This document shows, piece by piece, positions 1-64,000 of a DNA stretch of 64,000 nucleotides (within the stretch, counting starts at the first letter, position 1; every line of letters begins with the position of its first letter). The notes under the pieces are model-generated. The model was not told the DNA's origin, made no database searches, and saw only the letters and a program-made list of their open reading frames with translations. The stretch is taken from contig NZ_JANPKO010000096.1 in the NCBI RefSeq assembly GCF_031426035.1, positions 888 to 64,887 on the forward strand. The letters are read 5' to 3'. Made by a program: the position numbers and the translations under genes. The stretch is from Sphingomonas sp. (GTDB lineage: Bacteria > Pseudomonadota > Alphaproteobacteria > Sphingomonadales > Sphingomonadaceae).

Positions 1-317
1 GCGCCGGTCGCGGCGAGCCGCGCGACGTTGACCGCGGCCTTGCCCGGATCGACCGAATAAGCGCTTTCGAAATCGACCGTCAGCGGCACCTCGACCGCGC
101 GCACGATGCGCTCGGCATTGGCCAAGGCGAAATCGATCGGCACCTGCTCGCCGTCGGGCCAGCCGTGGGCGTCGGCGACCGGGTGGCTGCCGGTGGCGAG
201 CGCCTTGGCCCCGGCGCGGACCACCGCCGCGGCGCTGCCGACGTCCCAGATATTGTACAGCACGACCGGGTTGCCCGGGACATGCAGCGCGGCGAAGGTG
301 TCGAACTTGCTGGGCAT
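1..317 (-). CDS. Isocitrate lyase/PEP mutase family protein (5' part; runs off the window)
   Basis: Hand translation MPSKFDTFAALHVPGNPVVLYNIWDVGSA...ATGSHPVA...PLTVDFESAY; AGGAG RBS upstream. Confidence 0.85.
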   Translation of the reverse strand, partial: MPSKFDTFAALHVPGNPVVLYNIWDVGSAAAVVRAGAKALATGSHPVADAHGWPDGEQVPIDFALANAERIVRAVEVPLTVDFESAYSVDPGKAAVNVARLAATG

Positions 318-402
318 CGGGGCGTCTCCTGCGGGCGATGCCGCGCGGTATAACAGCGCCGCCCCGATTGCCACCGTTGGCGCCGCCGCATAGGCTCGGC
401 CG

Positions 403-2172
403 ATGCTAATTTTGCTCGCCGCGCTCGCCGCCGCTCCCGCCGCCGATCTCACCGCCCCGCTGCCGCCGACCGTCCCGTGGCGCGGCGCCAGCGAGCGGCT
501 GGTCGCGGCGCCCGCCGACCCGTGGATCACCCCCGCCGAAGCGCGCAATTTCGCCGAAACGCCGTCCTATGCCGAAACCCGCGCCTATCTCGAGCGGCTG
601 GTCGCCGCCTCGCCGTTGCTGACCATCGAAGTGTTCGGCCGCGCCGCGCAGGGCCGCGAGCTGTACGCGGTGCGCGCGGGCAAGCCGGGGCGGTCGCCCA
701 AGCCGGTGCTGCTCGCCCAGGCCGGAATCCACGCTGGCGAGATCGACGGCAAGGACGCCGGGCTGATGCTGCTGCGCGACATCGCATTGCGCGGAAAGCA
801 CAATCTGCTCGACCGCGCCGATTTGCTGTTCGTGCCGATTTTCAACGCCGACGGGCACGAGCGGGTGTCACCCTGGAACCGCCCCAACCAGCGCGGCCCC
901 AACAACCAGGGCTGGCGCACCACCGCGCAGAACCTCAACTAGAACCGCGATTACCTCAAGGCCGACACGCCCGAGATGAAGGCGATGATCGGCCTCCTGC
1001 GCAAATACAAACCCGCGCTGTACCTCGACCTCCACGTCACCGACGGCACCGACTATCAGTACGACATCACCTTCGCCTTCCCCGGCTGGGGCGGATATTA
1101 CGCGCACTCGCCGAGCATCGGCCGCTGGCTCGACCGCCGCTACCGCCCCGCGCTGACCGCCGCGCTGGCGGGCGCCGGCCACGTCCCCGGTGTCTACATC
1201 GACACCGTCGACGGCCGCGATCCGGACTTGGGCATCCGCCTCAACCCCGACCAGCCGCGCTACTCGACCGGCTATGCCGACCTCGCGCGGATCCCGTCGG
1301 TGCTGGTCGAGAACCATTCGCTCAAGCCGTATCGCCAGCGCGTGCTCGGCACTTATGTGCTGGTCGAGGAATCGCTGCGGCTGGTCGGCGCCGAGGGCCC
1401 GCGCATCTCCGCCGCGATCGCCGCCGACCGCGCCAGCCGACCGCGCACCGAAACGCTGAGCTGGAAGCCGGCGCCGAGGCCGCTGTACGTGATCCCCGAC
1501 TTCAAGGGCATCGCGCACGTAAAGTACAAGTCGCCGGCTTCGGGCGGCAGTGAGGTGCGCTATCTCGGGCGCCCAATCACCCAGCGCATGCCGGTGATCG
1601 GCGCGGTGCCCGACAAGGTGGTGACGCTGCCCGCGGCGTGGTGGGTGCCGGCGACCAAGCCCGAGGTGATCGCGCTGCTGCGGCTGCACGGCGTCGAGTT
1701 CGAAACGCTTGCCGCCCCGCGCACCGTCAGCGTCGACATGGTGCGGCTCTCCGGCGCCGAAACCAAGGCCGCCGATGAGGGCCATATCCCGCTCAAGGTC
1801 GCCGGTTTCACCCACGCCCGGGCGCAGGAAACTTTCCCCGCGGGATCGGTGCGCGTGCCCTCGGCCCAGCCGCTCGGCCTGCTCGCCGCGGCGATGCTTG
1901 AGCCGGAGAGCCCCGACTCATTGCTGGCGTGGAATTTCTTCCCCGAGATCCTCCAGCGCACCGAATATATCGAAGGCTATGCGATCGCCCCGCTCGCCGA
2001 GCGCATGCTTGCCGCCGACCCGAAGCTGCGCCGCGAATTCGAGGCAAAGCTCAAGGCCGACCCCAAATTCGCCGCCAGCCCCGATGCGCGGCTCGGCTGG
2101 TTCTACGAGCGCACGCCTTATTACGACCCGCGCTACCTGCTCTACCCGGTTGGCCGCGAACTCAAGCGCTAG
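403..2172 (+). pseudogene. M14 zinc carboxypeptidase interrupted by an in-frame TAG at 940-942 (pseudogene or base-call error)
   Basis: ORFs 403-942 and 976-2172 share a frame; signal peptide, HAGE (HxxE) motif; NLN*NRDY where homologues read NLNLNRDY. Confidence 0.8.
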
Positions 2173-2238
2173 CAAGGTCCCCGCTGCGGTCGCCAGCAGC
2201 CACCGAACGCCGGGAAGCGACGGCAACGGCGGCAACTG

Positions 2239-2320
2239 ATAGTATATACTATTGGGAGGCGGATTAGCCTGTAATGTGTACGGCCGTGAGCGGGGCGGGG
2301 TGGCAATAGTATATACTATT
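2239..2320. promoter_or_regulatory. Pair of AT-rich palindromes (operator-like)
   Basis: ATAGTATATACTAT at 2239-2252 and AATAGTATATACTATT at 2305-2320, both perfect palindromes. Confidence 0.55.
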
Positions 2321-2522
2321 ATCGATCTGGCTGCCGTTAGGAACCCGCTCTCCCTTTGCGAGCTGCCTTGGGGGAGGCGGTCGGTGTTGCGGGTGAGAGA
2401 AGTGGCTGCGGTGGAGGTGGCGCGCTCTACGGGCGCGGCGGTCCGCCGTGACGACCCGGGCAGTCCGGCCGTTTCCGCTCCAGTTTCCGCCCGCCCGGCT
2501 CGCCGCCCCCGCCGCCCTCCGC

Positions 2523-4193
2523 CTAAACCTTCGACGGATAGGCGGGGCGGATGTCGACCGGGATGTGGCCCATGGTCGCGATCACCTGGCTCGCCTCGGC
2601 ATCTAGCACGCCCCATTTGTCCATGAACGCCTTGGCCCCGGCATAATCGCCGGTCGCCTGCAGCCGCACGATCTCCGCCACTAAAGCGCGGATCGCGCCG
2701 TCGATCTTCGCCTCGTCAATGCGGAAGCGCTTGGCCCCGGCATCCCACGCGAAGGCGCCCTTGTCGCGCAGGAAGCGGTACTGCATCGCGGCGCCCTTGC
2801 CGTGGGCGTCGTTGGCGCCGAATCGCATCGCGCGGAACAGCCCGGCGATGTAGGTGGCGCGGATCTGCGGGCGCTCGGCGGCCGGGATCAGCCCCTTGTC
2901 CATCATGTGCATGACGTTCCACGCGCCCATCACGTCGGCTTTGGCCTCCTCGAAGTCGCTGGCGATCTCCTTCAGTTCCTGGTCGACCGTGGTGGCGCGC
3001 CCGCCGACGTTGATCGAGCCCGGCCCGAGGCTGTGCGACAATTCGTGGAACAGCGTCTCCATGTACATGTAGCGCTGGTTGACGTTGGCGGCCTGGTCGG
3101 GGACCAGCACGAGGCCCGCCATCGGCTTCAGGATCATTTCGTACTTGGCGCCGAGCACGTTCTGCAAAATGACCTTCTTGGCGCCCTTGGCCTCGCGCAC
3201 GCGCTCGTCGTTGGGGAGGTTAAAGGCGATCGACTGGACGCCGTGGTTGCTGTCGCCGCCGGCGTGCAGCTGGTCGGTCACCGCGATCGGCGATTCGAAC
3301 CCGCGCTTGAAGTTCTTGAAGCGCTCCTCGACCGGCAGATTCTGCTCCATCCCGCGCAGCTCGGCCTTGTAAACGTCGAGCGCCGCCGATTCCTTGGGAT
3401 TGCGCAGCGTGACATAGGCTTCGAACGCGGTCTTCCGGCCGTACAATTTGTCGGTGTAGGTCTCGTACGGCCCGATCACGACCTCGATCGGGGTGTCCTT
3501 CAGGTCCATCCACGCCAGCTCGGATTCGTAATAATCGTCGTTGCGGAACGCCGCCGCGCGCAGCGTCAGGAATTTCTTGAGGCTCGCATTGCTGGTCTTG
3601 GCGGCGGCCTGCTCGAGCAGCTTGGCGGCCGGCTCGAGCCACTGCTTATATTCTTGCGAATAAGGCACCGCGACCAGCCGATCGCCGTCGCGCTTGACCA
3701 CGGTGTAGGGGTCGGTCAGCCGTGCCGCCTCGCCCGGGTGCGCCTTCAAATAGGCGTCGAACTGCGCCTTGGTCAGGTCGGCCGGGTAGAAGCCGCCGCC
3801 GGGCGGCTTGGGCTTGCCGCCGAAGAACGGCTTGTCCTCCTCGATCTCGTCCCACGGCCCCATGAAGGTGTCGAAGCGGTCGAGTAATTTGGCGTCGCCC
3901 TTGGCCGTGATCTCGTCGCGGATGCGCGGGTTGTCGGCCGAGACCTGGCGCAGATAGATCGGGTCCATCAGGTCGGCGGCCTGGATCAAAAGATTGACCA
4001 CCTCGCGCTCCTCGGCGGTGAGGTACGAGGTGTCGGCCTTCATCTCGACCCGCGCCAATTTGTCGGCGGCGGCGGGCTGTCCGGCGGCGGCGGGCGCGGC
4101 GCCGTTCTGCTCTGGGCTGCTCGCGACGTTGCACGCGACAAGCGAGAGGATGGAAACAGCGGCGGCGGCACCAAGCCAGGAGGATTTTGTCAT
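2523..4193 (-). CDS. Peptidase family M49-like (dipeptidyl peptidase III/NUDT3-like) lipoprotein
   Basis: Lipobox LVAC, HELSH zinc motif, EEAKAD downstream Glu motif. Confidence 0.8.
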   Translation of the reverse strand: MTKSSWLGAAAAVSILSLVACNVASSPEQNGAAPAAAGQPAAADKLARVEMKADTSYLTAEEREVVNLLIQAADLMDPIYLRQVSADNPRIRDEITAKGDAKLLDRFDTFMGPWDEIEEDKPFFGGKPKPPGGGFYPADLTKAQFDAYLKAHPGEAARLTDPYTVVKRDGDRLVAVPYSQEYKQWLEPAAKLLEQAAAKTSNASLKKFLTLRAAAFRNDDYYESELAWMDLKDTPIEVVIGPYETYTDKLYGRKTAFEAYVTLRNPKESAALDVYKAELRGMEQNLPVEERFKNFKRGFESPIAVTDQLHAGGDSNHGVQSIAFNLPNDERVREAKGAKKVILQNVLGAKYEMILKPMAGLVLVPDQAANVNQRYMYMETLFHELSHSLGPGSINVGGRATTVDQELKEIASDFEEAKADVMGAWNVMHMMDKGLIPAAERPQIRATYIAGLFRAMRFGANDAHGKGAAMQYRFLRDKGAFAWDAGAKRFRIDEAKIDGAIRALVAEIVRLQATGDYAGAKAFMDKWGVLDAEASQVIATMGHIPVDIRPAYPSKV

Positions 4194-4258
4194 GGGGAGG
4201 CGTCTAGCAGCGCCCGCCAACGTTCGCCAACCGCGCTTCGACGAACGAAGTCTGGCGA

Positions 4259-4633
4259 TTACTCGGGCGCCGGGCCGAGCTGCTGCCACAGCTCGACCTT
4301 GACCCCGTCGGGGTCGAGGATCCACGCGAATTTGCCGTAATCCTCCTCCTGCGTGCCGAGGATTTCGACCCCCTTGGCCTGCAACTCCGCGATCATCGCG
4401 TCGCGGTCGTCGACCCGCAGGTTGATCATGAACGGCTGCACGCTCGGCCCGAAATAATCGCTGTCCGCCTTGAACGGCGAGAGCAAGGAAAAGCCCTCGG
4501 CCTCGTCCTTCTTGAACGGGAACATCGCGCCCCATTCGCCGCCGATGCCGAGCGTCTCCTGGTACCAGGCGCGCGTCGCCTCGGGGTCGGCGACCTTGTA
4601 GAACACGCCGCCGAGGCCGGTCACTTTCGCCAT
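4259..4633 (-). CDS. VOC/glyoxalase family protein
   Basis: MAKVTGLGGVFYK...YGKFAWILDPDGVKVELWQ. Confidence 0.9.
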   Translation of the reverse strand: MAKVTGLGGVFYKVADPEATRAWYQETLGIGGEWGAMFPFKKDEAEGFSLLSPFKADSDYFGPSVQPFMINLRVDDRDAMIAELQAKGVEILGTQEEDYGKFAWILDPDGVKVELWQQLGPAPE

Positions 4634-4653
4634 TCTGTCCTCCGTAAGATTGC

Positions 4654-5181
4654 TTAGCGTGCTGCCGGAAGTAGTTTCGGATTGCGCAGCAGCGCGGCCG
4701 AAACCAGCGCAACCAGCAGGCCGACGGGGAAAATCTCGAGGAATGTCATCGGCACGCGGAACAAAGGGTTGCCGTAGCTTTGCCGCAGCTCGTTGAGCTC
4801 GGCGGCTTTCCTCGCCAGCTCGGCCGGCGACGCTCCCGCGGCCTCGCGCGCCTGCAAAATGCCGGTGACATATTCGTCCATGAAACGGTAATCGGTCGCC
4901 GCCAGATAGATTTCCCACACCACGACATAGGCCAGCCCGGCAACCGCGGCGATCGCCAGCCCCATCAGCAACGCCGGGCCGAACTTGATCACCCCGCCGC
5001 GCTCGACATCGCGAAAGCGCTTCACCCCGACGAAGATGAAGGTCAGTGCGACCAGCATGACGAGGTAGCGGAACCATTCGGAGCTGAAGAAATTGTCCTG
5101 CCCGGTCATCGTCAGACCGGTCAGCATGACCGCGATGATCACCAGCCCCGACAGCAGGCCATAGGTCAGCGCATATTTCAT
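4654..5181 (-). CDS. DUF4199-like membrane protein
   Basis: MKYALTYGLLSG, four hydrophobic helices; typical partner of the adjacent membrane LuxR gene. Confidence 0.7.
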   Translation of the reverse strand: MKYALTYGLLSGLVIIAVMLTGLTMTGQDNFFSSEWFRYLVMLVALTFIFVGVKRFRDVERGGVIKFGPALLMGLAIAAVAGLAYVVVWEIYLAATDYRFMDEYVTGILQAREAAGASPAELARKAAELNELRQSYGNPLFRVPMTFLEIFPVGLLVALVSAALLRNPKLLPAAR

Positions 5182-5285
5182 CGGCTTCGACTCCAGTCGC
5201 GGAAAGTGCGGAGCCGAGTTGAGCAAGTTTTCGCCGCCGCGACCATCGCCCGGACGGGTGATTTGCCTGGGCTCACCCGCAAAAA

Positions 5286-5699
5286 CTACGGGATCAGCGC
5301 CAGCCAGCGCGCCTTGTCGATGGCCTGGATGCGCCGCTGTACGTCGAGCTTGTCATAGACGTGGCCGACATGCGTCTTGACCGTGTTGGGGGAGATCGCC
5401 AGCGCCCGCGCCATTTCCTTGAGCGACTGGCCGGTGGCGAGCAGTTCGAGGATTTGGCATTCGCGCGGGGTCAGCCCGAGCGAGCGGATCGCGGCGTCGT
5501 TGCGCTCGAACGCGGCCGGGGCAGCGCGCGGGGTCAGCCGCCGCCCCGCCCACAGCCCGAGCGCGACGAACCCCACCGCGAGCAGCGCGACATAGATTTC
5601 GGTCGAGAAGGCGCGGGTGACATAGCGGTACTCGAGCCACTCGAGCGCGGCCACCGCGAGGGCCAGCGCCAGCGCATAGAGGATGACCGTCCTCGCCAT
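5286..5699 (-). CDS. Membrane-anchored LuxR-type HTH regulator
   Basis: Two TM helices, then LTPRECQILELLATGQS...ISPNTVKTHV. Confidence 0.85.
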   Translation of the reverse strand: MARTVILYALALALAVAALEWLEYRYVTRAFSTEIYVALLAVGFVALGLWAGRRLTPRAAPAAFERNDAAIRSLGLTPRECQILELLATGQSLKEMARALAISPNTVKTHVGHVYDKLDVQRRIQAIDKARWLALIP

Positions 5700-5738
5700 T
5701 GCGGCAGGCTCCCAGAAAAGCGCGAGCCCGGCCAGACG

Positions 5739-5766
5739 CGTCATTTCCATCGCAATGAAAATGACG
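5739..5766. promoter_or_regulatory. Probable ArsR operator (12-4-12 inverted repeat)
   Basis: CGTCATTTCCAT-CGCA-ATGAAAATGACG with one mismatch, about 55 bp upstream of arsR. Confidence 0.6.
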
Positions 5767-5820
5767 ATTGACTCGGCGCCGCCGCTCGCTCATTTCCACT
5801 TCTCTCGAAGGGAGGGGCCG

Positions 5821-6147
5821 ATGGACCCGGCAATCGCCACCGCCGCGCTGGCCGCATTGGCGCAGGAGCATCGCCTCGCTCTGTTCCGGCTGCTGGTCCA
5901 GGCCGGGACCGACGGGATGAGCGCGGGCGCGATCGCCGCCGCGCTCGGCATCCCCAATTCATCCTTGTCGTTCCATCTCGCCCAGCTGCGCCGCGCCGGG
6001 CTGGTCGAGCAGGAACGCCGCCACCGCTCATTGATATACCGCGCCGATTATGCCGCGATCAACGCACTGGTCGGCTTCCTCACCGAAAACTGCTGCGGCG
6101 GGGCCGATTGCTCTGCCGCTGCCGAACCGAAGGAGCAGGCGGCATGA
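5821..6147 (+). CDS. arsR: ArsR/SmtB family As(III)-responsive repressor
   Basis: RLALFRLLVQAG HTH, SLSFHL, C-terminal ENCCGG..C cysteines. Confidence 0.9.
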   Translation: MDPAIATAALAALAQEHRLALFRLLVQAGTDGMSAGAIAAALGIPNSSLSFHLAQLRRAGLVEQERRHRSLIYRADYAAINALVGFLTENCCGGADCSAAAEPKEQAA

Positions 6148-6653
6148 GCAAAACCTACAATGTCCTCTTTTTGTGCACCGGCAATTCGGCGCGCTCGATC
6201 CTCGCCGAGGCGATCCTCAACCGCGAGAGCAGGGGCCGCTTTCGCGCATTCTCCGCGGGCAGCCATCCCAAGGGCGAGGTGCACCCCACGGCGCTGGCGA
6301 CGCTCGACGAGATGGGTTTCCGCACCGACGGCTATCGCTCGAAAGCGTGGGAGGAGTTCGCGGCCGAGGGCGCGCCCGATCTCGATTTCGTGTTCACCGT
6401 GTGTGACAATGCGGCGGGCGAAATGTGCCCGGTGTGGCCGGGCCAGCCGATGACCGCTCACTGGGGGATCGAGGATCCGGCGGCGGTTGAAGGCGAGGCC
6501 CAGCGCCGCGCCTTCCGCGCCGCTTTCTTCGCGCTGCAGCGGCGGATCGGCCTGTTCCTCGCGCTCCCGCTCGACAGCATCGACGAATTGAGCCTGCAGA
6601 AGAAGCTCGGCGACATCGGCAAGACCGCGGACACGGAATCGGCGATTGCCTGA
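6144..6653 (+). CDS. arsC: Arsenate reductase, LMW-PTP type
   Basis: FLCTGNSARS P-loop, TVCD, CP, HWGIEDP. Confidence 0.92.
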   Translation: MSKTYNVLFLCTGNSARSILAEAILNRESRGRFRAFSAGSHPKGEVHPTALATLDEMGFRTDGYRSKAWEEFAAEGAPDLDFVFTVCDNAAGEMCPVWPGQPMTAHWGIEDPAAVEGEAQRRAFRAAFFALQRRIGLFLALPLDSIDELSLQKKLGDIGKTADTESAIA

Positions 6654-7317
6654 CCAGCCGGCGCTGGCGCGCAGGCTGCTCGCCGAAGGTCTCGGATCGT
6701 TCTTCCTGTTCGCCACCGTGGTCGGCTCGGGGATCATGGCGCAGGCGCTGGCGGGCGGCAACGACGCGGTCGCCTTGCTCGGCAACACGCTGGCGACCGG
6801 CGCGATCCTGTTGGTGCTGATCACCATGCTCGGGCCGGTGTCGGGCGCGCACATGAACCCCGCGGTGACGCTGGTCGCCGCCGCGCGGCGCGAGCTAGCG
6901 TGGCGCGACGCGGCGCCGTACATCGCCGCCCAGCTCGCCTGTGGCATCCTTGGCGTGTGGGCGGCCCACGCGATGTTCGACCTGCCGATCGTCCAAGCCT
7001 CGACCCACGCGCGCACCGGCCCCGGCCAGTGGCTGAGCGAGGCGATCGCCACTTTCGGCCTGATCCTGACCATCCTCGGCACCGTCCGCCACCGCCCCGC
7101 CTGGGTTCCCGCGACGGTCGCTGCCTACATCACCGCGGCCTATTGGTTCACCGCCTCGACCAGCTTCGCCAATCCCGCGATCACCGTCGCGCGCAGCCTG
7201 TCCGACACCTTCGCCGGCATCGCCCCTGCCGACGTGCCAATGTTCATCGCCGCGCAGCTGCTCGGTGCAGCTTTCGCCGCGCTGACTGCGCGCTTGCTGT
7301 TCGACCCAGCCCCTTAG
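6646..7317 (+). CDS. MIP/aquaporin family channel (AqpS-like arsenite channel)
   Basis: SGAHMNPAVT and FANPAITVAR NPA boxes; TTG start overlaps arsC. Confidence 0.88.
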   Translation: MPDQPALARRLLAEGLGSFFLFATVVGSGIMAQALAGGNDAVALLGNTLATGAILLVLITMLGPVSGAHMNPAVTLVAAARRELAWRDAAPYIAAQLACGILGVWAAHAMFDLPIVQASTHARTGPGQWLSEAIATFGLILTILGTVRHRPAWVPATVAAYITAAYWFTASTSFANPAITVARSLSDTFAGIAPADVPMFIAAQLLGAAFAALTARLLFDPAP

Positions 7318-7988
7318 CGCGGCAAGTTGCGCGAGGAGAGGATGCGGCCGGCGGTGTCGGTCACCACCTCGAGCAATTGCCCGCTGCGGTTTCGCACCTG
7401 GTGGACGGTGTTGCCCGAACTGTTGACCGTCCGCCCGACCTCGGTCAGCCCGGCGCGCGCAAGGTCGAGCACCTGGCCGTTGCGCAGCAGGCTGGTGGTG
7501 ATCCCGCCGACCGTGCCGAGGGTGTTGTTGGCGACCCCGCCGACGGTGTTGACGGTGTGGTCGACGCTGCTCAGCAATTGGGTCACCAGCTGCGGGTTGT
7601 TATCTAGTGTTTGCAGTGTCCGCTCGATGATCGCGCGGACATTGTCGAGCCGAACGATCAGCGTCGCCTGCGCGCGCACGCCCTTCAATCCGATCTTGAC
7701 CTGGTCGACATGGACGTCGGCGCCCGCAGTTAGCTTGAGCAGATTGGCGAGCCGCGCATCGAGCGCGATGTTGACGTCGAGGTTGGCGACATCGATGGTC
7801 AGCTCCTCGACCGACAGATTGGGCACGTCGAGCAGCACGTCGGGCTGGTCGTTGCCGGCCATCGCCTGCTGGGCGAGCGGGGACGGCGGCAGCGGCTGCG
7901 GCTGGGCGGCGCGGCGGGTCTGGGCGGCGGCGGGCGCGGCGGCGAGGGCGGCGGCACCGAGCAGTGCGGCGAGCAAGGCTGTACGCAT
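7314..7988 (-). CDS. Secreted hypothetical protein
   Basis: Ala-rich signal peptide; beta-rich DVLLDVPNLSVEEL domain and a Thr/Gly/Val-rich tail. Confidence 0.75.
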   Translation of the reverse strand: MRTALLAALLGAAALAAAPAAAQTRRAAQPQPLPPSPLAQQAMAGNDQPDVLLDVPNLSVEELTIDVANLDVNIALDARLANLLKLTAGADVHVDQVKIGLKGVRAQATLIVRLDNVRAIIERTLQTLDNNPQLVTQLLSSVDHTVNTVGGVANNTLGTVGGITTSLLRNGQVLDLARAGLTEVGRTVNSSGNTVHQVRNRSGQLLEVVTDTAGRILSSRNLPR

Positions 7989-8016
7989 CGAAAAAACTCC
8001 CCTGTTGATCGAGCGC

Positions 8017-8295
8017 TTAACGCGGCGGGTCGGTCGCGGTTGCCTCGGCGGGAAGTTCATTTTGCGCGGCCAGCAAATCGGCGATGCGGGCGTCGATGCG
8101 AAGCTCGAAATGGTTGCTCGCGCGGGTCCCGGTTGACGCGCTGGCGGAGCCGCCGTCGGGCTCGGCCCAGGCGCGCACCGTGGCCGTCCCCTTGCGCTCG
8201 ATCTTCACCGAGCGGGCATCGAGCGTGGCGTGGAGCTGGATGTCGGGCGCCCCCGCCGCGGCCGCCTGGAGCGCGATGGCGACGATCCCAAGCAT
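8017..8295 (-). CDS. Small secreted hypothetical protein
   Basis: ATG overlaps the LytTR stop (TGATG); signal-like MLGIVAIALQAAAA. Confidence 0.7.
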   Translation of the reverse strand: MLGIVAIALQAAAAGAPDIQLHATLDARSVKIERKGTATVRAWAEPDGGSASASTGTRASNHFELRIDARIADLLAAQNELPAEATATDPPR

Positions 8296-9101
8296 CAGTG
8301 CACGAACCGCGCGACGACGTCGCGGTAACTGCGCGACACCTTGACCTCGGCCCCCGAGTTCAAAACCAGGAAGCATTCGCCGTTGGTGTGCGGCTTGACC
8401 TGGCGGACGAGGTCGAGGTTGACGATGGTCGAGCGGTGGACGCGCTGGAAGCGGCGCGGGTCGAGCCGCTTCTCGAGATCCTTCATCGTCTCGCGCAGGA
8501 TCAGCGTGTTGTCGCTGGTCTGGATGCACATGTAATCGCCGGCGGCGTCGATCTTCTCGATGGTGTCGACATCGACGCGAAAAATCTGCCCTTGGTCCTT
8601 GATGTTGATCATCCGCTCGAAGCGGTTGGCGGCATGGCCTTCGGACGCGGTCTCGCCGGCCAGCGTCTCGGCGGCCTCGGGGGCATGTTCCTCGAGCGCT
8701 TCCTTCAACCGCTCGGCCTCCTCCGCGCCGCGTTTTTCGTTCAAGCGCTGGCGGACGCGGTCGAGGGTCGCGGCGAGGCGGTCCTCGTCGACCGGCTTCA
8801 TCAGATAATCGACCGCCTGCGCCTCGAACGCGCGCAAGGCATGGTCGCCGTAGGCGGTGACGAACACGAACAAGGGCGGCTCGACCTCGAGCAGGCCCTG
8901 GATCACCGAAAAACCGTCGAAGCCCGGCATCTGGATGTCGAGGAATACGAGGTCCGGCTTGTGGGTCTTGATCGCGCGGATCGCCTCGCGGCCGTTGGCG
9001 GCGGTGGCGACCACCTCGATATCGTCATGCGCCTCCAGCCGCAGCTGCAGGCCCTGGGTCGCGAGGGGCTCGTCATCGACCAAAATGGTCCGGATGCTCA
9101 T
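8295..9101 (-). CDS. LytTR family response regulator
   Basis: REC domain (VDDE, FLDIQMP, KP) plus LytTR domain (FQRVHRSTIVN). Confidence 0.95.
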   Translation of the reverse strand: MSIRTILVDDEPLATQGLQLRLEAHDDIEVVATAANGREAIRAIKTHKPDLVFLDIQMPGFDGFSVIQGLLEVEPPLFVFVTAYGDHALRAFEAQAVDYLMKPVDEDRLAATLDRVRQRLNEKRGAEEAERLKEALEEHAPEAAETLAGETASEGHAANRFERMINIKDQGQIFRVDVDTIEKIDAAGDYMCIQTSDNTLILRETMKDLEKRLDPRRFQRVHRSTIVNLDLVRQVKPHTNGECFLVLNSGAEVKVSRSYRDVVARFVH

Positions 9102-10276
9102 TATTCCATGTCTCCGGTTTCGATGGGGATTTCGACGATAACGCTGAAACCGCCCTTATCGTTCTGCTTGGTGGTAAAACCGTGGGTCGCGCCATAGGCT
9201 TGCGCCAGGCGGTCGCGGATATTGGCCAGGCCGACTCCGGTCGACGGGCTGGCGGCAAACGCCGCATTCTCGCCGTCGCCATTGTCGGCAACTTCGATGC
9301 GCACCGCCTGGCCTTCGCGCCGCGCGGTGATCCAGATGTCGGCGCCGTCCTCGCGCGGGGTGACCGCATATTTGATCGCATTCTCGATCAAAGGCTGGAG
9401 CAGCAGCGACGGCAGCCGCGCGCCAATCGTCTCCGATTCGATCCGGAAATGCGGCCGCAGGCGGTCCTCGAAGCGCATCTTCTCGATCTCGAGATACAAC
9501 TTGAGCGTCTCGACTTCCTGCGCCAGCGTGACCTTGGCGGTCGGCTCGTTGGCCAGCGTGTAGCGCAGGAACGATGACAGCCTGGCGAGCATCGCATTGG
9601 CGCGCTCGGTCTGCTTGAGCAGCACCAGGGTCGAGATCGAATTCAACGTGTTGAACAGGAAGTGCGGGTTGAGCTGGTAGCGCAGCATCGCCAGCTGGGC
9701 GCTCGACGCCTGGCTCTCGAGCCGCTCGCGCTGGTCGATCTGCTCCTCCAGCAGGAGGAAATAATTGATCCCGTAATAGAGCGCCGCCCATGCCGCGAGC
9801 AGCGAGAAGTTGAGCAGGATCGCGCCCATGTAGGCGACCCCCGACGGCCGCGAGTCGGGCTTGAGGAAGGTTGCGAAACTCCACGTCTCGATCACCGAGA
9901 AGGCCGACGAGGCGAGCCCGACCGCGGCCAGCGACAGCAGCAAGGTGAGCACCGGGCGCATTTCGATCAGGCGGCGGAACAGCGAGCCGAGCAGCAGCGT
10001 CAGCGAGTAGCCGGTGGCAGTCAGCAGCAGCGCGTGGACGATGAACATCGCGCCCATGCTGTTGGCGAAGCCGGACAGCGAGCGGAGGATGAAATAGCCG
10101 CTCCAGCCGGCCGACTGGAGGATCCAGAAGGCGCGGTTCTTGTCGTCGAAGAACGGCCGGTCGAGTCCGATCCCGCGCGCGATCGGCGCCGCCGGAGACT
10201 GGATCTTGGGGGTCGCGGCGGCGCCGCGCGGCGCCGGCCGCGCCTGCCGCTCGAGGGCCGCGCTGTCGGTCGCCAT
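9101..10276 (-). CDS. LytS-type sensor histidine kinase
   Basis: TM helices, QLNPHFLFNTLNSI, LQPLIENAIKY, GVGLANIRDRL. Confidence 0.93.
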   Translation of the reverse strand: MATDSAALERQARPAPRGAAATPKIQSPAAPIARGIGLDRPFFDDKNRAFWILQSAGWSGYFILRSLSGFANSMGAMFIVHALLLTATGYSLTLLLGSLFRRLIEMRPVLTLLLSLAAVGLASSAFSVIETWSFATFLKPDSRPSGVAYMGAILLNFSLLAAWAALYYGINYFLLLEEQIDQRERLESQASSAQLAMLRYQLNPHFLFNTLNSISTLVLLKQTERANAMLARLSSFLRYTLANEPTAKVTLAQEVETLKLYLEIEKMRFEDRLRPHFRIESETIGARLPSLLLQPLIENAIKYAVTPREDGADIWITARREGQAVRIEVADNGDGENAAFAASPSTGVGLANIRDRLAQAYGATHGFTTKQNDKGGFSVIVEIPIETGDME

Positions 10277-10379
10277 CAGGTCTGCCGTGCCGAAAATTGC
10301 ATCGCCGACCGATATAGGCCGTCAACTTCGCCATTGCGAGCGGCGCCGCGGCGCGGCAAGCAGGGGGCGGGAGAACAGG

Positions 10380-10970
10380 ATGAACCAGCCACCGCTCCGC
10401 GCCGCTTTCCGCTCGATGGAGGAAGGCACCCCCGAGGATTGGGCGGTGATCGCCGACCATTTTATCCCCTACGCGCAGGATCTTCCCAGCCGCGTGCTGA
10501 CCCACTTGAAGCTGCTCGACGGCGATTTCGGCGGTTTTCCGATCGATCGCCTCCAGCACAGCCTGCAAACCGCCACCCGCGCCCACCGCGGGGGCGAGGA
10601 CGAGGACTATGTCGTGATGGCGCTGCTCCACGACATCGGCGACACGCTCGGCAGCTACAATCACCCCGATATCGCCGCCGCCATCCTCAAGCCGTTCGTC
10701 GACGACCGCCTGGGCTGGATGTGCCAGCACCACGGCATCTTCCAGGGCTATTATTTCTTCCACTACATCGGGCTCGACCGCGACATGCGCGAGGCGTTCC
10801 GTGGCCACCAATATTTCGAGGATACCGCGCGTTTCTGCGAAATCTACGACCAGACCGCGTTCGACCCCGCCTACGACAGCGCCCCGCTGGAGTTCTTCGA
10901 GCCGATGGTTCGCCGCGTGCTCGCGGCACCCAAACGCTCGGTCTACGTTGGTATCGGCGAATCCGGCTGA
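10380..10970 (+). CDS. HD-domain metalloprotein
   Basis: HSLQTATRA...ALLHDIGD...HH motif pattern. Confidence 0.8.
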   Translation: MNQPPLRAAFRSMEEGTPEDWAVIADHFIPYAQDLPSRVLTHLKLLDGDFGGFPIDRLQHSLQTATRAHRGGEDEDYVVMALLHDIGDTLGSYNHPDIAAAILKPFVDDRLGWMCQHHGIFQGYYFFHYIGLDRDMREAFRGHQYFEDTARFCEIYDQTAFDPAYDSAPLEFFEPMVRRVLAAPKRSVYVGIGESG

Positions 10971-11003
10971 ACCGAGCCGCCTGAACCGAGGAAGTTTCGA
11001 CCG

Positions 11004-12932
11004 ATGACATCGTTGTTGCGCGCGGCCGCCGCCGCTGCTGCTGTGCTGATTGCCGCGTGCCAGGCCAACCCGTCCCCGCCGCCGAGCGAGGCGGGCGCGA
11101 GCAAGGCCGCGCCGGTGCTGGCGAGCGAAGACGCCAAGGACATCCACAGCTACGCGCGGCCGCTGGAGGCGCGCGTGACCCATGTCGCGCTCGACCTCGC
11201 GGTCGATTTCGCGGCCAAAAGCATCGGCGGCACCGCCACCCTCGATATCGAGCGCAAGCCCGACGCCAAGGAGATCGTGCTCGACAGCCGCGGCCTGCGC
11301 ATCGCCGCCGTCGCCGACCAGGCAGGCAAGCCGCTGCAATGGAAAATGGGCGCGAACGACGCCAACCTCGGCGAGCCGGTGACCATCTCGCTCGGCCCGG
11401 ACACCCGCAAGCTCGCCATCCGCTACCAGTCGGCGGCCGAGGGCGGGGCGCTGCAATGGCTGACGCCTCAGCAAACCGCGGGCAAGCGCCACCCCTATCT
11501 GTTCAGCCAGGGCCAGTCGATCGACAACCGCAGCTGGATCCCGACCCAGGATTCGCCCGGCGTGCGCCAGAGCTGGGAAGCCACCATCCGCGTCCCCGCG
11601 CCACTCACCGCGGTGATGAGCGCGGCGGCGGTCGGCGAGCCGGACACCGACGGCGCCAACCGCGTGTTCAAGTTCCGCATGGCCAACCCGGTCGCCTCCT
11701 ACCTGATCGCGATCGCGGTGGGTGATTTGCAATTCCGCTCGCTCGGGGCGCGCTCGGGGGTGTGGACCGAACCGTCGATGCTCGATGCCGCCGCGCGCGA
11801 GCTCGCTGACACCGAGAAGATGATCGACGCCGCGGAGAAATTATACGGGCCCTACCGCTGGGGCCGCTACGACATGATCGTCCTGCCGCCGTCGTTCCCG
11901 TTCGGCGGCATGGAAAACCCGATGATGACGTTTTTGACCCCGACCTTCCTCGCCGGGGACAAGAGCCTGGTCAGCCTGATCGCGCACGAGCTGGCGCACA
12001 GCTGGTCGGGCAATCTCGCGACCAACGCGACCTGGGCCGATTTCTGGCTCAACGAGGGCATGACCACCTACGCCGAGCGGCGGATCGTCGAGGAACTGTA
12101 CGGTCCCAAGGTCGCGGCGCAGCAGGTCGCGCTCGGCATCGACGCGCAAAACAAGGCGGTGACCGAGGCCGGCGGCCCGGCCGCGCCCGACAGCCGGCTC
12201 CATATCGACCTCGCCGGCCGCCATCCCGACGACGGCCTGACCGATATTGCCTATGAAAAAGGCGCCGCCTTCCTGCGCATGGTCGAGGCCGCGGTCGGGC
12301 GCGAGCGGTTCGATGCCTACATGCGCAGCTGGTTCGACCGCCACGCCTTCCAGCCGGTGACGTCAGCGCTGTTCTTGGCGGATTTGCGGAAGAATCTGGT
12401 CAAGGGCGACGAGGCGCTCGAAGCCAGGCTCAAGCTCGACGAATGGGTCTATCGGCCCGGCATTCCGGACAATGCGGTGGCGGCCGACCTCAAGGCATTC
12501 GCCGCGGTCGATGCCGCGGTGGCGGCGTTCAGCGGCGGGGGCGCGCCCGACGCGGCGCAATGGAACGCCTGGAACACCGACGAACGCCTCCGTTTACTCA
12601 ACAAATTGCCGCGCAAGCTGCCCGCCGCGCGCATGGCGGAGCTCGACCGCGCGTTCAGCCTGTCGACCGCCGGGAACATGGAGGTCCGCTTCGCCTGGCT
12701 CGAGCTGGCGGTGGCCAGCCGGTTCGACCCCGCGGTGCCCGCGCTCGAGCAATTCCTGACCACGCAGGGGCGCCGGAAATTCGTCCGTCCGCTGCTCACG
12801 GCGCTGGCCGAAGACGCTGGCTGGGGCCGCCCGATCGCGGCGCGGGTCTACCCCACGGCGCGCCCGCTTTATCACCCGATGGTGACGCGCGAGCTCGACG
12901 AATTAAAACTTGGCGCAGCTCCCGGCTCTTAA
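11004..12932 (+). CDS. M1 aminopeptidase (leukotriene A4 hydrolase-like) lipoprotein
   Basis: GGMEN, HELAH-x18-E, lipobox IAAC. Confidence 0.93.
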   Translation: MTSLLRAAAAAAAVLIAACQANPSPPPSEAGASKAAPVLASEDAKDIHSYARPLEARVTHVALDLAVDFAAKSIGGTATLDIERKPDAKEIVLDSRGLRIAAVADQAGKPLQWKMGANDANLGEPVTISLGPDTRKLAIRYQSAAEGGALQWLTPQQTAGKRHPYLFSQGQSIDNRSWIPTQDSPGVRQSWEATIRVPAPLTAVMSAAAVGEPDTDGANRVFKFRMANPVASYLIAIAVGDLQFRSLGARSGVWTEPSMLDAAARELADTEKMIDAAEKLYGPYRWGRYDMIVLPPSFPFGGMENPMMTFLTPTFLAGDKSLVSLIAHELAHSWSGNLATNATWADFWLNEGMTTYAERRIVEELYGPKVAAQQVALGIDAQNKAVTEAGGPAAPDSRLHIDLAGRHPDDGLTDIAYEKGAAFLRMVEAAVGRERFDAYMRSWFDRHAFQPVTSALFLADLRKNLVKGDEALEARLKLDEWVYRPGIPDNAVAADLKAFAAVDAAVAAFSGGGAPDAAQWNAWNTDERLRLLNKLPRKLPAARMAELDRAFSLSTAGNMEVRFAWLELAVASRFDPAVPALEQFLTTQGRRKFVRPLLTALAEDAGWGRPIAARVYPTARPLYHPMVTRELDELKLGAAPGS

Positions 12933-12987
12933 CTGCCTTTTCACCCTCTTCGTCTACCGCTGGCTTCGACCAGAGAAGCGAGACCGG

Positions 12988-15324
12988 ATGTACGAGGCTC
13001 CCGACCGCTATAAGCGGATGACTGCTGCGCGCCTTCCGGACGGTGAGTCCCTCGGCGTGACGGCGCGCGACGCGGATGCCGAAGGCTCGCCGCTGCGTGA
13101 CATCCAGCTGATTTCGCGGGCCCACCTCGCTCCGTTCTTCGCGGCGGCGAATGCGGTTGCCGCCGGCATCATTATCGCCGCCTTGTGGGGCGATGTTTCG
13201 CTTTCGCTGCTGGTGCCGTGGGCGGGGGCGATCGGGCTGGTCAATTTTGTCGCGATGAAGTTCGCCCGCAACCAGGCGATCACCCACGTCGGCCGCTCGG
13301 GACGCAAGATCAACGACGTCACGCTGATCGGCGAAGTGGTGGTGCGCGCGGCGCTGTGGATGTCGCTCCCGCTGTACCTGTTCGGCTCGCTCGATCCGGG
13401 GTCGCAGGTGATCACTGCGACGATCATGGCCGGGCTCGGCATTGCCGCGCTCGGGCTGGTGGTGGTGCCGGCCTGCGCCATCGCGTGGATGTCGATGTTC
13501 ACCCTCGGGCTCAACATCGCCCTGCTGCTCGGTCGCAACACGGTGCCGTTCCAGCACATGCTGTCGATCCTGTTCACCTTCGGCGTTGCCATTTTCGGCG
13601 TCCTGATCGTCGCCCGCTGGGCTTTCCACCAGTTGCAGACCAACGCCGATTTCGGCGCCCAGAGCGAAAGCGCGAGCCTGCTGCTGCAGGAATATGAGCA
13701 GCGCGGCGTCGGCTGGCTGTGGCAGGTCGATAACGAGAACCGCGTGTCCTACATCTCGTCGCGCATGACCGCCTTGCTCGGCCGCCCGGCGAGCCAGTTG
13801 CTCGGCCATTCGCAGCCCTCGCTGCTCGGCGGCAATGCCGAGCTGGGGCGCATGCTGCTGGCGCGCGAATCGTTCAACTCGTTCGAAATGGAGCTCAAGA
13901 CCGCGCGCGGGCCGCGCTGGATCTCGATCGCCGGCGACCCGATCGTCGACACCGCCGGGCGCTTCGAGGGCTTCCGCGGGGTCGGATCCGACATCACCGA
14001 AATGCGCCACACCCAGGAGCGCCTGACCCACCTCGCCAACATGGACGTGCTGTCGGGCCTGCCCAACCGCGGCCGCGTCCGGCAATTGCTCGGCGAATCG
14101 CTGCGCGCGGCGACCGTCAGCAATGTCCCCTGCGCGATCCTGTTCCTCGACCTCGACGGGTTCAAGCCGGTCAACGACACCTTTGGCCACCCCAAGGGCG
14201 ACGCGGTCCTCCGCGCGGTCGCCAAGCGGCTGGTCGACGAGGTCGGCGCCGACGGCCATGTCGGGCGCATGGGCGGCGACGAGTTCGCCATCGTCGTCAC
14301 CGACGCGCAGAGCCGGATGACCATCGAGCAATTGTCCGACCGCATCATCAAGGCGGTCGCCCAGCCGTACATCATCGACCAGACCGAGATTAGCATCGGG
14401 GTCTCGATCGGCTGCGCGTTCGGCCCGATCGACGGCGCCACGGTCGACGACCTCATCCTCAAGGCCGACCTTGCCCTGTACGAGGCCAAGGGCGCCGGCC
14501 GCGGCATCGCGCGCTACTTCTCGTCGGCGCTGCAGTCGGAGCAGGAAGACCGCGTGCGGCTCGAGACCGACCTCCGCCAGGCGATCGCGTCGAAGCAGTT
14601 CCACCTCAACTTCCAGCCTTTGGTCAGCGCCAAGACTCAGAAATTGATCGGGTTCGAGGCGCTGATCCGCTGGAACCATCCGCAGCGCGGCAACGTCCCG
14701 CCCAACGTGTTCATCCCGGTCGCCGAGGAATCGGGCCTGATGAGCGCGATCGGCGAGTGGGTCATCGACGAGGCGTGCCGCGCCTGCGCGTCGTGGCCCG
14801 AGCCGATCACCGTCGCGCTCAACATCAGCCCCAAGCAGATCATTTTGCCGGCGCTGCCCAACACCGTCAGCGAGGCGCTCGCCCGCTGCAAGCTGCCCGG
14901 CAACCGCATCGAGCTGGAAGTCACCGAAGGCGTGTTCCTCGGCGACAACGGGGCGACCGTCGATGTGCTGAAACGCCTGCGCGCTTTGGGCGTGCGCATC
15001 GCGCTCGACGATTTCGGCACCGGCTACTCCTCGATCGGTTATTTGAACAAGGCGGTGTTCCACAAATTGAAGATCGACGGCAGCTTCGTGCGCGAGGCCG
15101 GCACGCGCCCCGAGAACGTCGCGATCATCCAGTCGATCGTCCAGCTCGCCAACAGTTTCCGCATGTCGGTCACCGCCGAGGGCGTCGAGACGGTCGAGGA
15201 TTTCGAGCGCATGCGCGATCTCGGCTGCGACATCATCCAGGGCTATCTGTTCGGCCGCCCCTTGTCCTACGAGCGCGCCAACGAAATGGTCATCGGCCTG
15301 AAAGCCAAGCGCCTCGCCGGCTAG
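12988..15324 (+). CDS. Membrane PAS-GGDEF-EAL diguanylate cyclase/phosphodiesterase (start uncertain)
   Basis: Intact GGDEF, EAL and DDFGTGYSS motifs; N-terminal TM bundle. Confidence 0.92.
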   Translation: MYEAPDRYKRMTAARLPDGESLGVTARDADAEGSPLRDIQLISRAHLAPFFAAANAVAAGIIIAALWGDVSLSLLVPWAGAIGLVNFVAMKFARNQAITHVGRSGRKINDVTLIGEVVVRAALWMSLPLYLFGSLDPGSQVITATIMAGLGIAALGLVVVPACAIAWMSMFTLGLNIALLLGRNTVPFQHMLSILFTFGVAIFGVLIVARWAFHQLQTNADFGAQSESASLLLQEYEQRGVGWLWQVDNENRVSYISSRMTALLGRPASQLLGHSQPSLLGGNAELGRMLLARESFNSFEMELKTARGPRWISIAGDPIVDTAGRFEGFRGVGSDITEMRHTQERLTHLANMDVLSGLPNRGRVRQLLGESLRAATVSNVPCAILFLDLDGFKPVNDTFGHPKGDAVLRAVAKRLVDEVGADGHVGRMGGDEFAIVVTDAQSRMTIEQLSDRIIKAVAQPYIIDQTEISIGVSIGCAFGPIDGATVDDLILKADLALYEAKGAGRGIARYFSSALQSEQEDRVRLETDLRQAIASKQFHLNFQPLVSAKTQKLIGFEALIRWNHPQRGNVPPNVFIPVAEESGLMSAIGEWVIDEACRACASWPEPITVALNISPKQIILPALPNTVSEALARCKLPGNRIELEVTEGVFLGDNGATVDVLKRLRALGVRIALDDFGTGYSSIGYLNKAVFHKLKIDGSFVREAGTRPENVAIIQSIVQLANSFRMSVTAEGVETVEDFERMRDLGCDIIQGYLFGRPLSYERANEMVIGLKAKRLAG

Positions 15325-15627
15325 TCAGAAACGCGCCGCGATGAACTCGCGCGCGCGGTCATATTCGTAAGGCGTGACGCGGCCATCGCGGTCGCCGTCG
15401 GCGATGATCTTGAACTGGCGCGCGGCGGGCTGCGCCTCGGCGATCGAGATGGTGCCGTCGCGATCGGCATCGAACTGCCCGAGCGCCCACGCGAGGAGGA
15501 TGCCGTCGCGGGTGAACAGCTCGGCCGCGCGCGGATTGGCGGGTGCGTTGGCGGGCACGATTTGCGCCGATGCCGCGCTGGCAGCGGCGGCGCCGATCAG
15601 GACGGCAGTCAGGCACAAGCGGAGCAT
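15325..15627 (-). CDS. Secreted EF-hand protein
   Basis: DADRDGTISIAE and DGDRDGRVTPYE loops; signal peptide. Confidence 0.8.
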   Translation of the reverse strand: MLRLCLTAVLIGAAAASAASAQIVPANAPANPRAAELFTRDGILLAWALGQFDADRDGTISIAEAQPAARQFKIIADGDRDGRVTPYEYDRAREFIAARF

Positions 15628-15682
15628 GGTCAGGCCCTTTCACCAGCCTCTCGTCCGCTCAACGCGCCATTTTGATCCGGGT

Positions 15683-18058
15683 TCAGTCGCGCTCCAGCGC
15701 GCTTCTCACCGCTTTGGCCAAGGCATCGGCGCGGAACGGCTTAGCCAATAACGGCGCATTGGGAGCAATCGCGCGGATCGCCTCGGTCTCGCTGTAGCCC
15801 GAGACGAACAGGATCGCCTGGTCGGGCCGCTCGGCGAGGATGCGGCTGGCGACCTCGGCGCCCGACAGCCCGGGCATGATGAAATCGAGCACCACCAGGT
15901 CGGGGCGCTCGGCGGCAATCGCGTCCAGGCCCGATTTGCCATCGGCCGCCTCGCGCACCTTGAGGCCCTGCTCGGCGAGGCTTTCGCAGATGAAGCTGCG
16001 GACGTCGGGGTCGTCGTCGATCACCAGCACCCGCGCCCGCCGCCGCGCCTGCGGCGCCGCCGCGACCTCTTCTTCGCCGGCATGCTCGGCGACCGGCTGG
16101 TCGGCGGCCCTGAACAACAGGCGCACGGTGGTGCCGTGGCCAGGCTCGCTGTCGATCGTAACGCTGCCGCCCGACTGGCGCGCCATGCCATAGACCATCG
16201 ACAGGCCGAGCCCGGTGCCCTTGCCGACTTCCTTGGTGGTGAAGAACGGCTCGAACGCGCGGCTCGCCACGTCGGCGTTCATCCCTTCGCCGGTATCGGT
16301 GATCGCCAGCTCGACATAGTCGCCGTCAGCCAGCACCGCGTCGCCCGCCAGCTCGACCAGCCGGGTCGAAATGCTCAGCACGCCGCCGTCGGGCATCGCG
16401 TCGCGGGCATTGATGACGAGGTTGAGTACCGCCACCTCGAGCTGGGTCGGGTCGGCCATCACCGGGATCATCTGCCCGGCGAGCGCGAAGCGCTTCTCGA
16501 TCCCCGGCCCGAGCACGTTGCGCAGCAGCGGCCGCATGTTCTCGATCAGCGGCCCGACGTGGACCGGCCGCACCTCGAGCCGCTGGACCCGGCTGAACGC
16601 CAGCAGCTGCCCGGTCAGGCGCGCTCCGCGCTCGGCTGCGGCGAGCGCGTTGGTGGCATAGCGCTTGAGCTTTTCCTCCTCGACGCGCTTGGCGATCAGG
16701 TCGAGCCCGCCGACCACCACCGTCAGCAGATTGTTGAAATCGTGCGCGATGCCGCCGGTCAATTGGCCCAAAGCCTCCATCTTCTGGCTCTGGCGCAATT
16801 GCTCCTGCGCGCCCTTCAGCTCGGTGATGTCGCGCGCCTCGAACAGGAGATAGATGATGTCGCCATTCTCGCCGCGCACGGGCTGCACCGAAATGTCGAG
16901 GAAAGCGGTGGGGACGCCTTCGCGCTCCATCTTCACTTCGCGGTTGAACAGCACGCCGGTGGCGGCCGCGGCGACCGCCTCCTGCATCAGGCCGATATGC
17001 TGGGGATAGGCCTGGAGCGTCGGCGCATCCCAGATCTTGCGGCCCAGCGCACTGTTCGGATTGGCGTCGCGCCACACCGCCTGCTTGCGGTTGAGCTGGA
17101 CGATGGTGCCGTCCGGCTCGAGCAGCACCAGCACCTCGAGCACGGTATCGAAAATGGCGCGGAACTGCGCTTCCGAGGCGGCCAGTTCCGCGGTGCGCTT
17201 GTCGACCTGCGCGCGCAGCTCGAGCTCGGCTTCCTTGGCCACCGTGATGTCGCTGGCGACCCCGATGAACCCGGTGAACTCGCCGTCGGCGCCGAACCGC
17301 GGTGACGACACGCTGCGCAGCCAGCGATACTCGCCGTCGGCTCGCAGATAGCGCCCCTCGAGCGGGAACGGTTCTCGGCTGGCCTCGCCGGCGATGCTCT
17401 CGGCGACGATGCGGTCGACGTCGTCGGCGTGGATGCGGCCGCGCCAGTCGAACGCGCGCGCTTCCTCGCGGCTCATGCCGAGGAAATCGGCATAGGCGTC
17501 GTTGACGAAGTCGCGGGTGCGGTCGAGCCGGGTGACCCACATCAGCGCCGGCGCCGAATCGGCGATGCGGCGGAAGCGGCGCTCGCTTTCCTTCAAGGCG
17601 CGTTCGGCGGCGCGCTGCTCGGTGACGTCGCTGACCAGGATCACCACGCCCTGGACGGAGCCGTCGGCGGGGTTGATCCACGGCACGTAATCGGTCTGGA
17701 CGGCCAGCGGCCCGCGCGTCGGATGCTCGAAGTCGGAGGCGAAATACTGGCGGTCGCCGGCCAGCGCCGCGGCGATCATCGGCTTGCGCACGTCGTACGC
17801 CGCCGTCCCGAGCACCTCCTCCAGCGTGCGGCCGAGGATCTCGGTGCGGGGCCGCTCGAACCACTCGGCGAGCGGCTTGTTGAGGAAGCGGTAGCGCTGC
17901 TCGCGGTCGACATAGGCGACCAGCACCGGCAGCAAGTCGGCCAGCGCCAGCATCCCCGGCTGGCTGAACATTTCATGCGGCAGCTCGAGCGGGCCGTCAT
18001 CCCCCGCCGCGCGTCCACGCGTCGGGGATTTGCCCTTGGAATCAAGTGTGCGCGCCAT
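15683..18058 (-). CDS. PAS-domain hybrid histidine kinase/response regulator
   Basis: Three PAS domains, HDFNNLL H-box, KGTGLGL, C-terminal REC domain. Confidence 0.93.
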
Positions 18059-18286
18059 CGCCGGCCATGATTGCCACAATCCGCGCCGAAGTCACGGCGG
18101 CAAATGGCGGCCCGGGCCGAACCGCGACTGTTGTGCCGGCAACACGCCCGCGCAGCGAAGTGACGTCCATTCGCCGATCGGTTCAACAACTGTTAGTTTA
18201 TGGGCTATTATGCATGTACTGGCACCGGTTCGCCGCGTCCCGTGAGGGCGCGACCGGCAAGCAGGTATATTGAGGGGGCGAGAGCC

Positions 18287-19663
18287 TTGTCGCAGCTGTT
18301 GGGACGACTGGCGCTGGGGGCTGCGGGAGCAGCGCTGATGGCGGCTGCCCCCGCTGGCGCGGCCGACCTTGCCGTCCCGGCCACGGTGCCGGCTGAATCG
18401 CCGATGGCCGCGCCCGCTGCGGCACCCGCACCGGCGCCTGCCGTCGACCCGGTTCCGGCCGGAACCGCGATCGCAGTCGCGGCCTATTACAAGGCGCGCC
18501 AGGACCAGCCGATCTGGCTGCGCAATGCCAACAACATCGAGGCCGCGCGCTCGCTGGTGCCGATCCTGAAGCGCGGCGAGCTTGACGGTCTCGCCAACGC
18601 CCCGGCGCATGCCGCGGCGGTCGAGGCCGCTTTGGCCAGGCTGCCCGCCGCGACCCCCGCCGCCGCGCTCGAAATCGAAAAGACCATTTCCGCCGCGTGG
18701 GTGCTGTATTTCCAGGCCCTCAAGGCGCCGGTGCCCGGGATCGCCTTCGGCGACCCCAATTTGGCGCCGCGCCCGCTGACCCCCGAACGCGTGCTGCTCC
18801 AGGTCGACCACGCGGCCTCGGCCTTGTCCTATGTCCAGACGGCGGCGCGGGTGAACCCGATCTACGCCCAGCTGCGCGACGCCGCGTGGAGCCAATTGCA
18901 GGTTCCCGGCGGGGTCGTCGACGGGCGGCTGGTGGCCAACCTCGCCCGCGCCCGCATGCTGCCGCAAAGCGGCCGCTACGTGATCGTCGACAACGCCACG
19001 CAGCGCCTGTTCATGTATCAGGACGGCCAGCTGCAGGATTCGATGAAGGTCGTCGTCGGCAAGCGCGCGACGCCGACCCCGCTGGTCGTCAGCACGATCA
19101 GCTACGCCACCTTCAACCCCTATTGGAACATCCCCACCGACGTCGTCCGCCGCACCGTCGCGCCGGCCGTGGTCAAGAAGGGCGTGGCGCATTTGAAGGC
19201 GTCGAATTTCGAGGTGGCGTCGGACTGGACCGATCAAGCGACCACCGTCGCGCCCGACACCGTCGACTGGAAGGCGGTTGCCGCCGGCACCCAGGAGATC
19301 CGCATCCGCCAGCTGCCGGGCAAGAAGAACATGATGGGGGCGATGAAGTTCAACTTCCCCAACGCCGACGGCATCTATCTCCACGATTCGCCGCTGCGCG
19401 ACCTGTTCACCAAGCCGCAGCGCAATTTCAGCTTGGGCTGCATCCGCCTCGAGGATGCCCCGCGGCTGGCACAGTGGCTGCTCGGCCGCGAGCCGGTGCC
19501 GCCGTCGGCCGACCCCGAGCAGCACGTCAAGCTGCCCAAGAGCGTTCCGGTCTACGTCACCTATCTCACGGCGCATGCCGAGAACGGCCAGGTGACCTTT
19601 GCGCAGGACGTCTACGGGCTCGACGCCGCGCAGTCGGCGAGCCGGCTGGCCGCGGCCAACTAG
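18287..19663 (+). CDS. L,D-transpeptidase family protein (YcbB-like)
   Basis: MKVVVGK, WNIP, IYLHDSP...SLGCIRL; TTG start with RBS. Confidence 0.9.
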   Translation: MSQLLGRLALGAAGAALMAAAPAGAADLAVPATVPAESPMAAPAAAPAPAPAVDPVPAGTAIAVAAYYKARQDQPIWLRNANNIEAARSLVPILKRGELDGLANAPAHAAAVEAALARLPAATPAAALEIEKTISAAWVLYFQALKAPVPGIAFGDPNLAPRPLTPERVLLQVDHAASALSYVQTAARVNPIYAQLRDAAWSQLQVPGGVVDGRLVANLARARMLPQSGRYVIVDNATQRLFMYQDGQLQDSMKVVVGKRATPTPLVVSTISYATFNPYWNIPTDVVRRTVAPAVVKKGVAHLKASNFEVASDWTDQATTVAPDTVDWKAVAAGTQEIRIRQLPGKKNMMGAMKFNFPNADGIYLHDSPLRDLFTKPQRNFSLGCIRLEDAPRLAQWLLGREPVPPSADPEQHVKLPKSVPVYVTYLTAHAENGQVTFAQDVYGLDAAQSASRLAAAN

Positions 19664-19753
19664 CGCGGCCGTCCTCGCCCTGCCGCGATGGGCAGGCGCC
19701 GAACTTGGTGGTAATCGTGCGGGCGCCGCCACCCGCGGCCGGAACCGCTGGCC

Positions 19754-20329
19754 ATGACCGACGCACCACCGCCCAACGGCTCCGCCTTGTGCCTCGACTG
19801 CGCGCTGTGCTGCCACGGCGTGCTCCACGACCGCGCCGACCTCGAAGCTGAAGAAGTCGATCAGATGCGCGCGCTCGGCATCGAAATCGAACGAACCGGC
19901 GATGATGCCTCGTTCATCCTGCCGTGCCCCAAGGTGGCGGGGACGGTGTGCACCATCTACGACCAGCGCCCGTCGTGCTGCAGCGGATACCGCTGCGGCC
20001 TGCTCGACAATTACACCTCCGGGCGGATCACGCGGGACACCGCGCTGTCCTATGTCGCGGAGGCGAAACGGCTGCTCCAGCTGCTCGGCGAGACGCTTCC
20101 GCCGGGCCAGTCGCTGCGCGCGGCACGGGCGGAATGGCGCTCGGGCGAGATGTTGCGCCGGGCCCAGGCGGCGGACGGCGAGGGCCGGCGCACCGGGGGC
20201 CTCAACCAGCTCAACATGACCGTGCTGGGACGCTTGCTCGACCGCCATTTCCTCGCCCCGCGCGAGCCGCGGATGGTCGCCTCGCCGGCCGAGATGGCAC
20301 CTACCGAACCCGGCGGCACCGGCGTCTAA
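19754..20329 (+). CDS. YkgJ-family cysteine-cluster protein
   Basis: CLDCALCC...CP...CTIYDQRPSCCSGYRC. Confidence 0.85.
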   Translation: MTDAPPPNGSALCLDCALCCHGVLHDRADLEAEEVDQMRALGIEIERTGDDASFILPCPKVAGTVCTIYDQRPSCCSGYRCGLLDNYTSGRITRDTALSYVAEAKRLLQLLGETLPPGQSLRAARAEWRSGEMLRRAQAADGEGRRTGGLNQLNMTVLGRLLDRHFLAPREPRMVASPAEMAPTEPGGTGV

Positions 20330-20973
20330 CCGTCATCGCCGCGGCGGTGGAAGCGGCCGTCCGGCTGGCGCAGGAACGCGGTCTGGTAGCCGGTGGTGCG
20401 GTAGATCTTGTCCCAATGCGCCATCTTGTCGGTGCCGAAGTTGAAGCACAGCAGGGCGACCGGGTCGGGCGAGGCGCCGGGCCGCGTGGAATGGCTGAAA
20501 TGGTCGCCGAAGATGATCGCCTCGCCCGGCGTGTAATCGTAGTCCGCGACCGTGCCCTTGACCGTGCGGTAGACCAGCCCGAAGCCGGCGGCATTGGCGG
20601 TGATCGGCGTCAGCAAGGTGAACGCCTCGTTGTTGGTCTTCTCCCAGTCGACGTGAAAATGCGCCGCGCGGCATTCGCTGCGGACCACGACGAACCCCGC
20701 GTACAGCCGCACCTCGCGCTCGAGGTCGAGGAACGGGCGGACATGGGCGGCGACGCCGAGCCGGTCGAAGGCCGACTGGAAGTGCGCGAAACTCGCTTCA
20801 TGGCGCGCCGAAATCCAGCGGATATCGCTGTCCCATTGCGGCCGCTCGACCTGGTAGTCGGCATCGTCGGGGGATCCCGCGGCGAGCGGCAGGAACTCGC
20901 GCACGATCGCCTCGTCGACGGCCACCGTCATCGCATTGGCGGCGGCCAGCTCGGGGTTGATAAAGTGCTTCAC
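20326..20973 (-). CDS. Hypothetical protein, possible Fe(II)/2OG-type oxygenase fold
   Basis: HVD...H spacing (HFHVDW, FSHST) in a beta-rich sequence; GTG start. Confidence 0.55.
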   Translation of the reverse strand: MKHFINPELAAANAMTVAVDEAIVREFLPLAAGSPDDADYQVERPQWDSDIRWISARHEASFAHFQSAFDRLGVAAHVRPFLDLEREVRLYAGFVVVRSECRAAHFHVDWEKTNNEAFTLLTPITANAAGFGLVYRTVKGTVADYDYTPGEAIIFGDHFSHSTRPGASPDPVALLCFNFGTDKMAHWDKIYRTTGYQTAFLRQPDGRFHRRGDDG

Positions 20974-20992
20974 AATCCCGCCGCCGCTATGC

Positions 20993-22168
20993 TTACAGCC
21001 GCTCGATAATCGTCACGTTGGCGATGCCGCCGCCCTCGCACATCGTCTGCAGCCCGAACCGCCCGCCGCGGTGGCGCAGCGCGTGGACCAGGGTTGCCAT
21101 CAATTTGGCCCCCGACGCGCCCAATGGATGGCCCAGCGCGATCGCGCCGCCGTGCACGTTGAGCCGCGCCGGGTCGGCGTCTAGCTCCTTAAGCCACGCC
21201 AGCGGCACCGGCGCGAACGCCTCGTTGACCTCGTACAGGTCGATCTCGCCGATCTCGCGCCCGGCGCGCTCGAGCGCGCGGCGGGTGGCGGGGATCGGCT
21301 CCTCGAGCATGATCACCGGGTCGCCCGCGGTGACCGTCAATTGGTCGATCCGCGCCAATGGGGTCAGCCCGTGGTCGCGCAGCGCGCGCTCGCTGGCGAT
21401 CAGCACCCCCGATGCCCCGTCGCAAATCTGGCTGGCGTTGCCGGCGGTGATCGCGCCATTGGGTTTGAGCGTCTTGAGCGCGGCTAACCCCTCCGCCGAG
21501 GCATCGGCGCGAATTCCCTCATCGCGCGTGTGCGATCCCTGTTTGCCCTCGCCATCGACCCCCTTGAGCGGCACGATCTCGCGCTCGAACGCGCCGCTGT
21601 CGGCCGCCGCCGCCGCTTTGCGGTGGCTGTCGAGCGCGAAGGCATCGAGGTCGTCGCGCGAAAAGCCGTATTTGGCGGCGATCGCCTCGGCGCCGTGAAA
21701 CTGGCTGAACTCGGTCACCCCATAGCGCTCGAGGATCGCCGTGCTCCACGGCCCGGTGCCGATCCCGGCCTGGAGCGGCAGGAACACCGGCGTCCCCATC
21801 GGCACCCGCGTCATGCTTTCGACCCCGGCGGCGACGACCAGGTCCTGGGTGCCGCTCATCACCGCCTGCGCGGCGAAGTGGATCGATTGCTGCGAGCTGC
21901 CGCACTGGCGGTCGATGGTCACCGCGGGCACGCTGTCGGGCAGCGACGATGCGAGCACCATATTGCGGCCGATGTGAAAACTCTGCTCGCCGATCTGGCT
22001 AACGCAGCCGACGATGACGTCCTCGATCGCCGCCGGGTCGACATCGCTGCCGGTAACCAGCGCGTCGAGCACCGCGGCGCCGAGGTCGGCCGGGTGCCAC
22101 TCGCGCAAGGCGCCGTTGCGCTTGCCGCCGGCGGTGCGCAGCGCGGCGACGATATAGGCTTCAGCCAA
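20993..22168 (-). CDS. Acetyl-CoA C-acyltransferase (thiolase)
   Basis: DRQCGSS, NEAF, GHPLGASG, CEGGG. Confidence 0.95.
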   Translation of the reverse strand: MAEAYIVAALRTAGGKRNGALREWHPADLGAAVLDALVTGSDVDPAAIEDVIVGCVSQIGEQSFHIGRNMVLASSLPDSVPAVTIDRQCGSSQQSIHFAAQAVMSGTQDLVVAAGVESMTRVPMGTPVFLPLQAGIGTGPWSTAILERYGVTEFSQFHGAEAIAAKYGFSRDDLDAFALDSHRKAAAAADSGAFEREIVPLKGVDGEGKQGSHTRDEGIRADASAEGLAALKTLKPNGAITAGNASQICDGASGVLIASERALRDHGLTPLARIDQLTVTAGDPVIMLEEPIPATRRALERAGREIGEIDLYEVNEAFAPVPLAWLKELDADPARLNVHGGAIALGHPLGASGAKLMATLVHALRHRGGRFGLQTMCEGGGIANVTIIERL

Positions 22169-22957
22169 TCACGTTCCTTCCACGTCGAGGAATGCCTCGA
22201 CCAGCCGGTTGAACTGGGCCGGCTGCTCGAGGTTGGCGATATGGCCCGCCGCGGCGATCACTTCCAGCCGCGCCCCGCGAATCGCCGCCGCCAACGCCTC
22301 CGACAGTGCCGGCGGTGTCGCTTTGTCCTCGGCCCCGACCAGCACCAAAGTCGGCACCGCGATGGCGCCAACGCGGTCGCGCTGGTCGGCCAGCCACACC
22401 GCCTCGACCCCGACCGCGAATGCCGCCGGGTCGATCCGCGCCATCGTCGCGCGCACCTCGTCATGCACCGCCGCCGGCGTTTCGGCGGCGAGCAGGAACG
22501 GCGTGCGCTGCTCGGCCAATACCGCCATCCCGGCGCCGCGGCTGGCGGCCAGGCTGCGCTCGTAGATCCCGCGCCCGTCGGGGTGGACCGCGAAGCTGTC
22601 GGCGAGGATCAGCGAGCGGCACCGCGCCGACGCGGCATGGTGCATCGCGATCGCCACCACCCCGCCGAGCGACAAGCCGCAGACATGCGCCCCGCCGATC
22701 CCGAGCGCGTCCATCGCGGCGAATATCGCGAGCGCATAATCGTCGCGGGTGGTGCCAGGCGGCGCGGGACTGCTGTCGCCGTACCCGGGATAATCGAACG
22801 CGACCGTCCGGCGCTCGGCGCCAAAATGCGCCAGCTGCGGCCACCACACCGATTTGTCCGATCCGACCCCGTGGAGGAAGACGAGCGGAGTCGATGGGCC
22901 GCCGCCGACCTCCTCGACGCCAAGCCGGGCTCCCCCACCGATATCGACCTGCCCCAT
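22169..22957 (-). CDS. Alpha/beta hydrolase (enol-lactonase-like)
   Basis: HGVG, GLSLGG nucleophile elbow, GHIANLE. Confidence 0.88.
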   Translation of the reverse strand: MGQVDIGGGARLGVEEVGGGPSTPLVFLHGVGSDKSVWWPQLAHFGAERRTVAFDYPGYGDSSPAPPGTTRDDYALAIFAAMDALGIGGAHVCGLSLGGVVAIAMHHAASARCRSLILADSFAVHPDGRGIYERSLAASRGAGMAVLAEQRTPFLLAAETPAAVHDEVRATMARIDPAAFAVGVEAVWLADQRDRVGAIAVPTLVLVGAEDKATPPALSEALAAAIRGARLEVIAAAGHIANLEQPAQFNRLVEAFLDVEGT

Positions 22958-23007
22958 CCCGGCATGATGGCGTTGGCGGGTGGCTTTGCAAGCGCTACGC
23001 TCGCGCC

Positions 23008-23517
23008 ATGACGCGGATGACGGTCAATGGCGAGGCGGTCCATTACAAGCTCGACCCGGCGACCCCGTTGCTGTGGGCGCTGCGCGACGCGTCCAACCTG
23101 ACCGGCGCCAAATACGGTTGCGACACGCGCGACTGCGGCGCGTGCACGGTGATCGTCGACGGCCGCGCGACGATGAGCTGCGGCGTCACCATCGCCGCGC
23201 TCGAGGGCGCCGACATCGTCACCATCGAAGGCCTCGCCGCCGACCGCGCGCACCCCGTGCAGCAGGCGTGGGCGGCCGAGCAGGTCAGCCAGTGCGGTTT
23301 TTGCGATCCCGGCTTCATTCTTGCGATCGCCGCCTTGCTCAAGGCCAGCCCGAGCCCGAGCCCCGAGCAGGTCGACGCCATTCCCAATCTGTGCCGCTGC
23401 GGCGCCTACCCGCGCATCCGCCGCGCCATCGCGCGCGCCGCCGCGTCGGCCACCCGCACAGCACCGCCGACGCCCCCGCCGATCGCCGCACCGCCTCCAC
23501 CGGCAACCAAGCGTTAA
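23008..23517 (+). CDS. (2Fe-2S)-binding small subunit of the xanthine/isoquinoline oxidoreductase family
   Basis: KYGCDTRDCGACTV, QCGFCDPG, NLCRCGAY. Confidence 0.9.
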   Translation: MTRMTVNGEAVHYKLDPATPLLWALRDASNLTGAKYGCDTRDCGACTVIVDGRATMSCGVTIAALEGADIVTIEGLAADRAHPVQQAWAAEQVSQCGFCDPGFILAIAALLKASPSPSPEQVDAIPNLCRCGAYPRIRRAIARAAASATRTAPPTPPPIAAPPPPATKR

Positions 23518-23583
23518 TTCTCGGCTCATCTGACGCGGCGCACGTTGCGGCTTCGAATCGATCCCATGTTGAGGGTTGCCGTC

Positions 23584-24393
23584 ATGCGTATGTTCATTCT
23601 GGCCTTGCTTGCCACCACCGCGGCCCCTGCTTTGGCCGCCGAGGACGGCGACCGCCGGTCAGCCCGCAGCGAGGCCCGCGCCGAACGCGTCGAACGCGCC
23701 GAACGAGTCGAGCGCGCCGAACCGCGACCCGCGCCCAAGGTCCAGGTGTCACGCCCGAGCGGCGATTCCCCCCGCACCGTCGACGTCTCCGACCGGCGCC
23801 TGGTGGCCCGCCCCGACGGGGCGCCCGCCCCGCTCGGCCGGCGCGGCTTGTCCGGCGGCGAACACCGCGGGGTTGCGCCCGGCGCCTTCGGGGCGCGGCC
23901 GGAAGCACCCGATTCGGTGCGCGACTGGCGCCGCGCCGAGCGCAGCGGACGCGTCCGCCCCGGCACCATCGACGAGGCCACCGCTTTGCCGACCCGCCGC
24001 CGTGCCCCGGTCGCCGATAGCGACCGCGACGGCCATCGCCGCTGGCGCGACGGGCGCAACGACCGCTGGCGCGACGGCCGCAACGACGGCTGGCGCCACA
24101 GTTGGCGCGACGACCGTCGCTACGACTGGCGCGACCATCGCCGCCGCCATCGCTCGATTTTCCGTCTCGGCGCTTATTACGATCCGTTCGGCTGGGGCTA
24201 CAATCGCTTCTCGATCGGCAGCCGGATGTACCCGCATTATTACCGCAGCAGCTATTGGCTCAACGACCCGTGGCAGTACCGCCTGCCCCAGGCCTACGGC
24301 CGCTACCGCTGGGTGCGCTATTACGACGATGCCTTGCTGGTCGATGTCTACACCGGCGAAGTGGTCGACGTGATCCACCAGTTCTTCTGGTAG
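23584..24393 (+). CDS. RcnB-family secreted protein with an Arg/Asp-rich low-complexity region
   Basis: C-terminal YRLP...YRWVRYYDDALLVDVYTGEVVDVI. Confidence 0.85.
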   Translation: MRMFILALLATTAAPALAAEDGDRRSARSEARAERVERAERVERAEPRPAPKVQVSRPSGDSPRTVDVSDRRLVARPDGAPAPLGRRGLSGGEHRGVAPGAFGARPEAPDSVRDWRRAERSGRVRPGTIDEATALPTRRRAPVADSDRDGHRRWRDGRNDRWRDGRNDGWRHSWRDDRRYDWRDHRRRHRSIFRLGAYYDPFGWGYNRFSIGSRMYPHYYRSSYWLNDPWQYRLPQAYGRYRWVRYYDDALLVDVYTGEVVDVIHQFFW

Positions 24394-24446
24394 CTCGCGC
24401 GCGTCGTTGGAGCCGCGTTCTAGTAGACGCGGGCCGGCACTTGGTC

Positions 24447-24483
24447 GAAGGGGCGTTGCGGTTTGTTCCGTGACGCCCCTTTC
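24447..24483 (+). terminator. Hairpin, probable terminator
   Basis: AAGGGGCGTTGCGG-loop-CCGTGACGCCCCTT downstream of the RcnB-like gene. Confidence 0.55.
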
Positions 24484-24521
24484 GCACATCCGAACCCCCG
24501 CTTGCCTGAGGAATCCGCCCG

Positions 24522-26363
24522 ATGATGCTTCGTCCGCTGCTGCTGTCCGCCTCGCTCGCCGCGCTTGCCGGATGCGCCACCGTGCCGCCGCCCGAGCCGG
24601 TCCCGGTCGCGCCCGTCGCCGAAGCGCCCGCCACCCCCGCCGCGACCGCTGCGAGCGAGCACGAGCGGCTGTTCAACCTGTTCAAGCGCAGCGACGAGGA
24701 GTCGCTCAAGCGCAACCCGTTGAACGCGATCTTCCGCGGCGACCTGCGCTACGCCGACCGCTTCGGCGACAACATCAGCGACGCTTATTACGCGGGCGAG
24801 CGCGCCGCCGCCGAGGCCGACCTCGCCGAGCTGGCGACGGTCAATCGCGATGTTCTCAATGACACCGACAAACTCGCCTACGACGTGTTCGAATATTCCA
24901 CCCGCGACACCCTGCGCGGCCTCCAGCCCGATCTCCTCGCGCTGACCGCGCCGCGCCCGATGAACCACTTTTTCGGCTTCCACACCTTCTACCCGACCTT
25001 CGCCAGCGGGCAGGGCGCGGCGCCGTTCAAGACCGTCGCCGACTATGACAACAACCTTAAACGCCACCGCGAGTTCGCGGTCTACCTCGACCGCGCGGTC
25101 GAGCGCTTCCGCGAGGGTGCGGCGAGCGGCGTGGTCGAGACCAAGATGACCGTGCGCAACATGATCGAGCAGCTCGACACCCAGGTGAAGCAGCCGGTCG
25201 CCGAGTCGACCTACTACGGCCCGATCAAGGCGTTCCCCGACACCGTCCCCGCGGCCGACCGCGCGCGCCTGACCGCCGAATATCGCGCGGTGATCGCCGA
25301 CCAACTGTACCCCGCGCTGACTCGCCTGCGCGATTATCTCAAGGCCGATTATCTGCCCAAGGCGCGCGACGGCTTCGGCATCATGTACATGACCGGCGGC
25401 GACAAATTGTACCGCTATTTGGTGCAGTCGACGACGACCTTGCCGTTGACCCCGGAGGAGATCCACCAGACCGGCCTCGACGAGGTCGCGCGGATCACCG
25501 CCGAGATGGAAAAGGTCAAAACCGCGGTCGGCTTCAAGGGCACGCTCGGGCAGTTCTTCAACCACCTCCGCACCGACCCCAAATACAAGACCAAAACCCG
25601 CGAGGCGCTGACCCAGCGCTATTACGACATCGGCAAGATCGTCGACGCCAAGTTGCCGGCGTATTTCTCGACCATGCCCAGGGCCAAGCTCGAAATCCGC
25701 CCCTATCCCGAGTTCCGCGAAAAGTTCGAGGCCGGCGGCAGCTACGAGCAGGGCAGCCCCGACGGCAGCCGGCCCGGCGTGTTCTACTTCAACGCCTATG
25801 ATTTGCCTTCGCGCACCTCGCCCGGGATCACCACGCTCTACCTCCACGAAGGCTCGCCCGGGCACCATTTCCAGATCAGCCTGGCGCAGGAGAATGAGGC
25901 GCTGCCGCCGTTCATGCGCTACGGCGGCAACACCGCATATGTCGAAGGCTGGGCGCTCTACGCCGAGACCCTGGGCTATGAGATGGGGGTGTTCGAGGAC
26001 CCGATCCAGCGCTTCGGCACCTTGAGCGACGAGATGCTGCGCGCGATGCGGCTGGTGGTCGACACCGGCATCCACTCCAAGGGTTGGACGCGTGAGCAAG
26101 CGATCGAATACATGCTGAGCCATTCCGACATGGGCAAGACCGACGCCACCGCCGAGGTCGAGCGCTACATCGCGATCCCCAGCCAGGCGCTCGCCTACAA
26201 GACCGGCGCGCTGACCATCCAGCGCCTGCGCAAAAAGGCCGAGGCCGAGCTCGGCGAAAAATTCGACATCCGCGATTTCCACGCCCAGGTGCTGATGACG
26301 GGCGCGTTGCCGCTGGCGATCCTGGAGAAAAAGATCGACACCTGGATCGCGGCGAAGAAGTGA
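24522..26363 (+). CDS. DUF885 family lipoprotein (putative metallopeptidase)
   Basis: Lipobox LAGC, HEGSPGHHFQ, EGWALYAE, QALAYKTG. Confidence 0.92.
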   Translation: MMLRPLLLSASLAALAGCATVPPPEPVPVAPVAEAPATPAATAASEHERLFNLFKRSDEESLKRNPLNAIFRGDLRYADRFGDNISDAYYAGERAAAEADLAELATVNRDVLNDTDKLAYDVFEYSTRDTLRGLQPDLLALTAPRPMNHFFGFHTFYPTFASGQGAAPFKTVADYDNNLKRHREFAVYLDRAVERFREGAASGVVETKMTVRNMIEQLDTQVKQPVAESTYYGPIKAFPDTVPAADRARLTAEYRAVIADQLYPALTRLRDYLKADYLPKARDGFGIMYMTGGDKLYRYLVQSTTTLPLTPEEIHQTGLDEVARITAEMEKVKTAVGFKGTLGQFFNHLRTDPKYKTKTREALTQRYYDIGKIVDAKLPAYFSTMPRAKLEIRPYPEFREKFEAGGSYEQGSPDGSRPGVFYFNAYDLPSRTSPGITTLYLHEGSPGHHFQISLAQENEALPPFMRYGGNTAYVEGWALYAETLGYEMGVFEDPIQRFGTLSDEMLRAMRLVVDTGIHSKGWTREQAIEYMLSHSDMGKTDATAEVERYIAIPSQALAYKTGALTIQRLRKKAEAELGEKFDIRDFHAQVLMTGALPLAILEKKIDTWIAAKK

Positions 26364-26407
26364 CTCGCGCATCGCACTAGGTCGGGGAACAACCAGAGGA
26401 GGGGCAA

Positions 26408-26920
26408 ATGACGAAAACGCGATTGCTGCTTTCGGTTGCAGCGCTGCTGCTGGCCGCGTGCCAGGCAGTTGAGAAACCTGCCAACGACGTCGCCCAGGCG
26501 AATAGCAGCGCCGCCGTCGATCCTGGCGCGGACGAGCAGGCAATCCGCGGGAATGTCGATCGCTGGATGGAGCTCGTCAAAGCCAAGGATGCCGCAGGCA
26601 TTGCGCAGCTCTACGCCGAGGACGGCGCGGTGATGCCGCCCAACGCGCCGATCGGCAAAGGACGCGCGGCGATCCAGCAGACCTGGGACGCGATGATGCG
26701 GACGCCGGGATTCGATCTTACCATCGCTCCGGAGCAGATCGTAGTGTCCGCGGCGGGCGATATGGCGCTCGATCGTGGGACGTATCGACTCACGGTTGCG
26801 CCCGACGGCACGGCGCAGACCGACACCGGCAAATATGTGGTCGTTTGGCGGAAGGTCGGCAGCGATTGGAAAGCCGCGGCGGACATCTTCAATAGTGATT
26901 TGCCACCGAGCGGCGGTTAG
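26408..26920 (+). CDS. DUF4440/SnoaL-like lipoprotein
   Basis: Lipobox LAAC; LYAEDGAVMPPN...GKYVVVWRK. Confidence 0.8.
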   Translation: MTKTRLLLSVAALLLAACQAVEKPANDVAQANSSAAVDPGADEQAIRGNVDRWMELVKAKDAAGIAQLYAEDGAVMPPNAPIGKGRAAIQQTWDAMMRTPGFDLTIAPEQIVVSAAGDMALDRGTYRLTVAPDGTAQTDTGKYVVVWRKVGSDWKAAADIFNSDLPPSGG

Positions 26921-26962
26921 CGCGGCAGGCAGGCGGATCCGGGCGCAAGGCCGCGATGACGG

Positions 26963-28543
26963 CTAATAAGTGGCGAGCGCCTCCGCGATCAATCGGCGGC
27001 TGTTGTCGACGCCGTAAAGCGCGATGAAGCTGCCCATGCGGGGGCCTTGCGAGCTGCCGAGAAGGGTTTCGTAGAGCGCCTGGAACCACGCCCGCAGCGG
27101 CTCGAATGCGTGGCGCTTGCCGACTTCGAACACGAGGTTCTGGATGGCGTCGGCGTCCGCCTCGGCGGGCAATTTCGCAAGCTCCTGGTCGAGGTCGCGC
27201 AGCGCCGCTGCCTCGGCCTCGCTCGGCGCGCGGCGCTCGAGCGTCGGGGTGACGAAATCGCGCGCGTAATTGACCGCCAGCCCGATCAGCGCGTCGAGCT
27301 CGGGGTCGGTCTCGGGCGAGGTCCCCGGCGCATAACGCTGGACGAACTTCCACGCGGTGTCGGTGTCGCCGCAACCGGGCAGCGAAGCGAGGTTGAGCAA
27401 CAGGCCATAGGTCAGCGGCAGCGCGCTGTCCGGCACCTTGCCAGCATGAATATGATGCACCGGATTGCCGAGCTTCTGCTCGATCGGTTGCGCGGCGTAA
27501 TTGCCGCGGAACTGGAGATACTCGTCCACAGCGCGCGGAATTACCCCAAGGTGCAAACTCTTCGCCTTCCTCGGCTCGCGGTAGATAAAGAAGGAAAGAC
27601 TCTCCTCGCTGCCGTAGCGCAGCCATTGCTCGAGGCTCAGCCCGTTGCCCTTCGATTTGCTGATCTTCTCGCCACGCTCGTCGAGGAACATCTCGTAGTT
27701 GAACCCCTCGGGCGGCCGCCCGCCGAACACCCGCGCGATCTTGCTCGATTGGGTGACCGAATCGATGAGGTCCTTGCCGGCCATTTCGTAGTCGACCCCG
27801 AGCGCGACCCAGCGCGCCGCCCAGTCGACCTTCCACTGCAATTTGGCACGGCCGCCGAGCGCCGACTGGGTGACGCGCGCGCCGTCATCGTCGATAAACG
27901 AAATGGTCCCCGCCGCGGCGTCCTCGACCTGGACCGGCACCTGCAGCACGCGGCCGCTGCTCGGCGAGATCGGCAACAATGGAGAATAGGTCAGCCGCCG
28001 CTCCTCGCGCAGGGTCGGCAGCATCACCCCGAGCACGCCGTCCCAATTGGCGAGCACCGAACGGATCACATCGTCGAACCGCCCGCCGGTGTAGCATTCG
28101 GTCGCCGACAGGAATTCGTAATCGAACCCGAAGCGGTCGAGGAAATGGCGCAGCATCGCATTGTTGTGCGCGGCGAAGCTGTCGTGGGTGCCGAACGGGT
28201 CGGGGATTTTGGTCAGCGGCTGTCCGAGGTGCGCGCTCAACATCTCGCCATTGGGGAGGTTGTCGGGCACTTTCCGAAGCCCGTCCATGTCGTCCGAGAA
28301 TGCGATCAGCCGGGTTGCCGCGCCGCCCGTCAGTTCCTCGTAAGCGCGGCGGACGAAGGTCGTGCGCAGTACTTCGTTGAAGGTGCCGATATGCGGCAGC
28401 CCCGACGGCCCGTAGCCAGTCTCGAACAGCATCGGCGCGCCGTCCGGCTTCCCCTCGGGCCAGCGCTTGAGCAGCTTGCGCGCTTCCTCATACGGCCACG
28501 CCTTCGATTGCAGCGCCACGTTGCGAAGATTGGCATCATCCAT
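26963..28543 (-). CDS. lysS: Lysine--tRNA ligase, class I
   Basis: ETGYGPSGLPHIGT (HIGH-like), KISKSKGN, GPRMGSF. Confidence 0.96.
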   Translation of the reverse strand: MDDANLRNVALQSKAWPYEEARKLLKRWPEGKPDGAPMLFETGYGPSGLPHIGTFNEVLRTTFVRRAYEELTGGAATRLIAFSDDMDGLRKVPDNLPNGEMLSAHLGQPLTKIPDPFGTHDSFAAHNNAMLRHFLDRFGFDYEFLSATECYTGGRFDDVIRSVLANWDGVLGVMLPTLREERRLTYSPLLPISPSSGRVLQVPVQVEDAAAGTISFIDDDGARVTQSALGGRAKLQWKVDWAARWVALGVDYEMAGKDLIDSVTQSSKIARVFGGRPPEGFNYEMFLDERGEKISKSKGNGLSLEQWLRYGSEESLSFFIYREPRKAKSLHLGVIPRAVDEYLQFRGNYAAQPIEQKLGNPVHHIHAGKVPDSALPLTYGLLLNLASLPGCGDTDTAWKFVQRYAPGTSPETDPELDALIGLAVNYARDFVTPTLERRAPSEAEAAALRDLDQELAKLPAEADADAIQNLVFEVGKRHAFEPLRAWFQALYETLLGSSQGPRMGSFIALYGVDNSRRLIAEALATY

Positions 28544-28581
28544 GTGCCGCGCATGTCGTTTCGCAAGTTCGAACGCAAGCG

Positions 28582-28681
28582 TTCCCCGGCGCAGGCCGGG
28601 GTCCAGGCCGGGCAAGGCCCGGATTGCTCGGTCACCCAAGCTCCTGCAGGAGCTTCCTGGACCCCGGCCTTCGCCGGCGAA
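28582..28681. repeat. REP-like palindromic doublet
   Basis: 26-bp arms at 28582-28607 and 28656-28681 are inverted with 2 mismatches; each arm is itself a hairpin; central perfect 18-bp palindrome AAGCTCCTGCAGGAGCTT. Confidence 0.8.
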
Positions 28682-28719
28682 CTGTTGCCATTTCGTTCCC
28701 TTGGTCGCATTTCACCGTC

Positions 28720-31425
28720 ATGACTGCCGTGCCGCTTCCCGCCTTGCACGCAACCCACGCCGGCATCTGGCTCTCCGCGGGCGACGGCGCCGCGCGCGAG
28801 GCGCAGCGCGGCGAAGCGATCGCGCGCGCCGCCGAAACCCCGCACATCCTGCTCAACGCGCCGCTGGTCGGCCAGCGCCTCGGCTATCCCGATTTGTCCG
28901 GGCTCGACCTGCTCGAACTGTTCGCCTTCATCCACCCCGCGCGGTTCGCGGTCCCGACCGTCGCAGGATTGAGCCGCGCGCTGGGCCTGACGCCGCCCGC
29001 GGCCGAGTCGGACGCCGCGACGCATTTGCGCGCGATCGCCGAGCGCCTGCTCGACGGCCTGACCGACCCCGATTGGCCCGAGCGCGAAGGCGCGTGGACC
29101 GCCAACGCCACGCTGCACCGCATCGGCTGGGGCTGGGCGCCACTGGTCGCGGCGCGGCTGGCGCGTCCCGAGGCCGGCGAGCGCATGCTGTTTTCGCGCC
29201 TCCCGCTGTGGGAGGAGGCCGCCGAGCGCCCGCCGCCGCGCACGATATCGGTCACCGCCGCCGACGCCGAGACGCGCCTCGCGGTGCTGACCGGCGCCGG
29301 CTCCGAACCGCGCGAGGGCCAGCGGGCGATGGCCGCCGCCGCCGCCGGCCTGTTCGCCCCGCGCCGCGCCGAGGGCACGCCCAATTTGCTGCTCGCCGAG
29401 GCCGGGACGGGGATCGGCAAGACCCTCGCCTACCTCGCCCCCGCATCGCTGTGGGCGGCCGAGGCCGGCGGCACAGTGTGGATCTCGACTTTTACCAAGG
29501 CGCTCCAGCGCCAGCTCGACGCCGAGGGCGCGCGATTGTTCGCCGACAAGGACGAGCGCACGCGGAAAATCGCGATCCGCAAGGGCCGCGAAAATTATCT
29601 CTGCTTGCTCAACCTCGAGGACGCGATGCAGGGCGCGTTCGCCGGCCGCGCCGCGATCCTCGCCCACCTCGTCGGGCGCTGGGCGGCCTATACCAGGGAC
29701 GGCGACATGGTCGGCGGCGATCTCCCCGGCTGGCTGCCGAGCCTGTTCCGCCGCGCCGGCGCCGCTGCCTTGACCGACCGCCGCGGCGAATGCGTCTACG
29801 CCGGCTGCCCGCATTACCGCCGCTGCTTCATCGAGCGCTCCGAGCGTGCCGGGCGCGCCGCCGACCTGGTCATCGCCAATCACGCTTTGGTCATGATCAA
29901 CGCCGCGCGCGGCCGCGAAGGCGGCACCCCGTACATCGTGTTCGACGAGGGCCACCATCTGTTCGACGCCGCCGATTCGACTTTTGCGGTCGCGTTCGGC
30001 GGGCAGGAGGCGATCGAGATGCGGCGCTGGATCGTCGGCCCCGAAAGCCGCGCGCGCGGCCGGCGGCGGGGACTCGCCGCGCGGCTGATGGATGTCGCGT
30101 CGTACGACGACGAAGGCGCGCTCGCGCTCGACGCGGCGGTCGAGGCGGCGCGGTCGTTCCCGTCCGACGGCTGGCTCCAGCGCCTCGCCGAGGGCGATCC
30201 GTTCGGTCCGGTCGAGGCGCTGCTCGCCGAGGTCCGCGGCACGGTTTACGCGCGGGCCAAGGCGCAGGATGCCGGCTACGGGCTCGAGACCGAGCTCGCC
30301 GAGCCCGACGGCGCTTTGGTGGCCAAGGCGGCGGGCGCGCTCGAGGCGCTCGAGGCCTTGCAGAAACCGCTCGCGGCGCTGGCGCGGCGGCTGGAGGCGG
30401 TGCTCGAGGCGGCGCCCGACTGGCTCGACGCGCAGGCGCGGGCGCGGGTCGAAGGCGCCATCCACGGCCTGACTTGGCGGCGCGAGACGCTCGCCGCGTG
30501 GATCGCTTTGCTCGGCCGCATCGGCGGCACCGCCGACCCCGAGTTCGTCGACTGGCTGGCGATCGAGCGCGCCGAGGGCCGCGAATATGATGTCGCGATC
30601 CACCGCCGCTGGCTCGACCCGACTCGCCCGCTGGCGGCGGCGGTGCTCGCCCCCGCGCACGGCGTATTGTTCACCTCGGCGACCCTGCGCGGCGGCGGCG
30701 GCGACTGGCCGGTCGCCGAACGCCGTACCGGCACCGTCCATCTGCCCGCCCCGGCGCGGCTGTTCGAGGCCGACAGCCCGTTCGATTACGCGCGCTGCGC
30801 CGAGGTGCTGGTGGTGACCGACTTGAAACCCGGCGACCTCGCCGCGCTGGCCGGCGCGTACGGCCGGCTGATCGAGGCGGCGGGCGGCGGCACGCTCGGG
30901 CTGTTCACCGCGATCCAGCGCTTGAAGGCGGTGCACGCGCGCATCGCCGACCGCCTCGCCCGCGCCGGTCTCCCGCTGATCGCCCAGCACGTCGACCCGA
31001 TGGACGCCGGCACCCTGGTCGACATTTTCCGCGATGATCCGCGCACCTCGCTGCTCGGCACCGATGCCTTGCGCGACGGGGTCGACGTCCCCGGCGAATC
31101 GCTGCGGCTGGTGGTGATGGAGCGCGTGCCGTGGCCGCGCCCGACGGTGCTCCACGCGGCGCGGCGGATGGCCAATGGCGGCTCGGCCTATGACGACCGC
31201 GTGGTCCAGGCGCGGCTGGCGCAGGCGTTCGGCCGGCTGATCCGCCGCAACGGCGACCGCGGCCAGTTTGTCATATTGTCGGCGGCGATGCCGTCGCGCC
31301 TGCTCGCCGCTTTTCCCCCGCAAGTTCCGGTCCACCGCGTTCCCCTCGATCTCGCGATTGCGCGGGTCGCGGCGGCCTCGGCGCGGGCGCCGGCTGCGCT
31401 CCCGGCGACCACCGCGCCGGCATGA
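28720..31425 (+). CDS. DinG-family ATP-dependent DNA helicase
   Basis: AGTGIGKT, KGRENYLC, Fe-S cysteines, DEGHH, QAFGRLIR. Confidence 0.92.
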   Translation: MTAVPLPALHATHAGIWLSAGDGAAREAQRGEAIARAAETPHILLNAPLVGQRLGYPDLSGLDLLELFAFIHPARFAVPTVAGLSRALGLTPPAAESDAATHLRAIAERLLDGLTDPDWPEREGAWTANATLHRIGWGWAPLVAARLARPEAGERMLFSRLPLWEEAAERPPPRTISVTAADAETRLAVLTGAGSEPREGQRAMAAAAAGLFAPRRAEGTPNLLLAEAGTGIGKTLAYLAPASLWAAEAGGTVWISTFTKALQRQLDAEGARLFADKDERTRKIAIRKGRENYLCLLNLEDAMQGAFAGRAAILAHLVGRWAAYTRDGDMVGGDLPGWLPSLFRRAGAAALTDRRGECVYAGCPHYRRCFIERSERAGRAADLVIANHALVMINAARGREGGTPYIVFDEGHHLFDAADSTFAVAFGGQEAIEMRRWIVGPESRARGRRRGLAARLMDVASYDDEGALALDAAVEAARSFPSDGWLQRLAEGDPFGPVEALLAEVRGTVYARAKAQDAGYGLETELAEPDGALVAKAAGALEALEALQKPLAALARRLEAVLEAAPDWLDAQARARVEGAIHGLTWRRETLAAWIALLGRIGGTADPEFVDWLAIERAEGREYDVAIHRRWLDPTRPLAAAVLAPAHGVLFTSATLRGGGGDWPVAERRTGTVHLPAPARLFEADSPFDYARCAEVLVVTDLKPGDLAALAGAYGRLIEAAGGGTLGLFTAIQRLKAVHARIADRLARAGLPLIAQHVDPMDAGTLVDIFRDDPRTSLLGTDALRDGVDVPGESLRLVVMERVPWPRPTVLHAARRMANGGSAYDDRVVQARLAQAFGRLIRRNGDRGQFVILSAAMPSRLLAAFPPQVPVHRVPLDLAIARVAAASARAPAALPATTAPA

Positions 31426-31937
31426 AGCGCCTGCTCATCCTGCGCCACGCCAAGTCCCCCGCCGCGCCCGAGCTGCGCGATTTCGACCGCCCGCTCAACG
31501 ATGTCGGCCGCGCCGCCGCCGAGGCGCTCGGGCGCGAGCTGCTCCGCCTCGGAGTCGAGTTCGACTCGGTCATCGCCAGCCCCGCACGACGCGTCACCGA
31601 CACCCTCGACCATCTCGCCATCGGCCTGGCCCGCACGCTGGCGCCGCGCTTCGACCGGAGCATCTACAACGCCGACACCGGCACCCTGCTCGACCTCGTC
31701 CGCGCGGCCGACGATGCGGCCAGCGCGCTGCTGCTGGTCGGGCACAACCCCGGTCTCGCGATCCTCGCGCGAATGCTTGCCGCCGACGACGGCACCCCGG
31801 ACAGTCAGTCGCTGTCGGCCAAATTCTCGCCCGGAACGCTCGCCGAAATCAGCTTCGCGGCGGACCAATGGCAGGCCGTCGGCGAGGGCGGGGGGCGGCT
31901 GGTGCGGGTGATCCGTCCCAGCGACCTGGCGCGCTGA
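31422..31937 (+). CDS. SixA-like histidine phosphatase
   Basis: LRHAKS, DRPLN, SPARR, VGHNPG. Confidence 0.9.
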   Translation: MKRLLILRHAKSPAAPELRDFDRPLNDVGRAAAEALGRELLRLGVEFDSVIASPARRVTDTLDHLAIGLARTLAPRFDRSIYNADTGTLLDLVRAADDAASALLLVGHNPGLAILARMLAADDGTPDSQSLSAKFSPGTLAEISFAADQWQAVGEGGGRLVRVIRPSDLAR

Positions 31938-31938
31938 A

Positions 31939-32334
31939 TCAGTCGCGCAGCGCGGCGATCAACCCGTCGCGGACGCGGGTCAGGCGCGCGATATCCAGTT
32001 GCGCGCCGGCGGAGCCTTGGGTCGGCGCGGGCGCGGGAGCGGCAACCGGCGCCGCGGCGATCGGCGCATCCTCGCCGCCATCGCGCTGGCGGAGCAGTTT
32101 CTGCACCCCTTTGACGGTGTAGCCGTCGGCGGTCAGCAGGCGGTGGATGCGCCGCGCCAAATCGACGTCGGCGGGGCGGTAGTAGCGGCGGTTGCCGGCG
32201 CGCTGGAGCGGCCGCAATTGCGGAAACTTGGTTTCCCAGTAGCGCAGGATGTGCTGGGCGACGCCGAGTTCGGCCGACAGTTCGCCGATCGTCCTGAACG
32301 CGCCTGGTGCTTTGTCGCCGGCGGCCGCCGCCAT
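31939..32334 (-). CDS. MerR-family regulator
   Basis: FRTIGE...HILRYWETKF...GNRRYY. Confidence 0.9.
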   Translation of the reverse strand: MAAAAGDKAPGAFRTIGELSAELGVAQHILRYWETKFPQLRPLQRAGNRRYYRPADVDLARRIHRLLTADGYTVKGVQKLLRQRDGGEDAPIAAAPVAAPAPAPTQGSAGAQLDIARLTRVRDGLIAALRD

Positions 32335-32335
32335 G

Positions 32336-32662
32336 CTATTTGGCGATTCGATCGCGCAGGATGTGGCTGGCGCGGAAGGTCATCACGCGGCGCGGGGCAA
32401 TCGGCACTTCGACCCCGGTCTTGGGGTTGCGGCCGACGCGCTGGCCCTTGTCGCGCAGGATGAAGCTGCCGAACCCCGAAATCTTGACGTTGGCGCCGTC
32501 CGACAGCGCCGCGCACATGTGATACAGCACGCGCTCGACGAAGCTCGCCGACTCGGCGCGCGACAATCCCAAATTGCGGTGGACGATGTCGGCCAGGTCG
32601 GCGCGCGTCAGCGTCCCGGTGAGCCCGCCTTCATTGATCCGAGCGATCCCGAGATCGGCCAT
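32336..32662 (-). CDS. ihfA: Integration host factor alpha subunit
   Basis: VKISGFGSF...[23 protein letters not shown]. Confidence 0.95.
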
Positions 32663-32770
32663 ATCTTCCTCCCGCTCCTTCGCGCCCGAACCCCCTGCCG
32701 GGCATTGCATCTGCGTAACGGAAACTGCCCGTGTCGGCAATTCGACATTTCGCTCGATTCTTAAGCTATA

Positions 32771-33745
32771 TCAATACTTGAGCGCCGCCGCGCCCCATGT
32801 AAACCCCCCACCCATCGCTTCCAGCACGATCAGGTCGCCGCGCTTGATGCGGCCGTCCCGGACCGCGGTGTCGAGCGCCAGCGGGACCGATGCCGCCGAG
32901 GTGTTGGCGTGGCGGTCGACGGTGACCACGACTTTTTCCGGCGGCAGCCCGAGTTTGCGCGCGGTGGCGTCGAGAATCCGCACATTGGCCTGGTGCGGCA
33001 CCACCCAGTCGACATCGGCCGAGGTCAGGCCGGCGATGCCCAGCACTTCGTTGAGCACATCGGCGAGGTTGACCACCGCGTGGCGGAATACCTCGCGCCC
33101 CTTCATCCGCAATTTGCCGACCGTCCCCGTGGTCGATGGCCCGCCGTCGACGAACAGCAAGTCGTTGTGGCGCCCGTCGGCGTGGAGCTTGGTGGCGAGG
33201 ATTCCGCGTGTCCCTTCCTCCGCGCGCAGCACCAGCGCCCCGGCGCCGTCGCCGAACAATACGCAGGTGGTGCGGTCCTCCCAGTCGAGCAGGCGGCTGA
33301 AGGTCTCGGCGCCGATCACCAGCGCGGTCTTGGCGCTGCCCGAGCGCAGCATCGAATCGGCGACGGTCAGCGCATAGAGAAAGCCGGTGCACACCGCGTG
33401 GACGTCGAACGCGATGCAGTCGGGGATGCCGAGCATCGCCTGGACCTTGGTCGCCGAGCTCGGAAAAGTCTGGTCGGGGGTCGCGGTCGCAAGCACGATC
33501 AGGTCGACCTCGGCCGCCGCGATCCCGGCATGCTCGAGCGCTTTGACGCACGCGTCATGCGCCAGCGAGGCGGTGGTCTCGCCGTCGCCGGCGATGTAGC
33601 GGCTGCGGATCCCGGTGCGCTCGACGATCCACTGGTCGGTGGTGTCGACGCGCTCGATCAGCTCGGCATTGTCGACCCGCCGCGCGGGCAGCGCCGAGCC
33701 GACCCCGGCCACCACCGAGCGGCGGGCGGTTGCGATCTCGCTCAT
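32771..33745 (-). CDS. fabH: Beta-ketoacyl-ACP synthase III
   Basis: AVCTGF, PHQAN, ANTSAAS. Confidence 0.96.
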
Positions 33746-34791
33746 TGCGCAGCCTCGGCGGCGAACGCGTGGGCGCGGAAATTGTCGAGGTCCTCGCCGA
33801 TCTTGCGCGTGGTCTGGTTGCGCACCATCCGCGCCGCCACTCCGACCGCATTGGCGACCCCCTTGGCGTTGGCCCCGCCGTGGCTCTTCACCACCAGCCC
33901 GTTCAATCCCAGGAAAACCGCGCCGTTATGGTTGTTGGGGTCGAGGTGGACTTTCAATAAATTGAGCGCGGGCCGCGACAAAGCGAACCCGGCCTTCGAG
34001 CGCAACGAGCTCTTGAACGCATTGCGCAACAGGTCGGTGACGAACCGCGCGGTGCCCTCGGCGGTCTTGAGCGCGATATTGCCCGAGAAACCGTCGGTGA
34101 CGACGACGTCGATATTGCCGCGCGACAATTGGTCGCCCTCGGTAAAACCGTCGAAGCGCAGCGGCAAATAATCGGCATCGCGGAGCAGCGCGGCGGCTTC
34201 CTTCAGCTCGTCGGTGCCCTTCAATTCCTCGGTGCCGATGTTGAGCAATTTGACCCGCGGCCGCGACAGCTCGAGCACGGTTCGCGCATAGGCCGCGCCC
34301 ATCACCGCGAACTGGACGAGGTTCTGCGCGTCGCACTCGGTGTTGGCGCCCAAATCGAGCATCACGCAGTCATGCGTGCCGAGCGTGGGCAGCAGCGCCG
34401 CCAGCGCCGGGCGGTCGATCCCCGGCATGGTGCGCAGCGCAAGCTTGGCCATCGCCATCATCGCGCCGGTGTTGCCGCCCGACAATGCGGCGTCGGCCTG
34501 GCCGTCCTTGACCGCGTTGATCGCCATGCCCATCGAGGTGGTGCGGGCGCGGCGGATCGCCTGGCTCGGCTTCTCCTCGGGGGTGATGAAGTCGGTGGTG
34601 TGGATCAGGGTCAGCGCCTGCTCCAACCCGCGATAGCGCGCCAGCTCGGGGCGGATCCGCGTCTCGTCGCCGAACAGCAGGAAGTGGAGGTCGGGCTCCT
34701 TGCGCCGCGCGCGGGCGAGCCCGCCAAGCATCGCGGCGGGACCGCTGTCGCCCCCCATGGCGTCGATGGCGATGCGCGGGCCTGCGGTCAT
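33742..34791 (-). CDS. plsX: Phosphate acyltransferase
   Basis: [28 protein letters not shown]. Confidence 0.96.
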
Positions 34792-34819
34792 CGCGTGGCG
34801 CCTTGCTCCGCTAGACCGG

Positions 34820-34999
34820 TCAGGCCTCGCTCGAGACGATCTCGCGGCCGTTGTAGTGGCCGCACGGCACGCACAGATTGTGCGGCAGCTTCAGTTCGCC
34901 GCAATTCGGGCATTCCTGGAAGTTGACCGGCGACAGCGCATGGTGGCTGCGGCGCATGTTGCGCTTCGAGGGCGAGGTTTTTCTTTTCGGAACGGCCAT
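34820..34999 (-). CDS. rpmF: 50S ribosomal protein L32 (not in the ORF track)
   Basis: Hand translation [20 protein letters not shown]...[26 protein letters not shown]. Confidence 0.96.
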
Positions 35000-35239
35000 T
35001 TCGGCACCTGCTAAATCTTGGACGACAAAAAAATTGGCGACGATCTGCGCCTAGCTCGAACGGGACAGTCCCGTGGCGGCGGTCGATCGTCGCGAACGCG
35101 GCTCCTATAGCGCATGGGCGACACAGCGCAAGGCTCCGCCGTTCGACCAACACTGCCGGGCAGTTCGTTACGGACGGGAATCGACTCCGTTCGCGCACCC
35201 TGTCAGGACAGGCGCTCGATTCGGCAGGGGGAGCCAATC

Positions 35240-35551
35240 ATGAAAAAGCCAATGGTGTATCTGGCCGCGGCCGCGGTCGTGGCGGCGCCGCTGATGGCCA
35301 CGGACCCGGCCCATGCGGCGGCGCGCAAGGACGGGGGTGCAAGCGATATCCAGTCGTTCTGCCGCGAGCTGGTCGCCAGCGGCGATGTCCCCGGGCTGTC
35401 GATGGGCGAATGCGTCAGCCTCAACATCAGCTCGGATTCGGAAAAGGGCGGGTTCGTCGCCCATCGCTGCGACAATTGGCGGGATGCCGCCGAGCTCGAG
35501 CTGGCCGGCTTCAGCTCCTACGCTGATTGCATCCGCAGGTTCACGCCATAA
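35240..35551 (+). CDS. Small secreted four-cysteine hypothetical protein
   Basis: GGGGAG RBS, signal peptide MKKPMVYLAAAAVVAAP. Confidence 0.65.
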   Translation: MKKPMVYLAAAAVVAAPLMATDPAHAAARKDGGASDIQSFCRELVASGDVPGLSMGECVSLNISSDSEKGGFVAHRCDNWRDAAELELAGFSSYADCIRRFTP

Positions 35552-35572
35552 GGCGGGCGACCTGCCCTTAGC

Positions 35573-36244
35573 TCACGCCGCCGCCAGCACACGGTCGCCG
35601 ACCAGGGGATTGGTCGCGCGCTCGTGGCCGAAGGTCGACATCGGGCCGTGGCCCGGGACGAACGCGGTGTCGCCGCCCATCGGCCACAGCCGCTCGGTGA
35701 TCGAGGCGATCAGCTGGGCGTGGTTGCCCATCGGGAAATCCCAGCGCCCGATCGAGCCCTTGAACAGCACATCCCCGACCAGCGCCAGCTTCGACGGCGC
35801 GTGGTGGAACACGACATGCCCCGGCGTGTGCCCCGGGCAGTGGCGGACATCGAAGGTCAGCTCCCCGACCGTCACCCTGTCCTGATCGACCAGCCAGCGG
35901 TCGGGCGCGAACGGCTGGCCGAACACGTTCCAGCGCCGCCCGTCCTCCTCCAGCCGGCTGATCCAGAACAGGTCGGCCTCGTGCGGGCCCTCGATCGGCA
36001 CGCCCAGCTCGGCGGCGAGCACCCCGGCCGATCCGCAATGGTCGATATGACCGTGGGTCAGCAGGATCTTCTCGATCGTCACCCCATTGTGCGCCGCCGC
36101 CGCCTTCAATTGGGCGAGGTCGCCGCCGGGATCGACGAACGCCCCGCGCATCGTCGCGGTGCACCACAGCAAGGTGCAATTCTGCTGCAGCGGCGTGACC
36201 GGAATGATCGCCGCCTTGAGCGGAGGAGGGGCGGGCGCATTCAT
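35573..36244 (-). CDS. MBL-fold metallo-hydrolase (GloB/YcbL-like)
   Basis: THGHIDH, PGHTPGH, GDVLF, PGHG. Confidence 0.92.
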   Translation of the reverse strand: MNAPAPPPLKAAIIPVTPLQQNCTLLWCTATMRGAFVDPGGDLAQLKAAAAHNGVTIEKILLTHGHIDHCGSAGVLAAELGVPIEGPHEADLFWISRLEEDGRRWNVFGQPFAPDRWLVDQDRVTVGELTFDVRHCPGHTPGHVVFHHAPSKLALVGDVLFKGSIGRWDFPMGNHAQLIASITERLWPMGGDTAFVPGHGPMSTFGHERATNPLVGDRVLAAA

Positions 36245-38160
36245 CGCTTGAGCAGATTGCTCTGCCAGAACATCATCGTCGACCAGAACAGATAGTCGAC
36301 ATTTTCCTTCTTGGCGAAGCCGTGGCCCTCGTTTTCGCCGACCAAATACCACACCGGATTGCCGCCGCTGCGCACCGCCTTGACGATCTGGTCGGCCTCC
36401 GACTTGGGCACCCGCGGGTCGTTGGCGCCCTGCACCACGAACAGCGGCGCGCGGATCTCGCCGACCCGCCTGAGCGGTGCGATCTCGAGCAATTTGGCGC
36501 GCTGCGCGGGGTCGCGCTCGTCGCCATATTCGACCCGGCGCAAGTCGCGGCGATAGCTTTGGGTGTTCTCGAGGAAGCTGACGAAATTGGAGATCGCGAC
36601 GTTGCACAAGGCGCCCTTGAAGCGCGCCGGATAGGCGATCGCCGAAGCGTAGCACATGTAGCCGCCGTAGCTGCCGCCGGTGACCGCCATGCGACCGCCG
36701 TCGAGCCGCGGGTCGGCGCTCAGCCGGTCGAGGAAGGCGCCGATGTCCTTGACCGAATCCTCGCGCTTGAACGGCCCGTTGTCGAGGCTGACGAAGCGCT
36801 TGCCGTAGCCCGACGAGCCGCGCACGTTGGGGAAGAAGATCGCGATCCCGAGCTCGTTGAGGAGATAGTTGTTGCGCCCGAGGAAGCTCGGCCGGAACTG
36901 CGCTTCGGGGCCGCCGTGGATGTTGACGATCAGCGGCCGCTTGCCGGGAAAGCGCTTGGGGTCGGGGCGGTAGAGGAAGCCCGAAACCGCCTCGCCATCG
37001 AAGCTTTTGACTTCAATCAGCTCGGGCGCGGCGTTGACCGTGGGGTCGAGCCCGCCGGTCTCGCTTTCGGTCCAGCGCGTCACCGCCAGGCTCGCCGGGT
37101 CGACCGCGAAGGCATCGGCCGGGCTGTGCGCCGACGACAGGGTCAGGCCGAGCGTGCCCCACGGCGCGAACTCGAGCCCGCTCACCACCCCGACCGGCAG
37201 CGCGGTGACCGCGCGGCTGGTGCCCGACGCTACGTCGAGCAAATGCAGCCGGCTGCTCCCGGCCTCGTTGACGGTGAAAGCGACGGTCCGCCCGTCCTCG
37301 CTCAGCGCGAACTCCTCGACGTCCCAGCGCCCGCCCGGCGTGACCGGGGTAAAGCGCCCGGTCGCGGGATCGAGCGTGCCCAGCCGCTGGACGTCGGAGC
37401 CCTCGTCCGAGGTCACCCACAGCCGCCCGTCGGGCCCGAACTCGGCATCGCCGTAGCTGATTGCCTGCGCGTGGTCGCCGATCGCCGTCAGCTTACCCGT
37501 CGCAATTTCGAGCAAATACGGATCGGCGTCGGTGATCGAGATGTAGTTGAGCACCACCGCCTGCGTCCCGCCCGGCGCGAAGTCGGCGAAATTCCACCCG
37601 CCGCCCTTCACTTGCGCCACCAGCCGGTCGCTCTTGGGGTTGCGCGGGTCGACCACATAGAGGTCGCTGTCGCTGCCGTTGCGGCGGGTCGAGCTGTAGC
37701 CGGCGATCTTGCCGTCCTTGCTCCAGCTGCCGAACTCGTTGCGGCTCTTGCCGTCGGTGACCTGGGTCAGGCGGCCCGCCTTCAAGGTGAACAACTGAAA
37801 AAATTCATCGCCGCCCTTGTCGCGGGTGACCACCAGAGTGTCCCCGGTCGGCGACCAGCTGCCGCCGACCGGCTCGGCCTCGAAGCTGATCTGGCGGCGC
37901 ATGCCGAGCGGCGCGGCGACCTTGTGCAATTGCGCGGTGTTGGCGAACCGCGTGGCGATCAGCATCGAGCGGTCGGCCGCGTTCCACCCCGCGAAGCCGG
38001 CGCTGCGGAACTCCATGTAGGGGCGGCTGGTCACCGCCAGCTCGTCGGGCACCGGCGGCACCCCGTCGGCGGTCAGCGCGGCCGGCTTGGGCACCTCGGC
38101 GGCGGCGGGGACGGAAATCGAAAGGGCCGCGACGGCGACCAGCAACAGCGGTTTACGCAA
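36241..38160 (-). CDS. S9 prolyl oligopeptidase family peptidase
   Basis: Beta-propeller plus GGSYGG, GANDPRV, EGHGF; TTG start. Confidence 0.92.
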   Translation of the reverse strand: MRKPLLLVAVAALSISVPAAAEVPKPAALTADGVPPVPDELAVTSRPYMEFRSAGFAGWNAADRSMLIATRFANTAQLHKVAAPLGMRRQISFEAEPVGGSWSPTGDTLVVTRDKGGDEFFQLFTLKAGRLTQVTDGKSRNEFGSWSKDGKIAGYSSTRRNGSDSDLYVVDPRNPKSDRLVAQVKGGGWNFADFAPGGTQAVVLNYISITDADPYLLEIATGKLTAIGDHAQAISYGDAEFGPDGRLWVTSDEGSDVQRLGTLDPATGRFTPVTPGGRWDVEEFALSEDGRTVAFTVNEAGSSRLHLLDVASGTSRAVTALPVGVVSGLEFAPWGTLGLTLSSAHSPADAFAVDPASLAVTRWTESETGGLDPTVNAAPELIEVKSFDGEAVSGFLYRPDPKRFPGKRPLIVNIHGGPEAQFRPSFLGRNNYLLNELGIAIFFPNVRGSSGYGKRFVSLDNGPFKREDSVKDIGAFLDRLSADPRLDGGRMAVTGGSYGGYMCYASAIAYPARFKGALCNVAISNFVSFLENTQSYRRDLRRVEYGDERDPAQRAKLLEIAPLRRVGEIRAPLFVVQGANDPRVPKSEADQIVKAVRSGGNPVWYLVGENEGHGFAKKENVDYLFWSTMMFWQSNLLKR

Positions 38161-38183
38161 GGCGATACTCCAGGTGGGCAGGC

Positions 38184-39446
38184 TTAAGGGGTGGGGGTGA
38201 GCGGCGACAGCGCCGGCGGGACATGGGTCATCCGCACCGCCATGTCCTCCGCCCGGCGTAGCGCGCGCAGCACATTGCCCCCGGCGAGCTTGGCCAAATT
38301 GGCGTCGCTCCACCCGCGGCGGATCAATTCGGCGAACAGAACGGGGTAGGTGGCAACGCTGTCGAGCCCCTCGGCGGTGAACGGGATGCCGTCGAGATCG
38401 GCGCCGATCCCGACATGGTCGTGCCCGGCGACCTTGACGATGTGCTCGATATGGTCCGCGACCAGGCCGACCCCGACGGTTGGCCGCGGGTGAGCTGCAT
38501 CCCACGCCTTGAGCGCGGCCTCGGCGGTCGCCGCGCTGAACGGGGTCAGCGCCTTCAGTCGAGCCTCCTCGGCGGTCCGCTGCAGTGCAAATTGTCGCAC
38601 CTCGGGCGACAGGAACACCGGGAAGAAATTGACCATCACCACCCCGCCATTGGCCGGCAGCAATTGCAGAACATCGTCGGGCACGTTGCGCGGGTGCGGG
38701 TTGAGCGCAAAAGCGTTGGAGTGGGAGAAGATCACCGGCGCCTGGCTCATCGGGATGGCGTCCTTCATCGCCGCCGGCGAGACGTGGCTCAAGTCGACCA
38801 GCATCCCGAGCCGGTTCATTTCCTTGACCATCACCGCGCCGACCGGGCTGATCCCGTCATGCTTGGGCTCGTCGGTCGCGCTGTCGGCCCATTCGGTGGT
38901 CTGGTTGTGGGTCAGCGTCATGTAGCGCACGCCCAGCGTGTAGAATTGGCGCAGCGCGGCGAGCGACCCGCCGATCTGCCGCCCCCCCTCGATCCCGAGC
39001 AGCGACGCCACTTTTCCCGCTTTGTGGATGCGCACCACGTCGTCGGCGGTCGACGCCAGCGCGAGGTCCTGCGGATAGGCCGCGATCAGCCGCCGCGCGA
39101 TGTCGATTTGCTCGATGGTGGTGCGGATCGCCTCGTCGCCGGTGATCGTGCCCGAGATATACACCGACCAGAATTGCCCGCCGACGCGCCCCGCGCGGAG
39201 CCGCGCCATGTCGGTCATCAGCGGTTTTTCGAGCTTGTCGGCGCCGCTCTCGAGCCCGCTCACACCGAACGCATATTTCTCGCGCAGCTCGCCGGGCAAA
39301 TCATTGTGCCCGTCGATCAGCGGGGTGCGCTTGAGGATGCGGTCGATCCGCGCCTGGACCTTGGGGTCGATCGGCGCGGTCTGCGCGGACGCGGCGGCGG
39401 CGGTCGCCAGGAGAACGGCAAAGCCGAGCGATTTGAGGCACATCAT
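38184..39446 (-). CDS. Membrane dipeptidase (M19)
   Basis: IDGHND, GIEG, DLSH, FSHS, GADLDG. Confidence 0.92.
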   Translation of the reverse strand: MMCLKSLGFAVLLATAAAASAQTAPIDPKVQARIDRILKRTPLIDGHNDLPGELREKYAFGVSGLESGADKLEKPLMTDMARLRAGRVGGQFWSVYISGTITGDEAIRTTIEQIDIARRLIAAYPQDLALASTADDVVRIHKAGKVASLLGIEGGRQIGGSLAALRQFYTLGVRYMTLTHNQTTEWADSATDEPKHDGISPVGAVMVKEMNRLGMLVDLSHVSPAAMKDAIPMSQAPVIFSHSNAFALNPHPRNVPDDVLQLLPANGGVVMVNFFPVFLSPEVRQFALQRTAEEARLKALTPFSAATAEAALKAWDAAHPRPTVGVGLVADHIEHIVKVAGHDHVGIGADLDGIPFTAEGLDSVATYPVLFAELIRRGWSDANLAKLAGGNVLRALRRAEDMAVRMTHVPPALSPLTPTP

Positions 39447-39492
39447 CGGGCGGGGTTTACGGACGCTTGGCCAAGCGTGCAATTGCCTTGGC

Positions 39493-41220
39493 ATGCCCGC
39501 CGCGCCGTTCCTGCTGTTCGACGACGCCCGCCCCGGCGGCGCCCCCCCGCGCCTCTATCGCAATCCGGTCGGCGAAGTGGTGGCGCATAGCGAAGCCGAA
39601 GTCCTCCCCGCGCTCGAACAACTCCGCGCCGAGATCGCCAGCGGCCGCCATGCCGCCGGCTTCCTCGCCTACGAAGCCGGCTTCGCGCTCGATCCCGCGC
39701 TGGCGGGCAAGGCGCGTGCCATCGCCGGCCCCTTGCTGTGGTTCGGACTGTTCGACGGGTTCGAGCGCGCGCGGCCCATCTACGGCACCGCGCGCCTCGG
39801 CCCGCCGCGCCCGCGCATTGCCGCCGAAGCCTACCTCGCCGCCGCCGCCCAAGTCCGCGAGCATCTGTTCGCCGGCGATTTCTACCAGGCCAATCTGACC
39901 TTCGGCTGCGACGTGACATTGCTCGGCGACCCGCTCGCCGCATACGCCCAGCTGCGGCGCGAGGCGCTTCCCGGGTGGGGCGGGGTGGTGCGCCACCCCG
40001 GCGGCTGGCTGCTGTCGCTATCGCCCGAGCAGTTTTTTACTATTCGCAACGGGAACGTCGAAGCCAAGCCGATGAAAGGTACCGCGCCGCGCTTCGCCGA
40101 CCCCGCGGCCGATGCCGCCGCCATCGCCCACCTCCGCGGCGACCCCAAGCAGCGCGCCGAGAATCTCATGATCGTCGACCTCTTGCGCAACGACCTCGCG
40201 CGCATCGCGGAGACCGGCAGCGTCGAGGTCCCCGCTCTGTTCGAGGTCGAAAGCTTCCCCACCGTCCACCAGATGGTGTCGCGGGTCACCGCCACCTTGC
40301 GCCCCGGGCTCGACGCGATCGACGTGCTGCGCACGATCTTCCCGTGCGGCTCGATCACCGGCGCGCCCAAGATCTCCGCCATGCTCCATTTGCGCGAGCT
40401 CGAGCCCGAACCGCGCGGCGCCTACACCGGCTCGATGGGCTGGATCGAACCCGGCGGGGATGCGTCATTCAACGTCCTCATCCGCACCCTCGAGCTCGCC
40501 GACGGCGCCGCCGCAGCCCGCCTCGGGCTCGGCTCGGGGCTTGTCGTCGACAGCGTTGCCGCCGATGAATGGGCCGAGTGCCGCCTCAAGGGAGACTATG
40601 TGACCCGCGCCGCCGATTTGCCCGACCTCATCGAGACCATGCGCTTCGACCCCGAGGAGGGGGTGGTCGAGCTGCCGCGCCACTTCCAGCGCCTGCAGCG
40701 CTCGGCGGCCGAGCTCGGCTTCACCTTCGACCATCACGCCGCGCGCAACGAACTCCAGGCCGCGACCTTCGGCAAGAAACATGTCTGCGCCGCGCGCCTG
40801 CTGCTGTCGCCAACCGGCACGATGGCGATCGAGGTCAAGCCGATCGACGAGCCCGCGCCGGGCCCGGTCGAGGTCAAACTTTGCCCATTGCCGGTCGCCA
40901 CCGATGACGCCCGCCTCCGCCACAAGACCAGCGAGCGCGGCTTTTACGACGACGCGCGGACCGCCAGCGGCGCCTTCGAAGTGGTCTTTACCGATCCCGA
41001 AGGCTTCGTCACCGAAGGCAGTTTCACCAACGTCTTCGTCGACCGCGGCGGCACCTTGGTCACCCCGCCGCTCAGCCGCGGCCTGCTCCCCGGCATCCTC
41101 CGCGCGAGCCTGGTCGACAGCGGCAAGGCGATGGAATGCGACCTCATCGCGGCCGACCTCGCCGACGGCTTCTACATCGGCAACATGCTGCGCGGCCTGC
41201 TCCGCGCGCGGCTGGCATGA
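39493..41220 (+). CDS. pabB: Aminodeoxychorismate synthase component I fused to an aminotransferase class IV (lyase) domain
   Basis: PMKGT, ENLMIVDLLRNDL, CGSITGAPK; C-terminal TEGSFTNVF...GLLPGI. Confidence 0.92.
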   Translation: MPAAPFLLFDDARPGGAPPRLYRNPVGEVVAHSEAEVLPALEQLRAEIASGRHAAGFLAYEAGFALDPALAGKARAIAGPLLWFGLFDGFERARPIYGTARLGPPRPRIAAEAYLAAAAQVREHLFAGDFYQANLTFGCDVTLLGDPLAAYAQLRREALPGWGGVVRHPGGWLLSLSPEQFFTIRNGNVEAKPMKGTAPRFADPAADAAAIAHLRGDPKQRAENLMIVDLLRNDLARIAETGSVEVPALFEVESFPTVHQMVSRVTATLRPGLDAIDVLRTIFPCGSITGAPKISAMLHLRELEPEPRGAYTGSMGWIEPGGDASFNVLIRTLELADGAAAARLGLGSGLVVDSVAADEWAECRLKGDYVTRAADLPDLIETMRFDPEEGVVELPRHFQRLQRSAAELGFTFDHHAARNELQAATFGKKHVCAARLLLSPTGTMAIEVKPIDEPAPGPVEVKLCPLPVATDDARLRHKTSERGFYDDARTASGAFEVVFTDPEGFVTEGSFTNVFVDRGGTLVTPPLSRGLLPGILRASLVDSGKAMECDLIAADLADGFYIGNMLRGLLRARLA

Positions 41221-41762
41221 ACAGTTTCCTAGTCCTTCTGGCCGCGATCGCCTCAGCGTCGACTCTTGCCGCGAAACAGGATCAAGCCGGCCCGTACACT
41301 CAAATTGGAACCAGCGGCGACACGTCCGAGGCGTCGAACGGGCGTCTCAGGGCCAAGCTCCTGGTCGTCCCCGATATCGACGCGTTCTGGAAAGCATGGG
41401 AGGTCTCAACGCCACCGCAGATTGTCACGACCGACACGATTACGCACGCCAAGCCCGTTCACGCCGTAATCGTGTTCAGCGGCTGCACCCCCGGGGGCGA
41501 CGGGCAGTGCAAATTGTCGGTGACATTCGCCGTGACCGCGCCAGACGGTCGGCCTTATGACAAGGAAACTACCGCCGCAGCATGGGAGGGGCCGGCCGGC
41601 GGCGACCACCTGCTCGCGTCATCGGCATCGTTCGGATTTCACCTGGAGACAACGGACCAACTCGGTCGCTACCAGATGAAGGCGACCCTAACCGACGAGA
41701 TTTCGCGAACTTCCTTAACCATCAGAAAGGCCGTGGTCGCGGTTGCCGCCTCAGGCCGCTAG
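41217..41762 (+). CDS. Secreted hypothetical protein
   Basis: ATGA overlap with pabB; signal peptide; two cysteines; beta-rich. Confidence 0.65.
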   Translation: MNSFLVLLAAIASASTLAAKQDQAGPYTQIGTSGDTSEASNGRLRAKLLVVPDIDAFWKAWEVSTPPQIVTTDTITHAKPVHAVIVFSGCTPGGDGQCKLSVTFAVTAPDGRPYDKETTAAAWEGPAGGDHLLASSASFGFHLETTDQLGRYQMKATLTDEISRTSLTIRKAVVAVAASGR

Positions 41763-42413
41763 CGGAAACCGCAGCAGGCGGTCGGCGATCGGCACCAGGG
41801 CCGCCGCCGGCCCGCCGACATGGCGCATGATCTCGGGGTGCGCGGCGTCGAGCCCGCCGGTCAGCGAGCCGAACGCGGGCAGGATCAGCTTGGTCGCCGA
41901 CGCCACGAAGCACCGCCGCGACACGTTGCGCCCGTGCAGATGGAGCCGCAATTTGGGGTGGAAATGCCCCGAGATCTCGCCGCGCGGCTCGCCCACCACC
42001 GCCTCGTGGCGCAGCACGATCCCGCCAACCTCGACCTCGTCGGCGATCCGCCCGCCGCACAAGTCGGAAAAACCCGGGTCGTGGTTGCCGACGATCCACA
42101 CCCAGTCGAGCGCCGCGGTCAGCCCGGTCAGCATCGCGCGCGGCGCCGCGGGCAGCCGGTCGCACCCCTGAGGATCGTGAAAGCTGTCGCCGAGGCAATA
42201 TAATCGCGCCGCGCCGGTGCGCTCGACCATCGCCGCGACCGCGCTGAGCGTCGCCGCCGAATCGTACGGCGGCAAGAACTGCCCCCCCACCGCGAACCAG
42301 CTCGCTTTCTCGAGGTGCAAATCGGCGAGCAGCAAGGCGTTTTGCTCGGGCCAGAACAACGCGCCCTCGCCACAAGCGGCAAACTCCGCACCAGCGAACG
42401 AAAGGGGAACCAT
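41751..42413 (-). CDS. pdeM: Ligase-associated DNA damage response metallophosphoesterase/endonuclease
   Basis: DLHLEK, GDSFHD, GNHD, HE, GHFHP. Confidence 0.92.
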   Translation of the reverse strand: MVPLSFAGAEFAACGEGALFWPEQNALLLADLHLEKASWFAVGGQFLPPYDSAATLSAVAAMVERTGAARLYCLGDSFHDPQGCDRLPAAPRAMLTGLTAALDWVWIVGNHDPGFSDLCGGRIADEVEVGGIVLRHEAVVGEPRGEISGHFHPKLRLHLHGRNVSRRCFVASATKLILPAFGSLTGGLDAAHPEIMRHVGGPAAALVPIADRLLRFPLAA

Positions 42414-42452
42414 AGCCAGCGCTTTACCGCGTTGGCGGGGGATTGAAAGCCC

Positions 42453-42905
42453 TCACTCCAGCGTGTCGCAGACATGGTCGCGCAGCGCCCTTGCGTCGTG
42501 CAGCGCGTTGTGCGGGACCTTGCTGTTGTCGGCGGTGCTGAACCCCGGCATCGGATAGATCCGGAACAGCATCTCGGGGATCGGCACCATGTCCCCCGGC
42601 CCGGTCAGCAGCAGCATGCACAATTGCGCGATATCCTCGGGCCAGTCGGCGACGATCTCGGGCGAGCGGTCGGGCGCGAGATAGGCCGACAGCGCATCGG
42701 CCGCCGCGCGGCGGCTCACCGGCGCCGCTTTCATCCCCACGGGAACATGGTCGAGGTAGGGCAGCACATGGCGCTCGACCCACGGGTGGATCGGCCCCTC
42801 GCACTCGACGATGACATAGAATTCCTCGCCATGGTCGGGGACCAAAGCAAGGCTGATCAGGCCTCCGCCAAAGCCGTTGAACTCGGTGTCGAGGAAATAG
42901 CGCAT
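42453..42905 (-). CDS. DEDDh 3'-5' exoribonuclease (RNase AS/Rv2179c-like)
   Basis: MRYFLDTEF...LISLAL...PWVERHVLP...HNALHDAR. Confidence 0.8.
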   Translation of the reverse strand: MRYFLDTEFNGFGGGLISLALVPDHGEEFYVIVECEGPIHPWVERHVLPYLDHVPVGMKAAPVSRRAAADALSAYLAPDRSPEIVADWPEDIAQLCMLLLTGPGDMVPIPEMLFRIYPMPGFSTADNSKVPHNALHDARALRDHVCDTLE

Positions 42906-42967
42906 CGCGCCGCTCTTGGCGCGCCGCCGCCCGCCTTGTCCATCCCGCGCCCATCCTTCGAACGGCG

Positions 42968-43549
42968 TCAGTCGACCTGCCATTCGATCGGCTTGAACGA
43001 CCCGTTGTTCGATTGCAGCGCCGAGCAGGCAGTCAGCCCGATGATCAAATCCATCCGCGATTCGAACACGATCCGGTCCCCCGCTTTCGAGCGCGGCGGC
43101 TCGACCGACAGTCGGCCGCTCACCCCGTCCACCACGACGTGCATGAAGCAGTTGAACGCGGTCGGGATCATGTCCTCTTCAATCCCGTACGGCGCCAGCG
43201 CCTCAGCCAGATTGCCGAAGCATCCGCGGTGCGGGTCGGTATCGCCATAGATGATCCGGAACGTGTCCTTCGAGCACGGAGTCAGCAGAAAATCATGCCG
43301 CCCGACATCGTCGGCGACGATCTCGAGCATCACGTTCGAGCGGTTCGAATACAGCGGGTCGCCCGTCGTCAGGTAAATCTTCGACGCATAATCGAGCGTC
43401 CGCCCGGCGCTGATCACCTCGCGCACGTCGTCGCGGCTGTACGCGAGCAAATCGGCCACCTGCTCACCCTGCGGGTCGATCACCGTCAGCGTCTGCCCCT
43501 TGGCGAGCGTCAACGCGACCCCCGACCGCGGCGCGATTTCATGCGGCAT
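42968..43549 (-). CDS. DUF1989 (urea carboxylase-associated) family protein
   Basis: IDPQGEQVADL, HDFLLTPCS, HRGCFGNL, AFNCFM, LTACSA. Confidence 0.9.
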   Translation of the reverse strand: MPHEIAPRSGVALTLAKGQTLTVIDPQGEQVADLLAYSRDDVREVISAGRTLDYASKIYLTTGDPLYSNRSNVMLEIVADDVGRHDFLLTPCSKDTFRIIYGDTDPHRGCFGNLAEALAPYGIEEDMIPTAFNCFMHVVVDGVSGRLSVEPPRSKAGDRIVFESRMDLIIGLTACSALQSNNGSFKPIEWQVD

Positions 43550-44231
43550 CGCGGCGCCCCCGCCCCGTGAACGGGCACGCCCATTCGCCGTCCACTGCGC
43601 GCCCGCTATACTGCCGCGCCGCCGACAGCGTGCCGTGCGGCGCCAGCATCGGGTTGGCCGATCCCGCCAGCGCGACATCGCGCCCGATGATTGTTTCGCG
43701 CAACTTGTCGTAGCGCCCCTCGGCGCGCAGCGTCTCGAACTGGTCGTGGAGGTTGAACACCATCGCCGGAAAAGCGAACCGCCGCGCCGGCCGGCTCGCC
43801 TTGGGATGCAGCCCGACCACGAAAAACGCCTCGCCGCCAAAGCTCATCGCGAAATGCGGGTCGGCCGGGTCGTGCGCCACGCGCGCGTCGGGCGGCTGGC
43901 CGAGCCATTCGTCCTTGTCGCTCAGCGATTGCAGCCGCCGCCACAGGATGCGTTCAAACTCTTCCTCGCTGTCGGGCGCGCCGCTCTCGAAGATCACCAC
44001 CAGCGACTGGAACAGTTGCGGGTCGGCGCGATACGATCTGGCGAGGTCGAGCAGCGCCGGGATGACCCGCAGATCGTCCCACCCCGAGCGGAAATCGCGC
44101 GCCGCGACGAACCGCATGCCGTCGCGGTTGAGCGCCGCCTTGGCCCCTACGCACGGGAAATCCGCGGCGGCGATGAACTCGGCCAGCCGGCTCGCCAGCG
44201 GGTGGCCTTTATCGTCGGGTACGCACAACAT
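43539..44231 (-). CDS. YqcI/YcgG family (GntA/DcsA-like heme hydroxylase)
   Basis: FPCVGAK, FAMSFGGEAFFVVGLHP..SRPARRF, VFNLHDQF. Confidence 0.85.
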   Translation of the reverse strand: MLCVPDDKGHPLASRLAEFIAAADFPCVGAKAALNRDGMRFVAARDFRSGWDDLRVIPALLDLARSYRADPQLFQSLVVIFESGAPDSEEEFERILWRRLQSLSDKDEWLGQPPDARVAHDPADPHFAMSFGGEAFFVVGLHPKASRPARRFAFPAMVFNLHDQFETLRAEGRYDKLRETIIGRDVALAGSANPMLAPHGTLSAARQYSGRAVDGEWACPFTGRGRRDAA

Positions 44232-44365
44232 CCGCCCGCAACGATGCGCCCGCGGATTAAGTTGCAGACCAAGACTTTATACCGTGTCGCCTCCGCCCCG
44301 CCCCCCGGCTGGACAGCGCGGCTTCGGCAAGCGATGTTCCGGCAATACAAGCAGGGGAAAATTCG

Positions 44366-45874
44366 ATGCGCATGATCTGCCGCGGCCTGGTCGCCGCGCT
44401 TGGCCTGACCACCGCGATCGCCGCGACTGCGCAAACCCCCAACCGCGGCGAGCTCGCGGCGGCGGTCAAGGCGGGCCACGCCGCCAACGTCCAGGCGCTC
44501 CAGGACTGGATCAAGCTCCCCACCATCGCCGCCGAAAAGCTCAACGTGGTCGAAGGCGCCGAGCATATGCGCCGCCTCGCGCTCGACGCCGGCTTCCAGC
44601 AGGCGACGGTGGTCCAGACCAGCGGCGTCCCCGGCGTGTTCGCCACCCTCGACGCCGGCGCGCGCGACTGCATCGGCCTCTACTTCATGTACGACGTCAA
44701 GCAGTTCGATGCCGCAGAATGGAGCTCGCCCCCGCTCGAGGCGCGGATCGTCGACCGCTCCGGCGAAGGCAAGGCGATCGTCGGCCGCGGCGCGGTCAAC
44801 CAGAAGGGGCCGGAGATCGCCTTCCTCGCCGCCCTGAAGGCGTTCAAGGCTACGGGGCGCAAGCTCCCCGTCAACGTCGTGCTGGTCGCCGAGGGCGAGG
44901 AGGAGATCGGCTCGCCCAACTTCAAGCAGGTCATCGCCAACCCCGCCGTGCTCCCCGCGCTCAAGCAGTGCATCGGCGTGTTCATCCCCGGCGCCGGCCA
45001 GTCGTCGACCGGCTCGGCCAGCGTCGAATTGGGCGCCAAGGGCATCGTCGAATTGCAGCTGATCGCGAGCGGCGAGAAATGGGGCCGCGGCCCGAGCAAG
45101 GATGTCCACTCGAGCCTGATGGCGAGCGTCGACAGCCCCGCGTGGCGGCTGGTCAAGGCGCTCGGCACCCTGGTCAAGGACGACGGCCACACCCCCGCGG
45201 TGGCCGGCTGGTTCGAGCATGTCAAACCGCTCACCGCGCGCCAGAAGACCCTGATCGCCGAGGCCGCGGCCAAGGACAATGAGGCCGACGTGATGAAGGG
45301 CCTCGGCCTCAAGAAATGGATCGCCGACGAGGATTTCACCACTGCCATGCAGCGCCTCGCGTCGCAGCCGACGATCAACATCCAGGGGCTGGTCAGCGGC
45401 TACATGGGCCCCGGCGGCAAGACCGTGTTGCCCGGCCGCGCCGAAGCCAAGATCGACCTGCGGCTCGTGCCCGACATGACCCGCGAGGACGCCGTCGCCA
45501 AGCTGAAGGCGCACCTCGTCCAGCACGGCTACCCCGACATCGAGGTCAATGTCAGCGGCGGCTACGACCCGACCCAGACCGAGGAGGACAGCCTGCTCGT
45601 CCGCACCCAGAAGGCGGTGCTCGAGCGCGCCGGCGTGGCTTTTTCGGTCGAGCCGCGCGCGGCCGGCTCATGGCCCGGCGTGGTGTTCACCGGCGCCCCA
45701 CTCAACTTGCCGGCGGGCGGCTTCGGCATCGGCCGCGGCTCGGGCGCCCACGCCCCCAACGAATGGTATTTGATCGAAAGCGCCAACCCCAAAATCGCCG
45801 GGCTGGACGAATCCGCGATGTTCTACGTCGATTATCTATACGAGGTCGCGGCGGCGGCGAAGCGGGGGCGGTAG
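44366..45874 (+). CDS. M20/M25/M40 family peptidase
   Basis: MYDVK, GAVNQKG, EGEEEIGS, AHAPNE; signal peptide. Confidence 0.9.
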   Translation: MRMICRGLVAALGLTTAIAATAQTPNRGELAAAVKAGHAANVQALQDWIKLPTIAAEKLNVVEGAEHMRRLALDAGFQQATVVQTSGVPGVFATLDAGARDCIGLYFMYDVKQFDAAEWSSPPLEARIVDRSGEGKAIVGRGAVNQKGPEIAFLAALKAFKATGRKLPVNVVLVAEGEEEIGSPNFKQVIANPAVLPALKQCIGVFIPGAGQSSTGSASVELGAKGIVELQLIASGEKWGRGPSKDVHSSLMASVDSPAWRLVKALGTLVKDDGHTPAVAGWFEHVKPLTARQKTLIAEAAAKDNEADVMKGLGLKKWIADEDFTTAMQRLASQPTINIQGLVSGYMGPGGKTVLPGRAEAKIDLRLVPDMTREDAVAKLKAHLVQHGYPDIEVNVSGGYDPTQTEEDSLLVRTQKAVLERAGVAFSVEPRAAGSWPGVVFTGAPLNLPAGGFGIGRGSGAHAPNEWYLIESANPKIAGLDESAMFYVDYLYEVAAAAKRGR

Positions 45875-46030
45875 GAGCATCTTTCAGGCGTGAAAGCGAA
45901 GTGCGCGCGGCGTAGGGCAGCCATGTCGACAGGCCGGGGAGAGGGTGTCCGAATTCGGATCGTCTCAGGCGCTGCAATACATTACCCGGCGGGAGGCGCC
46001 AGCGAACCAGTCCCTGTTTTCATTGACGGC

Positions 46031-46062
46031 GAATGTCCGCTTTCGACCCAAAGCAGACATTC
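46031..46062. repeat. Palindromic repeat R1
   Basis: GAATGTCCGCTTT-CGACCC-AAAGCAGACATTC, a 13-bp stem with 1 mismatch, flanked on both sides by GACGGC. Confidence 0.85.
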
Positions 46063-46106
46063 GACGGCAGAAGGCTTGCGTCCGTTCCGTTGAGACGGAC
46101 CGTCGA

Positions 46107-48263
46107 TCAGAAACTGAAGTCGTTCACGCTCAAGGAATCGGTGACGACATCAATCCGGATGTCAGCCCCGCCACCGTCCACGTCCGCATAGACAACGTAC
46201 AAGCCTGGGACGCTAGAGCTGGTAACCCACCAGATTTGACCCGCTACACCGGTACCGAAGGCAACATAGGTGAAGGCTTCGTTTGCTCTGACATCCGGAT
46301 TGTAAATGGCGTCGATTGCCGACAGGTCGATCCCATCAGATATCTGGGGGACGCCACCCGATACGAAGTCGTGGATCGTGTCGAAAGAAGCAATCGTAGA
46401 GTCCTGCCACGAGACGAAGACGAACCGGTCGGAGAAGCCGCCGCCCCACAAGTTATCAGCCCCGCTGTCCCCCTGCAGAACATCAGCGAAATCGGCGCCG
46501 CGCAAGATGTCGTTTCCGCTGCCGCCGTACAGTTGGTAATTATAACCGACCAAATTTCCGTTGCCAGCGGTCAATGTGTCATTTCCGCCCTGTCCGTAGA
46601 GATATCCGCCCTGAGACCATTGAAACGAAATGTTGTTGTCGAGCTCGTTGCCATACATGGTCCCATAAAAAACGGAAACGGGAGCTCCGTTTTCGACGTT
46701 TGCGGGTAGCACGTAGAAATCGAGCGTGGTTTCCAGATACTCGATCCCTTCACCGATGTTCTCCACGACCGTGTTTCCGGCGCTATGGATATAATACGTG
46801 TCGTCTCCGGCACCGCCCACTAGTAGATCGCCATCGCCGTAGCTGCTGAGCACGTCGTTGCCCGCGCCACCGTAAAGCGAGTCGCTCCCGGGGCCTCCGT
46901 TGAGCCCGTCATTGCCGCTGCCGCCGGTAAGGATGTTGTCACCGGCATTGCCATTAATGCTGACACCATAGCCCAGAGCCGCGGCATTGACGTTAAGCGC
47001 GGTGGTGCCGGTGGTGTCGGCCCCGCCGCCCAATCCGGTCCCAGCGAGGCCCGTACCGATCACAATCCGCTCTATGCCTGTGTCGCCCGCATAGAGGACA
47101 AGCGTGTCGTCGGCGATCGTTGAAGTGAAGCGCACCTCGTTTTCATAAAATCCGCTTTCGGTGTCGGCAAACTCGGCCGCGCCATGGTCCGCTCCTGTCG
47201 CCACGATGTAAACGTCATGACCATCTTGTCCATTTAGAGCGTCGATCCCGGGGCCGCCGATCAGGATGTCGTGGCCGCCGCTGCCATTCAGGATGTCGTT
47301 GCCGCCGCGGCCGTCGAGAATGTTGTGGCCGGCATTGCCGAGGATGTGCTGAGAAAAATCGTTACCGGTGAGGTTGATCGCGCCTGTTCCGGCGGTGTTT
47401 GTCGTGGTCAAGATCTCGATCTGAGCGGCTGCCGCAAGAGCGTAACTGACCGAAGCGAGAATACGATCGGAGAAGCCGCCGCTGGCGCCCTCGGTCACCT
47501 GGTCGCCGGCATTGTCGACATAATACCAGTCGTTGCCCCCGTAGCCGATCATTGTATCGGCTCCGCCGCCGCCGTTCAGGATGTTGGCGCCTGCATTTCC
47601 GGTCAGCGTCTGGGCAAAGCCGTTGCCCGTCAAATTGATCGCGGTCGTCGCCGCTGCCACGGAAGCGCTGAGGATTTCGACCTGGGTCGAGGCGTTCAGC
47701 GCATAACTGACCGTTGTGAAGACCCGGTCGAGGCCGCCGCCCGCCGCCTCGGTGACAATGTCGGCGGCCGTGTCGACATAATAAAAATCGTTGCCGGCAA
47801 AGCCGACCAGCGTGTCGGCGCCGCCACCGCCGTTCAAGGTATTGACGCCGGCGTTGCCGTGGATGGTCTGGACGAAGGAATTGCCGGTCAGATTAAGCGC
47901 CGTCGTCCCTGCCGTGTTGGTGGTCGTGAGGATTTCGACATGCGCTCCTGCGGCGAGCGCGTAGCTCACAGAAGACAGAATACGGTCGGTTCCTCCGTCG
48001 GCGAGCTCGATGACCGTGTCCGCTGCAGCGTCGACGTAAAACCAGTCGTTGCCGGCTCCGCCGTCCATCCTGTCGGCGCCAGTGCCGCCGTTGAGCGTGT
48101 CGTTGCCCAAGTCGCCGAAGAGGTAATCGTTGCCGCCTAGGCCGTAGATTGTGTCGTTACCGGTTGTCACCCCGCTAATGTCGGCATGGCCCGCAGGGAC
48201 ACTGCGCCCATCTCCGGCGCGGTGGATAAAATCATTACCGTTGCTACCGTTGACGACGGGCAT
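46107..48263 (-). CDS. RTX/hemolysin-type calcium-binding repeat protein
   Basis: Many GGxGxDxL nonapeptides, three ~66-aa tandem modules, serralysin-like C-terminus; GGAGG RBS. Confidence 0.9.
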   Translation of the reverse strand: MPVVNGSNGNDFIHRAGDGRSVPAGHADISGVTTGNDTIYGLGGNDYLFGDLGNDTLNGGTGADRMDGGAGNDWFYVDAAADTVIELADGGTDRILSSVSYALAAGAHVEILTTTNTAGTTALNLTGNSFVQTIHGNAGVNTLNGGGGADTLVGFAGNDFYYVDTAADIVTEAAGGGLDRVFTTVSYALNASTQVEILSASVAAATTAINLTGNGFAQTLTGNAGANILNGGGGADTMIGYGGNDWYYVDNAGDQVTEGASGGFSDRILASVSYALAAAAQIEILTTTNTAGTGAINLTGNDFSQHILGNAGHNILDGRGGNDILNGSGGHDILIGGPGIDALNGQDGHDVYIVATGADHGAAEFADTESGFYENEVRFTSTIADDTLVLYAGDTGIERIVIGTGLAGTGLGGGADTTGTTALNVNAAALGYGVSINGNAGDNILTGGSGNDGLNGGPGSDSLYGGAGNDVLSSYGDGDLLVGGAGDDTYYIHSAGNTVVENIGEGIEYLETTLDFYVLPANVENGAPVSVFYGTMYGNELDNNISFQWSQGGYLYGQGGNDTLTAGNGNLVGYNYQLYGGSGNDILRGADFADVLQGDSGADNLWGGGFSDRFVFVSWQDSTIASFDTIHDFVSGGVPQISDGIDLSAIDAIYNPDVRANEAFTYVAFGTGVAGQIWWVTSSSVPGLYVVYADVDGGGADIRIDVVTDSLSVNDFSF

Positions 48264-48380
48264 AACGATCCTCCTCGCGGCGGCGTAGCCCACTAGGAAT
48301 TATCAAGTTTTTCTGCGGCCCCGCATGTTCAGCCTACGCTGCTGGTCCAGCGAGTCAATCATCCACCAGCAAGGCTTCCC

Positions 48381-48408
48381 ATGTCCGCTTTCCACCCATT
48401 GCGGACAT
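48381..48408. repeat. Palindromic repeat R2
   Basis: ATGTCCGC-TTTCCACCCATT-GCGGACAT, directly abutting the TGA at 48409-48411. Confidence 0.85.
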
Positions 48409-48972
48409 TCATCCTCGTGGGTCAGTCAGCTTTTTGAATGCGGCCCACAGGTAAACTGCGAACAGTGTGCCGCTTCCGATGGCCCATGCCCAAGTAGCAA
48501 TTGACCCAGGCAGCGAAATCAATGCGCCAAAGAACATGGCCCCAGTCAGAAGGAGCGCAAAGATTATAAACGGCCAATTGAGCATTGCGCGAACCTCTCG
48601 CCGGACTTGGCAAGCGGAGCGCGGTGGAGCGATGTCGGGACGGCCACTGACTAGGCGGCGAGGTGCCAAGCTAGACCAGAGCAGCCACCCGGTCACGGAT
48701 GCTACACACGCAGCGATGATGACCCAATCTGTCCGCTCTGGCAGTGCCAGAGCTTGCGACAAAAGCGTCCAGACCAAAATTGCCAGACCGACTAGTCCAG
48801 CAGTTTTCCAAGTTCCACGTCTGCTTGCAACCCGTTGCCAGTTAGCCGCAAGAGCTTCAAATTCTTCGTCAGTCACGAGCTTACCACCCGCGCGTTTCGA
48901 CGGGTAATAGAGGTATCCGCCTTCGACCGGCTTAAACTGTTTGGTGAAGGCCCCGATTGCATCAAACATCAT
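48409..48972 (-). CDS. Hypothetical membrane protein
   Basis: 187 aa, four hydrophobic segments, lower GC, AAGGGTGA RBS. Confidence 0.8.
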   Translation of the reverse strand: MMFDAIGAFTKQFKPVEGGYLYYPSKRAGGKLVTDEEFEALAANWQRVASRRGTWKTAGLVGLAILVWTLLSQALALPERTDWVIIAACVASVTGWLLWSSLAPRRLVSGRPDIAPPRSACQVRREVRAMLNWPFIIFALLLTGAMFFGALISLPGSIATWAWAIGSGTLFAVYLWAAFKKLTDPRG

Positions 48973-48998
48973 TCACCCTTTTTGGAGCAGCATTGCCG

Positions 48999-49035
48999 AT
49001 CTAATCGCCGCTTTCCACCATTGCGGACGTTAGAC
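48999..49035. repeat. Palindromic repeat R3 with attC-like ends
   Basis: ATCTAAT-CGCCGCTTTCCACCATTGCGGAC-GTTAGAC; overlaps the TAA at 49030-49032. Confidence 0.8.
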
Positions 49036-49413
49036 ATCTACCCTGCGGAGGGTGTTCGCTATGAACGGGTCGACATCGATGTGGCGCATCTCTCCGGCTG
49101 CCTCCGTCGCGTCATCGATATTGCCTAGGGCGACACCGCAAACGAACCGCCGGTAAGCGTCGAAATACACCTCCTCAGGCCGAGTTACGGGCCAGTCCTC
49201 GGCCAGGATCGACCGCGCCAGCTCGGACCTGCGAGGTTCGCCTAGGGACAGCATCAGTGTCAGGCGATACAGTGGAAGCAGCCGCGAATACCTGCTGCCG
49301 GGCCTAGGGTCGCGCTGTACGAGCTGAAGCGCTTTCTCCAGTGAGCCCCGATTCTGTGCCCATCTTGCTCTCGCCAGCACAGCGAAGTCTAAGAGGCTGT
49401 TCCAGCCGGACAT
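49030..49413 (-). CDS. Hypothetical helical protein
   Basis: 127-aa ORF with lower GC; no motif recognised. Confidence 0.65.
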   Translation of the reverse strand: MSGWNSLLDFAVLARARWAQNRGSLEKALQLVQRDPRPGSRYSRLLPLYRLTLMLSLGEPRRSELARSILAEDWPVTRPEEVYFDAYRRFVCGVALGNIDDATEAAGEMRHIDVDPFIANTLRRVDV

Positions 49414-49446
49414 CGGCTAAGTTTACCCTTGATGGCTCGCCGCGGA

Positions 49447-49537
49447 TTTCGGGGACACGAATTTCGGGGACACAATACTAATTAGTACGGCGGGTCGCAA
49501 TCGGCTGCGGTTTCGGGGACACAATACTAATTAGTAC
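49447..49537. repeat. Direct repeats with an internal palindrome
   Basis: TTTCGGGGACAC at 49447; TTTCGGGGACACAATACTAATTAGTAC at 49462-49488 and 49511-49537; internal TACTAATTAGTA palindrome. Confidence 0.9.
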
Positions 49538-49776
49538 TGCGGATCGCGCTCGGCTGGGCGTCAGCTCCGCCGATTTCGCTGTCCTACATTAGAAAATCCG
49601 TGAGACACTGGCCGTGCCCGAGTCGTTTTGGGGCTCTTTGACGTCGTCGATCCCCCCACTTTCTCCCTACGCCCCTGCTACCCCCGTAAAGTCACAAAAA
49701 TGGTCGCCGGGTACGGGACAATAAGGACTTTAGCGGCTTGAATCGCCCGCGCGGCAGTCTGCGCCGGCCTCCGCGA

Positions 49777-50058
49777 TCAGCGCGGCTGGACTCGACGGCA
49801 GTCGTCGCTCGGCCAGGTCTTTCCCTTGCGGCAGCGCTCGGCGAGCGCGCGCAGCTCGCGGCCGAGCTGCTCGTCGGCGCGGCGCGCGGCGCGGCCGGCG
49901 TTGGCGTCGGCTTCGGCCTGGCTGGTGGTCGCGGCGTCGACCGCATGGCCGGCGACCTTGACCGGCAGCGTCGCGACATCGACCGCGGTGCTGGCGATGG
50001 TGCCGACCACGCAGCCGCTCAGCGACAGCCCGGCGGCGATCAGGGCAAATGCTTTCAT
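49777..50058 (-). CDS. Small lipoprotein
   Basis: MKAFALIAAGLSLSGC lipobox. Confidence 0.8.
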   Translation of the reverse strand: MKAFALIAAGLSLSGCVVGTIASTAVDVATLPVKVAGHAVDAATTSQAEADANAGRAARRADEQLGRELRALAERCRKGKTWPSDDCRRVQPR

Positions 50059-50101
50059 GGGCGCGAGACTCGCACAGGCCGCGCGTACCGGCAATGAACG
50101 A

Positions 50102-52516
50102 TCACCCCGCCATCGCCTCCTGCGCCAGCGCTTCGGCCTGGATCAGCAACGTTTCGTCCGCCTCGCCGCCGGGAGGCATCGCCTCGCGCCCGACGATCAC
50201 CATCAGCGGCACCGCCATCGGGGTGATGCGGTCGGCGTGGACATGGACCATGGTCGCCGCGGCGCGGTCGACCAGGCGCACCAGCCGGCCGAGCTCGGTC
50301 ATCCTCGCCCGCGCATCCTCCCACGCCGCACGCAGCAGGAGATGCCCGGGCTCGTAGCGGCGCAGCACGTCGTAGATGAGGTCGGTCGAGAAGCTCACCT
50401 GGCGCCCCGACTTGCGCTGTCCCGGATGGTGGCGCTCGACTAGCCCGCCGATCACCGCGACCTCGCGGAAGGCCGATTTGAGCAGATAGGATTGCTCGAC
50501 CCAGTCGGTGAATTCCTGTTCCAGGATGTCGGGCGAGAACAGTGATTGCGGGTCGGTGATCGGCTCGAGCCCGTAGCACGCCAGGCCGTAGTCGTTGGCG
50601 ACGAAGCCCAGCGGCTTGAGCCCGGCATGCTCCATCCGCCGCGTCAGCAGCATGCCGAGCGACTGGTGCGCGTTCCATCCCTCGAAGCTGTAGGCGACCA
50701 TGAAGTGGCGGCCGTGGTGCTCGAAGGTCTCGACCAGCAATTCGTGCGGCTCGGGCAGCCGCGATCGCCGGCCCTGCACCTCGAGCCACTCGGCGACGTC
50801 GTCGGGGAAGCGGTGCCAGTCGTTGCGGTCGCACAGCATGTGGCGGACGCGGTCGGCGAGGTGGGTCGACATCGACATCCGCTGCCCGCCGTAAGTGACG
50901 ATCCGCGCCGATTTCGATGAGGCGTGGACCAGGATATCACCGTCCTTGATGCGTTCAACCTCGAGGCTCAGCCCGGCGAAGAAGAAATGGTCGCCCGGAG
51001 TCAAAGTCGAAGCAAAGCCTTCCTCGACCGTGCCCAGCTTCCGCCCGTTCTTGAAGCGCACGCTGAGCAAAGGCGCCTCGACGATGATCCCCGCGTTCAT
51101 GCGGTGCTGCACCGCCACCGCCGGCCGCGTGATCCGCCACCGCCCGTCGCCCTCGGGCACCAGCCGGCGGAACTTGTCATAGGCTTTGAGCGCGTATCCC
51201 CCGGTGGCGATGAAGCTGAGGATCTCCTGGAAGGTCTCGTCCTTGAGCCCCGCATACGGCGACGCCGAGCGCACTTCGGCGAGCAGCTCGGCCTCGTCGA
51301 ACGGCCCCGCGCAGGCGATCGCCAGGATATGCTGGGCGAGCACGTCGAGCGCGCCGGGGCGGAAGATTTCGGGGTCGAGCTCGTTGTCGCCGATCGCGTC
51401 CAGTGCCGCGCGCGCTTCGAGATATTCGAAGCGGTTGCCGGGCACGATCATGCCGCGGCTCGGCTCGTCGAGGCGGTGGTTGGAGCGGCCGATCCGCTGC
51501 AGCAGCCGCGAGCTGCCCTTGGGCGCGCCCATCTGGACGACGAGGTCGATGTCCCCCCAGTCGATCCCGAGGTCGAGGCTCGAGGTCGCGACCAGCCCGC
51601 GCAACTTGCCCGCGCTCATCGCCGCCTCGATCCGGCGCCGTGCTTCCAATGCCAGGCTGCCGTGATGGATGCCGATCGCCAGCGACAGGTCGTTAACCGC
51701 CCACAGGTCCTGGAAAATCAGTTCGGCGAGGCTGCGCGTGTTGCAGAAGATCAGCGTCGTCCGGTGCCGCTCGATCAGCCCCATCACCTCGCGCGCGGCG
51801 TGCCGCCCCGAATGGCCCGACCACGGGATGCGCCCGTCGGGAATGAGGATCGAAAGGTCGGCCGCGGCGCCGGGGTCGCCCTCGACCAGCGCGACCGCGT
51901 CGATGTCGGCATCGGGCGCGAGCCACGAGCGGTAGGCGTCGGGGTCGGCGATGGTCGCCGACAAGCCGACCCGCCTGAGCCCCGGCGCGAGCACCTCCAG
52001 CCGCGCCATCGACAGCGCCAGCAAGTCGCCGCGTTTTTCACGCGCGAAGGCGTGCAGCTCGTCGACGACGATCGTCTTCAAGCCCGCGAACAGCGTCGCG
52101 CTGTCGGGGTAGCTGAGCAGCAGGCTGAGCGATTCAGGCGTGGTAAGCAGGATGTGGGGCGGACGCTCGCGCTGGCGTTTCTTGCGGTCCGACGGCGTGT
52201 CGCCGCTGCGCGTTTCGACGCGAATGCTGAGCCCCATCTCGGCAATCGGCCCGAGCAGGTTGCGCTGGACGTCGACCCCGAGCGCTTTGAGCGGCGACAC
52301 ATACAAGGTGTGCAGCCCCTCGGCGGGCGCCTCGATCAGGTCGCAGATCGTCGGCAGGAACCCCGCCAGCGTCTTGCCGGCCCCGGTCGCGGCGACCAGC
52401 AGCGCGCTGTTCCCGGCGCGCGCCACGCCGAGCATCTCGAGCTGGTGGCGGCGCGGTTGCCAGCCGCGCTCGCTAAACCAGCGCTGGACGACCGCGGGAA
52501 GTCCGGCGTCGTTCAG
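50102..52516 (-). CDS. Ligase-associated DEXH-box helicase (Lhr family); start probably CTG at 52516
   Basis: ATGAGKT, DELH, SAT, QRIGRS; the frame stays open upstream of the ATG at 52435 with the Q-motif-like WQPRRHQ. Confidence 0.92.
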   Translation of the reverse strand: MNDAGLPAVVQRWFSERGWQPRRHQLEMLGVARAGNSALLVAATGAGKTLAGFLPTICDLIEAPAEGLHTLYVSPLKALGVDVQRNLLGPIAEMGLSIRVETRSGDTPSDRKKRQRERPPHILLTTPESLSLLLSYPDSATLFAGLKTIVVDELHAFAREKRGDLLALSMARLEVLAPGLRRVGLSATIADPDAYRSWLAPDADIDAVALVEGDPGAAADLSILIPDGRIPWSGHSGRHAAREVMGLIERHRTTLIFCNTRSLAELIFQDLWAVNDLSLAIGIHHGSLALEARRRIEAAMSAGKLRGLVATSSLDLGIDWGDIDLVVQMGAPKGSSRLLQRIGRSNHRLDEPSRGMIVPGNRFEYLEARAALDAIGDNELDPEIFRPGALDVLAQHILAIACAGPFDEAELLAEVRSASPYAGLKDETFQEILSFIATGGYALKAYDKFRRLVPEGDGRWRITRPAVAVQHRMNAGIIVEAPLLSVRFKNGRKLGTVEEGFASTLTPGDHFFFAGLSLEVERIKDGDILVHASSKSARIVTYGGQRMSMSTHLADRVRHMLCDRNDWHRFPDDVAEWLEVQGRRSRLPEPHELLVETFEHHGRHFMVAYSFEGWNAHQSLGMLLTRRMEHAGLKPLGFVANDYGLACYGLEPITDPQSLFSPDILEQEFTDWVEQSYLLKSAFREVAVIGGLVERHHPGQRKSGRQVSFSTDLIYDVLRRYEPGHLLLRAAWEDARARMTELGRLVRLVDRAAATMVHVHADRITPMAVPLMVIVGREAMPPGGEADETLLIQAEALAQEAMAG

Positions 52517-52707
52517 AGGCCGTCGGTCCCGTCGCGGCGGCGCTGCTCCTCGGCGTCATACTGGGCGTCGGTCGCGCGTTCGGTCTGCGCGGTGGTGTCG
52601 GTGGTCGCACCGCTGCGCCGGCGCGAGCGGATCACCACCCACACCAAAAGGATGAGCAGGATTGCCGGGCCGACGATATTCATCAAACTCCACAGGGTCT
52701 CGTCCAT
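52513..52707 (-). CDS. Small single-pass membrane protein
   Basis: MDETLWSLMNIVGPAILLILLVWVVIRSRRR; GGAGA RBS. Confidence 0.75.
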   Translation of the reverse strand: MDETLWSLMNIVGPAILLILLVWVVIRSRRRSGATTDTTAQTERATDAQYDAEEQRRRDGTDGL

Positions 52708-52763
52708 TCTCGAATCTCCTTGCGCCGGGGAACTCGCCGGCGATCCATCCACTATAGCTCGCA

Positions 52764-53762
52764 ATGCCCCGCCTGGGTTCCTGGATCGAGCCTTGTCCCG
52801 AAGGCATCTATGTGCGCCCCGCGGACGCGTGGGTCGACCCCTCGCAGCCCAAGCCGCGCGCGCTCGTCACCCACGGCCATGCCGATCACGCCCGCGGCGG
52901 CCACGGCGAAGTGTGGGCGACCGCCGAGACGCTGGCGATCATGGGCGTGCGCTATGGCGAGCAGAGCGGGCACCCGGTGGGCTATGGCGACAGCGTGCGG
53001 CTGGGCGAAGTCGAGGTCGGCTTCGTCCCCGCCGGCCACGTCCTCGGCTCGGCTCAGATCGTGCTCGAATACAAGGGAGAGCGAGTCGTCGTGTCGGGCG
53101 ACTACAAGCGCCGCGCCGACCCGACCTGCCCGCCGTTCGTGCCGGTGCCGTGCGACATCTTCATCACCGAGGCGACCTTCGGCCTGCCGGTGTTCCGCCA
53201 TCCCGATACTGGCAGCGAGATCGACCGCCTGCTTCACCGCCTCCACGCCGACCCGAGCCGCTGCGTGCTGGTCGGCGCCTACGCTTTGGGCAAGGCGCAG
53301 CGGGTGATCATGGAATTGCGCCACCGCGGCCACGACGCGCCGATCTATTACCATGGCGCGATGGAGCGCTTGTGCCGCCTGTATGAGGAATTGGGCGTGC
53401 CGCTCGGCGAGCTTCGCCCGGTCGCCGACGCGGCCAAGGCGGACATCGCGGGCCACATCGTGATCTGCCCGCCGGGCGCATTGAACGACCGCTGGTCGCG
53501 GCGCCTGCCCGATCCGGTGACGGCAATGGCGTCGGGCTGGATGCGCATCCGCCAACGTGCCCGCCAGCGCAATGTCGAGCTGCCGTTGATCATCTCCGAC
53601 CACGCCGACTGGGACGAGCTGACCACCACCATCCGCGAGGTCGCGCCCAAGGAAGTATGGATCACGCATGGCCGCGAGGATGCGCTGATGCATTGGTGCA
53701 TGACGCGCCAGATCAAGGCGCGGGAACTGAATTTGGTGGGGTACGAAGATGAAGATGATTGA
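52764..53762 (+). CDS. Ligase-associated DNA damage response exonuclease (MBL/beta-CASP)
   Basis: THGHADH, AGHVLGSA, EATFGLP, SDHADW. Confidence 0.92.
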   Translation: MPRLGSWIEPCPEGIYVRPADAWVDPSQPKPRALVTHGHADHARGGHGEVWATAETLAIMGVRYGEQSGHPVGYGDSVRLGEVEVGFVPAGHVLGSAQIVLEYKGERVVVSGDYKRRADPTCPPFVPVPCDIFITEATFGLPVFRHPDTGSEIDRLLHRLHADPSRCVLVGAYALGKAQRVIMELRHRGHDAPIYYHGAMERLCRLYEELGVPLGELRPVADAAKADIAGHIVICPPGALNDRWSRRLPDPVTAMASGWMRIRQRARQRNVELPLIISDHADWDELTTTIREVAPKEVWITHGREDALMHWCMTRQIKARELNLVGYEDEDD

Positions 53763-54372
53763 GGGCGCACGAAGCTGGCTGCTCGCCGTTGCGCTGGTCA
53801 GCGGCTGCGACAGCGGTTCGCCCGTGCCGGAAAGCAACCTTGCCCGAAATCCGTCAGTGGTTGAACAGCCGGACGTCGCCGCCACGGCTCGACCGCAAGC
53901 CGCTCGACCCCCGGAGGTCGATGCCGGGCGTTACTCGTCGATCGACCCCGCTGCGTGCAAGGAACTCGAGCGCAACGACGAGGAGGGCGGCTACTCTCGC
54001 CATTCGTGCGGCGGCCCGGCCGGCTATGCGCTCGAAATCAGCGAAAGCGACCTGCGCCAAGACGTCGTGGTGATCGCGCCGGGCGGAGGGCGGTCGCGCT
54101 TGCAGCTGTCGAGCCTGGTCGCAAACGGCGCCTTCAACAGCCTCGGCAAGACCGCCGAATGGCGCGGGGCCGAAGATCAACCGTCGGCGCTGATTGTACG
54201 GTTGAATGTCGCGGCGGGCCCCGAGCCGATCCGGCCCGACATCAGCAATCTGGTTGTCGCCCGCCTCGCCAATCCGGCCTGCGTCGTTGCGGTCGTTCCG
54301 CCCGGCCCGGACCAGAATGCCAAGGCCCGGCGGATCGCCGACGGTGACCTGACGAAGTGCATCGGCCGCTGA
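53749..54372 (+). CDS. Hypothetical lipoprotein
   Basis: Lipobox VSGC; four further cysteines; overlaps the exonuclease stop. Confidence 0.7.
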   Translation: MKMIEGARSWLLAVALVSGCDSGSPVPESNLARNPSVVEQPDVAATARPQAARPPEVDAGRYSSIDPAACKELERNDEEGGYSRHSCGGPAGYALEISESDLRQDVVVIAPGGGRSRLQLSSLVANGAFNSLGKTAEWRGAEDQPSALIVRLNVAAGPEPIRPDISNLVVARLANPACVVAVVPPGPDQNAKARRIADGDLTKCIGR

Positions 54373-54402
54373 ACCTGCACCGCGCATATCGCGGCGCAAA
54401 GC

Positions 54403-55782
54403 TCAGTGCGCGGCTTCGGTCCGCTTGACGCCGGACCTGGCCAGCTGCTCGTCGATCTGCGCGACCAACCGATCGAGCCCTGCCTGATCGCTGGCCTCCG
54501 CGCGCGCCACCAGCACGTCCTGCGTGTTCGACGCGCGCAGCAGCCACCAGCCGTCGGGGGTGTTGACCCGAGCGCCGTCGGTGGCATCGACTTTCGCGCC
54601 GTCGGCCGACAGCCGCTCGAGCACCTCGTCGACCACCGCGAACTTGCGCGCCGCGTCGACCGCGAAGCGCAGCTCGGGGGTCGAGGTCGAGCGCGGCATC
54701 GCGTCCATCAGCTCGGTCAGCGTCTTGCCCGACACGCTGACCGCCTCGATCAGCCTTACGGCGGCATAGAGTGCATCGTCGAAGCCGTACCAGCGGTGCT
54801 TGAAGAAAATATGCCCGCTCATCTCGCCCGCCAGCGGCGCATTGGTTTCCTTCATCTTCGACTTGATCAGGCTGTGCCCGGTCTTCCACATCAGCGGCCG
54901 GCCGCCGAGCTCGGCGATGCGGTCGAACAGGATCTGGCTCGCCTTGACGTCGGCGATGATCGTCGCGCCGGGCTCGGCGGCGAGCACCGGCTCGGCGAGG
55001 ATCGCCAGCAACTGGTCGCCCCAGATCACCCGGCCGAGCCCGTCGACCGCGCCGATGCGGTCGCCGTCGCCGTCGAACGCAATCCCGAAATCGAGTTGCT
55101 TGTCGGAGACCAGCGCCTTGAGGTCCGAAAGATTGGCCTCGACCGTCGGGTCGGGGTGGTGGTTGGGGAAGCTGCCGTCGACCTCGGTGTAAATCGCGTG
55201 ATGCTCGCCGGGCAGGCGTTTGACTAACTTCTCCAGCGCCGGGCCCGCTGCACCGTTGCCATTGTCCCAGCCGACCTTGAACCCGATCCCGCCGAAATCC
55301 TGCACCAGCCGGTCGACATAGGCGTCGAGCACGTCGGCTTCGCTCACCGCACCGGCGCCCTCGCTATAGTCGCCGGCGGCGCAGCGCGCCCCGAGCGCCT
55401 GGATTTCGGCGCCGAACACCGAGCGGCCGCCGAGCAGCATCTTGAAGCCGTTGTAATCGGCCGGGTTGTGGCTCCCGGTGACCTGGATGCCGCCATCGAC
55501 ACCGAGCGTCGCCGCGGCGAAATAGAGCATCGGCGAGGGGCCCATGCCGACCCGCACGACATTGAGCCCGCCGGCGGTCAGGCCGCGCACCAGCGCATCC
55601 TCGAGTTCGGGCGAATGGCTGCGGCCGTCGCGGCCGACGGCGATGGTGGCGGCGCCCTCCTCGCGGGCGAGCGCGGCATACCCGCGGCCAAGCGCAAAAG
55701 CATCGCGGTCGCTGAGTGTGTCGCCGACGATCCCGCGGACATCATATTCGCGCAGGATGGAGGGGTGGAATGTGTGGGTCAT
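54403..55782 (-). CDS. Phosphoglucomutase/phosphomannomutase (PgmG/AlgC-like)
   Basis: TGSHNP, DGDGDR, GEMSGH. Confidence 0.95.
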
Positions 55783-55814
55783 GCGCCCCCTTAACTGACG
55801 AAGCGCGAAAAAGC

Positions 55815-56615
55815 TCAGCCGGCGGCGGCAACCGGCTCGGCCGGCTCCTCGCCCGGTGCCGGGATGCCGAGGCCCGCGATCATCTCGCGCAATTCCTGGC
55901 GCGCGGTGATGTGGCCGATGCCGACCTCGCCCAGCTGCGCCAGGTCGAGCAGGGTCAGGCCCTTGGGGAACAGCTCGCGGTAGATCACCCGCTCGCCGAG
56001 CCCGGGGATGACGCGGAAGCCGACGCGGCGGGCGAGCTCGTCGAGTGCGGCACCGACGCGGCGCAGATTGTGGCTGTCGATATGCTGCAGGCGGTTGCGC
56101 AGCACGACCCAGTCGACGCTCTTGCCGGTGGCCTTGGCGCGCGCCGTGCGGCTGTTCCAGATCAGCTCGGCGTAAAAACTCGGCTTGGTCACCTTGAAAT
56201 TCTCGGGGTGGACCTGGCCGATCAGGTCGAGGTCGACGAAGCTGTCGTTCATCGGGGTGACCAAGGTGTCAGCCTTGAGGATCGCGGCGCGGGCGAGCGG
56301 ATCGTCGCGGCCCGGGGTATCGACGACGATCACGTCGGCGTCGGCGGACAGGCGGGCGATGGCGGCCTCGAGCGCGGGTTCGTCGGTCGCTTCGAGCACT
56401 TCGGAGCGCGCGTGGGGCAAAGCGACGTCGAGCCGGCGCATCGTCGCGTCGCGGTTCTCGAGGTAGCGGGTCATCGTCCGCTGGCGGCTTTCGTGGTCGA
56501 GCGCGGCGACCCTGTGCCCGGTCGCGGCGAGCGCAATCGCGGTGTGGACGGCCGTGGTCGACTTGCCGGTGCCGCCCTTTTCGTTGGCGAAGATGATGAA
56601 ATGCGGCTGGCCCAT
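55815..56615 (-). CDS. mipZ: Division-plane positioning ATPase
   Basis: [36 protein letters not shown]. Confidence 0.92.
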
Positions 56616-56695
56616 GCGACCCCCAAGCCCCTTGATCTTTGCCCCGGCGCCAGTGCAAGCGCTCCCGTCACTGGTCTATCGGAGGGGCGCCGAGG

Positions 56696-57535
56696 GTGCA
56701 AATTGTCCGTCGCCTGGAACGGCTTGGACCGACGCTGGCCGCGCTTCGGGCGGGGGGCAGCCTGGCGCTGGTCCCGACCATGGGCGCTTTCCACGCCGGT
56801 CACCTCGCATTGATCGCCCAGGCGAGGCGCCAGGCCGACGTCGTCGCGGCGACGATTTTCGTCAATCCGCTGCAATTCGGCGCGCACGAAGACCTCGCCC
56901 GCTACCCGCGCCAGGATGAGGCCGACGCCGCGCTGCTGGCCAAGGCGGGGTGCAAGATGCTGTGGCTGCCGACGGTCGACGACATTTATCCCGCCGGGTT
57001 CGCCACCACCGTCCACGTCGCCGGGGTCGGCGACCGCTGGGAAGGGGAGGCGCGGCCGGGCCATTTCGACGGGGTCGCGACGGTGGTCGCCAAATTGCTG
57101 CTCGCGGTGCGCCCCGACCTCGCTTTGTTCGGCGAAAAGGATTTCCAGCAGCTCGCGGTGATCCGCCGCATGTCGGCCGACCTCGGGCTTGGCGTGAGGA
57201 TCGGCGGAGTGCCGACGGTGCGCGACGCCGACGGCCTCGCGCAGTCCTCGCGCAACGCCTATTTGAGCGCCGACGAACGGGCCCGCGCCATTGCCCTGCC
57301 GCGTGCGCTGGAGGCGGCGCGAGACGCGATCGGCCGCGGCGGTGCGGTCGCACCGGCGCTCGAGCAGGCCAGGCAGGCGCTGCGCGAGGCCGGGTTCGAC
57401 CCGATCGACTATGTCGTGCTGGTCGATGAAGCGACGCTCGAGCCGCTCGACGCGCCGGGCGGAACGATGCGGCTGATCGCGGCGGCGAGCCTCGGCACTA
57501 CCCGGCTGATCGACAATATCGCGGTGAAGGCATGA
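56696..57535 (+). CDS. panC: Pantoate--beta-alanine ligase
   Basis: PTMGAFHAGH, FVNPLQF, RPGHFDGV, GEKDFQQ, RLIDN. Confidence 0.95.
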   Translation: MQIVRRLERLGPTLAALRAGGSLALVPTMGAFHAGHLALIAQARRQADVVAATIFVNPLQFGAHEDLARYPRQDEADAALLAKAGCKMLWLPTVDDIYPAGFATTVHVAGVGDRWEGEARPGHFDGVATVVAKLLLAVRPDLALFGEKDFQQLAVIRRMSADLGLGVRIGGVPTVRDADGLAQSSRNAYLSADERARAIALPRALEAARDAIGRGGAVAPALEQARQALREAGFDPIDYVVLVDEATLEPLDAPGGTMRLIAAASLGTTRLIDNIAVKA

Positions 57536-58527
57536 GCCTGGACGATTATCCGCGCGGGTTCGCCTGCGTCGTCGGCGCGCCGCGCTGCGGCACCACGTCG
57601 CTGTCGCGCTATCTCGCCCGCCATCCGCAAATCTGCTTCGCCTCGGTCAAGGAGCCGCATTTCTTCGCCCAGTCGGATTTGTCCGACCTGCCCGAGGCCG
57701 AGCTGCGCGACCTTGTCGAGCACGAGTATCTTGAGCGCTTCTTCGCCCACTGCGCGGACCGCGACGCGGTGATGATGGAAGGCTCGGTCAGCTATCTGTA
57801 CGCCGCCGAGCGGATGCAGGCGATCTTGCGGCTGTGGCCGCAAGCGAAGTTCATCATCGCCCTGCGCGACCCGCTCAGGATGATCCCGTCGCTGCACCAG
57901 CGCCTGCTGTACACCGGCGATGAGACCGAGGCGGATTTTGCCCGCGCGTGGCGGCTGATCGGCGCGCGTCGGGCTGGGCGGAAAATCCCGCGCACCTGCC
58001 TCGACCCGCGCCTGCTCGACTATGAGGAGATCGGCCGGCTGGGCAAGCATGTCGCGGCGTTCTTCGCCGCGGTCGGGCGCGAGCGCTGCCACATCGTGAT
58101 CCATGACGATCTCGTCGCCGACCCGGGGGCGGCCTATCGCGGGGTACTGGCTTTTCTCGGCTTGCCCGACGACGGCCGGCGCAAGTTCGGCGCCAAGCGC
58201 GCGGGGCAGGGGTTCAAGCTGGGCTGGCTGCAGCGTGCGCTCAAGCGCCCGCCCGAACGGACCCGCACGCTGCTCGCCGGGAAACAATTCCGCCAGCGCG
58301 TCAAATCGCTCGATGGCAAGAAGGCCAAGGCCGGGCCGTCGCCGCTGGCCGAAGCAATCCTCGGCCTGCGCAAGCGCCTGCTGCGCTGGAACAAGGCGCC
58401 GGCCGAGCCAATCCGCGTCCCGCCCGATCTGCGCGCCGAGATTCGCGACACATTGGCCGCCGATATCGACCAACTCGGGACTCTGATCGGCCGCGACCTC
58501 GGCCACTGGCTGGGCCGGCGCGGCTGA
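57532..58527 (+). CDS. Sulfotransferase family protein
   Basis: GAPRCGTTSL 5'-PSB loop, KEPHFF, IALRDP 3'-PB motif. Confidence 0.9.
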   Translation: MSLDDYPRGFACVVGAPRCGTTSLSRYLARHPQICFASVKEPHFFAQSDLSDLPEAELRDLVEHEYLERFFAHCADRDAVMMEGSVSYLYAAERMQAILRLWPQAKFIIALRDPLRMIPSLHQRLLYTGDETEADFARAWRLIGARRAGRKIPRTCLDPRLLDYEEIGRLGKHVAAFFAAVGRERCHIVIHDDLVADPGAAYRGVLAFLGLPDDGRRKFGAKRAGQGFKLGWLQRALKRPPERTRTLLAGKQFRQRVKSLDGKKAKAGPSPLAEAILGLRKRLLRWNKAPAEPIRVPPDLRAEIRDTLAADIDQLGTLIGRDLGHWLGRRG

Positions 58528-58563
58528 GCTGGCTCCGCATCGGTGCGATTGGTCGCCGCCGCG

Positions 58564-58571
58564 TTAACCAT
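58564..58571 (+). promoter_or_regulatory. Possible CtrA half-site
   Basis: TTAACCAT upstream of the Sel1 gene. Confidence 0.4.
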
Positions 58572-58626
58572 TTGTTCGTGTTCACCTGATGAATTGCCCC
58601 CAACGAGCAAAATGGGGGACACGGTG

Positions 58627-58926
58627 ATGGGTGCAATCAGTCAAAAGAGCGCGGACTTCCTGATCCGCAGCCGCCTCGCGGACGCCGAGCGCGGCGATGT
58701 CGATGCCCTGTTCGAGCTTGGCGTGTCCTATTCCACCGGCCGCGGCGGCATCGCCGTCGACCTCGTCGAAGCCCACAAATGGTTCAACCTCGCGGCCCTC
58801 TCCGGCTGCACCCGCGGCCAGCAATGCCGCGCCGAAATCTCGGTCGAGATGACCGCCCGCGAAATCGCCGAAGCGCAGCGCCAGGCGCGCTCGTGGCTCG
58901 GCAGCCACCAGCGCTACGCGGCGTAA
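58627..58926 (+). CDS. Small Sel1-repeat protein
   Basis: ALFELGVSYSTG...DLVEAHKWFNLAA...EIAEAQRQAR. Confidence 0.88.
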   Translation: MGAISQKSADFLIRSRLADAERGDVDALFELGVSYSTGRGGIAVDLVEAHKWFNLAALSGCTRGQQCRAEISVEMTAREIAEAQRQARSWLGSHQRYAA

Positions 58927-58930
58927 TTTC

Positions 58931-59386
58931 CTAGCGAATCAGAAGAGTGACAACGCGCCGGTTGAGCGCCCATGCGCCTTCGCTGGCGCCGGCTACCGCA
59001 GGCCGTTCCTTGCCCCAGCTAACCACGCCCAACTGTCCCGGCGGCACTCCCAGCGAAATCAGATAATCGCGCACCGCACTGGCGCGTCGTTCGCCGACGC
59101 CGAGCGCATAATCGCGGGTGCGGCGCGGGTCGGCGTGGCCTTCGATGCTGGCGCGCACCTGCGGGTTCATGCGCAGCCAGCGCGCCTGCGCCGCCAGTGT
59201 CGTCCGCGCCGCCTGGTCGAGGCCGTGGCCGTCGCCGGAGAAATAGACCCGGTCCGAGCCCGACTGGGCAACGAACACGGGCTGGAGCGCGGCCTGATCG
59301 ACCAACGGCGGCGGCGGCACGCCGGGCTGGGTGAGCGCCGGAGCGGCGGCGGCGAGCAGGAGTGCTGCAGTGATCAGCCGGATCAT
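58931..59386 (-). CDS. Pal-like OmpA-domain protein without a lipobox
   Basis: IEGHADPR, YALGVGERRA, SWGKERP, NRR; no Cys in the signal region. Confidence 0.85.
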   Translation of the reverse strand: MIRLITAALLLAAAAPALTQPGVPPPPLVDQAALQPVFVAQSGSDRVYFSGDGHGLDQAARTTLAAQARWLRMNPQVRASIEGHADPRRTRDYALGVGERRASAVRDYLISLGVPPGQLGVVSWGKERPAVAGASEGAWALNRRVVTLLIR

Positions 59387-60711
59387 CGTTTTACCTCGTC
59401 CTGGACCGCCGACCAGTCGGCGTCCGAGCCGTCCTGCGGCGTGCCGACCCGGCGGTCGATGCCGCCATTGAGCGACACCGCGCGGAGCGACGTGCGTCCG
59501 CTGGCCGGATCGGTGCGGTGGAACAGGATGGTTTCGCCATTCGACGCCCAGCTCGGGCCCTCGTCCTGCCAGGCGTTGCTGATCACGCGCTCGTCAATGC
59601 CCGCAGGGCTGATCACCCCGATGGCGAGGTTGGGGCCGGTGATGCGGGTGAAGGCGATGAGGTCGCCGCGCGGGCTCCACGCCGGCGAGGCATAGCGCGA
59701 CGCGCCGAAGCTGATGCGTCGCTGGTCGCTGCCGTCGGCGTTCATGACATACAGCTGCTGCCCGCCCGAGCGGTCGCTTTCGAACACGATCTTGCTGCCG
59801 TCGGGAGAGAAACTGGGGCTGGTATCGACCCCGGGCATGGTGGTCAGGCGCTGCAGCCCGCCGCCGTCGGCGCCGACGACATAGATGTCGGTGTTGCCGT
59901 TGCTCGCCATCGAGAAGGCGATCTGGCGGCCGTCAGGCGAGAATCTCGGCGCGAAATTGATCCCCGTGCCGGGCACCAGCGCGCGCACCTGCGGCTGCTC
60001 CGCCGCGAGATCGACGATCTGCAAGGAGGTGCCGCCCGGGGTGAACGCGGTGTACGCCAGCCGGTCGCCGCGCGGCGACCAGCGCGGGGTCAGCACGGCG
60101 GTCTCGCCGGCGGTGACATAGCGGTGGTTGGAGCCATCGGCGTCCATCACCGCAATGCGCTTGACGCGGGCGGTCGGCGGCCCGCTTTCGGCGACATAGG
60201 CGATCGCGGTGTCGAACAGGCCGCGGTTGCCGGTCAGCTTGGCATAAGCCGCGTCCGAACAGCGGTGCGCCGCGCGGCGCCAGTCGGCGGGGGCGACGAC
60301 GAAGCCTTGGCGCGCCAGTTCGCGGCCGCTGGCGACGTCGAATACGTAGCAGGCAACGGTCAGCCGCCCGTCGGGCCGCGCTTCGACGAAGCCCGAGACC
60401 AGCGCCTTGGCGGCGGTTGCGCGCCACAGGCGGAACTGGGGCCCGGTCGCCTCGGCGAAACCATAGACGCGCGCGGTGTCGGGCCCGATCAGGGCGAAGC
60501 GGCCGGTGGTGGCAAGGTCGGCGGCGATCACCCCGGCGAGGTTGCGGCCGATCGTCGCCGTGTCGCCGGCGGCGGTTTTTTCCACATTCGGGGTTGGCAG
60601 CGGGGGGACGGCCAGGGGGATGATTGGCGGCGGCGCGGCGGTTTGGGCAGCGGCCGGCGCGGCTACAAGGCCGAGCGCGGCGATCAGTGGCAACAATAAG
60701 CGAATGGTCAT
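59383..60711 (-). CDS. tolB: TolB-family beta-propeller protein
   Basis: WRRAAHRCSD, IAYVAESG, repeated PxWSPxG/FSPDG blades. Confidence 0.9.
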   Translation of the reverse strand: MTIRLLLPLIAALGLVAAPAAAQTAAPPPIIPLAVPPLPTPNVEKTAAGDTATIGRNLAGVIAADLATTGRFALIGPDTARVYGFAEATGPQFRLWRATAAKALVSGFVEARPDGRLTVACYVFDVASGRELARQGFVVAPADWRRAAHRCSDAAYAKLTGNRGLFDTAIAYVAESGPPTARVKRIAVMDADGSNHRYVTAGETAVLTPRWSPRGDRLAYTAFTPGGTSLQIVDLAAEQPQVRALVPGTGINFAPRFSPDGRQIAFSMASNGNTDIYVVGADGGGLQRLTTMPGVDTSPSFSPDGSKIVFESDRSGGQQLYVMNADGSDQRRISFGASRYASPAWSPRGDLIAFTRITGPNLAIGVISPAGIDERVISNAWQDEGPSWASNGETILFHRTDPASGRTSLRAVSLNGGIDRRVGTPQDGSDADWSAVQDEVKR

Positions 60712-61166
60712 TCCCCTTGCCCGGCGATTTGTTTGAACCGCTCGACCCACGCCTTGGGCTGGCGCTGCGGCCGGCCGTCGGCGGACAGGAAAGCGGCGGT
60801 GACCCGCCCGTCGGTCAATGTTTCAGTCCCGCGCATGACTCGCTGATGAATATGCACCGAGGCGGCGCGGATGGCGTCGATCGTGCTGACCACGACCAGA
60901 TCGTCGCCGAGCCGCGCCGGACGCACATAGCGCAGGCTCACTTCGGCGACGGCATAGGCGCTGCCGGTGGCGGCGAGCTCGGCAGCCTGGTCGATCCCTG
61001 CCGCGCGCAGCATGTCCGATCGCGCGCGCTCCAGGAATTTGAGGTAGTTCGCGTAGTAGACGATGCCGAAGGTGTCGGTGTCCTCGAAATAGACGGTCAG
61101 CGCGAAGCGGTGCTCGGCCCCGTCAAAGCCGCCGCGGTAGGGGGTGTCGAGGGGGTGCGCGTCCAT
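60708..61166 (-). CDS. ybgC: YbgC/FadM acyl-CoA thioesterase
   Basis: VYFEDTD..GIVYYANYLKFLERARS. Confidence 0.9.
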   Translation of the reverse strand: MDAHPLDTPYRGGFDGAEHRFALTVYFEDTDTFGIVYYANYLKFLERARSDMLRAAGIDQAAELAATGSAYAVAEVSLRYVRPARLGDDLVVVSTIDAIRAASVHIHQRVMRGTETLTDGRVTAAFLSADGRPQRQPKAWVERFKQIAGQGE

Positions 61167-61315
61167 GCCGGCACCCTTAGCCAGCCGCGAGTCGCGGGCC
61201 AACCCTCGCCCGAGGGAGCGCGCTCAATTGGTCGCTCGAATCGGTTGACAAGGCCGAAAAAACCTTTGCAGTTCAAGCACCTCATTAATTCTGCGATTAA
61301 TGCGAAGGGACGAAT

Positions 61316-61819
61316 TTGGTCCGTCACCTGATCGGTTTGGGACTGCTTGCGGGAGGGGCTTCGATGGCGGTGGCGGGAACGGCTTCACCGGCGCTGATCG
61401 GGGTCCGGCGGGTGGTCATCGCATGCGAACCGAGCGTCGATCTCAGCGACGCCGAGCGGCGCGACATGTGCGACCAGCTGGTGCGCAAGGCCAGTCAGCT
61501 GACCAACCTCCCGGTGACCGCGGCAACCGCCGCCGACCTCGATCCGATGGGCTCTCGACACAGCCGCGAGCAGCTGATTTTGCGAGTCGAGACCACTGCC
61601 CGCACAGTCGATGCTGGGCGCAAAGCGGTGACATTCAAGGTGACTCCGCAGCGCCCGGCCCGTGCCATCGGCTCGCTGGCCCCGGTCACCTCGTCGGCAT
61701 CGCTGGTGCGGGTCCAGGGCGACTGGATTTTGCAAGGCCCGATCACTGCGTTCGGCAAGCTGCTGGGAACGTCCGGTTCACGCAAATTGCACACGCCGAT
61801 CACTTCGGATCAACCATAA
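61316..61819 (+). CDS. Secreted hypothetical protein
   Basis: TTG start, signal peptide, two cysteines. Confidence 0.6.
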   Translation: MVRHLIGLGLLAGGASMAVAGTASPALIGVRRVVIACEPSVDLSDAERRDMCDQLVRKASQLTNLPVTAATAADLDPMGSRHSREQLILRVETTARTVDAGRKAVTFKVTPQRPARAIGSLAPVTSSASLVRVQGDWILQGPITAFGKLLGTSGSRKLHTPITSDQP

Positions 61820-61844
61820 CGAATCAATTTGGGAGGGGAATGAC

Positions 61845-63410
61845 GTGCCTAATCAAGACGCTTTCGCGAGCCAGCATGCGTATGAGCCCGAAGTTTTGAC
61901 TGCTCCGAATACGCGCGCAGTCGACGCGCCCGACGCGACCGATATCTCGCTCGATCCTTATGCCGGCGGCGGGACCTACAACGGCCTCGACATCTACTCG
62001 CCCGAGGAAGCGGCGGACAATCTCAATCGCGCCGGGGTCAACTGGACGTTCGGCAATTTCGGCGCGCTCCACGATGGCGTGCTGACCTACGGTTTCTGGA
62101 CCGAAGAACAGATCCGCGACAGCTACTATCGCGAGCCCGGCGCGGTCACGATCCTCGCCGATTCCTTCTACATCAACCGCGGCGACTTCGCCGAGTTCAC
62201 TGCCGAGCAACAGGCGATGGCGATCCAGAACATCCAGCTGTGGGACGATTTGATCGCGGTCACTTTCCAGCAGGCGCCGGCGCCCGAAGCCGACATCACG
62301 TTCGGCTTCGTGCAGATGAGCCCGGCGGCCGGCGCGCACGCTTATTATCCGCAGGAAGAGGCGTTCAACGCCTATTACGGTACCGACGAGCTCGGCCAGA
62401 CCGGCGGCGACGTGTGGGCCAATCTGCTTTACCAGGACTCCTTTTCCGGGGCCAACACCGAGATCGGCGCCTACGGCTGGTTCGCCATCACTCACGAGCT
62501 CGGCCACAGCCTCGGTCTCGCGCATGGCGGCGACTATAACGCCAGCGACGACAATGACGGCGACGGCCAGCCCGACCCGATCACCTACGAGAACGACGCC
62601 TACTTCGCGCAGGACACCCAGCAATACACCATCATGAGCTACTTCGACGGTGCCTACACCGGCCAGGTAGCGGTGCGCTGGACCGCCACCACGGGCAGCT
62701 TCATGTATGCCCAGACTCCGGCGGTGCACGACATCCTCGCGGTGCAGAACGTGTACGGCGCCGACTACACCACCCGCGCCGGCGACACCGTCTACGGCTT
62801 CAACAGCACCGCCGACCGCGCGGTGTTCGATTTCTCAACCAACACCGCCCCGATCGTCACCATCTGGGACGGCGGCGGCAACGACACGCTCGACCTGTCG
62901 GGGTTCAATGCCGATAACGTCATCGACCTCCACGAAGGCGCGTTCAGCAGCGCCGGGTACGAGATAAACGCCGATTATTACGCAGCGCGCGCGGCGCGGC
63001 TGGGCTGGGACCAGGACGACTTCAACGCCTGGTACGCCGCGCTTGGGCTCGGTCCGGACGGACGCCCGGTGGACAATATCGCAATCGCCTATGGCGCGGT
63101 GATCGAGAACGCCATCGGCGGCAGCGGCAATGACGTGATCATCGGCAACCAGGCCAACAACCGGCTGACCGGCGGGGCGGGCGCCGACATCTTCGTGTTC
63201 GAGGATGACGGCTCGCGCGACACCATCACCGACTTCCGCTCGCGGGTCGACCGCATCGACCTCAGCGACCTCGACGTGACCCGCCGTGACGTCCGCTTCG
63301 ACGCGCGCACCGACACGCTGTGGATCGATACCGACGGGGTCGGCGGCTATGACATGAGCATCATCGTCCAGGGCCAGGACGTGAGCATCACGCGCGACAT
63401 TATTTTCTAG
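61845..63410 (+). CDS. Serralysin-like M10B metalloprotease
   Basis: HELGHSLGLAH, TIMSY Met-turn, GGSGND RTX repeats; GTG start with GGGAGG RBS. Confidence 0.93.
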   Translation: MPNQDAFASQHAYEPEVLTAPNTRAVDAPDATDISLDPYAGGGTYNGLDIYSPEEAADNLNRAGVNWTFGNFGALHDGVLTYGFWTEEQIRDSYYREPGAVTILADSFYINRGDFAEFTAEQQAMAIQNIQLWDDLIAVTFQQAPAPEADITFGFVQMSPAAGAHAYYPQEEAFNAYYGTDELGQTGGDVWANLLYQDSFSGANTEIGAYGWFAITHELGHSLGLAHGGDYNASDDNDGDGQPDPITYENDAYFAQDTQQYTIMSYFDGAYTGQVAVRWTATTGSFMYAQTPAVHDILAVQNVYGADYTTRAGDTVYGFNSTADRAVFDFSTNTAPIVTIWDGGGNDTLDLSGFNADNVIDLHEGAFSSAGYEINADYYAARAARLGWDQDDFNAWYAALGLGPDGRPVDNIAIAYGAVIENAIGGSGNDVIIGNQANNRLTGGAGADIFVFEDDGSRDTITDFRSRVDRIDLSDLDVTRRDVRFDARTDTLWIDTDGVGGYDMSIIVQGQDVSITRDIIF

Positions 63411-63430
63411 GTCGCATTGCTCGTAAAATG

Positions 63431-63466
63431 GGGCGCCGCGGGACAGTCCGCGGCGCCCTTTTTTTT
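63431..63466 (+). terminator. Rho-independent terminator
   Basis: GGGCGCCGCGG-GACAGT-CCGCGGCGCCC followed by T8. Confidence 0.88.
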
Positions 63467-63470
63467 GCGG

Positions 63471-64000
63471 CTACCGGCGCCCTGCCTGCTCGATCAGGCG
63501 CATGATGTCGCCCTGCACAATCGCCATGTCGGCGAGGTGCATGCCCCAGCCGGGGATGAAAAAGCCCATCGCTCCCACTTCGCCGCCGATGCGGTCGGTG
63601 CGCTGGTGGCCGGGGTCGGCGTTGGTGCGCACCGACAGATAGCCACGGCGGCCATCGTTGATGCAGCGCGCCGAAACCAGCCCTTCGGCGCGCAGCCACG
63701 GCGACGGCGGCGGGCCTTCGCTCGACCAGGTGATCGGCCCGCCGGGGACGGGCAGCGCCGAGCGCGCGTAAAAATAGCTGTCGAGCGTCTCCCATCCGCG
63801 CGAGCCGGGGCGCGCGGGGTTGGTGCAGGCGACGGTCATCCCGGCCGCCGGGGCGATGCCGAACATCGCGCCTTCGGGCGGCGGATTGTTAACCCGGAAG
63901 CTGGTCCAGCTGAGCACGCAGCCGGTCTCGCCGGGGCGGCTGCACAGCGGCGTCGAGCGCAGCGTGCCGCCGACCAGTTTTCCCTCAGGCACTAGCAAGT
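63471..64000 (-). CDS. DUF3089-family protein (3' part; 5' end outside the window)
   Basis: PLCSRPGETGCVLSWTSF, CTNP, WGMHLADMAIVQGD. Confidence 0.8.
   Translation of the reverse strand, partial: LLVPEGKLVGGTLRSTPLCSRPGETGCVLSWTSFRVNNPPPEGAMFGIAPAAGMTVACTNPARPGSRGWETLDSYFYARSALPVPGGPITWSSEGPPPSPWLRAEGLVSARCINDGRRGYLSVRTNADPGHQRTDRIGGEVGAMGFFIPGWGMHLADMAIVQGDIMRLIEQAGRR

Follow-up and report, generated by a model that had tools for sequence, protein, structure and literature searches.

A low-GC island in a Sphingomicrobium-type genome as a probable gene-cassette array with a short Xer-like site

The island and its three palindromic sites

The window, a 64,000-nucleotide stretch of DNA from Sphingomonas sp., features a 3.7-kb low-GC island (46030-49740) with a GC content of 56-63% compared with ~68% in the flanks. 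The host assembly is a 2.3-Mb Sphingomicrobium-type metagenome-assembled genome (MAG, G000) that is 94% complete. On one side the island is bordered by the gene for an Lhr helicase and a small ORF, and on the other by a gene for an M20 peptidase, which is convergent. A metagenome scan with the M20 peptidase as the query returned only relatives with at most 71% identity, and none with synteny to the Lhr/M20 locus. Read along the minus strand, the features of the island are:

49572..49732, minus strand: ~160-nt non-coding element at the island head, with an 84% identical repeat elsewhere in the genome
49030..49413, minus strand: putative cassette 1, a 127-aa ORF with no family match
48999..49035, minus strand: site R3, core 49006-49028, a degenerate copy
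48409..48972, minus strand: putative cassette 2, a membrane protein (187 aa) from a family conserved in sphingomonads, without a Pfam match
48381..48411, minus strand: site R2, core 48383-48406, centre GGGTGG
46107..48263, minus strand: putative cassette 3, an RTX calcium-binding repeat protein with 718 aa when counted from the ATG; translation might instead begin at a GTG at 48293
46031..46062, minus strand: site R1, core 46035-46058, with flanks GAATGTCTGCTTTGGGTCGAAAGCGGACATTC, centre GGGTCG

The repeat of this element heads another RTX island (G000 C10:5282-5455); in the window copy there is no recombination site, and Rfam gives no match to it. R1 is a near-consensus copy at the distal end of the array, and its arms pair as a full 13-bp stem. 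R3 is degenerate: its centre lacks one nucleotide (GG-TGG), and its right arm is GCGGCG. A pattern scan recovers R1 and R2, with 0.01 matches expected from shuffled sequences. Folding as single-stranded DNA gave z = -5.4 for R1 and z = -4.6 for R2, and the signal of R3 is weaker (z = -2.8). The TAA stop of ORF 49030-49413 (49032-49030) abuts R3, and the TGA stop of ORF 48409-48972 (48411-48409) lies 2 nt ahead of the R2 core. An earlier note on this DNA had described three minus-strand palindromes, two of which overlap ORF stop codons, with stems that lack a U-tract. All three are present where it placed them, both stop codon overlaps are seen, and no T-tract follows R1, R2, or R3. The gap of 26 bp that it gave between R3 and ORF 48972 is likewise found when counted from the extended stem, and is 33 nt when counted from the core. 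An intrinsic terminator was rejected for these sites based on the missing T-tract, a terminator consensus scan that calls none of the three, and the occurrence of both orientations relative to genes. A known RNA family was rejected as well, as an Rfam scan of 45000-50500 (E up to 1) gave one unrelated weak match only.

ORF 48972 is preceded by an AGGG-type ribosome-binding site. A homologue of cassette 2 with 72% identity, found in another Sphingomicrobium MAG, lies between two sites and has the spacer ATCGGCAATGYTGC in common with the window copy, while its neighbours are unrelated. The genome has RTX paralogues in two further islands with sites (C147 and C10), and the homology to the C147 paralogue starts exactly at R2. 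R2 is followed by a TTGACT-16 nt-TAGGCT motif (48358-48331), which was spotted by eye and was not listed by a consensus scan. This motif is conserved in the paralogous RTX copy, and therefore the RTX gene is not obviously promoterless.

The site family and its arrays

R1, R2, and R3 are members of one conserved palindromic element of ~34 bp with the consensus c-K-AAT-GTCCGC-WWT-GGGTSG-AAA-GCGGAC-ATT. A logo made from 415 distinct copies revealed that conservation is confined to positions -5 to +28 (34 nt) and that both the stem and the centre are conserved in sequence. In the 28-bp core, an asymmetric 6-bp centre (GGGTSG) separates a variable 11-bp arm (ATGTCCGCWWT) from a conserved arm of the same length (AAAGCGGACAT), and this 11-6-11 layout is the geometry of a tyrosine-recombinase core site. 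Attachment-site boxes of the attC type (RYYYAAC/GTTRRRY) are absent from the logo and are not a feature of the family.

The MAG contains ~17 copies of the site in ~9 loci, all of which are small islands with 52-62% GC compared with 68% genome-wide. Its congeners contain 0-92 copies per genome, and the three richest genomes are G002 (92), G007 (88), and G020 (62). No copies were found in other families of the order, save one match with 2 mismatches. Exact copies occur in Sphingomonadales, Caulobacterales, and Xanthomonadales. The loci returned by the M20 peptidase scan served as the negative control, and no copies with up to 2 mismatches were found in these 722 kb of unrelated soil contigs. Full-text literature searches, which included the site sequence itself as a query, found no description of such a system.

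The sites form arrays with a median spacing of 474 bp, in which 244 of 251 adjacent pairs point in the same direction and 7 in opposite directions. The Dyella arrays feature one small ORF per site, and many single cassettes have sites on both sides. Some sites lie 0-40 nt after stop codons, in between co-directional genes with ribosome-binding sites of their own. The direction of the genes relative to the site varies, with 131 sites between antisense genes and 69 between sense genes; these directions come from a home-made codon-usage gene caller and are a rough guide only. Simple ORF-to-stop statistics did not separate the two site orientations in high-GC DNA. Within one array, genes are found on either strand while the orientation of the sites stays uniform. 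There are also 27 abutting tandem doublets with a period of 35-37 nt, and these are direct rather than inverted.

Homology blocks between genomes begin and end at the sites. An orthologous intergenic locus is empty in the MAG and is filled with different cassettes in three relatives, where the first site lies 1-10 nt past the stop codon of the core gene. Two species with core genes that are ~72% identical share a lipoprotein cassette at 93% identity, and the homology of this cassette begins inside the site. A unit of site, recombinase gene, and site is ~99% identical in three different contexts, and the divergence starts at the outer edges of the sites. At another locus (L082) a site pair is placed inside a truncated copy of a gene.

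A small tyrosine recombinase linked to the site

In relatives of the MAG, the site arrays contain a gene for a tyrosine recombinase of ~200 aa (197-204 aa) that consists of the catalytic domain only. Five loci that were chosen through the site contain this gene. Among nine contigs that were chosen through the protein alone, eight feature the gene between inverted sites with the site polarity flipping at the gene; the upstream site is inverted and, in most, the downstream site is located 2-6 nt past the stop codon. A hand tally of the sphingomonad-type loci from both selection routes gave 23/23 upstream sites on the minus strand and 42/42 downstream sites on the plus strand. Arrays extend on both sides of the gene. 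The sites adjacent to it are a distinct variant with the inner arm GTCCGATTT or GGCAGCWWT and a centre that is always GGGTGG, and by analogy with integrons these variant sites can be regarded as attI-like.

Copies of the gene are found in Sphingomonas rhizophila (CP060717.1, 199 aa) and Dyella sp. 2YAF14, and other cultured carriers are S. lenta, S. tabacisoli, and Lysobacter soli KCTC 22011. The residues R54, K82, H151, R154, H177, and Y186 are invariant in the recombinase. Its nearest NCBIfam families and solved structures are Xer proteins. It is not an IntI-type integrase, as its matches to TIGR02249 and NF011946 reach only 22 bits (cut-off 265) and 19 bits (cut-off 435), respectively; with invertase families the score is 34 bits, far below the cut-off of 222. 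FimB and FimE are tyrosine recombinases of similar size (~200 aa) that likewise lack an N-terminal domain, and, like the Rci shufflon, they invert a fixed segment for phase or antigenic variation. The small recombinase resembles these systems in that its gene adjoins short inverted sites, and inversions could carry segments across the gene; however, FimB/FimE and the Rci shufflon feature no arrays of unrelated acquired genes. The family is large: public data clustered at 90% identity contain over 8000 protein clusters of it, and ~1-kb contigs with the gene number in the thousands. The Klebsiella and Pantoea copies of the gene are bordered by half-sites that resemble terminal inverted repeats. 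Distant plasmid homologues are followed by unrelated hairpins, and therefore the family may also serve other purposes, for example multimer resolution.

No homologue of the recombinase was found in the 94% complete MAG, possibly because ~1-kb contigs were lost in binning. Given this absence, the array in the window would be served in trans by a copy lost in assembly or binning, or it would be an orphan comparable to a CALIN, a cluster of two or more attC sites with no integrase nearby. With its three sites and no recombinase the layout fits a CALIN, but the sites are not attC sites, so that the array is an analogue of this class and not a member.

Proposed cassette exchange, its alternatives, and known systems

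The reading favoured here, with a probability of roughly two in three, is that the three cassettes of the island form an array belonging to a site-specific recombination system, integron-like in its working but built from different parts. The small catalytic-domain-only enzyme, with its gene bracketed by two inverted sites, is the proposed recombinase; it would cut these sites, and the position of the cut is predicted likewise. When two direct sites recombine, a cassette would leave as a circle with one site, which could then integrate at any other site. Growth at the inverted sites that flank the recombinase gene would produce arrays pointing away from it on both sides, and integration elsewhere would produce small orphan arrays like that of the window. 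The site might act either as a duplex or as a folded single strand. Several observations count against this model. The empty orthologous locus has no pre-existing copy of the site, and therefore the first insertion is not accounted for. The tandem doublets are not predicted by simple excision and integration, the head of the window array has no site and R3 is degenerate, and a Dyella locus (L119) shows the mirror image of the usual polarity around the recombinase gene. The lack of a recombinase homologue in the MAG, the varying gene direction relative to the site, and the unrelated hairpins behind the distant plasmid homologues also count against the model.

The system is not an integron; it would work like one and has an Xer-like site geometry. 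Cury et al. (2016) found no integrons, In0, or CALINs in 243 alphaproteobacterial genomes and termed this complete absence of integrons "extremely puzzling" (PMC4889954). Like integrons and CALINs, the arrays consist of mostly single-gene, low-GC cassettes with no assigned function, each stop codon has a palindromic site at it or close by, and the sites have one orientation. A tyrosine recombinase gene is likewise located at the array head beside variant sites, and orphan arrays without a recombinase occur. Unlike attC sites, which are 57-141 bp, are defined by structure, and have extrahelical bases, the site is 34 bp, is conserved in sequence, and does not feature the R''/L''-L'/R' layout. 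The recombinase is also different, with ~200 aa, no core-binding domain, and no IntI insertion, whereas IntI has ~320 aa. An integron has a single platform, attI beside intI, and its cassettes are co-oriented and mostly promoterless; here the arrays are found on both sides of the gene and over many chromosomal loci, and genes can point either way relative to the site.

The main inference of the earlier note, that the island holds mobile cassettes with a short site of 28-37 bp and a recombinase acting in trans, possibly as an undescribed system, is supported computationally. Site-bounded cassettes recur in unrelated contexts, an orthologous locus is empty or occupied among relatives, and the site length agrees with the 34-nt logo and its 28-bp core. 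In the genome and its relatives the sites lie in low-GC islands and in same-orientation arrays, and the co-occurring tyrosine recombinase that it suggested looking for was found in the arrays of relatives and is absent from the MAG. Its statement that integrons are essentially absent from Alphaproteobacteria agrees with the 243-genome survey. Two of its points need qualification. The layout is not that of integron cassettes, given the unfixed gene direction, the many single cassettes with sites on both sides, and the scatter over ~9 loci. Of the proposed "recombinase or HUH nuclease", the former is supported by a small tyrosine recombinase physically tied to the site in relatives, and the HUH part is not, as the RAYT family PF01797 is absent from site-rich genomes.

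It is improbable that the sites are substrates of the host XerC/XerD, as in Acinetobacter dif modules, with the small recombinase as a passenger or a site-targeting element. The Acinetobacter modules (PMC6449649, PMC13141974) share with the present system a 28-bp 11-6-11 core with one arm better conserved, which is typical of Xer sites, and small gene modules with sites on both sides that need no recombinase of their own. The persistence of the system in a MAG without the small recombinase, and the proximity of this protein to Xer families and structures, also point in this direction. However, the sites are direct repeats, whereas pdif sites alternate C/D and D/C, and they are chromosomal and not plasmid-borne. 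The site appears unlike the dif sequence; with the E. coli dif sequence as the query, no dif site was located in the MAG. A dedicated small recombinase is linked to the site, and its gene is fixed between inverted sites at which the polarity flips, which is unlike a passenger.

An equally doubtful explanation is that the recombinase gene and its two inverted sites form a ~0.9-kb IS-like selfish element, with solo hairpins as MITE-like derivatives or footprints that pile up in tolerant, recently acquired DNA, and that the "cassettes" are the stretches between insertions. The movement of the unit as a block and its presence on thousands of ~1-kb contigs would fit such an element, as would the Klebsiella and Pantoea half-sites; the abutting doublets and the L082 site pair resemble hairpin insertions. 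The gene-containing homology blocks, however, end at sites on both sides in unrelated contexts, which requires exchange at the sites and not mere insertion beside genes, and the uniform orientation within arrays also argues against this explanation.

Still less probable is a role of the hairpins in RNA, as intercistronic or 3' stabilisers or U-tract-less terminators on horizontally acquired genes. Their stems are stable and they lie 0-40 nt past stop codons, between co-directional genes with their own ribosome-binding sites. Yet they occur in either orientation relative to the gene while remaining uniform within an array, even across opposite-strand genes, they have no T-tract and no Rfam match, and they feature a conserved asymmetric loop with a polarity that flips at the recombinase gene. 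A secondary effect of the hairpins on transcripts may exist. The sites are very unlikely to be REP elements spread by RAYT (an HUH Y1 transposase), which are likewise short, conserved palindromes outside genes, present in tens of copies, frequently right behind genes and sometimes as doublets, since a scan of 41 genomes for PF01797 found it absent from G000 and from the three richest genomes (G002, G007, and G020), with in-genus matches only in G001 and G012, and since the copies here are restricted to low-GC islands, are identical in sequence across bacterial classes, coincide with homology breakpoints, and form direct and not inverted doublets.

In textbook accounts, bacteria capture single genes by means of integrons. 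For a broader reading the evidence is about evenly balanced: soil Sphingomonadales and Caulobacterales together with Xanthomonadales may have a second, integron-independent cassette system, with a minimal tyrosine recombinase and a 28-bp Xer-like core, in which cassettes cross classes and occupy many loci. If true, a second system would fill the unexplained absence of integrons from Alphaproteobacteria, and it would explain the trade of small accessory genes among sphingomonads and their relatives. It would also account for the many soil assemblies that are interrupted at integrase-bearing contigs of ~1 kb, and its recombinase, very small and with a site of 28 bp, could become a tool. In annotation, the ends of acquired DNA can be read from the site to a single base, and the system would reveal a large pool of cassettes that is invisible to attC-based tools.

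The window array and the site family

The earlier note described three minus-strand ORFs, each followed by a related palindrome. All three palindromes, R1, R2 and R3, were located, and R1 and R2 share one pattern.

Features of the window array
49413-49030, minus strand: ORF1, followed by R3
49006-49028, minus strand: R3, 1 nt past the TAA stop of ORF1
48972-48409, minus strand: ORF2, followed by R2
48383-48406 (core), minus strand: R2, a palindrome beginning 2 nt past the TGA stop of ORF2
48263-46107, minus strand: RTX repeat protein gene, followed by R1
46035-46058 (core), minus strand: R1, a palindrome

The pattern is matched in the window by R1 and R2, against 0.01 matches expected by chance; R3 is a degenerate copy with a centre that is 1 base short and a right arm of GCGGCG. 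Single-strand folding places R1 and R2 far above shuffled sequence and is less clear for R3 (z = -2.8). The stems had been said to lack a U-tract and this holds, as a T-tract is absent at R1, R2 and R3 and a terminator scan calls none of the three. The island (45900-49740) has a GC content of 56-63% compared with 68% for the genome, and is flanked by an Lhr helicase gene and a small ORF on one side and a convergent M20 peptidase gene on the other.

The head of the array is a non-coding element of ~160 nt (TAAAGTCCTTATTGTCCCGTACCCGGCGACCATTTTTGTGACTTTACG...TCTAATGTAGGACAGCGAAATC; 49572-49732, minus strand) without a site. It has a copy with 84% identity on contig C10 of the host genome, G000 (C10:5282-5455), and each of the two copies lies directly past a core gene and heads an RTX-bearing island. 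The element has no Rfam match; it could be what is left of an attachment site, or else a regulatory RNA. On the 5' side of ORF1 (49462-49537, minus strand) there are two identical 27-mers, GTACTAATTAGTATTGTGTCCCCGAAA, which contain the palindrome TACTAATTAGTA, and a partial third; the head element on C10 lacks these repeats, which may serve a regulator as its operator. The 2.3-Mb G000 genome features three RTX calcium-binding repeat paralogues (C147:3565-6258, C10:3184-5073 and window 46107-48263), each in its own small site-bearing island.

The host MAG (2.29 Mb, 164 contigs) contains ~17 copies of the site in 9 loci, all of which are local GC troughs (52-62%), with one orientation within each locus. 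Within the genus, 20 of 25 genomes carry the site, with 0 to 92 copies per genome, and the congeners include Sphingomicrobium-named records (L017, a contig from G002, is identical to DASSFK010000099.1). The site is absent from the other families of the order, except for one 2-mismatch match. An exact 24-mer scan of one genome per species matched at least 120 contigs. Among the matches listed, ~55 are sphingomonad-named (Sphingomicrobium 21, Sphingomonas 20, others 14), 18 are labelled just 'Alphaproteobacteria' and about a dozen just 'Pseudomonadota/Proteobacteria', and the remainder includes Caulobacterales (Brevundimonas, Caulobacter and Phenylobacterium) and Xanthomonadales (Dyella, 7; Lysobacter, Noviluteimonas and Rhodanobacter). 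Exact copies also occur in MAGs labelled Luteolibacter, Geodermatophilaceae, Nitrospinaceae, Nitrospirota and Chloroflexia (L025, L040, L068, L076, L101); three of the five are on short contigs, while the L068 and L101 contigs are 51.6 kb and 412 kb, and these copies may be either binning errors or a wider host range. Copies with up to 2 mismatches numbered zero in a control of 722 kb of unrelated high-GC soil contigs.

A logo of 415 distinct copies has information solely from -5 to +28 (c-K-AAT-GTCCGC-WWT-GGGTSG-AAA-GCGGAC-ATT-n-g). Interpreted as a recombination site, it consists of an 11-bp arm, ATGTCCGCWWT, an asymmetric 6-bp centre, which is GGGTCG in 51% and GGGTGG in 47% of copies, and a second, better conserved 11-bp arm on the right, AAAGCGGACAT. 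WW is AA in about half of all copies, which breaks the pairing there, and the outer flank positions covary little. Paired change is seen in Dyella copies (TTC...GAA). The two arms are conserved in sequence, which is at least as compatible with a protein recognising two half-sites as with hairpin selection.

Array architecture and a small tyrosine recombinase

A scan for the palindrome bore out the expectation of arrays: the family lies in low-GC islands (mean inter-site GC 58%), and 244 of 251 adjacent pairs within 3 kb share their orientation, with a median spacing of 474 bp. Abutting doublets make up 27 of the 251 pairs. In G020, one of the richest carriers, six loci (L146, L149, L152, L154, L156 and L158, e.g. 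L149:4279-4337) feature abutting tandem doublets and one triplet, with a period of 35-37 nt and a semi-conserved linker, ACACTCGGCTAAT. What looks like a recombination scar is present at G000 C147:6335-6368, where an incomplete left arm runs directly into a full site (GTCCGCAATG-GTCCGCTACGGGTGGAAAGCGGAC). The cleanest arrays are in Dyella sp. 2YAF14, one of which has eight sites in 3.2 kb. Each of these sites is followed by a single ORF of 54-186 aa, the stop is at a distance of 0-40 nt from the site, and the next ATG comes after 25-65 nt that include a ribosome-binding site. Genes in the relatives were called with a crude home-made caller. The gene-sense strand of the site reads GGGTSG in the window and CSACCC in Dyella and G020:C10, and in the G000 C84 array the five sites are all co-oriented even though one gene runs the other way. 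This variable gene direction speaks against a strand-specific RNA role for the site.

The earlier note proposed a recombinase or an HUH nuclease acting in trans. The nuclease proposal is not supported: RAYT (PF01797) is absent from G000 and from the three site-richest genomes. The recombinase proposal fared better: clustering all ORFs near sites revealed a ~200-aa tyrosine recombinase amid the sites in five loci (Dyella, two Sphingomonas MAGs, G020 and another proteobacterium), but the G000 MAG has no homologue. This absence may be technical, because binning discards repeat-bounded ~1-kb contigs. The sole Pfam match of the protein is PF00589. It scores far under the cut-off of every NCBIfam family, the Xer families being nearest, and reaches 22 bits against the integron integrase family (cut-off 265); the closest solved structure is XerD (E = 2e-8). 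R54, K82, H151, R154, H177 and Y186 are invariant. The protein family is very large, with no fewer than 8000 clusters at 90% identity, most on ~1-kb contigs.

As an independent test, nine contigs were retrieved via the recombinase protein alone, and in eight of them the site occupies constant positions, with one inverted copy 55-155 nt 5' of the start and one direct copy 3' of the gene, mostly 2-6 nt past the stop. Sphingomonas rhizophila (CP060717.1) has 25 sites within 20.6 kb around the gene. In sphingomonad-type loci from either retrieval route, contiguous upstream sites are all minus (23/23) and downstream sites all plus (42/42), so that the arrays on either side of the gene point outward; the polarity flip is also found at the Dyella locus, in mirror image. 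The recombinase-adjacent sites are a variant with GGGTGG as the invariable centre and an inner arm of GTCCGATTT or GGCAGCWWT. When the S. rhizophila genome is compared with two metagenome contigs, the site-recombinase-site unit shows ~99% identity across all three, and the sequences diverge at the outer edges of both sites, pointing to very recent exchange there.

Recombinase relatives with 40-62% identity are found on 451 plasmids of rhizobia, roseobacters, Pantoea, E. coli and Klebsiella, where the gene is flanked by other hairpins or half-sites; the wider family may have diverged sites or other roles. The Pantoea vagans plasmid pPV989-508 (L161, 2501-2531) and ~33 Pantoea plasmids carry the palindrome GAATGTCCGCTTT-GTGTCA-AAAGCGGACATT, whose arms are as in the site and whose centre differs. 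Pantoea, Klebsiella, Sinorhizobium and Rhizobium are plasmid-richest in this palindrome and also among the richest in recombinase homologues. The Klebsiella pneumoniae plasmid pF93-2_1 (L169, 2900-3630) and P. vagans pPant2 (L170) have a homologous 200-aa 'site-specific integrase' gene with TAATGTCTGCAAT upstream and GCGGACATTA downstream, which look like a single site split in half, in an arrangement reminiscent of an IS-like unit of ~0.7 kb.

Probable cassette exchange and a proposed mechanism

Four genomes share an orthologous intergenic site between convergent genes. In G000 it is 23 nt long without a palindromic site, and in the three relatives the first palindrome lies 1-10 nt past the core-gene stop and the cassettes differ in each. 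A lipoprotein cassette (G000 C148:26110-26643) is 93% identical in G020, compared with ~72% for core genes; its homology begins within the upstream site past the first arm and stops 13 nt after the stop codon, and the flanks are unrelated. ORF2 is a member of a protein family that is conserved in sphingomonads, and a 72%-identical copy lies between two co-oriented sites in a Sphingomicrobium MAG (GCA_039919705.1); the two copies have the spacer ATCGGCAATGYTGC in common and are unrelated beyond the sites, with different neighbour genes. Homology between the RTX unit of the window and its C147 paralogue starts exactly at the site, and the boundaries of other cassette pairs behave alike.

In another Sphingomicrobium MAG (L082, DASSFK010000099.1; ~1500-1810 vs 4440-4642), a 200-nt 3' ORF fragment is 97% identical to a full copy 3 kb away and lies directly past a site doublet, ahead of another site; it is a truncated cassette with its breakpoint at a site edge. 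In a congener, a site-bearing island (L015 1466-2000, G024:C3) follows the orthologue of window gene 52764-53762, whereas in G000 (window ~53760) the next gene overlaps directly, so islands occupy different chromosomal places in different species. A large serine recombinase gene is also present twice in G000 (C100:7888-9588 and C148:22136-23740), each time with a conserved small neighbour gene and a few kb from site-bearing cassettes; it has homologues in L039, L054 and L065 and is probably a separate mobile element.

The evidence is comparative throughout, and the mechanism is a proposed one. Excision between direct sites would yield a circle with one site, and integration of the circle at any site would restore a directly repeated pair. 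If circles entered at the inverted sites on either side of the recombinase gene, this would produce the outward polarity, which inversion between both arms would keep, and integration at other places would give scattered orphan arrays such as that of the window. The model does not explain the abutting doublets and leaves unexplained the first insertion into a site-less place, the site-less head of the window array and the mirrored Dyella polarity.

Relation to known cassette systems

The earlier note likened the layout of ORF plus stop-overlapping palindrome to that of integron cassettes. Integron identity is ruled out by the lack of IntI, of attC and of a single platform, and by the variable gene orientation. 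Acinetobacter dif modules are similar in site geometry and module logic; the system described here differs in its direct repeats, chromosomal location and dedicated small recombinase. No description of the cassette system was found in the literature searched, which was a single collection, so novelty is not proven. Cury et al. 2016 (PMC4889954) detected neither integrons nor In0 nor CALINs in the 243 alphaproteobacterial genomes of their study, in agreement with the earlier statement that integrons are essentially absent from Alphaproteobacteria, and it is this lack that makes an alternative cassette system here notable.

What the first reader, a model, noticed from the sequence alone, without database searches (positions are those of the whole stretch)
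48999..49035. Repeat R3 has attC core-site signatures in miniature
On the minus strand the site opens with GTCTAAC, which matches RYYYAAC and contains the TAA stop, and closes with ATTAGAT, one base off GTTRRRY. On the plus strand it ends in GTTAGAC, a perfect GTTRRRY. Folding TCTAA/TTAGA, CG/CG and CCGC/GCGG leaves single unpaired bases, reminiscent of attC extrahelical bases, in only 37 bp. R1 and R2 lack these outer boxes, so the match could be chance.
Basis: partly seen in the sequence, partly recalled or inferred. Interest (0 to 1): 0.6.

Follow-up and report, generated by a model that had tools for sequence, protein, structure and literature searches.

The report
Worn recombination-type junction site, not attC
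The 37-base palindrome is a decayed copy of a widespread 34-base site that marks the borders of imported gene modules and, in related bacteria, brackets the gene of a tiny tyrosine recombinase; it is not an integron attC site, but it may belong to an undescribed cassette-shuffling system in a bacterial class that lacks integrons.

Summary
R3, R2 and R1 are copies of one ~34-bp family, consensus CTAATGTCCGC-AATGGGTSGAAA-GCGGACATTAG. There are about 17 copies in this 2.3-Mb Sphingomicrobium-like genome and up to ~100 in congeners. The exact core also occurs in other Alpha-, Beta- and Gammaproteobacteria.

Evidence against attC:
- R3's "outer boxes" are the family's own CTAAT/ATTAG arms, one base off.
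- Among 253 copies, RYYYAAC occurs 4 times at the R3-equivalent position, GTTRRRY 3 times, and both together never.
- No integron integrase passes the cut-off in 61 genomes of the genus, and no RAYT is found in hairpin-rich genomes.
- The centre is conserved and the arms do not covary, which is the opposite of attC.

What the sites do look like:
- They are co-oriented inside low-GC islands.
- They coincide with homology breakpoints (23 of 199 ends against 4.2 expected).
- In relatives, inverted copies bracket a 203-aa tyrosine recombinase gene (14 of 14 genome loci).

This genome has no such gene, and R3 carries a deletion in its centre, so it is probably a relic. The link between enzyme and site is inferred, not shown. 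Earlier notes of this scan (e1-4300298, e1-5303636) describe, on other DNA, what appears to be the same GTCCGC/GCGGAC hairpin family.

The parts
48999..49035 (-). R3: worn G-type copy of the 34-bp site. It has a 1-nt deletion in the centre (AATGG-TGGAAA) and right arm GCGGCG instead of GCGGAC. It holds the TAA stop of the 127-aa ORF.
48379..48410 (-). R2: near-consensus G-type copy (GAATGTCCGC-AATGGGTGGAAA-GCGGACAT), starting directly after the TGA of the 187-aa ORF.
46030..46063 (-). R1: C-type copy with TTT variant (CGAATGTCTGCTTT-GGGTCG-AAAGCGGACATTCG), 44 nt after the RTX gene stop.
49030..49413 (-). 127-aa ORF, first module of the island; no Pfam or NCBIfam match.
48409..48972 (-). 187-aa ORF, second module, no Pfam or NCBIfam match. 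A 73%-identical copy in another species (G130) is bounded by the same sites on both sides and has different neighbours.
46107..48293 (-). 728-aa RTX calcium-binding repeat protein, third module. Its 5' part plus R2 is duplicated at 83% identity on contig C147 of the same genome, and the homology ends at the site.
45880..49778 (.). 3.9-kb low-GC insert (~0.60 against ~0.68). It sits in the ~20-nt gap between convergent native genes, the M20 peptidase (stop at 45874) and a small lipoprotein gene (stop near 49777). The site is empty and hairpin-free in 13 of 16 relatives examined.

Best explanation
R3 is a decayed member of a ~34-bp family of polar, nearly palindromic DNA sites. Each site has two ~11-14-bp inverted arms (CTAATGTCCGC / GCGGACATTAG) around an asymmetric conserved centre (TGGGTSGAAAGC; in the TTT variant the layout is 14-6-14, as in lox or dif). 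The most likely function is as core recombination sites for a small tyrosine recombinase of 203 aa that consists of the catalytic domain only. Under this model, directly repeated sites delimit one- or few-gene modules that can be cut out and reinserted at other sites. Inverted sites around the recombinase gene would allow only inversion, which explains why arrays point away from that gene on both sides. In this genome the three-gene island (127-aa ORF, 187-aa ORF, RTX protein) was assembled from such modules and inserted between two convergent native genes. No recombinase gene is present now, and R3 is damaged in its centre and right arm, so the island is probably fixed, comparable to a CALIN. 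Shown here: family membership, the conservation pattern, co-orientation, coincidence with homology breakpoints, and the physical linkage of sites with the recombinase gene. Inferred: that this recombinase cuts these sites, that crossover occurs in the centre, and that the substrate is duplex DNA.
For: Family: alignment of 17 own-genome copies. 20 of 24 congeners carry 1-66 copies with zero matches in the control. G002 has ~105 copies, G007 ~95, and complete genomes G049 and G059 have 77 and 55. Consensus from 253 copies. Centre conservation is not an artefact of the search: arms-only detection in 336 kb of island DNA gives 79 hits, about 73 of them with the family centre within 2 substitutions. 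The arms barely covary: mutual information is 0.00-0.10 bit, observed Watson-Crick pairing is close to the independence expectation, and only 22% of copies have fully complementary inner arms. Left- and right-arm variants assort almost freely, as expected if half-sites are exchanged at the centre. Arrays are co-oriented within islands. Breakpoints: 23 of 199 ends of inter-genome homology lie within 25 nt of a site, against 4.2 +/- 2.0 for random positions. The 187-aa ORF module is bounded by sites in G130. The RTX/R2 duplicate ends at the site. Recombinase: found in 40 of 121 genus genomes. In 14 of 14 loci the nearest site to the left is '-' and to the right '+'. In metagenome loci of the clade at >=70% identity, the upstream site is '-' in 17 of 21 evaluable loci and the downstream site '+' in 18 of 24, at fixed distances, with no reversed case at <=2 mismatches. 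The RKHRHY catalytic residues align with XerD. Many metagenome contigs of 700-930 bp carry only this gene. A gammaproteobacterial homologue lies next to a hairpin with the same arms and a different centre.
Against: Nothing here shows catalysis. The recombinase is not found in the window's own genome (94% complete) or in G002, which has the most copies but is only 74% complete. Lysobacter soli and Caulobacter sp. 17J80-11 have co-oriented C-type arrays but no homologue with this query. All sites directly next to the recombinase gene are G-type, so the enzyme for C-type sites such as R1 remains open. Only 2 of 80 diverse hairpin loci have the gene within 4 kb, and no other gene family recurs there. 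Homologues at <=68% identity lack the hairpin. Linkage between the two half-sites flanking one module is only marginal (p = 0.045). A 12-nt centre in the commoner AAT variant is long for a tyrosine recombinase overlap region. The 35-nt tandem doublets are not explained.
Confidence: 0.5

Rival explanations
1. A REP/MITE-like selfish palindrome, or a passive 'boundary sequence'. The short repeat spreads or persists in horizontally acquired DNA and merely offers microhomology for homologous or illegitimate recombination. The small recombinase unit is then a separate mobile element whose ends happen to be, or which targets, this repeat, as IS110/IS1111 elements target REP or attC.
For: The copies are dispersed and extragenic, with widely varying copy number (0-105) among congeners. 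They are confined to low-GC islands flanked by unrelated integrases, one of them next to tRNA-Arg. Most sites are far from any recombinase gene. Many copies are decayed. An earlier scan note reports an IS110-type insertion in such a hairpin (not tested here).
Against: No RAYT is found in the own genome or in hairpin-rich complete genomes. The consensus has no GTAG-type head. Strict co-orientation inside islands, and the fixed diverging arrangement around the recombinase gene, are not expected for passive repeats. The exact 28-mer is shared across three proteobacterial classes and across loci from 39% to 71% GC, which argues for sequence-specific recognition.
Confidence: 0.27
2. An RNA-level element: an intercistronic stem-loop acting as a 3' stabiliser, processing signal or T-tract-less terminator for the upstream ORF.
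For: The sites sit within 0-10 nt of stop codons in many cases. R3 overlaps the stop of the 127-aa ORF and R2 follows the stop of the 187-aa ORF directly. A stable hairpin is predicted.
Against: Flanking ORFs lie in both orientations relative to the polar centre (38 same, 46 opposite by a longest-ORF heuristic). There is no compensatory covariation in the stem. The RNA fold in context is no better than shuffles. No Rfam family matches. R3 is 27 nt upstream of the next start codon with no room for a promoter, so it cannot be an efficient terminator if the 187-aa ORF is expressed. An RNA role does not explain the breakpoint coincidence or the recombinase bracketing.
Confidence: 0.13
3. A true miniature attC: a folded single-strand substrate of an integron integrase or of host XerC/XerD.
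For: R3 has GTCTAAC (RYYYAAC) containing the stop codon, and two single-base bulges when folded. The arrays are co-oriented and cassette-like.
Against: RYYYAAC occurs in 4 of 253 copies, GTTRRRY in 3 of 253, and both in none. R3's own R' box lacks the G next to the cleavage point. The length is 34-37 nt with a single pair of arms. The bulges are unique to R3. The sequence is conserved and the stem does not covary. No IntI is found in 61 genus genomes. Alphaproteobacteria were reported to have no integrons, In0 or CALIN (PMC4889954).
Confidence: 0.03

Closest known systems
Integron attC sites and CALINs (clusters of attC sites lacking an integrase)
   Same: Co-oriented short imperfect palindromes directly after ORF stops. 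They delimit mostly single, often promoterless, accessory genes of unrelated function. The same module appears in different neighbourhoods. This genome has the sites but no recombinase, as in a CALIN.
   Different: The site is 34 nt, not 57-141 nt. It has one pair of arms and no R''-L''/L'-R' organisation, no RYYYAAC/GTTRRRY boxes and no conserved extrahelical bases. Sequence rather than structure is conserved. There is no IntI. There are many islands per genome rather than one platform. ORFs lie in both orientations. The candidate enzyme is 203 aa and is bracketed by inverted sites rather than adjacent to an attI.
Core sites of simple tyrosine recombinases (loxP/Cre, FRT/Flp, dif/XerCD) and the small invertases FimB/FimE
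   Same: Two inverted arms around a short asymmetric centre that gives the site polarity; total length about 34 bp (loxP is 13-8-13). The candidate enzyme has the size of FimB/FimE (about 200 aa, catalytic domain only) and weakly matches the NCBIfam 'tyrosine-type DNA invertase' models. Inverted sites flank a segment.
   Different: There is no sequence similarity to lox, FRT, dif or fim repeats (from my knowledge of those sites; not compared here). There are tens to a hundred sites per genome, bounding many different modules. The commoner variant has a 12-nt unpaired centre. Activity is untested.
Shufflons (Rci/sfx) and pdif modules of Acinetobacter plasmids
   Same: Many copies of one short recombination site partition DNA into segments that are inverted (shufflon) or found in varying contexts (pdif modules).
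   Different: Shufflon segments are parts of one gene, and Rci is about 380 aa. pdif sites are XerC/XerD sites in alternating orientation on plasmids. Here the sites are co-oriented, chromosomal, and linked to their own mini-recombinase. This comparison rests on my knowledge of those systems.
REP/BIME elements with RAYT, and Neisseria dRS3/NIME repeats
   Same: Short dispersed extragenic palindromes, sometimes in tandem clusters, that act as hotspots or targets for mobile elements.
   Different: No RAYT is present and the consensus has no GTAG head. The copies are co-oriented and confined to islands. The centre is conserved and the stem does not covary.
GTCCGC/GCGGAC hairpin junctions noted earlier in this scan, and at cargo borders of E. 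coli prophages
   Same: Same arms. In lambdoid phages Evi and Tritos a variant, GTCCGCTTTGTGCCAAAAGCRGAC, lies exactly where their cargo diverges.
   Different: The centre differs between lineages. The earlier notes named no enzyme. Their P2 Z/fun and IS110 observations were not re-tested here.

Membership tests
Integron attC site | Length about 57-141 nt with two pairs of inverted boxes (R''-L'' ... L'-R') | tested here: not met
   R3 is 37 nt and the family consensus is 34 nt, with one pair of arms
Integron attC site | R'' = RYYYAAC and R' = GTTRRRY at the ends | tested here: not met
   At R3-equivalent positions: 4 of 253 and 3 of 253, both in none. The family ends are CTAAT/ATTAG. R3's R' lacks the G
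Integron attC site | Conserved folded structure with extrahelical bases and little sequence conservation | tested here: not met
   The centre is conserved. Arm mutual information is 0.00-0.10 bit. The bulges occur only in R3
Integron attC site | Integron integrase (IntI, TIGR02249) in the genome or clade | tested here: not met
   0 of 61 genus genomes reach the 265-bit cut-off. The own-genome best hit is 75 bits
Integron attC site | Co-oriented sites delimiting gene cassettes | tested here: met
REP elements mobilised by RAYT | RAYT (Y1_Tnp, PF01797) gene in genomes that carry the repeats | tested here: not met
   None in the own genome. Found in only 4 of 61 genus genomes, and in none of the hairpin-rich G002, G007, G049, G059
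REP elements mobilised by RAYT | Conserved 5' GTAG/GGAG tetranucleotide next to the palindrome | tested here: not met
   The consensus head is gCTAATG
Simple tyrosine-recombinase core site (lox/FRT/dif type) | Inverted binding arms around a 6-8-bp asymmetric overlap region | tested here: inconclusive
   TTT variants such as R1 read 14-6-14. The commoner AAT variant has a 12-nt non-complementary centre
Simple tyrosine-recombinase core site (lox/FRT/dif type) | Cognate tyrosine recombinase genetically linked to the site | tested here: met
   In relatives only: 14 of 14 genome loci, and most metagenome loci of the >=70% clade. Not in the window's own genome
Simple tyrosine-recombinase core site (lox/FRT/dif type) | Recombinase-dependent cleavage and strand exchange at the site | not testable with these tools
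   Needs an in vivo or in vitro recombination assay
Rfam RNA families | Match to a curated covariance model | tested here: not met
   Only two chance-level hits elsewhere in 45500-50500 at E <= 5

The most novel reading that the evidence does not exclude
The 34-bp sites together with the 203-aa catalytic-domain-only tyrosine recombinase form an undescribed integron-analogous system. It would use lox-like duplex sites to excise, capture, invert and stockpile gene modules in many islands per genome. It would operate in Sphingomonadales and other Proteobacteria, and in related form at cargo slots of enterobacterial prophages, filling the niche left empty by the reported absence of integrons from Alphaproteobacteria.
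Probability: 0.4. Interest if true: 0.85.

Novelty: new variant of a known kind. Interest (0 to 1): 0.62.

Why it matters
Integrons are the textbook device for collecting gene cassettes. Alphaproteobacteria were reported to have none, which the authors of that survey called puzzling (PMC4889954).

A short, sequence-conserved, polar site that bounds swappable modules, plus a candidate dedicated mini-recombinase, makes this directly testable. Either the class uses a different and simpler cassette machinery, or these are only passive boundary repeats.

If active, a 203-aa recombinase with a 34-bp site would also be a compact new recombination tool. The sites would be a practical marker for the flexible genome in metagenome-assembled genomes, where they also break assemblies.

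For this window the practical result is smaller. R3 is a relic site, the three-gene RTX island is an insertion, and the attC label should not be used.

Tried and rejected
- **Rfam** at E <= 5 over the island gave nothing relevant.
- **Full-text paper searches.** Six literal sequence strings found 0 papers. Three keyword searches on repeats, cassettes, integron-like systems and P2 found no description of the family.
- **RAYT/REP hypothesis** rejected.
- **IntI** rejected.
- **A single island-integrase clade** rejected. The integrases at island edges are mutually unrelated, and one sits by tRNA-Arg.
- **Replication-strand bias** as the cause of co-orientation rejected. Neighbouring islands in complete genomes have opposite orientation.
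- **A conserved neighbour gene** in 80 taxonomically diverse hairpin loci: none; the most common family recurs in only 6 loci.
- **Test that the two half-sites flanking one module are complementary:** only marginal, p = 0.045.
- **Search for cognate inverted repeats or same-arm hairpins** around recombinase homologues at <=68% identity: none convincing.
- **Phage collection by BLAST:** only weak 28-nt hits. The exact 24-mer occurs in 10 IMG/VR contigs, which I did not analyse further.
- My recollection that these repeats give spurious 'SAFDPKRT/KADI' peptides in alphaproteobacterial annotations was not checked.

Full report
**1. The observation**

Window 48999-49035 reads, on the minus strand, GTCTAACGTCCGCAATGGTGGAAAGCGGCGATTAGAT.
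- It fills most of the 57-bp gap between two minus-strand ORFs, 49030-49413 (127 aa) and 48409-48972 (187 aa). The TAA of the first ORF lies inside GTCTAAC.
There are two single-base bulges, the energy is -7.4 kcal/mol, and z is -2.1 (minus strand) and -2.65 (plus strand) against shuffles.
- As RNA in a 101-nt context the fold is not better than shuffles, z = -0.43.

The description is therefore accurate.

**2. R3 is one copy of a repeat family**

The two other palindromes of the island share R3's core:
- R2, 48379-48410: GAATGTCCGC-AATGGGTGGAAA-GCGGACAT.
- R1, 46030-46063: CGAATGTCTGC-TTTGGGTCGAAA-GCGGACATTCG.

Copy numbers and distribution:
- The window's assembly is 2.29 Mb in 164 contigs and 94% complete. 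It holds about 17 copies, clustered on a few contigs (alignment A1).
- The pattern GTCYGC-N3-4-GGGTSGAAAGCGGAC occurs in 20 of 24 genomes of the same genus, at 1-66 copies, with zero matches of the reversed control. It occurs in none of 16 genomes from other families of the order.
- Two congeners carry about 100 copies. Two complete genomes carry 77 and 55.
- Counts include the unpublished genomes G020, G096 or G120 as members of the tallies. No specific claim below rests on them, and their loci were excluded from the pooled copy set.

Pooling 253 distinct copies gives the consensus gCTAATGTCCGC-AATGGGTSGAAA-GCGGACATTAGc. The pool came from a whole-genome scan of the own assembly plus island loci of G002, G049, G059 and a few others. 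The filter was loose, and about nine of the 21 own-genome entries look like chance hits.

Against this consensus R3 is a worn G-type copy:
- One G is missing from the centre.
- The right arm reads GCGGCG instead of GCGGAC. This change creates the two bulges.
- The outer TCTAAC/ATTAGA is the family's CTAAT/ATTAG with one T>C change.
- Other own-genome copies carry the same halves separately: GTCTAACGTCTGC on C84, and GCGGACATTAG on C84.

**3. Test of the attC reading**

- At the R3-equivalent positions, RYYYAAC occurs in 4 of 253 copies, GTTRRRY in 3 of 253, and both together in none.
- The site has one pair of arms and is 34-37 nt long.
- No protein reaches the integron-integrase cut-off in 61 genomes of the genus. 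The own-genome best hit is 75 bits against a cut-off of 265.
- The closest named relatives of the flanking M20 peptidase are Sphingomicrobium and Sphingomonas daechungensis, at about 70% identity. The host is therefore a member of Sphingomonadales. Alphaproteobacteria were reported to have no integrons, In0 or CALIN in 243 genomes (PMC4889954).
- The conservation pattern is the reverse of attC. When sites are found by their arms alone in 336 kb of island DNA, about 73 of 79 carry the family centre within two substitutions.
- When sites are found by their centre, left- and right-arm variants (GTCCGC, GTCTGC, GGCAGG on the left; GCGGAC, GCAGAC, GCTGCC, GCTGAC on the right) combine almost at random. 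Mutual information is 0.00-0.10 bit, Watson-Crick pairing is near the independence expectation, and only 22% have fully complementary inner arms.

R3 is not an attC site.

**4. What the sites do look like**

(a) Polarity and co-orientation.
- The centre is asymmetric, so each site has a direction.
- Within an island all sites point the same way. Examples are 18 of 18 on two G002 contigs and long runs in G049, G059 and G075.
- Neighbouring islands can point in opposite directions, so replication direction is not the cause.

(b) The islands.
- They have low GC, 0.55-0.61.
- They carry unrelated accessory genes, including PilZ, EAL/GGDEF, permeases, LysR regulators, hydrolases and a rifampin ADP-ribosyltransferase.
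- By a longest-ORF heuristic, ORFs lie in both orientations relative to the site (38 same, 46 opposite). They often end within a few bases of it.

(c) The island in the window.
- It is a 3.9-kb insert, about 45880-49778, in the ~20-nt gap between the convergent M20 peptidase gene and a small lipoprotein gene.
- 13 of 16 relatives have the empty, hairpin-free site.

(d) The sites are homology breakpoints.
- The 187-aa ORF module has a 73%-identical copy in G130, bounded by sites on both sides and with different neighbours.
- The 5' part of the RTX gene plus R2 is duplicated on contig C147, and the homology stops at the site.
- Over all fetched loci, 23 of 199 informative ends of inter-genome homology fall within 25 nt of a site. 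Random positions give 4.2 +/- 2.0, with a maximum of 11 in 500 trials.

(e) Wide distribution.
- The exact 28-mer ATGTCCGC-WWT-GGGTSGAAA-GCGGACAT occurs in at least 119 stretches of one-genome-per-species DNA.
- These come from Sphingomicrobium, Sphingomonas, Allosphingosinicella, Croceibacterium, Caulobacter (nine co-oriented copies in 3.4 kb), Brevundimonas and Hyphomicrobiales.
- They also come from Gamma- and Betaproteobacteria (Lysobacter soli, Noviluteimonas gilva, Dyella, several MAGs), in loci from 39% to 71% GC.
- 16 of 401 sampled genomes of the class have a match, and the controls have none.
- A variant with the same arms, GTCCGCTTTGTGCCAAAAGCRGAC, lies in the E. coli lambdoid phages Evi and Tritos exactly where their cargo diverges.

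**5. A candidate enzyme**

One breakpoint hit led to a short tyrosine recombinase gene in G049. It sits where two arrays change orientation.
- The family is a very abundant 203-aa protein. Many metagenome contigs of only 700-930 bp carry just this gene.
- It aligns with the catalytic domain of XerD, and all six catalytic residues are present.
- It gives only weak XerC/XerA and 'tyrosine-type DNA invertase' matches in NCBIfam.
- It occurs in 40 of 121 genomes of the genus, but not in the window's genome or in G002.
- In 14 of 14 genome loci the nearest site to the left of the gene is '-' and to the right '+'. The gene is thus bracketed by inverted, outward-pointing sites, often about 60 nt from its ends.
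- In metagenome loci of the clade at >=70% identity, the upstream site (centre 62 nt before the start) is '-' in 17 of 21 evaluable cases. The downstream site (about 21 nt after the stop) is '+' in 18 of 24. There is no reversed case at <=2 mismatches, and all are G-type.
- Two genomes with only 2-4 hairpin hits (G022, G076) have one of those hits next to this gene.
- Noviluteimonas gilva has homologues at 56-59% identity next to a hairpin with the same arms and another centre.

**6. Most likely mechanism**

The layout is inverted arms around a conserved asymmetric centre. This is the layout of a simple tyrosine-recombinase core site, and the TTT variant reads 14-6-14.
- Direct sites would allow excision and reinsertion of modules.
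- Exchange between sites on opposite sides of the recombinase gene gives inversions, and inversions preserve the observed outward-pointing arrangement.
- Free assortment of left and right arms is what crossover at the centre would produce.

In this genome there is no recombinase and R3's centre is damaged, so the island is probably a fixed relic.

Limits of this reading:
- No catalysis is shown.
- C-type arrays in Caulobacter and Lysobacter occur without a detectable homologue.
- Most sites are far from the gene.
- The cross-module linkage test is marginal.
- The 35-nt doublets, a C-type site followed by a G-type site, are unexplained.
- Rival readings keep real weight: passive boundary or REP-like repeats, with the recombinase unit as a separate element using them; or an RNA stem-loop.

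**7. Relation to earlier notes of this scan**

- Two follow-up notes on other genomes describe a GTCCGC/GCGGAC hairpin family at the borders of swappable modules, including E. coli prophage cargo, with no enzyme known. By their descriptions this is the same family.
- I confirmed a phage junction independently, in lambdoid phages. I did not re-test their P2 or IS110 claims.

**8. Verdict**

The idea of a cassette-bounding recombination site is supported circumstantially and now has a testable candidate recombinase.

Noticed in passing
window 49447-49556: Two identical 27-mers, TTTCGGGGACACAATACTAATTAGTAC, lie 49 bp apart, preceded by a partial copy, just upstream of the 127-aa ORF. Each holds the perfect palindrome TACTAATTAGTA, whose core CTAAT/ATTAG is the same as the outer arms of the 34-bp site joined without the middle. 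It could be an operator or an 'empty' site.
   Followed up: no
window 46080-46100: A second, simpler stem-loop, GTCCGT-CTCAACGGA-ACGGAC, lies directly after the RTX stop codon, before R1. Its arms resemble the family arms but its centre is unrelated.
   Followed up: no
window 45948-45959: A perfect 12-bp palindrome, TCCGAATTCGGA, lies in the 150-nt stretch between the left island border and R1.
   Followed up: no
own genome contig C147:3565-6368 (G000): A paralogous RTX gene (897-aa ORF) whose 5' part and upstream site are 83% identical to window 47252-48406. The homology ends at the site.
   Followed up: partly
L031-L041 (G002 arrays): There are tandem doublets, and one triplet, of sites with an exact 35-nt period. 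The first is almost always C-type (GGGTCG) and the second G-type (GGGTGG) with left arm CTAATGGCAGG. In some doublets the outer arms pair with each other and the inner arms pair with each other.
   Followed up: partly
proteins P0001-P0120: Dozens of metagenome contigs of only 700-930 bp carry nothing but the 203-aa recombinase gene. This is expected if a unit of about 730 bp bounded by repeats breaks assemblies.
   Followed up: no
L325:2185 and L322:852 (Noviluteimonas gilva): Recombinase homologues at 56-59% identity lie next to a hairpin with the same arms and a different centre, GTCCGC-TTCTGGCCGATA-GCGGAC. This hints that the centre class tracks the recombinase clade.
   Followed up: partly
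L209:2501-2528 and L210:2501-2528 (E. coli phages Evi and Tritos): A related hairpin, GTCCGCTTTGTGCCAAAAGCRGAC, lies after the replication genes. The two phages are homologous up to it and carry different cargo after it.
   Followed up: partly
own genome contig C10:13908-17009 (L073): A 1033-aa ORF has a weak Phage_integrase match (46 bits) near its C-terminus, 11 kb from two hairpin copies on the same contig. It is unusually long for a tyrosine recombinase.
   Followed up: no
L199-L208 (IMG/VR contigs): Ten viral or proviral contigs carry the exact 24-mer GTCCGCWWTGGGTSGAAAGCGGAC. Their contexts were not examined.
   Followed up: no
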